Below are positions 1 through 4,270 of a DNA stretch of 4,270 nt, piece by piece. The stretch is taken from IMG/VR virus record IMGVR_UViG_2711768074_000007, positions 1 to 4,270 of that record. One strand, given 5' to 3'. The translations under genes were made by a program, and so were the position numbers. How positions within the stretch are numbered: position 1 is the first letter of the stretch; every line of letters begins with the position of its first letter. A model generated the notes under the pieces. That model did not search any database. It was not told where the DNA came from and saw only the letters and a program-made list of their open reading frames with translations. Source of the stretch: a virus. Taxonomy: Duplodnaviria; Heunggongvirae; Uroviricota; Caudoviricetes.

Positions 1-132
1 GTTGGTACGGGATGCTATCACGGCGATGCCCTGACGGTTTATCCCTACACCCCGGAGTCCATTATTGTCGAAGGGGATTATTTCCCTGCCCCAGCCATTC
101 ATTTAATTGATAATCTGAGAGTAAACGCATGA
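1..132 (+). CDS. 3' end of upstream late gene (partial; probably a baseplate protein by P2-like gene order). Frame 1 is open from the window edge to TGA at 130..132
   Basis: Frame 1 has no stop from position 1 until TGA at 130-132, which overlaps the tail fibre ATG (ATGA overlap at 129-132), typical of coupled phage late genes. No start codon in window. Product is inferred only from position upstream of the fibre gene. Confidence 0.4.
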   Translation, partial: VGTGCYHGDALTVYPYTPESIIVEGDYFPAPAIHLIDNLRVNA

Positions 133-1694
133 CAGTGAAATACTACGCCATTCTGACTAATCAGGGCGCGGCACGACTGGCTAACGCGACGATGCTCGGC
201 AGTAAGCTGAATCTGACGCAAATGGCCGTTGGTGATGCAAATGGTGTGTTACCAACACCAGACCCTGCACAAACAAAACTGATTAACCAGAAACGCATTG
301 CACCGCTGAATCTTCTGAGTGTTGACCCTAACAATCAGAGCCAGATTATTGCGGAGCAAATCATCCCTGAAAACGAGGGAGGATTCTGGATCCGTGAGAT
401 TGGTCTTTATGATGATGAAGGTGTACTCATTGCGGTGGCAAACTGCCCGGAAACGTACAAACCGCAGTTGCAGGAAGGCAGTGGACGCACCCAGACTATC
501 CGCATGATTCTGGTTGTCACGAACACCGAAGCCATCACGCTGAAAATCGACCCGTCTGTGGTTCTGGCAACCCGCAAATATGTGGATGATAAAATATCAG
601 AGCACGAACAGTCACGACGTCACCCGGACGCCTCGCTGACCGTAAAAGGTTTTACTCAGTTAAGCAGTGCAATTAACAGTGAATCAGAAACACTGGCCGC
701 AACACCGAAAGCGGTTAAGGCTGCATATGACCTGGCTAACGAGAAATATACCGCCCAGAACGCCACCACTACACAAAAAGGGATTGTTCAGCTCAGTAGC
801 GCCACGAACAGCACGTCTGAAACACTGGCAGCGACACCAAAAGCTGTTAAGGCGGTAATGGATGAAACGAACAAGAAAGCACCATTAAACAGCCCGGCAC
901 TGACCGGAACGCCAACAACACCAACAGCGCCACAGGGGACTAATAGTACCCAGATCGCAAGCACGGCTTTCGTTATGGCCGCGATTGCCGCACTTGTAGA
1001 TTCGTCACCTGATGCACTGAACACGCTGAACGAACTGGCTGCGGCGCTGGGCAATGACCCGAATTTTGCGACCACCATGACTAACGCGCTTGCGGGTAAG
1101 CAACCGAAGGATGCCACCCTGACGGCGCTGGCGGAGCTTGCTACATCAGCAGATAAACTCCCATATTTTACAGGGGCAGATCGTGCCGCGTTAACCGCGT
1201 TGACAAGTGTTGGACGTGCCATTCTTGGTAAAACCAGCACTCAGGGAGTTCTTGATTACCTTGGTTTGGGAGAAGGCTCTGCATTACCGGTTGGGGTGCC
1301 TGTTCCGTGGCCTTCAGCCACTCCGCCAACGGGCTGGCTGAAATGTAACGGTGCAGCATTTTCTTCTGAAATGTATCCCAGACTGGCAAGGGCTTATCCC
1401 ACCAATAAATTACCGGATTTACGCGGTGAATTTATCCGTGGCTGGGATGATGGGCGCGGGATTGATGCGGGACGTACCCTGCTTTCAGGGCAGGATGGTA
1501 CAAGTTTTTCTCATTACGGAGGTAATTTCGACATTGGGTCTGGTCATTCAATCAATAACTATGACCAAATTGTTTCTAACCAACCAGGCTTTTCCCGTTT
1601 TTCATTTGCAGGGCCTTCACGAGGCGGTGGGGTTAATTATGTAACCATTCGTCCTCGTAATATTGCGTTTAATTACATCGTAAGGGCAGCATGA
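129..1694 (+). CDS. Tail fibre protein, P2 gpH-like. Constant shaft is codons 1-378 (129..1262); the C-terminal ~143 codons (1263..1691) are variable tip cassette V1, currently expressed
   Basis: 521-aa ORF. N-terminal region (MTVKYYAILTNQGAARLANAT...MAVGDANG...GFWIREIGLYDDEGVLIAVAN) and repeated QLSSA(I/T)NS(E/T)SETLAATPKAVKA motifs match what I recall of P2 H / Mu S type tail fibres. C-terminus contains the LPDLRGEFIRGWDDGRG motif shared by all cassettes in the window. Confidence 0.92.
   Translation: MTVKYYAILTNQGAARLANATMLGSKLNLTQMAVGDANGVLPTPDPAQTKLINQKRIAPLNLLSVDPNNQSQIIAEQIIPENEGGFWIREIGLYDDEGVLIAVANCPETYKPQLQEGSGRTQTIRMILVVTNTEAITLKIDPSVVLATRKYVDDKISEHEQSRRHPDASLTVKGFTQLSSAINSESETLAATPKAVKAAYDLANEKYTAQNATTTQKGIVQLSSATNSTSETLAATPKAVKAVMDETNKKAPLNSPALTGTPTTPTAPQGTNSTQIASTAFVMAAIAALVDSSPDALNTLNELAAALGNDPNFATTMTNALAGKQPKDATLTALAELATSADKLPYFTGADRAALTALTSVGRAILGKTSTQGVLDYLGLGEGSALPVGVPVPWPSATPPTGWLKCNGAAFSSEMYPRLARAYPTNKLPDLRGEFIRGWDDGRGIDAGRTLLSGQDGTSFSHYGGNFDIGSGHSINNYDQIVSNQPGFSRFSFAGPSRGGGVNYVTIRPRNIAFNYIVRAA
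1249..1274 (+). other. Crossover site 1 (Gin/Hin/Cin-type 26-bp site, direct orientation, core TT at 1261-1262) at the constant/variable junction of the tail fibre gene
   Basis: ttcttgattacc-tt-ggtttgggagaa: 12-bp half-sites around a 2-bp core. Inner half ggtttgggagaa is identical to the inner half of site 5 in inverted orientation. Identity with the other repeat copies begins exactly at the core. Falls in the Y-L-G-L-G-E codons. Confidence 0.65.
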
Positions 1695-1722
1695 AAACGT
1701 TGGTTTGGGGGAAGGCTCTGCG
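1261..1722. repeat. Left copy of a ~462-bp inverted repeat (core of site 1 through V1 and site 2)
   Basis: By eye, identical to the reverse complement of 3719..4180; the embedded ORFs 1351..1644(+) and 3796..4089(-) translate to the same 97 aa, and V1 equals V5 at protein level. Confidence 0.8.
1688..1713 (+). other. Crossover site 2 (direct orientation, core TT at 1700-1701); overlaps the V1 stop codon and the start of cassette V2
   Basis: agcatgaaaacg-tt-ggtttgggggaa. Left half carries the TGA stop of the tail fibre gene (gca gca tga); right half encodes G-L-G-E of cassette V2. Confidence 0.65.
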
Positions 1723-2163
1723 TTGCCCGTTGGTGTGCCCGTTCCATGGCCCTCAGCCACGCCGCCAACGGGGTGGCTGAAATGTAACGGCGCAGCATTT
1801 TCTTCTGAAATGTACCCCAATCTGGCAAAGGCCTACCCCACCAATAAATTACCGGATTTACGCGGTGAATTTATCCGTGGCTGGGATGATGGGCGCGGGG
1901 TGGATGCCGGAAGGGGCATCTTAAGCATGCAGGGGTGGTTAACAGGAAGTCATTATCATAATATTCGGTCATGGGATGCGTGGGATAACACGGTGCTGGT
2001 GCCAAATGACAAAGGAGGGGATAGTCTGTTGTCGACAGATAACGCCGTCCGGCAAGGTGCAATTAACGGTAGATTTACCAGTCAATACAGAACTGAATCC
2101 TCAGAGGGGAATGAAACCCGCCCACGCAATATTGCCTTCAATTATATTGTGAGAACCGCATAA
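1705..2163 (+). CDS. Silent alternative tail-fibre tip cassette V2 (no ATG and no ribosome-binding site of its own; would be expressed only after DNA rearrangement fuses it to the constant part)
   Basis: Open frame begins just after an in-frame TAA at 1681-1683; the ORF track starts it at TTG 1705. N-terminal 65 aa are nearly identical to V1 (GEGSALPVGVPVPWPSATPPTGWLKCNGAAFSSEMYP...DLRGEFIRGWDDGRG); C-terminus is ETRPRNIAFNYIVRTA; the middle is divergent. Confidence 0.8.
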   Translation: MGEGSALPVGVPVPWPSATPPTGWLKCNGAAFSSEMYPNLAKAYPTNKLPDLRGEFIRGWDDGRGVDAGRGILSMQGWLTGSHYHNIRSWDAWDNTVLVPNDKGGDSLLSTDNAVRQGAINGRFTSQYRTESSEGNETRPRNIAFNYIVRTA

Positions 2164-2774
2164 TGAATAACGCGATATTAAATGATGACCTTATTGCCGT
2201 ACAGGCAGGAAACATCGTCGTTTATAACTATGATGGTGAGACACGGGAATATATTTCCGAATCAACTGAATATCTTGCTGTGGGTGTCGGTATTCCGGTA
2301 AATTCCTGTTTAGATGCCCCGGGCGCACATAAAGCGGGCTATGCTATCCGCCGTTCGGAGAATTTAAGTTCATGGGAGTATGCGCCAGACCATCGTGGTG
2401 AAACCGTCTATAGCACTGACACGGGAAACACCGAAGAAATCACGGCGCTGGGTGACTACCCGAAAAATACAACCACTATCGCCCCGTTAACACCATACGA
2501 TAAATGGGATGGTGAAAAATGGGTGACAGATACTGAGGCACAACATCGTGCCGCAGTAGAAGCGGCAGAAACCAAGCGTCAGTCACTGGCTGATGCGGCA
2601 ATGGCTTCCATAAGTCTGATTCAGTTGAAGTTGCAGGCCGGGCGGAAGTTGACGCAGGCAGAAACCACCCGGCTTAATGCCGTGCTGGATTATATAGACG
2701 CGCTGAACGCAATGGATATAAACATGGCACCAGATATCAACTTGCCGGAAATACCACTGGCAGCAGCCAGTTGA
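2163..2774 (+). CDS. Tail fibre assembly chaperone (Tfa / P2 gpG / Mu U-like), cognate to cassette V2
   Basis: 203-aa ORF whose ATG overlaps the V2 stop (TAATG at 2161-2165). Position immediately downstream of a fibre tip, and its size, fit tail-fibre assembly proteins; family assignment is from memory, not a search. Confidence 0.7.
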   Translation: MNNAILNDDLIAVQAGNIVVYNYDGETREYISESTEYLAVGVGIPVNSCLDAPGAHKAGYAIRRSENLSSWEYAPDHRGETVYSTDTGNTEEITALGDYPKNTTTIAPLTPYDKWDGEKWVTDTEAQHRAAVEAAETKRQSLADAAMASISLIQLKLQAGRKLTQAETTRLNAVLDYIDALNAMDINMAPDINLPEIPLAAAS

Positions 2775-2780
2775 ATATAA

Positions 2781-3257
2781 CTAAGCCGCCCTTACGATAT
2801 AGTTAAATGCAATATTGCGGGGGCGGGTTTCACTACCACCTGTGTTACCAATACTTCCTCGTGAATGAAGCGTTGGTGATGGAATCAAACTCCCTCCTGT
2901 ATTTGTGGCATCAAGCCCCCTGCCTTGCGTATATGTTTTTTTGAAAATCGTGGCCAACTCCCATTCATCCTTTGTGTCATATCCATCGTTAGCTACAACA
3001 ATATGGCGGTGTTTTTCCAACATCCCGTTTTGAATGCTCAATAAAGCGCGTGCCGCATCAATTCCTCGCCCATCATCCCAGCCACGGATAAATTCACCGC
3101 GTAAATCCGGTAATTTATTGGTGGGGTAGGCCTTTGCCAGATTGGGGTACATTTCAGAAGAAAATGCTGCACCGTTACATTTCAGCCACCCCGTTGGCGG
3201 CGTGGCTGAGGGCCATGGAACGGGCACACCAACGGGCAGCGCAGAGCCTTCCCCCAA
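2781..3257 (-). CDS. Silent alternative tail-fibre tip cassette V3 (inverted orientation)
   Basis: Minus-strand ORF with the same conserved N-module (GEGSALPVGVPVPWPSATPPTGWLKCNGAAFSSEMYPNLAKAYPTNKLPDLRGEFIRGWDDGRG) and C-terminus (ETRPRNIAFNYIVRAA), with a unique middle. Begins at crossover site 3; no ATG. Confidence 0.8.
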   Translation of the reverse strand: MGEGSALPVGVPVPWPSATPPTGWLKCNGAAFSSEMYPNLAKAYPTNKLPDLRGEFIRGWDDGRGIDAARALLSIQNGMLEKHRHIVVANDGYDTKDEWELATIFKKTYTQGRGLDATNTGGSLIPSPTLHSRGSIGNTGGSETRPRNIAFNYIVRAA

Positions 3258-3273
3258 ACCAACGTTTTCATGC
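3248..3273 (-). other. Crossover site 3 (inverted orientation, core AA on the plus strand at 3260-3261)
   Basis: ttcccccaaacc-aa-cgttttcatgct; its reverse complement is identical to site 2. Overlaps the start of V3 and the stop of V4. Confidence 0.65.
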
Positions 3274-3735
3274 TGCCCTTACGATGTAATTAAACGCAAT
3301 GTTATGGGGGCGTGTTTCAGATGCTGTGCGAACTGAGCGAGAGGCGTCGAATGCCCATACAGAAGCACCATATCCTTCAATGATCTCAGTTGGTTGTAAG
3401 CCTACTGATAATATAGAGTCAGTTTGACTAAATGGTCCTGAATTAAGCGCATCTTCAAAAAGCTGAGTACGCCCAAAAGTGCCAACTATATTCTGAATAG
3501 CGTCAGACTGTGCAGACAGTAGGTTGCGCCCATTATCAACGCCCCGTCCGTCATCCCAGCCGCGAATAAATTCGCCCCGTAAATCCGGTAATTTATTGGT
3601 GGGGTAGGCCTTTGCCAGATTGGGGTACATTTCAGAAGAAAATGCTGCGCCGTTACATTTCAGCCACCCCGTTGGCAGCGTGGCTGAGGGCCATGGAACG
3701 GGCACACCAACGGGCAGCGCAGAGCCTTCCCCCAA
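3268..3735 (-). CDS. Silent alternative tail-fibre tip cassette V4 (inverted orientation)
   Basis: Minus-strand ORF with conserved N-module (one substitution, SATLPTGW) and conserved C-terminus (ETRPHNIAFNYIVRAA), with a unique middle that looks AT-richer by eye. Begins at crossover site 4. Confidence 0.8.
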   Translation of the reverse strand: MGEGSALPVGVPVPWPSATLPTGWLKCNGAAFSSEMYPNLAKAYPTNKLPDLRGEFIRGWDDGRGVDNGRNLLSAQSDAIQNIVGTFGRTQLFEDALNSGPFSQTDSILSVGLQPTEIIEGYGASVWAFDASRSVRTASETRPHNIAFNYIVRAA

Positions 3736-3752
3736 ACCAACGTTTTCATGCT
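3727..3752 (-). other. Crossover site 4 (inverted orientation, core AA at 3739-3740)
   Basis: ttcccccaaacc-aa-cgttttcatgct, identical to site 3. Overlaps the start of V4 and the stop of V5. Confidence 0.65.
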
Positions 3753-4174
3753 GCCCTTACGATGTAATTAAACGCAATATTACGAGGACGAATGGTTACA
3801 TAATTAACCCCACCGCCTCGTGAAGGCCCTGCAAATGAAAAACGGGAAAAGCCTGGTTGGTTAGAAACAATTTGGTCATAGTTATTGATTGAATGACCAG
3901 ACCCAATGTCGAAATTACCTCCGTAATGAGAAAAACTTGTACCATCCTGCCCTGAAAGCAGGGTACGTCCCGCATCAATCCCGCGCCCATCATCCCAGCC
4001 ACGGATAAATTCACCGCGTAAATCCGGTAATTTATTGGTGGGATAAGCCCTTGCCAGTCTGGGATACATTTCAGAAGAAAATGCTGCACCGTTACATTTC
4101 AGCCAGCCCGTTGGCGGAGTGGCTGAAGGCCACGGAACAGGCACCCCAACCGGTAATGCAGAGCCTTCTCCCAA
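3746..4174 (-). CDS. Silent tip cassette V5 (inverted orientation); protein identical to the currently expressed V1
   Basis: Translation from the TTG at 4174..4172 gives GEGSALPVGVPVPWPSATPPTGW...GGGVNYVTIRPRNIAFNYIVRAA, identical to residues 382-521 of the 129..1694 product. The ORF track extends the frame upstream to an ATG at 4231, which I treat as a fortuitous extension through site 5. Confidence 0.8.
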   Translation of the reverse strand: MGEGSALPVGVPVPWPSATPPTGWLKCNGAAFSSEMYPRLARAYPTNKLPDLRGEFIRGWDDGRGIDAGRTLLSGQDGTSFSHYGGNFDIGSGHSINNYDQIVSNQPGFSRFSFAGPSRGGGVNYVTIRPRNIAFNYIVRAA

Positions 4175-4191
4175 ACCAACGTTTTCGTCTT
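4166..4191 (-). other. Crossover site 5 (inverted orientation, core AA at 4178-4179); outermost site next to the invertase gene
   Basis: ttctcccaaacc-aa-cgttttcgtctt. Inner half ttctcccaaacc is the exact reverse complement of the inner half of site 1; the outer half differs from sites 3 and 4. Confidence 0.65.
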
Positions 4192-4230
4192 TATCCCTAC
4201 CTATACCAACTATGTATTTTTCACGAAACA

Positions 4231-4237
4231 AAGAGGA
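4231..4237 (+). promoter_or_regulatory. Shine-Dalgarno sequence (aagagga) for the invertase gene
   Basis: Purine-rich aagagga lies 8-9 nt upstream of the ATG at 4246. Confidence 0.5.
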
Positions 4238-4245
4238 TGTTTTTT

Positions 4246-4270
4246 ATGCAAATTGGCTATATTCGTGTGT
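4246..4270 (+). CDS. 5' end (8 codons) of a probable serine DNA invertase (Gin/Cin/Pin/Hin family); partial, runs off the window
   Basis: MQIGYIRV matches the characteristic N-terminus of serine invertases (M-x-IGY-x-RVS, with the catalytic Ser expected one or two codons past the window end). Good ribosome-binding site. Sits immediately beside an array of Gin-type crossover sites in tail fibre genes. Confidence 0.6.

Follow-up and report, generated by a model that had tools for sequence, protein, structure and literature searches.

Does the DNA that follows the constant part of the tail fibre gene in this phage sequence form a DNA-inversion switch and, if so, how many sites and tips does it hold? 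An initial annotation had proposed a serine-invertase, multi-site switch on a P2 H-like fibre. That reading is borne out by the homology of the sites to cix, by junction-identical loci carrying a Gin-like invertase, by natural isomers, and by published PCR and PacBio results on sister loci. We consider it highly probable that we are dealing with a multiple DNA-inversion switch of the Min/Pin type, located in the tail fibre operon of a P2-like prophage in E. coli. The window, i.e., the whole 4,270-bp stretch analysed, is the entire contig CYGG01000171.1 of the draft short-read assembly GCA_001284325.1.

Organisation of the tail fibre locus

The following genes and cassettes were delineated in the window:

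1..132, plus strand: 3' end of a baseplate gene like P2 gpI ('phage tail protein I'), in collinear position with gene I as annotated in L001, L002, and L003
129..1260, plus strand: constant 5' shaft of a P2 gpH-like tail fibre gene, assigned by Pfam and identity to P2 H
1263..1694, plus strand: tip T0 (143 aa), now fused to the shaft; Pfam Collar domain
1702..2163, plus strand: tip T1 (153 aa), silent; Collar domain; the sole tip directly followed by tfa
2163..2774, plus strand: tail fibre assembly (chaperone) gene tfa; Pfam Caudo_TAP, 1.9e-31; within the invertible segment s2-s3
2781..3260, minus strand: tip T2 (159 aa), silent; Collar domain
3268..3738, minus strand: tip T3 (156 aa), silent; Collar domain
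3746..4177, minus strand: second, inverted copy of T0, identical to 1263-1694
4247..4270, plus strand: first eight codons (MQIGYIRV) of a putative DNA invertase gene, the remainder lying off the contig

The fibre ORF (129-1694) matches the Pfam families Phage_tail_fib (2.7e-62) and, in its repeats, Phage_fiber_2 (2.2e-42), and the fibre gene is 88% identical to P2 H at the nucleotide level. The gene order in relatives is V-W-J-I-H, and the annotated gene I overlaps the start of the fibre gene in three of them (L001, L002, and L003). The gene has the make-up of a P2 gpH-type fibre, with a Phage_tail_fib N-terminus followed by Phage_fiber_2 repeats and a position downstream of gpJ and gpI.

The tips measure 143-159 aa. 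Their Collar domain (78 aa) and the C-terminal 14 aa are shared, and they diverge in a middle part of 50-75 aa related to the receptor-binding head of T4 gp12; the tip profile matches the tip structures of T4 gp12 and gp37. All cassettes in the window, as well as tfa, are intact ORFs.

A single tfa is present for the whole array. It occurs on either strand in natural isomers and, under the inversion model described below, half of the isomers would have it antisense to the fibre gene. By sequence, its product found no match among solved structures, and scans of the window for sigma-70 promoters and terminators returned nothing above the shuffle expectation. Read-through into the inverted tfa from the convergent tail operon (T, U, minus strand) was considered and dropped because of an intervening hairpin resembling a bidirectional terminator; in L001, a hairpin with a 12-bp stem and flanking A/T runs lies at 7396-7425, between the invertase gene and gpU.

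Crossover sites and reading frame

The motif TTGGTTTGGGRGAAGG occurs exactly five times in the window, at 1261 and 1700 on the plus strand and at 3262, 3740, and 4179 on the minus strand, against a chance expectation of 0.01; five copies were reached in none of 200 shuffles. All five of the 26-bp sites claimed by the initial annotation were found (written in the tip direction):

1249-1274, plus strand: crossover site s1, TTCTTGATTACC-TT-GGTTTGGGAGAA; left half is part of the constant gene
1688-1713, plus strand: crossover site s2, AGCATGAAAACG-TT-GGTTTGGGGGAA; left half is the 3' end of T0 with its stop codon
3249-3274, minus strand: crossover site s3, AGCATGAAAACG-TT-GGTTTGGGGGAA
3727-3752, minus strand: crossover site s4, AGCATGAAAACG-TT-GGTTTGGGGGAA
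4166-4191, minus strand: crossover site s5, AAGACGAAAACG-TT-GGTTTGGGAGAA; left half formed by the fixed flank next to the invertase

Each site pairs two 12-bp half-sites, imperfect inverted repeats of each other, that flank a non-palindromic core of 2 bp. The TT core and the tip-side half GGTTTGGG(A/G)GAA, whose counterpart in cix is GGTTTAAGAGAA, are common to all five. The description of the half-sites as Gin/Hin-like holds in part: a good fit to the TTnTCnnAAACC type is seen in the tip-side half-sites and in s1's left half, whereas the other left halves are weak matches. The left half of s1 recurs in all related arrays, and the flanking half-site of s5 was also found in L001, L008, L011, L012, and L101. 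On the plus strand, the first two cores read TT and the last three read AA, as originally described, so that s1 and s2 are inverted relative to s3, s4, and s5 on the same molecule. The array has more than two crossover sites with overlapping invertible segments: five on the contig, and at least four if the duplicate discussed below is artefactual.

The sites can be aligned with cixL and cixR, the crossover sites annotated in P1, and have the same TT core; between s1 and cixR, 8 of 12 positions in the left half and 10 of 12 in the other half agree, in addition to the core. They also match the sites of EC958 Phi2, where inversion was demonstrated by PacBio sequencing, and the Sandmeier consensus tabulated with them (PMC4134206).

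Every site carries GGT-TTG-GGx-GAA-GGC-TCT, read as G-L-G-E-G-S in the tip frame, and the codons at s1 are in frame with the fibre ORF 129-1694. Since this register is shared by all five sites, every fusion of the constant part to a tip would be in frame. Two earlier claims, that the sites open the tip cassettes at L-G-L-G-E-G-S codons and that recombination yields in-frame fusions, thus agree with the register observed. One constant 5' part is fused in frame to alternative 3' parts, and in relatives the shaft is joined to T0, T1, or T3.

The probable adjacent DNA invertase

The flanking gene beginning MQIGYIRV, noted at the outset, was located with its ATG at 4247. The last 91 bp of the window (4180-4270) recur unchanged in L001, L019, and L101, and these loci continue into a gene for a 199-aa protein with Resolvase and HTH_7 domains. 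This protein of the relatives matches Pfam Resolvase (1.5e-51) as well as HTH_7, has a serine at position 9, and aligns end to end with the Mu Gin structures 3UJ3 and 4M6F (E about 1e-91). Invertases of the Gin/Hin/Cin/Pin group are proteins of about 190 aa with an N-terminal catalytic domain, in which the serine lies near position 9-10, and a C-terminal helix-turn-helix; the 5' part of their genes contains a Fis-dependent recombinational enhancer. Nucleotides 19-90 of the L001 invertase gene are identical to the annotated P1 cin enhancer at 57 of 72 positions (79%), compared with 67% for the gene overall. Judged from these sequence matches, a Gin-family serine invertase is most likely encoded immediately to the right of the array, with 24 nt of its gene inside the window.

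Predicted inversion and natural isomers

In the proposed mechanism, the invertase would pair either plus-strand site (s1 or s2) with any minus-strand site (s3-s5), cut both at the 2-bp TT core, rotate the strands, and religate them, leaving the intervening DNA inverted. The Fis-bound enhancer in the 5' end of the invertase gene would be expected to assist. Whichever cassette comes to adjoin the left half of s1 would be expressed in frame with the shaft, while the remaining cassettes would be silent; the common register (..-TT-GGT TTG GGx GAA, or G-L-G-E) implies that any cassette can fuse in this way. Because the tips differ in their gp12-head-related middle part, the switch most likely alters host range.

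According to an inversion model, the contig as written could adopt 48 site-labelled arrangements, equal to 24 distinct sequences, with four different fibres among them. For arrays of three, four, and six sites, the model yields 4, 12, and 240 isomers, respectively. The value for three sites agrees with the measured number, and the four different arrangements found in four strains with tips T0-T3 are all among the 12 predicted for four.

Goldberg et al. (2014) detected, by sequencing and PCR, four coexisting variants of a three-repeat locus in a P2-like prophage of EPEC E2348/69 (PMC4272514). The inversion sizes given there fit the E2348/69 sister locus compared here, and the two are very probably the same locus. 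In silico inversion between its outer cores turns one E2348/69 assembly into another with 0 mismatches over 9269 bp; the crossover position in natural isomers is resolved to about 37 bp only.

Origin of the duplicated tip cassette

Nucleotides 1261-1722 are the reverse complement of 3718-4179, with 462 of 462 positions identical. Tip 5 is thus a perfect inverted duplicate of tip 1, and the five different tips originally counted are reduced to four. Given this perfect copy, and a window that comprises one entire short-read contig, either an assembly chimera of a four-site array or a recent, genuine duplication may explain the fifth site and cassette.

It is quite plausible, if somewhat short of probable, that the true locus is a four-site, four-tip array and that the fifth site and the second T0 were created during assembly. 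In the graph of a mixed-isomer culture, the assembler would have passed a single T0 node twice in opposite directions, joining, for example, c-T0-T1.. to c-T1-tfa> <T2 <T3 <T0-invertase. The extent of the window, which spans one complete contig of a draft assembly, is compatible with this, and the 462-bp identity begins exactly at the crossover core and stops at the first T1/T3 polymorphism. Moreover, positions 1701-4270 are an exact legal isomer of a four-site array, and positions 1-1722 fit another. Four complete genomes (L001, L008, L013, and L014) have the same four tips and four sites, and the exact T3 protein directly adjoins the invertase in two other assemblies. Forde et al. caution against artefactual duplications in such regions (PMC4134206). 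However, a mixed culture should also produce branching at the constant side, where assemblers normally break; contigs of 859 and 1390 bp show such breaks, while the window contig runs cleanly through all sites. Furthermore, the array is laid out alike in the complete genome of APEC37 (L012), where T3 sits on the shaft and an inverted T3 beside the invertase, and its two T3 copies differ by a 2-nt homopolymer indel and were therefore assembled independently.

Tentatively, one could hypothesise that inverted duplicates of the expressed tip genuinely exist and arise repeatedly, as c-T0...T0-invertase in the window and c-T3...T3-invertase in APEC37, and that they are the footprint of unequal sister exchange. 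Exchange between a chromosome and a sister carrying the fully inverted isomer would leave one copy with an additional cassette and the other with one fewer. If so, arrays would expand and contract, between 3 and 9 sites, through unequal exchange; such a process is not known to have been described for invertase arrays.

Activity of the switch and the role of homologous recombination

Whether four or five sites are genuine, the array could be a fossil in which sites and cassettes persist in a defective prophage with a dead switch. The visible part of the invertase gene is limited to 24 nt, and some relatives (L007 and L012) have frameshifted cassettes. We regard this as improbable, since the cassettes and tfa of the window are all intact ORFs, its junction is the same, base for base, as in loci whose invertase is intact, inversion of sister loci occurs in culture, and invertases of other prophages can act in trans (PMC4134206). 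The multiple-inversion switch is presumably active in the source strain.

Rearrangement by RecA across the 200-460-bp inverted cassette heads, with the 26-bp motifs being conserved coding sequence, is very improbable: inverted repeats of 83-98% identity are indeed present and isomer junctions can be mapped no finer than the interval given above, but cassette homology to both fixed flanks ends exactly at the 26-bp sites, these agree, down to the core dinucleotide, with cix crossover sites mapped by experiment, every such array examined is adjoined by a Gin-like invertase whose enhancer region is conserved, and SCU-101 has a fusion at a quasi-site whose core is TT and which lacks flanking homology. 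RecA-mediated exchange in the 200-bp conserved cassette heads may nevertheless contribute.

Distribution and comparison with known systems

The cassette head is present in 247 of 5,426 complete E. coli genomes. In a cross-species survey of site number with the invertase as bait, most matches lay at contig ends and the motif filter was tuned too narrowly to this cassette family. Complete E. coli genomes contain five- and six-site arrays in the same prophage family, and the IncY P1-like plasmid p886Rt (L016) carries a nine-site array with the identical constant-side half-site TTCTTGATTACC and tips 92-98% identical to T0, T1, and T3 at the amino acid level. The cassette pool is thus common to P2-like prophages and P1-like phage-plasmids, which shows receptor-binding tips moving between unrelated phage backbones as site-flanked modules. 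With five-, six-, and nine-site versions in public complete genomes and a three-site version shown in EPEC E2348/69 in 2014, the suggestion that the locus might be new does not stand. It is an ordinary member of the invertase-switch family described since 1990, one more example of well-understood host-range bet-hedging with little import beyond annotation. For annotation, the silent cassettes all belong, as fragments, to a single variable gene, so that separate entries as 'phage tail proteins' are unwarranted, and short-read contigs across such regions can hold artefactual duplications.

The Min multiple-inversion system of the P1-related plasmid p15B, studied by Sandmeier, Iida, and Arber in 1990-92, reportedly has six sites and 240 isomers, a figure equal to that of our model for six sites. 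Min and its relatives on P1-like plasmids have the same design as the window, with a constant 5' fibre gene, many short alternative 3' cassettes that each begin with a 26-bp site, a single tfa within the invertible DNA, and a Gin-family invertase next to the array; the likeness to p15B is one of design, while the site comparison is with p886Rt. Min, however, switches a P1 S-type fibre on a plasmid, while the backbone of the window is that of a P2-like prophage in the chromosome, where the shaft is of the gpH type and the sites are fewer (4 or 5).

The G segment of Mu (Gin), the C segment of P1 (Cin), the P segment of e14 (Pin), and Phi1, Phi2, and Phi4 of EC958 have the same recombinase family, 26-bp sites with a 2-bp core, and purpose, but they have two sites, and each tip has its own chaperone gene, whereas several chaperone-less tips of 143-159 aa share one tfa in the window. 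The R64 shufflon (Rci, pilV) likewise combines many sites and a constant gene with alternative C-termini, but the analogy is functional only: Rci is a tyrosine recombinase acting on 19-bp sfx sites of a pilus adhesin gene, while the recombinase of the window's relatives is a serine resolvase/invertase and the sites resemble cix and measure 26 bp. The shufflon label (Rci/sfx) was rejected because the recombinase class is wrong. A close counterpart is the 'shufflon-like' EPEC E2348/69 switch, which belongs to the same prophage family, is about 97% identical at the nucleotide level, and has the same sites, tips T0, T1, and T2, and invertase type; it has three sites and lacks T3, while the window contains T3 and the duplicated T0.

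Organisation of the tail fibre array

The window comprises the entire 4270-bp contig CYGG01000171.1 of the draft E. coli assembly GCA_001284325.1, and matches P2-like prophages of many complete E. coli genomes at about 97% identity. Its features, with the tip cassettes designated T0 to T3, are as follows:

Window start: 3' end of a gene resembling P2 gpI, of which the final 132 bp are present
129-1694, +: fibre ORF, 521 aa, in the s1 frame, carrying Pfam Phage_tail_fib, Phage_fiber_2 repeats and Collar domains; T0 is its tip
1702-2163, +: orphan Collar-domain ORF (Pfam), T1
2163-2774, +: tail fibre assembly (chaperone) gene, tfa (Caudo_TAP)
2781-3260, -: orphan Collar-domain ORF (Pfam), T2
3268-3738, -: orphan Collar-domain ORF (Pfam), T3
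3746-4177, -: orphan Collar-domain ORF (Pfam), second copy of T0
4247: gene start reading MQIGYIRV

The motif TTGGTTTGGGRGAAGG occurs five times in the window (s1 and s2 on the plus strand, s3, s4 and s5 on the minus strand), against a chance expectation of 0.01. Written at 26 bp, in the direction of the tip that each one opens, the sites read TTCTTGATTACC-TT-GGTTTGGGAGAA for s1 (1249-1274), AGCATGAAAACG-TT-GGTTTGGGGGAA for s2, s3 and s4, and AAGACGAAAACG-TT-GGTTTGGGAGAA for s5. The annotated P1 crossover sites cixL and cixR align with them, the TT core included. At every site the right half opens the codons G-L-G-E-G-S, and those of s1 are in frame with the fibre ORF; therefore, any exchange at the core produces an in-frame fusion. 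The motif scan and the 26-bp alignment thus bear out the initial annotation in its coordinates, strands and core for all sites, and its statements on the reading frame are likewise correct.

The array encodes four different tips

Once reverse-complemented, the segment 1261-1722 agrees with 3718-4179 at all 462 positions; the identity starts at the TT of the s1 and s5 cores and stops at the first base separating the heads of the second and fourth tips. The fifth tip is therefore the first one repeated, which leaves the array with four different fibres rather than the five tip cassettes originally proposed. The accompanying prediction that each inversion would fuse the shaft in frame to a different tip holds for the frame, but not always for the difference.

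The tips have in common 78 N-terminal residues (the Collar domain) and 14 C-terminal residues, and diverge in the central 50-75 residues. Their profile matches the tip structures of T4 gp12 and gp37, a similarity which supports a putative receptor-binding role. An HxH motif lies at the start of the variable part of T1 (SHYH, window ~1940-1950) and T2 (KHRH, ~3020-3030, minus strand) and in several tips of relatives (DHAH, AHRH), and is absent from T0 and T3; it recalls the metal-binding HxH of T4 gp12 and gp37.

It is quite possible, if somewhat short of probable, that the duplicate T0 and with it the fifth site are an assembly artefact, a chimera of inversion isomers of a four-site array. The assembly is a short-read one, and the duplicate shows no mismatch. 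The sequence is also consistent with two legal four-site isomers joined within T0. Four complete genomes hold precisely this set of four tips with four sites, and in two other assemblies the identical T3 protein directly adjoins the invertase. Forde et al. (2014, PMC4134206) caution that duplications in regions of this type can be artefacts. However, an assembler faced with a mixed culture should stop at the sites, which is what happened in the 859- and 1390-bp contigs, and the complete genome of APEC37 (locus L012, NZ_CP127303.1) shows this geometry for a different tip, c-T3 ... <T3-invertase, where c is the constant 5' shaft side of the fibre gene. Its T3 copies, at 2023-2500 (fused to the shaft) and 4501-4978 (inverted, next to the invertase), differ solely by a 2-nt deletion within a run of C, a homopolymer indel, and so were assembled separately. 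The APEC37 duplicate suggests either that cassettes are duplicated repeatedly through unequal exchange between isomers or that assembly errors of this kind recur. Artefact or not, the number of different tips is four.

A probable serine invertase gene adjoins the array

As initially annotated, a gene starting MQIGYIRV flanks the array: it begins at 4247, and the junction 4180-4270 is identical to three invertase loci. In complete genomes the arrays of relatives are followed by a 199-aa "recombinase family protein" with Resolvase and HTH_7 domains and a serine at position 9, which aligns over its full length with crystal structures of Mu Gin (E ~1e-91). The annotated cin enhancer shares 79% identity with nucleotides 19-90 of a relative's invertase gene, versus 67% for the whole gene. 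The array is no shufflon in the strict sense, since the recombinase of these relatives belongs to the serine and not to the tyrosine class.

Inversion in related prophages

For the EPEC E2348/69 lineage, two assemblies disagree at this locus, and an in-silico inversion between the outer cores converts one into the other with 0 mismatches over 9269 bp. Sequencing and PCR of a P2-like E2348/69 prophage revealed three inverted repeats, a pair of overlapping inversions of ~2200 and 1800 bp, and four variants existing side by side (Goldberg et al. 2014, PMC4272514). The core-to-core distances of 2001 and 1562 bp, plus the repeat arms, fit these sizes, and the published locus is therefore very probably this one. 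The same kind of inversion was seen by PacBio in EC958 prophages, where the tips have Collar domains and one site pair reads ..ATTACC TT GGTTTAGGAGAA (Forde et al. 2014, PMC4134206).

The same four tips occur in four strains in four different orders (> and < give strand direction):

L001: c-T0-T3-T1-tfa> <T2
L008: c-T3-T1-tfa> <T2 <T0
L013: c-T0-T3-T2> <tfa <T1
L014: c-T3-T2> <tfa <T1 <T0

A simple model in which any pair of oppositely oriented sites may invert gives 4, 12, 48 and 240 arrangements for 3, 4, 5 and 6 sites, and all four observed orders fall within its 12. Counted as distinct sequences, up to 24 isomers are expected with five sites and 12 with four.

E. coli SCU-101 (locus L010, 2761-3617) carries a fibre gene with a hybrid tip, the first ~131 aa of T2 joined to a complete T1. 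The junction, CATCACCAACGC-TT-GGTTTGGGGGAA, falls within the body of T2, at a TT dinucleotide without flanking homology, and the homologous quasi-site in the window is at ~2860-2885 (minus strand). From its sequence, the hybrid looks like the product of invertase action at a secondary site.

A single tfa gene serves the array

T1 is the only tip directly followed by tfa. The one tfa gene of the array (2163-2774) lies between s2 and s3 and flips with its segment; half of the isomers predicted by the inversion model, as well as real genomes (L003, L013 and L014), have it antisense to the fibre gene. Read-through into tfa from the convergent tail operon is made less likely by a strong terminator-like hairpin that separates the invertase from gpU in L001 (7396-7425). 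The other tips may fold unaided by Tfa; if they do not, tfa must be expressed by another route. Downstream of the invertase in L001 (6807-9831), gpU-like and tape-measure genes are encoded on the other strand and point towards the fibre operon, an orientation that differs from the P2 gene order.

Distribution and comparison with known systems

The cassette head was found in 247 of 5,426 complete E. coli genomes (median 3, maximum 14 copies per genome), about half of the copies being chromosomal and half on plasmids. Genuine five-site arrays with five different tips are present in complete genomes of the same P2-like prophage family (Q5, N31 and JNE082640); HD12481, of this family too, has six sites, and 2014C-3075 has six annotated cassettes, five of them found by the motif scan. 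The homologous array of PC6 (locus L007, 2629-6300) is full of frameshifts and truncated ORFs, probably reflecting uncorrected long-read error rather than biological decay.

The P1-like IncY plasmid p886Rt (locus L016, NZ_CP080083.1, 3048-8003) has nine sites and nine tips, with the same constant-side half-site as the window, and its tips are 92-98% identical in amino acids to T0, T1 and T3; judged by these similarities, the link of the array to the P1/p15B world appears direct. This phage-plasmid and chromosomal P2-like prophages share near-identical cassettes.

The array is thus a real feature, correctly read in outline, possibly with four sites rather than five. The initial annotation singled out a five-site version as noteworthy, a view overtaken by the five- and six-site arrays of the same prophage family and the nine-site plasmid array. 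In its architecture, type of site, enzyme family and purpose the array matches the Gin, Cin and Pin systems and, in multi-site form, the Min system of p15B, said to have been described by Sandmeier and colleagues in 1990-91 with six sites and 240 isomers; the window holds a further member of this long-known and widespread kind.

Follow-up and report, generated by a model that had tools for sequence, protein, structure and literature searches.

Why should an invertible tail-fibre locus carry the same fibre tip at both of its ends? The question is raised by a 4,270-bp stretch of DNA (hereafter the window), which is the entire length of one contig, CYGG01000171.1, of the draft E. coli assembly GCA_001284325.1. 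The window carries a P2-like prophage's fibre module. Besides the constant part of the fibre, it contains five tip cassettes with Collar domains, a single assembly gene, crossover sites of 26 bp at five positions and the beginning of a serine invertase gene (Table 1). The five cassette slots hold four different tips.

Table 1. Features of the window, with positions counted from its first nucleotide.
Feature	Position	Strand	Content or basis
Baseplate gene I (P2-type, phage tail protein I), 3′ end	1..132	+	Truncated by contig end; placed by comparison with annotated relatives
Expressed tail-fibre gene, 521 aa	129..1694	+	ORF; constant part 129-1260 in frame with tip V1 (type T1) 1261-1694
Crossover site s1	1249..1274	+	TTCTTGATTACC TT GGTTTGGGAGAA (12 + 2 + 12)
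Left arm of perfect inverted repeat	1261..1722	+	Core TT of s1, whole T1 with stop codon, spacer, s2 and 22 nt of the next head
Crossover site s2	1688..1713	+	AGCATGAAAACG TT GGTTTGGGGGAA
Silent tip cassette V2, type T2, 153 aa	1700..2163	+	Pfam Collar
tfa, tail-fibre assembly (chaperone) gene	2163..2774	+	Pfam Caudo_TAP, E = 1.9e-31
Silent tip cassette V3, type T3, 159 aa	2781..3262	-	ORF and Pfam; tail to tail with tfa
Crossover site s3	3249..3274	-	
Silent tip cassette V4, type T4, 156 aa	3268..3740	-	ORF and Pfam
Right arm of perfect inverted repeat	3718..4179	-	Holds silent cassette V5
Crossover site s4	3727..3752	-	
Silent tip cassette V5, second T1 copy	3746-4179	-	Inside right repeat arm
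Crossover site s5	4166..4191	-	AAGACGAAAACG TT GGTTTGGGAGAA
Fixed spacer (stub), array to invertase gene	4192..4246	+	Match to relatives
Serine DNA invertase, first 8 codons (MQIGYIRV)	4247..4270	+	Truncated by contig end; alignment to relatives

In annotated relatives (L001, L005 and others), gene I overlaps the start of the fibre gene by 4 nt. The fibre protein matches the Pfam families Phage_tail_fib, Phage_fiber_2 (twice) and Collar and is identical to a protein recorded from E. coli (CTZ98732.1 / WP_053904822.1); an exact-protein look-up with it returned no contig besides the window's own. The T2 cassette invariably has tfa directly on its 3′ side. This is the only tfa copy in the window's array, and its counterpart in relatives is annotated as a tail fiber assembly protein (WP_001057723.1). 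The exact V4 protein also adjoins the invertase in two further draft contigs of 859 and 1,390 bp, found by exact-protein look-up. The eight invertase codons and their 5′ leader are the same as in relatives, whose full 199-aa gene matches Pfam Resolvase (1.5e-51) and HTH_7; both domains are seen in the full invertase gene of L005. The last 91 nt of the window (4180-4270), which include the stub, are identical at 91 of 91 positions to the P2-like prophages ECA64 and APEC37 and have 8 mismatches to P1-like plasmids, and a plasmid of the latter kind was rejected as the source of the second T1 copy on these counts. A scan of the window for promoters and terminators gave no signal exceeding the shuffled expectation.

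The five crossover sites, two forward and three reverse, consist of 12 nt, a central TT and GGTTTGGG(A/G)GAA. They sit inverted at the junctions of constant and variable sequence around a 2-bp core, as sites of the Din family do, and their number exceeds two, as in multiple-inversion systems of the Min type. Judging from its sites and genes, the array appears to be of this known Min/Pin-type kind, in which the invertase would recombine the sites and thereby fuse any of the ~150-aa Collar tips to the constant fibre body. In Min of p15B and P1-like phage-plasmids, the invertase likewise adjoins several short alternative 3′ tips of a fibre gene, with more than two sites in mixed orientation, and the P1-like plasmids examined carry Collar-type cassettes, including T1, T2-tfa and T3, with up to seven sites. 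Min of p15B, in the work of Sandmeier, Iida and Arber from 1990-92, is said to have six mix sites. Unlike the Min plasmids, the window belongs to a P2-like prophage, in whose relatives the baseplate genes V, W, J and I precede the array and tail genes follow it; its stub differs from that of the plasmids, and it holds one cassette twice. The R64-type shufflon (Rci/sfx) also varies the C-terminus of one protein by inverting many segments, independently or several together, but it has a tyrosine recombinase, asymmetric sfx sites and a pilus adhesin as its target. The window's array was rejected as a shufflon of this type, its recombinase being of the serine type (Resolvase/HTH_7) and its sites of the hix/gix/cix type.

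The P2-like ‘shufflon’ of EPEC E2348/69 and Phi2 of EC958 share with the window the phage family, the invertase (WP_001165544/5), the T1, T2-tfa and T3 cassettes and the site family, to which s1-s5 belong together with the published EC958 Phi2 sites (...ATTACCTT GGTTTAGGAGAA; PMC4134206). Inversion and coexisting variants have been demonstrated experimentally in both E2348/69 (Goldberg et al., 2014; PMC4272514) and EC958 (Forde et al., 2014; PMC4134206). Their arrays differ in holding two to three distinct cassettes and no duplicate, whereas the window has T1 in both end slots. The window thus alters little in the biology of phage host-range switching, its switch system being of a known kind.

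The initial annotation had described a perfect inverted repeat of 462 nt. Exact comparison bears out the identity, with no mismatch between 1261..1722 and the reverse complement of 3718..4179, and places the right arm 1 nt away from where it had been put: in the original register (3719..4180), 304 of the 462 positions are mismatched, against 0 of 462 after the shift. Both T1 copies were confirmed to translate into the same 143 aa (GLGEGS...NYIVRAA). A repeat search extends the match at 98% identity to 648 nt (arms 1258-1905 and 3535-4182), and the cassette array is indeed bracketed by long inverted repeats that start from the cores of s1 and s5. The perfect arms lie 1,995 nt apart and have their edges at crossover cores. 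An exact inverted match of 462 nt cannot be put down to chance. Other cassette pairs share 86-98% identity over their first 200 nt and 46-50% in the body, where they are unrelated; the longest exact match among the other junction regions is 101-122 nt.

The edges of the repeat define what has been duplicated. Identity begins at the central TT of s1 (1261) and stops at the first polymorphic head position past s2/s4 (1723/3717), after which the next mismatch is at 1763/3677 and mismatches cluster from 1863. On the outer side, 1260/4180 is already mismatched, and the sequences farther out are unrelated, with 44 of 60 positions differing. Since one edge is a core TT and the other the first variable base past the next site, the repeat represents one exact site-to-site unit present twice. 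The unit is tip T1 with its stop codon and the following site; it occurs once in fusion with the fibre body and once beside the invertase. A strain-private A at 1271, 10 nt inside the core, is present in both copies, as are all 12 head differences from relatives in the first 64 nt and a private mosaic of head and body. None of 5,426 complete E. coli genomes contains this mosaic (best match 95%), and no further occurrence of it was found in IMG/VR, GTDB representatives or JGI metagenomes.

Related arrays rarely look like this. It had been suggested that relatives be compared to see whether the two end cassettes are always identical; in ~28 related arrays from complete records, covering chromosomal prophages and P1-like plasmids, the cassettes (two to seven per array) are mostly all distinct and the ends usually differ. 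The T1 tip type occurs in 541 complete records, in nearly all of them as a single copy. Among the closest arrays, those of ECA64 (T1/T7/T2-tfa/T3′/T4′) and Q5 (T1/T2-tfa/T3′/T28′/T4′) each contain five different cassettes, and the window's set is theirs with a second T1 replacing T7 or T28. About 4 of ~45 arrays have mirror duplicates with unit-exact edges, none of them common to any two genomes: the window (T1), APEC37 (T4), 23CRST001 (T28) and plasmid pMB9880_2 (T1 and T3, two units), the last three being ‘complete’ assemblies. Searches with the arrangements of the last three returned only their own records. One of the duplicate copies in APEC37 contains a homopolymer error, and in its relative MEI1O2-23 that slot is filled by another cassette; the APEC37 array is one cassette longer than those of EC9682, 20AR1039 and CM2010-0578/1, which have four. 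Duplicated tips with differing heads occur in 23CRST024 (9 head mismatches in the first 73 nt), EcE.CRE.COL (15, all in the head), plasmid p266917_2_02 (5) and the IMG/VR contig L038. T1 and T28 are themselves diverged paralogous tips of equal length that co-occur in arrays.

A recent inversion, one of the sources first proposed for the identity, cannot have produced it, because inversions conserve content; in an isomer model of the array, none of the 48 isomers contains a duplicate. As inversions duplicate nothing, the arrangement demands a join of two isomers that differ in the place of T1, the fibre end in one and the invertase end in the other. Whichever join was made, by an assembler or in vivo, the repeat is a by-product rather than a device. 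Our preferred explanation, to which we give about an even chance, is that the assembler made the join and that the contig is chimeric. DNA would have come from a culture with several isomers, two of which the assembler would have joined into one contig, and the true prophage would carry a single T1 and a fifth, different cassette, like its closest relatives. The window spans a short draft contig from end to end, and the locus is known as a mixture of isomers in culture, so the duplicate may be a product of assembly. Unit-exact edges would be expected from one physical cassette seen in two contexts.

Clonal cultures are heterogeneous at this locus, and its assemblies frequently fail. Four variants coexist in a culture of E2348/69, as detected by PCR (PMC4272514), and ~50% of EC958 reads are in the alternative orientation, with an explicit caution against artefactual duplications (PMC4134206). 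Assemblies of E2348/69 differ from one another by an exact inversion of the whole array. Database fibre proteins are found truncated at 375-379 aa, which is the position of s1, and both of the further V4-bearing contigs terminate at a cassette edge. Two ‘complete’ genomes have garbled, frameshifted arrays, and PLSDB lists a 2,021-bp ‘plasmid’ composed of fibre cassettes only. The draft contig L012 contains a 1,505-nt fold-back that turns inside a 29-nt quasi-palindrome within a head; an artefact of this kind was rejected for the window on the distance between its arms and the position of their edges. Duplicated, fused and garbled cassettes are frequent at multi-cassette invertible fibre loci, in drafts and ‘complete’ genomes alike, and should be taken for biology only with read-level support, a caution that bears on host-range prediction and on surveys of invertible loci.

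Several observations count against a join by the assembler. One unbroken contig over all five sites speaks for reads that were fairly homogeneous, and majority-rule assemblers should have broken the contig instead of picking T1 twice, since a T1 present in one copy could not prevail at both anchors. The junctions of T1 with the fibre body and with the stub must both physically exist, because the T1 head is unique 10 nt past the core, and their existence is equally compatible with a real duplicate. The duplicated tips with different heads, in 23CRST024 and others, show that cassettes do become duplicated in vivo in such arrays.

We weighed a real and recent duplicate, produced by homologous exchange between two inversion isomers in one cell, and hold it as a tentative alternative. 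The isomers would coexist on sister chromosomes or replicating phage genomes, isomer A being body/T1/T2-tfa-T3′/T4′/X′/stub and isomer B body/X/T2-tfa-T3′/T4′/T1′/stub, and one crossover in the colinear middle would place T1 at both ends with the loss of X, together with a reciprocal product. This would be a bacterial analogue of the duplication/deficiency that results from crossing-over in an inversion heterozygote. Both isomers are reachable and lie two inversions apart, and a single crossover in the ~2.5-kb colinear block gives the window exactly, with identity from the core; the contig is also unbroken over all five sites, as a homogeneous population predicts. Several arrays show cassette duplication followed by head divergence, a route that T1/T28 paralogues sharing arrays indicate to be a real one in evolution, and the extra cassette of APEC37 is hard to explain by slot-by-slot consensus errors. 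The exchange nevertheless needs two specific isomers in one cell and a sister exchange within 2.5 kb, at a rate that we roughly estimate to be no higher than 1e-8 per generation. Against so low a rate, mirror duplicates still turn up in about 4 of ~45 arrays, yet never in two genomes; this suits an origin linked to assembly better than a state that is inherited, and the chromosomal cases reside in assemblies with consensus errors.

A real duplicate in the window would show cassette duplication in such an array at its youngest stage and would implicate exchange between inversion isomers as the way it arises. The product would be neutral in the lysogen and possibly a first step toward new tips. 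It seems rather unlikely to us that the unit-exact mirror duplicates of the window, APEC37, 23CRST001 and pMB9880_2 are, as a group, genuine recurrent products of in vivo recombination between coexisting isomers. Were they genuine, multiple-inversion arrays would have a built-in route of cassette gain and loss (duplication/deficiency), supplying the material from which new receptor-binding tips such as the T1/T28 paralogues would diverge.

RecA-dependent gene conversion, in which the expressed T1 overwrote another, silent cassette next to the invertase by way of homology in the conserved head and tail on either side, had also been proposed and is improbable. The similarity of heads over 200 nt and the conserved tails would suit it, and the signature of conversion, the same variable part under a different head, is seen in 23CRST024, EcE.CRE.COL and p266917_2_02. 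In the window, however, identity starts at the crossover core itself and the contexts beyond are unrelated. Both copies also carry the private A at 1271 and the twelve head differences, and a conversion tract would need to end within 10 nt of homology.

The likeness to the P1 C segment that had been drawn holds for geometry only. In the P1 C segment (Cin/cix) and the Mu G segment (Gin/gix), a serine invertase also flips the 3′ part of a fibre gene, and the P1 segment is also bracketed by a long inverted repeat, of 636 nt at 98% identity with arms 3,006 nt apart. P1 and Mu, unlike the window, have a pair of sites and a pair of alleles, and every allele comes with a chaperone of its own (U and U′). 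What is repeated in P1 is the proximal ~40% common to two 1.6-kb variable parts with different ends, whereas the window's repeat takes in an entire tip down to its stop codon as well as the crossover site that follows, and both ‘alleles’ are identical. In this the window's repeat departs from a bracket of the P1 type, which encodes a shared proximal portion and is conserved in the element. The Fis-dependent recombinational enhancer of Din-family switches belongs in the 5′ part of the invertase gene, annotated in P1 at 18-89 nt into cin, and would fall past the contig end at 4270. A selected design, whether identical ends that keep one tip available or a P1-like bracket for invertase-independent switching, is very improbable and appears largely refuted by the comparison of arrays: in its favour are a repeat close to that of P1 in length and identity and, in the isomer model, T1 as the expressed tip in 24 of 48 labelled isomers against 12 without the duplicate, but the end duplicate is not conserved, distinct cassettes and unlike ends prevail among related arrays, T1 is single in nearly all of its records, the recurrent duplicates are singletons of different tip types, and the P1 repeat encodes a part common to two different fibres, not a whole tip.

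The inverted repeat, at 462-648 nt, would make a plausible RecA substrate, as had been suggested for inversion independent of the invertase. An inversion between s1 and s5, which lie ~2,917 bp apart between cores, had been expected to leave the fibre unchanged. The fibre protein would indeed stay the same; the flip is silent for the fibre sequence only, because it reverses the sole tfa relative to the fibre gene.

Base-by-base comparison of the two arms, with the whole window read, revealed no mismatches over 462 nt between 1261..1722 and the reverse complement of 3718..4179. The perfect inverted repeat reported in the initial annotation is therefore present, and its left arm was correctly placed; the right arm, given as 3719..4180, was 1 nt out of register, at which 304 of 462 positions differ. 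Both copies of the T1 tip, the expressed V1 and the invertase-proximal V5, encode the same 143 aa, as had been proposed. The window's other cassettes are 86–98% alike over their first 200 nt and have unrelated bodies (46–50%), so the exact match confirms the observation. A repeat search of the window extended the repeat to 648 nt at 98% (1258-1905 / 3535-4182). Beyond the perfect block, differences first occur at 1723/3717 and 1763/3677 and cluster from 1863 on; at the outer edge 1260/4180 is mismatched, and sequences farther out are unrelated.

Perfect identity starts at the central TT of crossover sites s1/s5, spans the T1 cassette, the stop codon, 5 nt of spacer and the site that follows (s2/s4), and ends where the V2 and V4 heads first differ. 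Given these limits, exactly one site-to-site unit is duplicated, one copy being fused to the fibre body and the other adjoining the invertase. Compared with the T1 head of its closest relatives, the head common to both T1 copies has 12 differences, all within its first 64 nt; from position 65 onward both copies match those relatives. Neither 5,426 complete E. coli genomes (95% at best) nor IMG/VR, the GTDB representatives or JGI metagenomes yielded this head/body combination. As both copies carry this strain-private mosaic, found nowhere else, the duplication, physical or not, is younger than the mosaic.

Features of the fibre module in the window
Feature	Position	Remarks
P2 gene I, terminal part	5′ part of window	
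Fibre gene, 521 aa		Pfam Phage_tail_fib, Phage_fiber_2, Collar
Expressed tip V1 (T1)	1261-1694	
Four more Collar-domain cassettes, V2 (T2), V3 (T3), V4 (T4), V5 (T1)	1700-2163, 2781-3262, 3268-3740, 3746-4179	Without own starts
Caudo_TAP assembly gene (tfa)	2163-2774	Single, immediately 3′ of V2
Invertase start		First 8 codons; relatives' gene is a 199-aa Resolvase/HTH_7 serine recombinase
Five 26-bp crossover sites (s1-s5)		12 + TT + GGTTTGGG(A/G)GAA; one at each cassette head
29-nt quasi-palindrome	1313-1341, 1753-1781, 3181-3209, 3659-3687, 4099-4127	One per cassette head

The window is the complete 4,270-bp contig CYGG01000171.1 of the draft E. coli assembly GCA_001284325.1. Its crossover sites (s1 and s2 forward, s3 to s5 reverse) agree with the published sites of prophage Phi2 of EC958 (PMC4134206), and the locus belongs to a known kind of host-range switch, the Min/Pin-type multiple-inversion array. 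In relatives, the module has P2-type baseplate genes V, W, J and I on one side and tail genes on the other. For E2348/69, which carries the same array family, PCR showed that clonal cultures contain four variants side by side (PMC4272514), and between independent assemblies the whole array is exactly inverted. The contig's left end lies 128 nt upstream of the fibre gene and its right end 24 nt inside the invertase gene; such ends suggest that the genome has a further copy of the P2 backbone on either side, for example in a second P2-like prophage with another fibre module. A 161-aa ORF for V5 (3746-4231, reverse strand), which begins at a TTG within the fixed spacer before the invertase and runs through s5, is an ORF-finder extension of the silent cassette; the public annotation calls no gene at 3746-4231.

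A very recent inversion, one source of the identity put forward in the initial annotation, does not account for it. Inversions never alter cassette content, so no isomer carries a duplicate, and none of the 48 isomers in a simple array model with five cassettes had one. The identical flanks are incidental to the joining of two isomers: one would carry T1 at the fibre body and the other T1 at the stub, the fixed spacer. In the array model these isomers are two inversions apart and have a colinear middle of ~2.5 kb in common, and one switch anywhere in that middle gives the window arrangement, with identity from the core exactly. The switch could have been made by the assembler or by homologous crossover in vivo, and the flank identity may be absent from the cell, with no physical duplicate there.

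That the assembler made the join is, in our judgement, the likeliest of the explanations, though about evenly poised between true and false. The source is a short draft contig, and in cultures the array is a mixture of isomers (PMC4272514, PMC4134206); Forde et al. explicitly caution about artefactual duplications (PMC4134206). Drafts usually break at crossover sites, with many fibre proteins of 375-379 aa being 'partial', and two further contigs (859 and 1,390 bp) terminate at a cassette edge. One draft contig contains a 1,505-nt fold-back that turns in the 29-nt quasi-palindrome within a head, the arrays of two 'complete' genomes are annotated as series of frameshifted fragments, and a PLSDB 'plasmid' of 2,021 bp comprises fibre cassettes only. 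Unit-exact mirror duplications also occur in APEC37 (T4), 23CRST001 (T28) and plasmid pMB9880_2 (T1+T3; two units, perfect over 933 nt), each a singleton in databases. In APEC37 a homopolymer differs in one copy (C5 to C3), and in the related MEI1O2-23 this slot is occupied by T7.

Homologous exchange between isomers in vivo is a tentative second possibility. That the contig passes through all five sites points to homogeneous reads; T1, if present once, could not be the majority neighbour of each anchor, and both T1 junctions must exist physically in DNA. Tips duplicated with unlike heads, in 23CRST024, EcE.CRE.COL, p266917_2_02 and locus L038, mean that duplication by homologous recombination does happen in these arrays. 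For the exchange in vivo, a rough, inferential estimate gives a low rate. Gene conversion from the expressed T1 copy is improbable and fits poorly, since one end of its tract would have to lie in the 10 nt that separate the core from private base 1271.

Cassettes were typed in ~28 arrays of chromosomal prophages and P1-like plasmids, all from complete records, and in ~60 IMG/VR loci, giving 39 tip types. In most arrays the 2-7 cassettes differ from one another and the two ends are unlike; unrelated flanking cassettes at homologous loci are the outcome that the initial annotation had named as refuting its reading, and identical flanks are not the rule. The T1 body was found at 570 places in 541 complete records, i.e. 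nearly always single. The closest arrays are ECA64 (T1, T7, T2-tfa, T3′, T4′) and Q5 (T1, T2-tfa, T3′, T28′, T4′; primes mark reverse orientation), and the window has their set, except that a second T1 replaces T7 or T28. Selection to keep one tip always available, also raised initially, is very improbable as the design of this array, because related arrays mostly have different ends and T1 is nearly always single. The likeness to the P1 C segment extends to long inverted-repeat geometry only: the P1 repeat (636 nt, 98%) is the shared proximal ~40% of two 1.6-kb variable parts with different ends, each with its own chaperone.

Were the duplicate real, an s1 x s5 flip (about 2,917 bp from core to core) would not alter the fibre protein, as anticipated, but would reverse tfa and the order of silent cassettes. 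The fibre would carry T1 in half of the labelled isomers, against a quarter with a single T1 (array model), and the 462-648-nt repeat is predicted to be a good RecA substrate. All oppositely oriented heads would be lesser substrates, as they match exactly over as much as 122 nt.

The duplicated tips in 23CRST024 (L006 5265-5340 vs 8303-8230), EcE.CRE.COL (L112 7806/8245) and p266917_2_02 (L090 5859/6782) have identical variable parts, with all mismatches (9, 15 and 5, respectively) in the head. This pattern is what homologous recombination between heads leaves behind. In 23CRST024 the T7 copy near the invertase begins like T4, a type that is itself missing. In pMB9880_2 (NZ_CP103764.1, a P1-like phage-plasmid), a 1,140-nt inverted repeat at 98% (L113 5779-6918 / 8594-9733) comprises two whole units (T1+T3), which stand in mirror image at either end of an array of seven cassettes, and is perfect from the core to 7 nt beyond the third core. 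The arrays of the 'complete' genomes PC6 (L108 4129-7800) and 14EC047 (L110 4501-8102) are frameshifted or incomplete fragments between intact flanking genes; these and the cassette-only PLSDB record NZ_CP142924.1 (2,021 bp) are probably artefacts, of consensus or contig building, that a mixture of isomers produced.

The expressed fibre of E. coli SCU-101 (NZ_CP048920.1 and NZ_CP051849.1; L003 3761-4617) has an in-frame T3-T2 fusion, in which the T3 tip's first ~131 aa and the complete T2 cassette meet at a site-like GLGEGS junction (variable part 284 aa); it resembles the outcome of a deletion or fusion involving two cassettes. T28 has the length of T1 (143 aa), and their variable parts are clearly related but diverged and coexist in arrays (L091, L099, L112). 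On sequence comparison the two look like old paralogues, which would fit new tips arising through cassette duplication.

The sole assembly gene, tfa, always lies directly 3′ of T2 and tail to tail with another cassette (window; L001-L008, L092-L103), and T1, T3, T4, T7 and other tips have no chaperone of their own. Since tfa is tied to T2 and is antisense to the fibre gene in about half of isomers, either it serves T2 only or other tips fold without it. In 23CRST001 (L092 5163-7112), tfa within the invertible array is disrupted by an IS4-family element (ISVsa5-like transposase). The quasi-palindrome of each head, TTCAGCCAC.CCGCCAACGGG.TGGCTGA, encodes SATPPTGWL, and the turn of the near-perfect 1,505-nt fold-back (L012 6405-6437) falls exactly at it, with the arms 31 nt apart.

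What the first reader, a model, noticed from the sequence alone, without database searches (positions are those of the whole stretch)
1688..2774. Cassette V2 with its chaperone cannot reach the expression site by a single inversion
Site 2 has the same orientation as site 1, so recombination between them would be a deletion, which Gin-type invertases normally do not catalyse. To express shaft-V2 followed by the chaperone, the V2 module must first be flipped by s2 x s3, s2 x s4 or s2 x s5, then brought to the shaft by a second inversion at site 1. Alternatively, homologous recombination between the ~200-bp direct repeats at the starts of V1 and V2 would delete V1 and lock V2 in place. This implies a hierarchy of isomer frequencies and a built-in route to a locked, non-switching variant.
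Basis: inference. Interest (0 to 1): 0.5.

Follow-up and report, generated by a model that had tools for sequence, protein, structure and literature searches.

The report
Known-type phage tail-fibre shufflon
This is an ordinary member of a long-known class of phage "shufflons", in which a DNA invertase swaps alternative tips onto a tail-fibre gene; needing two flips to express one tip follows from the layout and has already been seen experimentally in a sister prophage.

Summary
Five crossover sites exist: s1 and s2 on the + strand, s3 to s5 inverted. V2 and a tail-fibre assembly gene lie behind s2, in the same orientation as s1. Enumeration gives 48 isomers, and V2 needs at least two inversions to be expressed.

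The system is a Min-type multiple-inversion system in the gpH-like fibre gene of a P2-like E. coli prophage. Its sites match the published p15B mix sites at 1 to 3 mismatches. The neighbouring invertase is a close Gin relative.

The same architecture was shown to shuffle in the P2-like prophage of EPEC E2348/69 (Goldberg 2014). Assemblies of that strain differ by a whole-region inversion.

Shaft·V2 isomers occur in at least five complete genomes.

The "locked variant" inference fails. Deleting V1 leaves inverted sites, and natural two-cassette forms occur in both orientations.

The assembly gene is not V2-specific. It is the only such gene in the module and is antisense to the fibre operon in half of all isomers.

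V5 is an exact inverted copy of V1 and may be an assembly chimera of isomers.

Low interest; already known.

The parts
1..132 (+). 3' end of the baseplate gene (phage tail protein I, P2 gpI-like)
   Evidence: Corresponds to the annotated CDS 2524-3132 of L001 and other loci.
129..1260 (+). Constant part of the tail-fibre gene (shaft, Sc): Phage_tail_fib N-terminal domain and fibre repeats
   Evidence: Pfam PF12571 at 2.7e-62 and PF03406. It is 99-100% identical in all related loci.
1249..1274 (+). Crossover site s1: TTCTTGATTACC TT GGTTTGGGAGAA. Its reverse complement differs by 1 nt from p15B mixQ''R'.
1261..1694 (+). Cassette V1 (Collar domain), currently fused to the shaft to give a 521-aa fibre
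   Evidence: ORF 129-1694; Pfam Collar.
1688..1713 (+). Crossover site s2: AGCATGAAAACG TT GGTTTGGGGGAA. It is a direct repeat of s1, and V1's stop codon lies in its left half.
   Evidence: it has 3 mismatches to p15B mixN''O'.
1700..2163 (+). Cassette V2 (Collar domain). It would give a 531-aa fibre when joined at the TT crossover.
   Evidence: In-frame fusion computed. An identical-length 1596-nt CDS is annotated in D72 and E2348/69.
2163..2774 (+). Tail-fibre assembly (chaperone) gene tfa, the only one in the module. It overlaps V2's stop codon (TAATG).
   Evidence: Pfam Caudo_TAP at 1.9e-31. It is always linked to V2 in related loci.
2781..3262 (-). Cassette V3 (Collar domain), tail to tail with tfa. 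V2-tfa-V3' forms the core invertible block and has no internal site.
   Evidence: the in-frame 537-aa fusion is.
3249..3274 (-). Crossover site s3 (+ strand: TTCCCCCAAACC AA CGTTTTCATGCT)
3268..3740 (-). Cassette V4 (Collar domain)
   Evidence: the in-frame 534-aa fusion is.
3727..3752 (-). Crossover site s4 (same sequence as s3)
3746..4179 (-). Cassette V5, an exact inverted copy of V1. It is either a real duplication or an assembly chimera.
   Evidence: There are 0 mismatches between 1261-1722 and its reverse-complement partner. Contig L171, built from modules 100% identical to the window's, is demonstrably chimeric.
4166..4191 (-). Crossover site s5, next to the invertase (+ strand: TTCTCCCAAACC AA CGTTTTCGTCTT; 2 mismatches to p15B mixMI''L')
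4246..4270 (+). First 8 codons of the serine DNA invertase (MQIGYIRV)
   Evidence: Continuous with the 199-aa recombinase of L001, which has Resolvase and HTH_7 domains and matches Gin structures 3UJ3 and 4M6F at E about 1e-90.

Best explanation
Region 1688-2774 is site s2, cassette V2 and the tail-fibre assembly gene. Together they form the left part of the core invertible block V2-tfa-V3' of a Min-type (Din-family, Gin/Cin/Pin/Min) multiple-inversion system. The system sits in the gpH-like tail-fibre gene of a P2-like E. coli prophage.

A serine invertase encoded just to the right recombines any + oriented 26-bp site with any - oriented site at the central TT/AA dinucleotide. Each site joins a cassette head to a cassette tail, or to a flank. 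As a result, single cassettes always lie in sense orientation to the left of the core block and in antisense orientation to its right. The cassette next to the shaft is the one expressed.

V2 or V3 is expressed only when no single cassette lies between the shaft and the block. That is why V2 needs two inversions from the window's state. Shown here: the sites and their polarity, the in-frame fusions, the isomer graph, natural isomers including shaft·V2, and homology of the sites to mix sites. Inferred: that the enzyme acts here with the Fis/enhancer-imposed preference for inversion, and that the isomers differ in host range.
For: There are five sites against 0 expected by chance, and their polarity comes from the TT/AA core. 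All five cassettes fuse in frame to the shaft, giving 521, 531, 537, 534 and 521 aa. The breadth-first enumeration gives 48 states, with V2 at distance 2. The sites match the published p15B mix sites in every positional class: shaft junction, inter-cassette and invertase-proximal. The invertase matches Gin at about 1e-90. The rule that the block separates + cassettes from - cassettes holds in all 17 distinct complete loci, counting L011's inverted pair of blocks as one unit. Isomer pairs differ by one inversion: L169 against L170 (same strain lineage) and L001 against L253. L005 and L006 differ by two inversions. L021, L025 and L026 are three isomers of one cassette set. Shaft·V2-tfa(+) is contiguous in 5 complete genomes, and shaft·V3-tfa(-) in 5. 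Co-existence of four variants in E2348/69 was demonstrated by whole-genome sequencing and PCR (PMC4272514). The same module, with nine cassettes, occurs on a P1-like phage-plasmid.
Against: Only 8 codons of the invertase lie in the window, and the recombinational enhancer could not be examined. No read-level data exist for this particular sequence, so inversion at this very locus is inferred from relatives. The exact V1/V5 duplicate may be an assembly artefact, in which case the window is not one real molecule. It is not clear how the single tfa gene serves fibres in the half of isomers where it is antisense.
Confidence: 0.88

Rival explanations
1. One reading: deletion of V1, by homologous recombination between the 220-bp heads or by s1 x s2 resolution, produces a locked, non-switching shaft-V2 variant. 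Two-cassette loci would be such dead ends.
For: The direct repeat exists (220 nt, 90% identical, longest exact run 63 nt). Cassette number varies from 2 to 7 among near-identical prophages, and reaches 9 on a P1-like phage-plasmid, so cassettes are gained and lost over evolutionary time. Two-cassette shaft·V2-tfa-V3'-invertase loci exist (D72, AR_0013).
Against: After the deletion, shaft·V2 still faces s3 to s5 in inverted orientation, leaving 12 isomers. Two-cassette loci keep an intact recombinase gene and an inverted site. They are found in both orientations: D72 and AR_0013 as shaft·V2, STEC1589 and STEC1590 as shaft·V3. E2348/69, which has three cassettes, appears as shaft·V2 in one assembly and shaft·V1 in others.
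Confidence: 0.05
2. The window is not one real molecule. It is an assembly path that merges two co-existing isomers of a four-cassette locus: 'shaft·V1|V2-tfa-V3'|V4'·inv' and 'shaft·V2-tfa-V3'|V4'|V1'·inv'. V1 would therefore be traversed twice. The second isomer would itself be the V2-expressing form.
For: V1 and V5 are identical over 462 nt, starting exactly at the crossover TT. Contig L171 (GCA_001266025.1) is built from modules 100% identical to the window's but carries the invertase flank at both ends in inverted orientation, which is impossible for one locus. Complete genomes with the same four cassettes (L001, L253) have V1 once. Other draft-derived loci show mirror-image duplicates (L016, L018, L035) or a palindromic block (L011).
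Against: The complete genome of APEC37 (L009) carries V4 on both sides of the block, and the two copies differ by one indel. Real inverted duplicates therefore do occur. Unequal exchange followed by inversions would generate them.
Confidence: 0.4
3. The invertase itself occasionally resolves direct sites (s1 x s2), so V2 can reach the shaft in one step at a low rate.
For: Fis-independent Hin mutants delete and invert at equal rates (PMC4817059). Quasi-site use in SCU-101 shows that the enzyme family is not perfectly selective. Cassette number varies among relatives.
Against: The wild-type Fis/enhancer-dependent reaction proceeds through a -2 invertasome and gives unknotted inversion products. 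No junction found here distinguishes site-specific deletion from homologous deletion.
Confidence: 0.1

Closest known systems
Min multiple-inversion system of plasmid/prophage p15B (Sandmeier, Iida, Arber 1990 and 1992; sites as listed in PMC3241671)
   Same: A serine Din-family invertase sits next to a cluster of more than two 26-bp sites in both orientations, which fuse alternative tail-fibre 3' segments to one constant 5' part. The window's s1, s3/s4 and s5 differ from mixQ''R', mixN''O' and mixMI''L' by 1, 3 and 2 nt. Homologous cassettes and tfa occur on P1-like phage-plasmids at 86-93% nucleotide identity.
   Different: The carrier here is a P2-like chromosomal prophage with a gpH-like shaft, not a P1-like plasmid prophage. 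There are five sites rather than six. The original p15B papers could not be read here, so the cassette-by-cassette correspondence was not checked.
Shufflon in the P2-like prophage of EPEC E2348/69 (Goldberg et al. 2014, PMC4272514)
   Same: The prophage backbone, shaft, invertase, tfa and cassettes V1, V2 and V3 are the same at 96-98% identity. Four co-existing variants were shown by PCR. A second-position V2 needs two inversions there too.
   Different: E2348/69 has three sites and four isomers. The window has five sites and 48 isomers (or four sites and 12 if V5 is an artefact), and it also carries cassette V4.
Gin/G segment of phage Mu, Cin/C segment of P1 and Pin/P segment of e14
   Same: The recombinase family, the dix-type 26-bp sites and switching of the tail-fibre C-terminus.
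   Different: Those systems have two sites and two states, and each variable part carries its own chaperone gene (U and U'). Here there are many cassettes and one chaperone gene. Related P2-like loci with pixR-type flanks and two different assembly genes represent that classical form.
R64 shufflon (Rci) and the bifidobacterial Rin system
   Same: The combinatorial logic is the same: multiple sites and alternative C-terminal cassettes.
   Different: Those use tyrosine recombinases and unrelated sites. Here the recombinase is serine-type.

Membership tests
Din-family (Gin/Hin/Cin/Pin/Min) DNA inversion system, Min type | An adjacent serine recombinase with a Resolvase catalytic domain and an HTH_7 domain, closely related to Gin | tested here: met
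   Only codons 1-8 are in the window (4246-4270). The continuous gene in L001, which matched the window through position 4270, has PF00239 at 1.5e-51 and PF02796 at 1.4e-12. It matches Gin structures 4M6F and 3UJ3 at 3e-91 and 2e-90.
Din-family (Gin/Hin/Cin/Pin/Min) DNA inversion system, Min type | [quoted passage not shown] | tested here: met
   There are five sites, each with the head half-site TTC(C/T)CCCAAACC and an AA core. They differ by 1-3 nt from the published mix sites.
Din-family (Gin/Hin/Cin/Pin/Min) DNA inversion system, Min type | More than two sites in both orientations, so that overlapping segments invert and several 3' segments can join one 5' constant part in frame | tested here: met
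   Two + sites and three - sites. All five fusions are in frame, and 48 isomers are reachable.
Din-family (Gin/Hin/Cin/Pin/Min) DNA inversion system, Min type | Inversion actually occurs, shown by isomers with breakpoints at the sites | tested here: met
   Shown for relatives, not for the window itself. L169 against L170 (same strain), L001 against L253, L005 against L006, and L021, L025 and L026. PCR proof is in PMC4272514.
Din-family (Gin/Hin/Cin/Pin/Min) DNA inversion system, Min type | A Fis-bound recombinational enhancer inside the 5' part of the invertase gene | not tested
   The gene is cut after 25 nt in the window, and no Fis-site analysis was done on the relatives.
Din-family (Gin/Hin/Cin/Pin/Min) DNA inversion system, Min type | Directionality: inversion strongly preferred over deletion between direct sites | not testable with these tools
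   Needs in vivo or in vitro recombination assays. The general property of the wild-type enzymes is taken from PMC4817059.
Caudovirales tail-fibre assembly protein (Tfa / gpG / gpU type) | A Caudo_TAP domain, encoded immediately downstream of a fibre tip | tested here: met
   PF02413 at 1.9e-31 over residues 78-198. Caudo_TAP_N is also recorded for the identical protein. The start overlaps V2's stop codon.
R64-type shufflon (Rci) | A tyrosine recombinase acting on sfx sites | tested here: not met
   The recombinase is serine-type, and the sites are dix/mix-type.

The most novel reading that the evidence does not exclude
The module has a single tail-fibre assembly gene, locked into the core block V2-tfa-V3'. 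It is antisense to the fibre operon in exactly half of all isomers, and always antisense when V3 is expressed. Both orientations are about equally common in complete genomes (17 against 20). No antisense ORF, sigma-70-like promoter or read-through route was found that would supply the chaperone in those states. Three readings remain open. Collar-domain tips may fold without Tfa. The gene may be expressed independently of orientation, possibly through the conserved TGT-N12-ACA dyad next to the invertase. Or half of the isomers may yield defective fibres, which would be an unrecognised cost or an extra layer of phase variation.
Probability: 0.2. Interest if true: 0.5.

Novelty: already known. 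Interest (0 to 1): 0.15.

Why it matters
For the claim as stated, it matters little. A cassette behind a directly oriented site needs two inversions in any multiple-inversion system, and this was implicit in the p15B Min work and in the four-variant scheme shown for E2348/69. The practical value is in annotation and assembly. These loci are common in E. coli prophages and P1-like plasmids. They are annotated as strings of small "phage tail proteins", and short-read assemblies of them can be chimeric. The one open biological point is how a single chaperone gene serves a shufflon in which it is antisense half of the time.

Tried and rejected
1. Read-through from the convergent tail operon as a source of tfa transcripts in flipped states. 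A 12-bp-stem hairpin with an A-run and a T-run lies between the invertase and the next gene (L001 7396-7425), so this is unlikely.

2. A sigma-70-like promoter inside V2 or in the s5-invertase spacer. None was found, and the total number of promoter-like sites equals the shuffled expectation.

3. The TGT-N12-ACA dyad (4213-4230) as a leftward P2-type late promoter. The dyad is conserved in Min-type flanks, but there is no credible -10 element at the expected spacing. It remains a side note only.

4. A second chaperone ORF antisense to tfa. There is no ORF of 60 aa or more.

5. Locating the window's own contig by exact protein look-up. Only the chimeric contig L171 was found.

6. Reading Sandmeier 1992 (PMC206102), and a guessed PMC id (PMC4384473) for the Johnson 2015 review. 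Neither id is held.

7. My first impression that tfa is always sense-oriented (9 of 9 loci) was a ranking bias of same-strand joining. Chaperone-anchored sampling removed it.

8. An R64-type shufflon was rejected because the recombinase is serine-type.
Full report
WHAT IS THERE

The window runs from the end of a P2 gpI-like baseplate gene into a gpH-like tail-fibre gene (129-1694). That gene has the Phage_tail_fib N-terminal domain, fibre repeats and a C-terminal Collar domain. Four further Collar-domain ORFs follow: V2 at 1705-2163 on the + strand, and V3 at 2781-3257, V4 at 3268-3735 and V5 at 3746-4231 on the - strand. A Caudo_TAP tail-fibre assembly gene lies at 2163-2774 on the + strand, and a gene beginning MQIGYIRV starts at 4246.

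A 26-nt motif occurs five times, twice on the + strand and three times on the - strand, with none expected in 200 shuffles. Written as 12 + 2 + 12 sites, they are:
- s1: TTCTTGATTACC-TT-GGTTTGGGAGAA (1249-1274)
- s2: AGCATGAAAACG-TT-GGTTTGGGGGAA (1688-1713)
- s3 and s4, + strand: TTCCCCCAAACC-AA-CGTTTTCATGCT (3249-3274 and 3727-3752)
- s5, + strand: TTCTCCCAAACC-AA-CGTTTTCGTCTT (4166-4191)

The asymmetric core dinucleotide fixes their polarity. s1 and s2 are direct repeats, and s3 to s5 are inverted relative to them.

WHAT IT IS

The sites are mix sites. A published table of Din-family sites (PMC3241671) lists three that correspond:
- p15B mixQ''R' (TTCCCCCAAACC AA GGTAATCAAGAA) differs by 1 nt from the reverse complement of s1.
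- mixN''O' (…AA CGTTTTTATGTG) differs by 3 nt from s3 and s4.
- mixMI''L' (…AA CGTTTTAGTCTT) differs by 2 nt from s5.

So each positional class of site has its p15B counterpart: shaft junction, inter-cassette and invertase-proximal.

The invertase gene is cut after 8 codons in the window. It continues without a break in L001, which matched the window through position 4270. There it is a 199-aa protein with Resolvase and HTH_7 domains, and it matches the Gin crystal structures at E about 1e-90.

Related loci are abundant. Of 5,426 complete E. coli genomes, 3,411 have some match to the window. The backbone is a P2-like prophage (V, W, J, I, H … invertase … convergent tail genes). The same cassette-plus-tfa module also sits on P1-like phage-plasmids. 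One of these, pKOr024_2, has nine cassettes and one tfa gene.

HOW IT WORKS

Every site joins a "tail" half to a cassette "head" half. The tail half is the shaft end, a cassette end containing the stop codon, or the invertase flank. V1, V4 and V5 each have one head and one tail. The segment V2-tfa-V3' has two heads and no internal site.

It follows that single cassettes must lie in sense orientation to the left of this core block and in antisense orientation to its right. The block itself can take either orientation. This rule holds in all 17 distinct complete loci I mapped, counting L011's inverted pair of blocks as one unit.

I enumerated all inversions between oppositely oriented sites:
- 48 isomers are reachable.
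- V3, V4 and V5 are one step from the window's state, and V2 is two steps away.
- There are six two-step routes. Three more start at s1.
- Of the 48 states, each of V1, V4 and V5 is expressed in 12, and V2 and V3 in 6 each. A walk with equal rates for all permitted inversions gives 27% for each single cassette and 10% each for V2 and V3.

All five cassettes join the shaft in frame at the TT core, giving fibres of 521, 531, 537, 534 and 521 aa. The 1596-nt shaft·V2 gene is annotated at exactly that length in D72 and E2348/69.

EVIDENCE THAT THE SHUFFLING IS REAL

- Two assemblies of the E2348/69 lineage differ by one whole-region inversion. One is shaft·V2-tfa(+)-V3'-V1'. The other is shaft·V1|V3-tfa(-)-V2'. 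Other assemblies of the strain are in the second type of state.
- EC9682 and CM2010-0578/1 carry the same proteins and differ only by inversion of the core block.
- JNEC-KY180 and N31 differ by the position of one cassette, which requires two inversions.
- Three IMG/VR genomes are three isomers of one four-cassette set, and one of them is shaft·V2.
- Synthetic junction queries find shaft·V2-tfa(+) as a single contiguous match in five complete chromosomes, and shaft·V3-tfa(-) in five.
- Goldberg et al. 2014 (PMC4272514) identified this very locus type in E2348/69 as a shufflon with three repeats and four variants. They confirmed all four by PCR and measured unequal abundances, with the forward variant of the large inversion at about 90%. 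In that three-site system, a second-position V2 also needs two inversions.

(a) "Locked" variant. Removing V1 leaves shaft·V2 facing three inverted sites. Natural two-cassette loci keep the invertase and occur in both orientations: D72 and AR_0013 against STEC1589 and STEC1590.

(b) "V2 with its chaperone". The assembly gene is the only one in the module and is physically tied to both V2 and V3. In the window's present state it is already co-oriented with the expressed shaft·V1 gene. It is sense-oriented in exactly half of the 48 states and never when V3 is expressed.

My first nine loci all showed tfa in sense orientation, but that was a ranking bias. Chaperone-anchored sampling gave about 12 sense against 10 antisense. 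The junction searches gave 17 against 20 among complete chromosomes.

How the fibre is chaperoned in the antisense states is unexplained. I found no antisense ORF and no promoter-like site. A strong hairpin lies between the invertase and the convergent operon.

A CAVEAT ABOUT THE WINDOW ITSELF

V5 is an exact inverted copy of V1, from the crossover TT through the next site (462 nt, 0 mismatches).

Contig L171 (GCA_001266025.1) is made of modules 100% identical to the window's but carries the invertase flank at both ends, which is impossible for one locus. It is therefore a short-read chimera of co-existing isomers. Complete genomes with the same four cassettes have V1 only once.

The window may thus merge "shaft·V1|V2…" with "shaft·V2-tfa-V3'|V4'|V1'·inv", and the latter would itself be the V2-expressing isomer. 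Against this, the complete genome of APEC37 has V4 on both sides of the block, and the copies differ by one indel. I put the chimera reading at about 0.4. It does not change the two-step conclusion.

COMPARISON AND VERDICT

This works like, and by every feature I could test is a member of, the Din-family Min-type multiple-inversion systems. Untested features are the Fis enhancer and directionality. The statement that wild-type enzymes of this family invert rather than delete rests on the literature (PMC4817059).

The finding is a correct but generic combinatorial property of a known system, and its one new inference (locking) is contradicted. Novelty: already known. Interest: low. The only item worth a follow-up is the single, orientation-dependent chaperone gene.

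Noticed in passing
window 2860-2881 (- strand); L003 4630-4690 and 5800-5850: In E. coli SCU-101, an inversion used a quasi-site inside V3 (CACCAACGC-TT-CATTCACG) as partner of a true site. Both reciprocal junctions are present. The result is an annotated 663-aa fibre made of the shaft, the N-terminal part of V3 and the whole of V2, with V3's C-terminal part left behind after tfa.
   Followed up: yes
window 4213-4230: The dyad TGTATTTTTCACGAAACA (TGT-N12-ACA) is the only such motif in the window. It lies between s5 and the invertase start codon. Its arms are conserved while its inner bases vary in all Min-type flanks, and it is absent from Pin-type flanks. From memory, it resembles the P2 Ogr-type activator site, but no convincing -10 element lies at the expected distance.
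   Followed up: partly
window 1261-1722 vs 3718-4179; L171 whole contig: V5 is an exact inverted copy of V1. An independent draft contig with identical modules has the invertase flank at both ends, showing that short-read assemblies of this locus can be chimeras of isomers. L011/L094/L174 (one IMG/VR contig) shows a palindromic double block of the same kind.
   Followed up: partly
window 2163-2774 and the whole invertible region: There is one tail-fibre assembly gene for four or five alternative tips. It is antisense to the fibre operon in half of the isomers, and both orientations are about equally frequent in genomes. Classical relatives with pixR-type flanks carry two different assembly genes instead.
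   Followed up: partly
L251 (pKOr024_2) 2621-10227; L250 (phage vB_EcoM-673R5): P1-like phage-plasmids carry the homologous module with up to nine Collar cassettes in tandem and one tfa gene. Cassettes V1, V3, X1, X2, X3 and X9 are shared with the P2-like prophages at 87-100% identity, which implies exchange of cassettes between the two phage types.
   Followed up: partly
L252 (E. coli EC10) 2802-5500: This is a degenerate version of the locus. The fibre gene is truncated, only a fragment of a diverged tfa remains, and V4 and V1 are intact next to the invertase.
   Followed up: no
L001 7396-7425: A 12-bp-stem hairpin flanked by an A-run and a T-run lies between the invertase gene and the convergent tail gene. 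It looks like a bidirectional terminator.
   Followed up: no

Follow-up and report, generated by a model that had tools for sequence, protein, structure and literature searches.

DNA-inversion switches that swap receptor-binding tips on a single tail-fibre gene are well known. Those of Mu (Gin/G), P1 (Cin/C) and e14 (Pin/P) belong to one recombinase family with a common site consensus, and in each of them the crossover lies within the fibre gene, joining a constant N-terminal part to alternative C-termini. Such a switch has two sites and offers two alternatives, with a tfa-type gene for either orientation. The Min system of p15B (E. coli 15T-) has six sites, and Sandmeier et al. are said to have given 240 isomers for it in 1990; the P1/p15B-like phage-plasmids examined here have 7-10. 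In the EPEC strain E2348/69, a three-repeat locus of a P2-like prophage, described as a 'shufflon', was shown by PCR to exist in four coexisting variants (Goldberg et al. 2014, PMC4272514). The shufflon of R64 likewise gives one gene, pilV, alternative C-termini by means of overlapping invertible segments; it relies on asymmetric sfx sites and on Rci, a tyrosine recombinase (PMC11852207).

The DNA analysed here (the window) is one contig, 4,270 bp in full, from the draft assembly GCA_001284325.1. It very probably represents the tail-fibre end of a P2-like prophage of E. coli with a Min-type (Din-family) multiple DNA-inversion system (Table 1). A multi-site inversion system of this kind is already known, and the cassette layout described by the first-pass annotation is real but ordinary within it. 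The E2348/69 locus represents the same prophage family and is 97% identical to the window over 82% of its length. The two loci share the 5' end of the invertase gene and cassettes a, b and c, but E2348/69 has three sites and three cassettes, against five sites in the window, which additionally carries cassette d and repeats cassette a. The P1/p15B-like plasmids share with the window the cassette types a, b, c and d (86-92% DNA identity over 51-59% of the window), near-identical 26-bp sites and one double-headed b-tfa-x' segment accompanied by single cassettes. The host elements differ: the window belongs to a P2-like prophage with a gpH-type constant region, whereas the p15B-type systems act on the S-type fibre gene of P1. 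Unlike the Gin, Cin and Pin switches, the window has five sites, short cassettes lacking a tfa gene of their own, and a single tfa.

Table 1. Coordinates of the features in the 4,270-nt window
Feature	Position	Strand	Description
Constant part (codons 1-378) of the P2 gpH-like tail-fibre gene	129-1262	+	Expressed ORF 129-1694, 521 aa
Site A, constant region/cassette	1249-1274	+	TTCTTGATTACC-TT-GGTTTGGGAGAA; central TT 1261-1262 inside Leu codon CTT
V1 (type a)	1263-1694	+	Now fused to the constant part; Pfam Collar E 4e-14
V1 N-module	1263-1460	+	
V1 core	1461-1649	+	
V1 C-peptide and stop	1650-1694	+	
Site B	1688-1713	+	AGCATGAAAACG-TT-GGTTTGGGGGAA; holds V1 stop TGA at 1692-1694
V2 (type b)	1702-2163	+	Silent; HxH motif (SHYHN) in core; stop overlaps the tfa start codon
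tfa, single tail-fibre assembly (chaperone) gene	2163-2774	+	Pfam Caudo_TAP E 2e-31; inside the double-headed b-tfa-c' segment
V3 (type c)	2781-3260	-	Silent; convergent with tfa; HxH motif (KHRHI) in core
Site C	3249-3274	-	Sequence as site B; holds V4 stop codon
V4 (type d)	3268-3738	-	Silent; Pfam Collar match
Site D	3727-3752	-	Sequence as site B; holds V5 stop codon
V5 (type a)	3746-4177	-	Silent; exact inverted copy of V1 (0 mismatches in 432 nt)
Site E, cassette/invertase flank	4166-4191	-	AAGACGAAAACG-TT-GGTTTGGGAGAA
Serine DNA invertase, first 8 codons (MQIGYIRV)	4246-4270	+	Cut off at the contig end; 25 nt in the window

The constant part of the fibre gene contains the Pfam domain Phage_tail_fib (residues 1-150) and two Phage_fiber_2 repeats, and in related prophages the gene follows the baseplate genes V, W, J and I. 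The tfa product is annotated as 'tail fiber assembly protein' in relatives; NCBIfam gave no specific name for either the fibre or the tfa proteins. The end of the window is identical to the 5' region of the invertase gene in three finished relatives (EC9682, D72 and E2348/69). The adjacent gene of the relatives encodes a small serine recombinase of the Gin/Hin family, 199 aa long, which is a full-length homologue of Mu Gin (PDB 4M6F, E 3e-91, residues 1-185) and is 97% identical to the invertase of a P1/p15B-like plasmid; the window itself holds codons 1-8 only. A crude scan of locus L001, in a region outside the window, identified no Fis-dependent recombinational enhancer, an element that usually sits in the 5' part of the invertase gene: three matches to the Fis consensus compared with 6.3 expected, and past its start codon the invertase gene had none. 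Scans of the window for sigma-70 promoters and terminators stayed at chance level.

Each of the five cassettes is preceded by one crossover site. All five sites are 26-bp imperfect dyads of the form TTC---AAAC- -A -GTTT---GAA with a 2-bp AA/TT core, as in the Din and Min systems, and their two orientations (two on the plus strand, three on the minus strand) define overlapping invertible segments of the Min type, for which at least three sites in both orientations are expected. The reverse complement of site A differs from the published p15B site mixQ''R' at one of 26 positions and that of site E from mixMI''L' at two of 26; the internal sites B, C and D are close to mixN''O' and mixMr''N'. The homology flanking the sites is as extensive as had been claimed, with repeat families of 220-256 nt that cover about 45 nt upstream and 200 nt downstream of the crossover. 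The placement of stop codons inside the next site was likewise borne out: V1, V4 and V5 each close with GCA GCA TGA, and these ends run into sites B, C and D respectively, where TGA occupies positions 5-7. The stops of V2 (TAA, overlapping the ATG of tfa) and V3 (TAG) fall in no site. With cassettes packed head to tail, the final codons of one cassette, its stop included, come to lie in the outer half of the internal site that follows. The first-pass annotation took this arrangement to be unusual, which it is not, since it is shared by the P1/p15B-like plasmids: in their clusters of 7 and 10 sites, the stop of each internal cassette falls within the following site, and in the published p15B mix sites ...CGTTTTTATGCC reads on the reverse complement as GGC ATA A / GCA TAA.

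All five slots have the proposed conserved, variable and conserved parts: an N-module of 66 aa, which begins GLGEGSALPVGVPVPWPSAT(P/L)PTGWLKCNGAAFSSEMYP and continues to ...LPDLRGEFIRGWDDGRG; a core of 63-79 aa; and a C-peptide, ...RPRNIAFNYIVRAA, with the common end (ET)RP(R/H)NIAFNYIVR(A/T)A. Five slots are indeed present, but V1 and V5 are 100% identical over 432 nt, so that there are only four distinct types of cassette. Between distinct cassettes the N-modules are 86-98% identical in nucleotide sequence, and the cores cannot be aligned with one another. The impression that the cores are richer in AT was correct: their GC content is 45.5% against 56.7% in the N-modules (Fisher p = 5e-6 pooled, 0.003 with a single N-module), GC3 is 0.357 against 0.508 (p = 4e-4), and the cores are the AT-richer part in 14 of 14 cassette types. 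The suggestion that the cores are horizontally exchanged inserts is plausible as far as exchange between elements is concerned, for the 'a' core occurs on chromosomes and on P1-like plasmids (524 of 5,426 finished E. coli genomes). The b cassette together with tfa gives an 85% DNA match to stf-tfa of HK97. The N-module allele of 'a' in the window had no exact match among species-representative genomes.

The resemblance to the tail-collar family of T4 gp12, proposed in the first reading, is supported by the matches of every cassette to the Pfam Collar family PF07484 (E about 1e-14; 52.7-55.0 bits against a gathering cut-off of 24, 5/5 cassettes). In the PDB, the cassettes match T4 gp37 (E 6e-14) and gp12, and the alignment of V1 to the gp37 tip places the C-peptide on the last 13 residues of gp37. 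A profile made from 36 cassettes matches gp37 (E 2.5e-21) and gp12, each in two parts. The N-module aligns to residues 810-893 of gp37 and 340-406 of gp12, and the C-peptide aligns up to residue 1025 of 1026 in gp37 (NIAFNYIVRL) and to residues 506-524 of 527 in gp12 (ETRPWNISLNYIIK). The gp37 collar consists of residues 811-860 plus 1016-1026 (PMC12724248), and in fibre tips of this type the chain doubles back to the collar (PMC12609058). The two-part alignments, with the C-peptide at the chain ends, correspond at the sequence level to the split collar of T4 gp37 (PDB 2XGF) and gp12 (1OCY/1H6W), in which an N-terminal part and an extreme C-terminal ...NI-FNYI-R/K peptide flank an inserted receptor-binding part. 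Judged from these alignments, the N-module and C-peptide are the two halves of one split collar domain, and the variable core, as the inserted receptor-binding part, would leave the collar and return to it. HxH metal-binding motifs like those of the T4 tips occur in cassettes b and c (PMC3004832). Unlike the T4 tips, the cassettes have at most one such motif each (none in a or d) and a much shorter insert, 63-79 aa against about 155 aa in gp37, and the T4 tip genes do not invert. An AlphaFold2 monomer of V1 built on a 36-sequence alignment (mean pLDDT 52.5, pTM 0.31) was too poor to judge the packing of the N-module against the C-peptide and was discarded. PDB entry 9CUY (the short fibre of phage phiTE) matches the whole cassette in sequence, but only residues 3-92 are modelled, and it was not used as structural evidence; the 'collar domain' of the Ur-lambda paper is a different structure.

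The serine invertase encoded directly downstream would recombine pairs of oppositely oriented 26-bp sites at the central TT. Inversion would attach one of the four C-terminal cassettes (a, b, c or d, about 145-160 aa each) to the constant stretch of 378 codons in the gpH-like fibre gene; each cassette would be a complete receptor-binding tip built like those of T4 gp37 and gp12. Enumeration of pairwise inversions gives 48 isomers reachable from the five-site layout. The same arithmetic gives 240 for the six-site layout of the p15B type and exactly 4 for the three-site layout of E2348/69, the number of variants that PCR had shown there. When two E2348/69 assemblies are compared, the 1,998 nt between sites A and E are exactly inverted in one relative to the other, without a mismatch (0) and in identical flanks, and the crossover is narrowed to a 37-nt interval that holds the central TT. 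The same cassettes are found in other orders and orientations in other finished genomes. Inversion at such sites does occur in relatives. The sites, domain homology, substitution pattern, isomers across finished genomes and invertase homology were established directly in this analysis, and inversion in vivo at the E2348/69 locus by others. The locus in this particular strain probably still switches, and the variable core presumably determines receptor specificity or host range. Variation by replacement of whole blocks between Din-type dyad sites adjoining a serine invertase rules out a diversity-generating retroelement as well as a shufflon of the R64 type.

The cassettes might instead be decaying paralogues, pseudogene remnants of tail-fibre genes in a defective prophage without programmed switching. 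The silent cassettes have no start codons or ribosome-binding sites, RefSeq labels some cassettes of relatives as partial or pseudo, and in some relatives either cassettes or tfa are truncated (EC10; L004). Decay is nevertheless highly improbable, as all five cassettes of the window are open and in frame from crossover to stop and bear the mark of purifying selection, the crossover sites are intact, and inversion is documented at a locus 97% identical to this one. The conserved N-module and C-peptide could owe their similarity chiefly to DNA-level roles, acting as homology arms or accessory recombination sequences, or to gene conversion, rather than to protein function. The N-modules of V2, V3 and V4 are 95-98% identical, and 'a' in the window differs from 'a' of other genomes at 12 nt, all in the N-module (0-1 in the core), which suggests that N-modules are exchanged or converted independently of the cores. 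However, codon differences in the N-module are 4-22 synonymous against 0-3 non-synonymous, and those in the 14 codons of the C-peptide 3-9 against 0-2; C-peptide DNA is just 71-78% identical in most pairs, while the peptide is nearly invariant. Because the changes in both blocks are mostly synonymous, it is the protein that is conserved and not DNA homology. Both peptide blocks are also conserved in T4 gp37 and gp12, which do not invert, and a minimal Din-family site has only 26 bp (PMC3241671). The recombinase would constrain only about 12 nt on either side of the crossover, and the cassette-side half-site is the beginning of the N-module coding sequence (G-L-G-E). A mainly DNA-level cause is therefore improbable. 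The conserved blocks are explained mainly by the protein fold, and the C-peptide is conserved as the second half of the split collar domain and not because of the site.

Whether the five-slot layout is genuine is a closer question, since the window is one whole short draft contig and the duplication of V1 as V5 may be an artefact of assembly. The sequenced culture might have mixed inversion isomers of a true locus a, b, c, d, in which case the assembler would have traversed a single 'a' twice; we rate this at slightly less than an even chance. The identity of V1 and V5 starts exactly at the crossover TT (1261) and extends to 1722, V5 lying within a 648-nt inverted repeat (I1). Where finished genomes have a four-cassette locus made up of these a, b, c and d types, 'a' occurs once (EC9682, EC10), every adjacency in the window is found among the isomers of a four-cassette locus, and more than one copy of 'a' is very rare (566 places in 539 records). 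On the other side, real duplicates do occur, as in the finished plasmid p266917_2_02, whose two copies of 'a' differ at 7 positions; finished five-slot loci exist (ECA64); and an inverted duplicate of this kind could arise by homologous exchange when sister chromosomes are in different isomer states. As the contig comes from a short-read draft assembly, the cassette order and copy number seen here may not be real.

The tfa gene flips together with the b-tfa-c' segment and is for this reason antisense to the fibre gene in half of the enumerated isomers, which a simple 'one operon' model does not explain. An isomer with antisense tfa, in which 'a' is expressed, was observed in E2348/69. Reading of the inverted tfa from the convergent tail operon is disfavoured by a hairpin between the invertase gene and gpU in L001, which is bidirectional and terminator-like with a 12-bp stem.

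The discovery value of the locus is limited, because multi-site tail-fibre inversion has been known since 1990 from p15B Min and the switch of this prophage family was verified experimentally in 2014 (E2348/69). For annotation, it matters that silent cassettes are routinely entered as 'phage tail protein' genes in their own right, starting at TTG, or are flagged as pseudogenes, and for assembly, that cassette order and copy number taken from short-read contigs across such loci are not trustworthy. The split-collar reading yields a rule for engineering: receptor-binding cores would be swapped by retaining the N-module and C-peptide and exchanging the insert. Two further readings, rated as rather unlikely, concern the biology of the family. 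From the flipping of tfa it would follow that the short split-collar cassettes, or a and d at the least, fold without a chaperone, or else that tfa expression does not depend on the late fibre operon and a single Tfa recognises the collar common to all cassettes. The exact inverted duplicate a/a', provided that it is genuine, would capture an instance of cassette gain via homologous exchange between chromosomes of different isomer states.

The window spans the whole of contig CYGG01000171.1 (4,270 bp) in GCA_001284325.1, a draft E. coli assembly. In finished E. coli genomes its sequence is located in P2-like prophages, downstream of the baseplate genes V, W, J and I; next comes a gene for a 'recombinase family protein' of 199 aa. 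Of 5,426 finished E. coli genomes, 3,411 contain matches to parts of the window, as do about 300 plasmids, most of them non-mobilizable (92-128 kb among those listed). The five cassettes have the conserved/variable/conserved layout noticed in the first-pass annotation, each block being in frame: an N-module of 66 aa (GLGEGSALPVGVPVPWPSAT... to ...LPDLRGEFIRGWDDGRG; 86-98% nucleotide identity among distinct cassettes), a core of 63-79 aa that cannot be aligned between types, and the C-peptide (ET)RP(R/H)NIAFNYIVR(A/T)A. As had also been observed there, V1, V4 and V5 end in GCA GCA TGA within the outer half of site B, C or D, respectively, and the internal sites have ~45 nt of homology upstream and ~200 nt downstream, forming repeat families of 220-256 nt. 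V2 ends at the start codon of the tail-fibre assembly gene tfa, and V3 ends opposite its stop.

The silent cassettes are called as separate TTG-start genes, the proteins of which begin with MGEGSALP... (MFREKYIVGIGRDKDENVGLGEGS... in V5) and are labelled in RefSeq 'phage tail protein' or flagged as partial pseudogenes. Such calls on promoterless, start-less cassettes look like annotation artefacts. Each N-module also contains a perfect 8-bp inverted repeat with a loop of ~12 nt, encoding SATPPTGWLK; it recurs because the N-module itself is repeated, and one per 4 kb is about the chance expectation.

Features of the window and of related loci (L001, EC9682; L004, another finished relative; L005, EC10; L007, ECA64; L008, E2348/69 assembly expressing 'a')
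Feature	Position	Strand	Remarks
Baseplate gene, end portion	window start		before tail-fibre gene
Tail-fibre gene, 521 codons	129-1694	+	P2 gpH-type N-terminal domain, fibre repeats
Site A	1249-1274	+	TTCTTGATTACC-TT-GGTTTGGGAGAA
V1 (type a)	1263-1694	+	in-frame cassette
Site B	1688-1713	+	AGCATGAAAACG-TT-GGTTTGGGGGAA
V2 (type b)	1702-2163	+	in-frame cassette
HxH motif of V2	about 1945-1960		SHYHN
tfa	2163-2774	+	after V2
V3 (type c)	2781-3260	-	in-frame cassette
HxH motif of V3	about 3005-3020	-	KHRHI
Site C	3249-3274	-	sequence as site B
V4 (type d)	3268-3738	-	in-frame cassette
Site D	3727-3752	-	sequence as site B
V5 (type a)	3746-4177	-	in-frame cassette
Site E	4166-4191	-	AAGACGAAAACG-TT-GGTTTGGGAGAA
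Recombinase gene, first eight codons	4246-4270		window end, after three minus-strand cassettes
N-module 8-bp inverted repeats	1313-1341, 1753-1781, 3181-3209, 3659-3687, 4099-4127		TCAGCCAC ... GTGGCTGA
Silent cassettes called as genes	1705-2163, 2781-3257, 3268-3735, 3746-4231		TTG starts
Inverted repeat, 648 nt	1258-1905 and 3535-4182		98% complementarity
N-modules compared	1263-1460; L001 4263-4460; L007 4294-4491		type a
Hairpin	L001 7396-7425		AAAACCGCTAATGGTCAGATTAGCGGTTTT
tfa of E2348/69	L008 5219-5830		antisense to fibre gene
Truncated cassettes or partial tfa	L005 3360-3667, 4084-4245; L004 2038-2363, 6856-6917		within invertible region

The count of five cassettes holds for the slots. 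V1 and V5 are identical at 432 of 432 positions, the identity extending from the crossover dinucleotide (1261) to 1722, which was overlooked in the first reading; there are therefore four distinct types (a, b, c and d). As a contig of a draft assembly spans repeats of 220-650 nt here, the order and copy number of the cassettes in the window are uncertain. There is slightly less than an even chance that the second 'a' is an assembly artefact, created by a path through mixed isomers. Each adjacency in the window is found among the isomers of finished four-cassette loci, where 'a' occurs once, and of the 539 records carrying the a-core, nearly all have just one copy. Real duplicates do occur, however: in a finished plasmid, 'a' is present twice, with 7 differences between the copies.

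Each cassette is preceded by a 26-bp crossover site. When turned to the orientation of the published table of p15B mix sites, site A (TTCTCCCAAACC-AA-GGTAATCAAGAA) has one mismatch to mixQ''R', site E (TTCTCCCAAACC-AA-CGTTTTCGTCTT) has two mismatches to mixMI''L', and sites B, C and D (TTCCCCCAAACC-AA-CGTTTTCATGCT) are close to mixN''O' and mixMr''N'. The recombinase gene of the finished relatives, the 5' sequence of which is shared with the window end, encodes a full-length match to Mu Gin (E 3e-91) with 97% identity to the invertase of a P1/p15B-like plasmid. In such plasmids, which share the cassette types of the window and have 7-10 sites, the TAA or TGA stop of every internal cassette is at the same spot in the next site (GGCATAAAAACG-TT-...). 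Min-type clusters thus normally have stop codons packed into sites, an arrangement thought at first to be unusual. Unlike the R64-type shufflon with its tyrosine recombinase, the window system is a Din-family, Min-type multiple inversion system, hosted by a P2-like prophage. Both the Min-type system and the switch of this prophage family have already been described.

Inversion can be seen in two assemblies of strain E2348/69, which read const-b-tfa-c'-a'-invertase and const-a-c-tfa'-b'-invertase (const, the constant part of the fibre gene). From the centre of one outer site to that of the other, the two assemblies are exact reverse complements over 1,998 nt; their flanks are identical, and the crossover can be placed, from sequence differences, within a 37-nt interval with the central TT. 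This locus has been reported to contain three partly homologous inverted repeats and to coexist in four PCR-confirmed variants (Goldberg et al. 2014, PMC4272514). In a simple model where every cassette retains its head half-site and recombination takes place only between sites of opposite orientation, the E2348/69 layout has 4 isomers and a six-site layout has 240. The isomer number of p15B is reportedly also 240. For the window the model gives 48 isomers, with 24 distinct sequences because 'a' is duplicated. Other finished layouts are a-d-b-tfa-c' (EC9682), c-tfa'-b'-d'-a' (EC10) and a-e-b-tfa-c'-d' (ECA64). Some finished relatives contain truncated cassettes or a partial tfa, so that such loci decay in some lineages.

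There is a single tfa gene for four cassette types. It lies inside the double-headed b-tfa-c' segment and flips with it; half of the isomers in the model, among them that of the finished E2348/69 assembly expressing 'a', have tfa antisense to the fibre gene. In the EC9682 locus, the convergent genes for the invertase and gpU are separated by a hairpin (perfect 12-bp stem, A4 and T4 flanks) that looks like a strong bidirectional terminator. Inverted tfa is therefore unlikely to be read from the convergent tail operon.

The resemblance to the tail-collar fold of the T4 gp12 family, originally suggested by a motif, is confirmed by homology searches. Pfam Collar (PF07484) matches all five cassettes at 53-55 bits (cut-off 24). 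Among PDB sequences, V1 matches the T4 gp37 long-fibre tip (2XGF, E 6e-14) and also gp12; a profile of 36 cassettes finds gp37 at E 2.5e-21 and gp12 at 1e-5. The alignments are in two parts: 1) the N-module corresponds to gp37 810-893 (811-922 in the single-sequence search) and gp12 340-406; 2) the C-peptide corresponds to the end of the gp37 chain, up to residue 1025-1026 of 1026 (NIAFNYIVRL), and to gp12 506-524 of 527 (ETRPWNISLNYIIK). As residues 811-860 and 1016-1026 form the gp37 collar domain and 907-996 the receptor-binding domain (PMC12724248), the cassette layout is the normal topology of the collar fold. The N-module and C-peptide are thus predicted to be two parts of one split domain, a structural reason for the conserved C-peptide that the first-pass annotation had missed. 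Their predicted packing is based on sequence homology to solved structures, because the AlphaFold2 monomer model of a cassette has a mean pLDDT of only 52.5. Cassettes b and c each have a single HxH motif, ~20 residues past the N-module, which resembles the metal-binding His pairs of gp12 and gp37 (PMC3004832); it is absent from cassettes a and d.

Codon differences between cassettes are mostly synonymous in the N-module (4-22 synonymous, 0-3 non-synonymous) and in the 14-codon C-peptide (3-9 and 0-2). The C-peptide is nearly invariant at a DNA identity of just 71-78% in most pairs, and invariant residues of 36 homologues are concentrated in these two blocks; it follows that selection acts on the protein. 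The recombinase would constrain just 12 nt on either side of the crossover, since minimal sites of the Din family are 26 bp (PMC3241671).

The cores looked AT-richer in the first reading, and they are: GC is 56.7% in N-modules, 45.5% in cores, 45% in C-peptides and 51.3% in the constant part of the gene (N-module vs core, p = 5e-6 pooled; p = 0.003 with a single N-module, so that the repeat enters only once). At third codon positions, cores (0.357) are below both N-modules (0.508, p = 4e-4) and the constant region (0.50, p = 3e-4). The Gly/Pro/Ala/Trp-rich N-module composition accounts for part of the overall contrast, but not for the third-position difference. N-modules exceed cores in GC and GC3 alike in 14 of 14 cassette types from the window and seven related loci, a few of these types being close relatives and the independent cases somewhat fewer. 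Relative to 'a' of EC9682 and of ECA64, the window 'a' has 12 nucleotide differences in the N-module and 0-1 in the core and C-peptide; for example, it has YPRLARAYP where the other window cassettes have YPNLAKAYP. N-modules and cores seem to have had separate histories. Within the split collar domain, the variable core would be the insert that carries specificity.

Follow-up and report, generated by a model that had tools for sequence, protein, structure and literature searches.

Several swappable fibre tips served by one assembly-chaperone gene are an already known and normal arrangement in the family of phage tail-fibre shufflons. The window, a stretch of 4,270 bp that constitutes the complete contig CYGG01000171.1 of a draft assembly, carries such a locus: a Min/p15B-type multiple-inversion tail-fibre region (shufflon) of a P2-like E. 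coli prophage, with five tip cassettes and one tfa gene. In a survey of 28 loci with at least three collar cassettes, drawn from E. coli chromosomes, P1-like plasmids and IMG/VR, all but one (27/28) encode exactly one tfa for their 3-9 cassettes. As this observation concerns gene arrangement, a test against chance is inapplicable. Probably a single Tfa, directed at the shared scaffold, serves every tip in trans; for V1, V3 and V4 we infer this from sequence comparison.

Gene layout and the V1/V5 duplicate

The gene coordinates and layout proposed in the earlier note were borne out by an open-reading-frame check (Table 1). As described there, the chaperone gene lies directly 3′ of V2 only, V1, V4 and V5 being without one, and the stop codons of tfa and V3 converge across 6 bp. 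The same note saw no room for a terminator between these two genes, and a scan detected no terminator-like hairpin at the tfa/V3 junction. The ATG of tfa at 2163 overlaps the stop codon of V2 (TAATG). V2, tfa and the convergent V3 make up the conserved core module of the family, and V2 is the sole cassette ever directly upstream of the present tfa type in the E. coli family. At the other end of the fibre gene, the gene annotated as ‘phage tail protein I’ in relatives ends 4 nt inside it.

Table 1. Features of the window, with positions counted from its first letter.
Feature	Position	Strand	Remarks
P2-type tail protein I gene, 3′ end	1..132	+	overlaps the fibre gene start (ATGA)
Tail-fibre gene, P2 H-like	129..1694	+	open reading frame; matches to PF12571, PF03406 and PF07484
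Constant part of the fibre gene	129-~1256	+	now joined to tip cassette V1 (1257-1694)
Crossover-like site A, constant/V1 junction	1254..1274	-	pattern search
Crossover-like site B, V2 start	1693..1713	-	pattern search
Silent tip cassette V2	1696/1705-2163	+	collar N part, 73-aa variable insert with HxH, collar C-terminal segment
tfa, sole tail-fibre assembly chaperone gene, 203 aa	2163..2774	+	PF02413, PF28596; TGA 2772-2774
Spacer between the convergent tfa and V3 stops	2775..2780		6 bp, ATATAA
Silent tip cassette V3, convergent with tfa	2781..3266	-	stop 2781-2783; open reading frame and PF07484
Crossover-like site C, V3 start	3249..3269	+	pattern search
Silent tip cassette V4, without chaperone gene	3268-3735/3744	-	open reading frame and PF07484
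Crossover-like site D, V4 start	3727..3747	+	pattern search
Cassette V5, exact inverted duplicate of V1	3746-4183/~4190	-	sequence comparison with V1
Crossover-like site E, V5 start, adjoining the invertase	4166..4186	+	pattern search
Serine DNA invertase, first 8 codons (MQIGYIRV), cut by the contig end	4247..4270	+	identical to the start in L001

A crossover-like site, TTCYCCCAAACCAASGTWWTC, opens every cassette, the pattern search having found five where none is expected by chance. The sites share an AAACC-AA core, two of them pointing one way and three the opposite way, and are themselves coding sequence: each encodes the GLGEG start of its cassette in frame with the fibre shaft. The eight invertase codons in the window equal the start of a ‘recombinase family protein’ in a related locus (L001), and the gene at this position in relatives contains PF00239 and PF02796. 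A serine invertase recombining the five sites would give the constant shaft its C-terminal tip, which could be any of the four distinct ones. Natural isomers (L002, L009, L011, L015) contain the same cassettes and the same Tfa, differing in cassette order, orientation and fusion to H. In the P2-like prophage shufflon of EPEC E2348/69, four isomers, validated by PCR, and three alternative C-termini coexist (Goldberg et al., 2014; PMC4272514).

The earlier note had counted five tips; five cassettes are indeed present, but since V5 repeats V1 exactly in inverted orientation, the distinct tips number four. Positions 1261-1722 and the reverse complement of 3718-4179 agree over 462 bp with zero mismatches, a span that covers V1/V5 together with the adjoining spacer and site. 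Because the whole window is a draft contig, the duplicate could be the path of an assembler through a mixed inversion population. It is quite possible, though we lean against it, that a short-read assembler passed twice through the same V1 DNA of a mixed-isomer culture, yielding V5, and that the five-cassette layout is partly artefactual. The duplicate is missing in most relatives, and passages of the account of the FRphi shufflon warn about such assembly limits for non-clonal populations (PMC13418256). A genuine duplication is nevertheless favoured by the complete genome 23CRST001 (L006), which has V3(-), V4(-) and a copy of its H-fused cassette (-), with a different V1 allele. It also has a precedent in P1, where long inverted repeats bound the invertible C segment.

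Tip cassettes and the Tfa protein

A profile search found the Collar domain (PF07484) in all five cassettes, which also match T4 gp37 (2XGF) at E 6e-14 in an alignment that takes in both the N part and the NIAFNYIVR motif at the end. Between cassettes, identity reaches 95-100% in the conserved N part but only 22-29% in the inserts. By these matches, each cassette is assigned to the T4-gp37/lambda-Stf type, a collar domain interrupted by a variable insert, in which about 75 conserved N-terminal residues and the last 14 residues are predicted to form the collar and a 63-79-aa receptor-binding insert to lie between them. In gp37, the collar domain D10 consists of residues 811-881 and 1010-1026, the latter closing the domain, and the needle is inserted into it (PMC6957217). 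The conserved RPRNIAFNYIVRAA segment of the cassettes recurs as the C-terminal motif of T4 gp37 (...KNIAFNYIVRLA) and gp12, and is likewise predicted to be the closing segment of the collar domain and not a self-chaperone. The suggestion that the tips might fold by themselves through this segment finds no support: gp37 has the same motif and still requires gp38 (PMC3004832).

The inserts of V2 (SHYH) and V3 (KHRH) contain an HxH motif that is absent from V1 and V4. An AF2 model of the V1 monomer alone, built from a 5-sequence alignment, reached a pLDDT of 33, too low for the model to be used. The tips without their own tfa contain no stop codons and have pN/pS ratios of 0.09 (V1), 0.13 (V3, across 22 alleles from 48 loci) and 0.18 (V4); they are under purifying selection and count as functional genes.

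The product of 2163-2774, which the earlier note had taken for the chaperone, is a genuine tail-fibre assembly protein. It matches PF02413 at E 1.9e-31 (109.3 bits, against a curated cut-off of 22.1), its N-terminal part matches PF28596 (Caudo_TAP_N), and it shares 76% identity with HK97 Tfa along the full length. Identity is lower with lambda Tfa (35%) and T4 gp38 (32%) over residues 17-123, and a PDB sequence search with Tfa returned no match. By homology, it can be classed with the gp38/lambda-Tfa chaperones. The order of collar then Tfa recurs in essentially all surveyed loci. In favour of a shared chaperone, Ur-lambda Tfa is reported to substitute for T4 gp38 in gp37 folding (Montag, 1989, cited in PMC9659904); a point against it is that in Mu the Tfa N-domain reportedly binds the distal fibre tip specifically (North, 2019, summarised in PMC9608196).

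One chaperone and several tips

Three explanations had been offered for the tips that lack a chaperone gene, and of these a single chaperone serving them in trans is the best supported, by the family rule, by the tracking of the collar by Tfa and by the purifying selection on the tips without tfa. One chaperone gene most likely serves several tips because all of them share the conserved collar scaffold, and scaffold-directed action in trans would explain why a single tfa is kept for 3-9 cassettes. Tfa would most likely recognise this scaffold or the C-terminal region, not the variable insert, so that one tfa copy in trans would be sufficient to trimerise whichever tip is fused.

Variation among the surveyed loci is consistent with such recognition. 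Tfa N-domain identity tracks collar identity rather than insert identity, the Spearman correlation across 595 locus pairs being 0.65 for the former and 0.21 for the latter; because the pairs are non-independent, p-values were set aside and these correlations are effect sizes only, confounded by shared ancestry. Tfa N-domains from 8 clusters occur beside V3-type inserts, and conversely a single Tfa cluster has 3 unrelated insert types as neighbours. In L091, an unrelated insert is followed by a Tfa whose identity to that of the window is 88% in the N-domain and 93% in the rest. Tfa proteins found beside 14 insert types are uniformly conserved and contain no hypervariable patch. Pairing goes by tip class: where two-tip relatives retain a second, short Tfa, it belongs to a non-collar tip.

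Tfa might instead be matched to V2 alone, the two forming an ancestral stf-tfa pair of the HK97/lambda kind, with V1, V3 and V4 folding via host chaperones or their own collar/C-terminal nucleation. This would fit the exclusive position of V2 ahead of tfa with overlapping stop and start codons, and the clustering at 90% identity, where the majority of Tfa N-domain clusters have a single adjacent insert cluster and vice versa, a 1:1 pairing that could be explained by physical linkage or by fine-tuned specificity. It would also fit the antisense orientation of tfa in half of the isomers (8 of the 16 scorable loci), which is unavoidable when V3 is fused to H (e.g., L011, L104), and the precedent of T4 gp12, whose collar domain is served by gp57A and not by a Tfa (PMC3004832). 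We nevertheless consider it unlikely. Nineteen two-tip phages encode a dedicated Tfa of this class (74-77% identical) directly after a V3-type tip, so such a chaperone normally accompanies V3-type tips, and wherever a single-tip collar locus was sampled intact, a Tfa gene lay beside it. A dedicated chaperone is also needed by gp37, with the same collar and C-terminal motif, and Tfa lacks a variable patch matched to the inserts. One locus, L106, was considered as a collar tip without Tfa and rejected, as an IS1 sits at the tfa position.

The orientation of tfa raises a further reading, that functional fibres come only from isomers in which tfa is co-oriented with the fibre gene, and that the antisense ones, including every H-V3 state, are tolerated, unproductive by-products. 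Scans for a promoter of tfa are compatible with it: none of sigma-70-like type was found on the + strand from 350 to the tfa start, hits overall being at the level of shuffled sequence, and the one Ogr-type TGT-N12-ACA dyad (4213-4230) equals the chance expectation and has, on our own reading, no usable -10 at the right distance. In L001, moreover, a bidirectional terminator-like hairpin with a 12-bp stem lies between the invertase and gpU stops and would block the convergent tail operon. In passages of the FRphi account, only one of three locked tip states infected the tested host, which may be a matter of host range (PMC13418256). The reading is made very unlikely by V3, which is never co-transcribable with tfa and yet has the highest conservation in the core module and is under purifying selection (pN/pS as given above), and by the natural loci, whose tfa orientations (8:8) have no bias towards the productive one.

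Read-through from the convergent FI-U tail operon was considered as a source of transcripts for a flipped tfa; the L001 hairpin weakens this idea, and it is inapplicable to the P1-like plasmids, in which lysis genes follow the invertase. Since tfa is antisense in about half of the isomers, and always with V3, yet V3 is under strong purifying selection, the family may hold something undescribed. Orientation-independent expression of tfa (e.g., from an unrecognised promoter travelling with the V2-tfa module) or chaperone-independent folding of some gp37-type collar tips would be a candidate, which we regard as possible but doubtful.

The window stops 24 nt into the invertase gene and E. coli genomes usually hold several tfa genes (median number of places with a match in a genome, 2), but chaperones encoded elsewhere, whether past the invertase or within another prophage of the cell, are an extremely improbable answer: ten closely related E. 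coli loci have convergent gpU and tape-measure genes directly after the invertase and no tfa there, contrary to the further gene that the earlier note had envisaged, the P1-like plasmids have the same single tfa, and a dependence on other, unrelated prophages would not be inherited together with the phage itself.

If one Tfa folds any collar-scaffold tip, scaffold and chaperone would together be a platform for swapping receptor-binding inserts, and such swaps would be feasible in P2-like phages, P1-like phages and tailocins without re-engineering the chaperone each time. The analysis also corrects an annotation habit, as silent cassettes are now labelled as separate ‘phage tail protein’ genes. 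Its scientific weight is that of a modest point on a known system.

Comparison with known systems

The Min systems of p15B and of P1-like (IncY) phage-plasmids, p15B being judged via the P1-like records, resemble the present locus in having a serine invertase, many crossover sites within the fibre gene, collar-type 3′ cassettes that lie in either orientation, and a single tfa in mid-region. The N-terminal part of the invertase of Punavirus vB_EcoM-673R5 is 97% identical to the type found at this locus. The backbones differ, being P2-like here (I and H upstream, gpU and tape measure downstream) and P1 R-S there, and up to 9 cassettes occur there compared with 5 in the window. The premise of the earlier note that every tip of p15B-type systems has its own chaperone is contradicted by P1-like Min-type loci with 5-9 cassettes (L003, L065, L066), which have one tfa each; a one-to-one layout does hold for two-tip relatives.

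The E2348/69 shufflon belongs to the same element family, its DNA being 97% identical (PMC4272514). Its Tfa (WP_001057723.1) is 99-100% identical to that of the window and lies in the same core of V2, tfa and convergent V3. It has three cassettes with V2 fused to H, whereas the window has five, four of them distinct, with V1 fused.

In the Mu G (Gin) and P1 C (Cin) segments, a serine invertase likewise exchanges the fibre C-terminus at an intragenic site, and genes of the tfa family lie within the invertible DNA. These segments have two tips, each followed by its own Tfa (U, U′), in contrast to the one Tfa and 3-9 tips of a single structural class found here; the window, with one tfa for five cassettes, departs from the one-to-one ratio of the Mu G/P1 C type. 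The two-tip relatives phage 500465-2 and Kp4846-2 follow the Mu/P1 pattern, each tip having its own Tfa. The FRphi shufflon of Enterobacter, compared by its description only, has three alternative fibre C-termini and a Gin-like recombinase, and related loci have up to six paralogs; the passages of that account examined contain no discussion of chaperones (PMC13418256).

The modules of T4 (gp37/gp38), Ur-lambda and HK97 (Stf/Tfa) share with the cassettes a collar with a variable receptor-binding insert, the NIAFNYIVR motif and a chaperone gene directly downstream (PMC9659904; PMC6957217). They are single, fixed tip-chaperone pairs without inversion, and the inserts of the present locus measure 63-79 aa compared with 128 aa for T4 D11.

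Gene content of the invertible region

The 203-residue product of tfa is a tail-fibre assembly protein, as the earlier note had supposed. It matches PF02413 (E 1.9e-31) and, in its N-terminal part, PF28596. Over its full length it shares 76% identity with HK97 Tfa; identity is 35% to lambda Tfa and 32% to T4 gp38 over residues 17-123. The coordinates previously assigned to the convergent stops of tfa and V3, 6 bp apart, are all correct. Crossover-like sites (TTCYCCCAAACCAASGTWWTC) number five in the window against none expected by chance; every cassette has one at its 5′ end, with two in one orientation and three in the other. At their conserved 3′ ends, V2 and V3 make up a 61-nt inverted repeat (2102-2162 and 2782-2842, 77% complementary) that exactly flanks tfa and, on a read-through transcript, could pair and enclose its coding region.

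Features of the window
Feature	Position	Strand	Remarks
P2-type tail gene I, end	1-132
Fibre gene, 521 aa	129-1694		domains Phage_tail_fib, Phage_fiber_2, Collar
V2, silent cassette	1696-2163
tfa ORF, 203 aa	2163-2774	plus	stop TGA 2772-2774
V3, silent cassette	2781-3266	minus	stop 2781-2783
V4, silent cassette	3268-3744	minus
V5, silent cassette	3746-4183	minus
Serine invertase, first eight codons	4247-4270

Five tips had been counted; five cassettes are indeed present, but V5 is V1 inverted and only four tips are distinct. Positions 1261-1722 match 3718-4179 in reverse complement without a single mismatch, giving an inverted duplicate of 462 bp that spans the whole of V1 together with the spacer and the crossover site that follows. 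As the window is the entire contig CYGG01000171.1 of a draft assembly, the duplicate could be the assembler's path through a culture of several inversion isomers. Against this, the complete genome of strain 23CRST001 (locus L006) has the same order, with V3 and V4 on the minus strand followed by its own H-fused cassette repeated in inverted form, the duplicated cassette being a different allele from V1/V5.

Chaperone genes per locus

Collar cassettes, Tfa homologues, invertases and fibre N-termini were mapped with profile HMMs in loci from E. coli genomes, plasmids, GTDB genomes (Tfa as query) and IMG/VR, where a cassette served as query and the presence of Tfa was not presupposed. Exactly one tfa is found in 27 of the 28 loci with at least three collar cassettes, which carry three to nine each. 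The sole multi-cassette locus with more than one tfa, the IMG/VR contig L070, has two, and its V3-type cassette is duplicated (I< C> T< C< C> T> C< FC< H<). P1-like loci follow the same plan, L065 having nine cassettes and one tfa. The premise that each tip of p15B-type systems has its own chaperone therefore fails for these records. A V2-type cassette, tfa and a convergent V3-type cassette form a constant core in each of the 12 E. coli chromosomal loci of the window's family, the cassettes outside it being variable.

One Tfa per tip is found in two-tip relatives (500465-2, Kp4846-2 and many IMG/VR contigs), in which a collar tip and long Tfa converge with a short 146-residue Tfa and its non-collar tip, followed by the invertase. 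A second chaperone is retained where the two tips differ in structural class, and not where all tips are collar tips. The short class, beside a non-collar tip and transcribed towards the long Tfa, recurs at L020, L022, L024-L029, L053, L059 and many IMG/VR loci.

Six P2-like loci of Photorhabdus (L032-L034, L037, L041, L043) carry two collar cassettes in direct orientation and one Tfa (H> C> C> T>); an invertase (I>) follows about 300-700 bp downstream in five, none being detected in L043, and no inverted cassette was detected in the six. In L006 an ISVsa5-family element (4836-6166) splits the single tfa, and in the IMG/VR contig L106 an IS1 (5512-6209) stands in its place. These insertions would be natural tfa knock-outs in a multi-tip and a single-tip locus, respectively.

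Pairing of Tfa with collar and insert

The five cassettes have in common some 75 nearly invariant residues at the N-terminus and the last 14, whereas identity over the intervening 63-79 residues is only 22-29%. They match the receptor-binding tip of T4 gp37 (2XGF, E 6e-14) and gp12 as far as the C-terminus, where gp37 ends in KNIAFNYIVRLA; gp12 carries RPWNISLNYIIK. The collar domain D10 of gp37 consists of residues 811-881 and 1010-1026, with needle D11 inserted into D10 (PMC6957217); the conserved RPRNIAFNYIVRAA segment is accordingly the closing piece of the collar domain and not a built-in chaperone. The proposal that tips fold unaided through this segment also conflicts with gp37 itself, which carries the same segment and still requires gp38 (PMC3004832). 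About 12 residues into the insert, V2 (GSHYHN, ~1950-1960) and V3 (EKHRHI, ~3010-3030) have HxH motifs resembling the metal-binding ones of the gp37 needle. Several other cassette types have them too (AHRHE, DHAHY, DHSHN); V1, V4 and HK97-like inserts do not. These patterns suggest two structural sub-classes of insert.

We favour, with moderate confidence, a single Tfa shared by the tips and acting in trans, the best supported of the alternatives raised earlier; one Tfa probably suffices for several tips. Tfa similarity tracks the collar, not the insert: across 35 loci (595 pairs), Tfa N-domain identity has a rho of 0.65 with collar identity and 0.21 with insert identity, quoted as effect sizes only because locus pairs are not independent. 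Tfa remains similar beside an unrelated insert, as in HK97, 813R1 and Kp4846-2, whose inserts are 23-25% identical to V2 and whose Tfa N-domains are 65-81% identical to the window's. In 500465-2 the insert is V1-like (54%), yet both collar (52%) and Tfa N-domain (30%) have diverged. V3-type inserts adjoin Tfa proteins of eight N-domain clusters, three unrelated inserts adjoin a single Tfa cluster, and conservation is even, with no hypervariable patch, in an alignment of Tfa proteins neighbouring 14 insert types.

A V3-type tip directly followed by a Tfa of the window's class (74-77% identical to the window's) occurs in 19 two-tip phages; V3-type tips are therefore normally accompanied by such a chaperone. 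Among the single-tip collar loci found with the cassette as query, all intact ones have a Tfa alongside, the sole exception having IS1 at the tfa position. According to Montag 1989 (cited in PMC9659904), Ur-lambda Tfa is able to substitute for T4 gp38. The tfa-less tips are not decaying: insert pN/pS is 0.09 for V1, 0.13 for V3 (48 loci, 22 alleles), 0.18 for V4 and 0.21 for V2, and the allele sets contain no stop codons in V1-V4 inserts. That Tfa is required by V2 only is unlikely; at 90% identity most Tfa N-domain clusters do pair 1:1 with the adjacent insert, a pairing that physical linkage explains, though fine specificity would do so as well.

Supply of Tfa in the inverted state and known systems

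Since tfa is carried along with the V2-tfa-V3 module, many isomers have it antisense to the fibre gene (8 of 16 scorable loci), and those with V3 fused always do (e.g., L011, L104). No sigma-70-like promoter was found on the tfa strand. The window contains a single Ogr-type dyad (TGT-N12-ACA, the P2 Ogr/late-promoter motif), no more than chance predicts (mean 1.34). It lies at 4213-4230, within the 56 bp that separate the last crossover site from the start of the invertase gene, and is poorly placed, with, on our reading, no good -10 at the expected distance. In the related locus L001, a hairpin with a 12-bp stem (AAAACCGCTAAT...ATTAGCGGTTTT, 10396-10425) between the convergent stops of invertase and gpU looks like a bidirectional terminator and argues against read-through from the convergent tail operon into tfa. 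Isomers with antisense tfa might be unproductive, although we consider this improbable. These features and the 1:1 cluster pairing are why confidence in a shared Tfa is kept moderate beside three rivals, and the provision of Tfa when tfa is inverted is the point most deserving of experiment. The last rival, further chaperones encoded elsewhere, has very little to recommend it.

At the DNA level the window shares 96-98% identity with P2-like prophages of E. coli chromosomes, and 3,411 of 5,426 complete genomes contain a match to some part of it. A chaperone beyond the invertase, as the earlier note had also envisaged, is absent from ten relatives (L001, L002, L005-L012), in which convergent gpU and tape-measure genes directly follow the invertase. 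In these ten the sheath-tube-E-T-U tail operon points towards the fibre operon, with the invertible region in between; in P2 itself both operons run in the same direction. In the E2348/69 copy (L002) there are three cassettes, and its Tfa shares 99-100% identity with that of the window. This is the locus in which Goldberg et al. documented by PCR three inverted repeats, four isomers existing side by side and three alternative C-termini (PMC4272514). The same region is found in ~96-kb P1-like phage-plasmids (233 plasmid records) and Punavirus genomes, the N-terminal part of the invertase being 97% identical. The one-tfa layout is the usual arrangement in a known family with experimental documentation, and the region is a multiple-inversion system of the Min/p15B type on a P2-like backbone.
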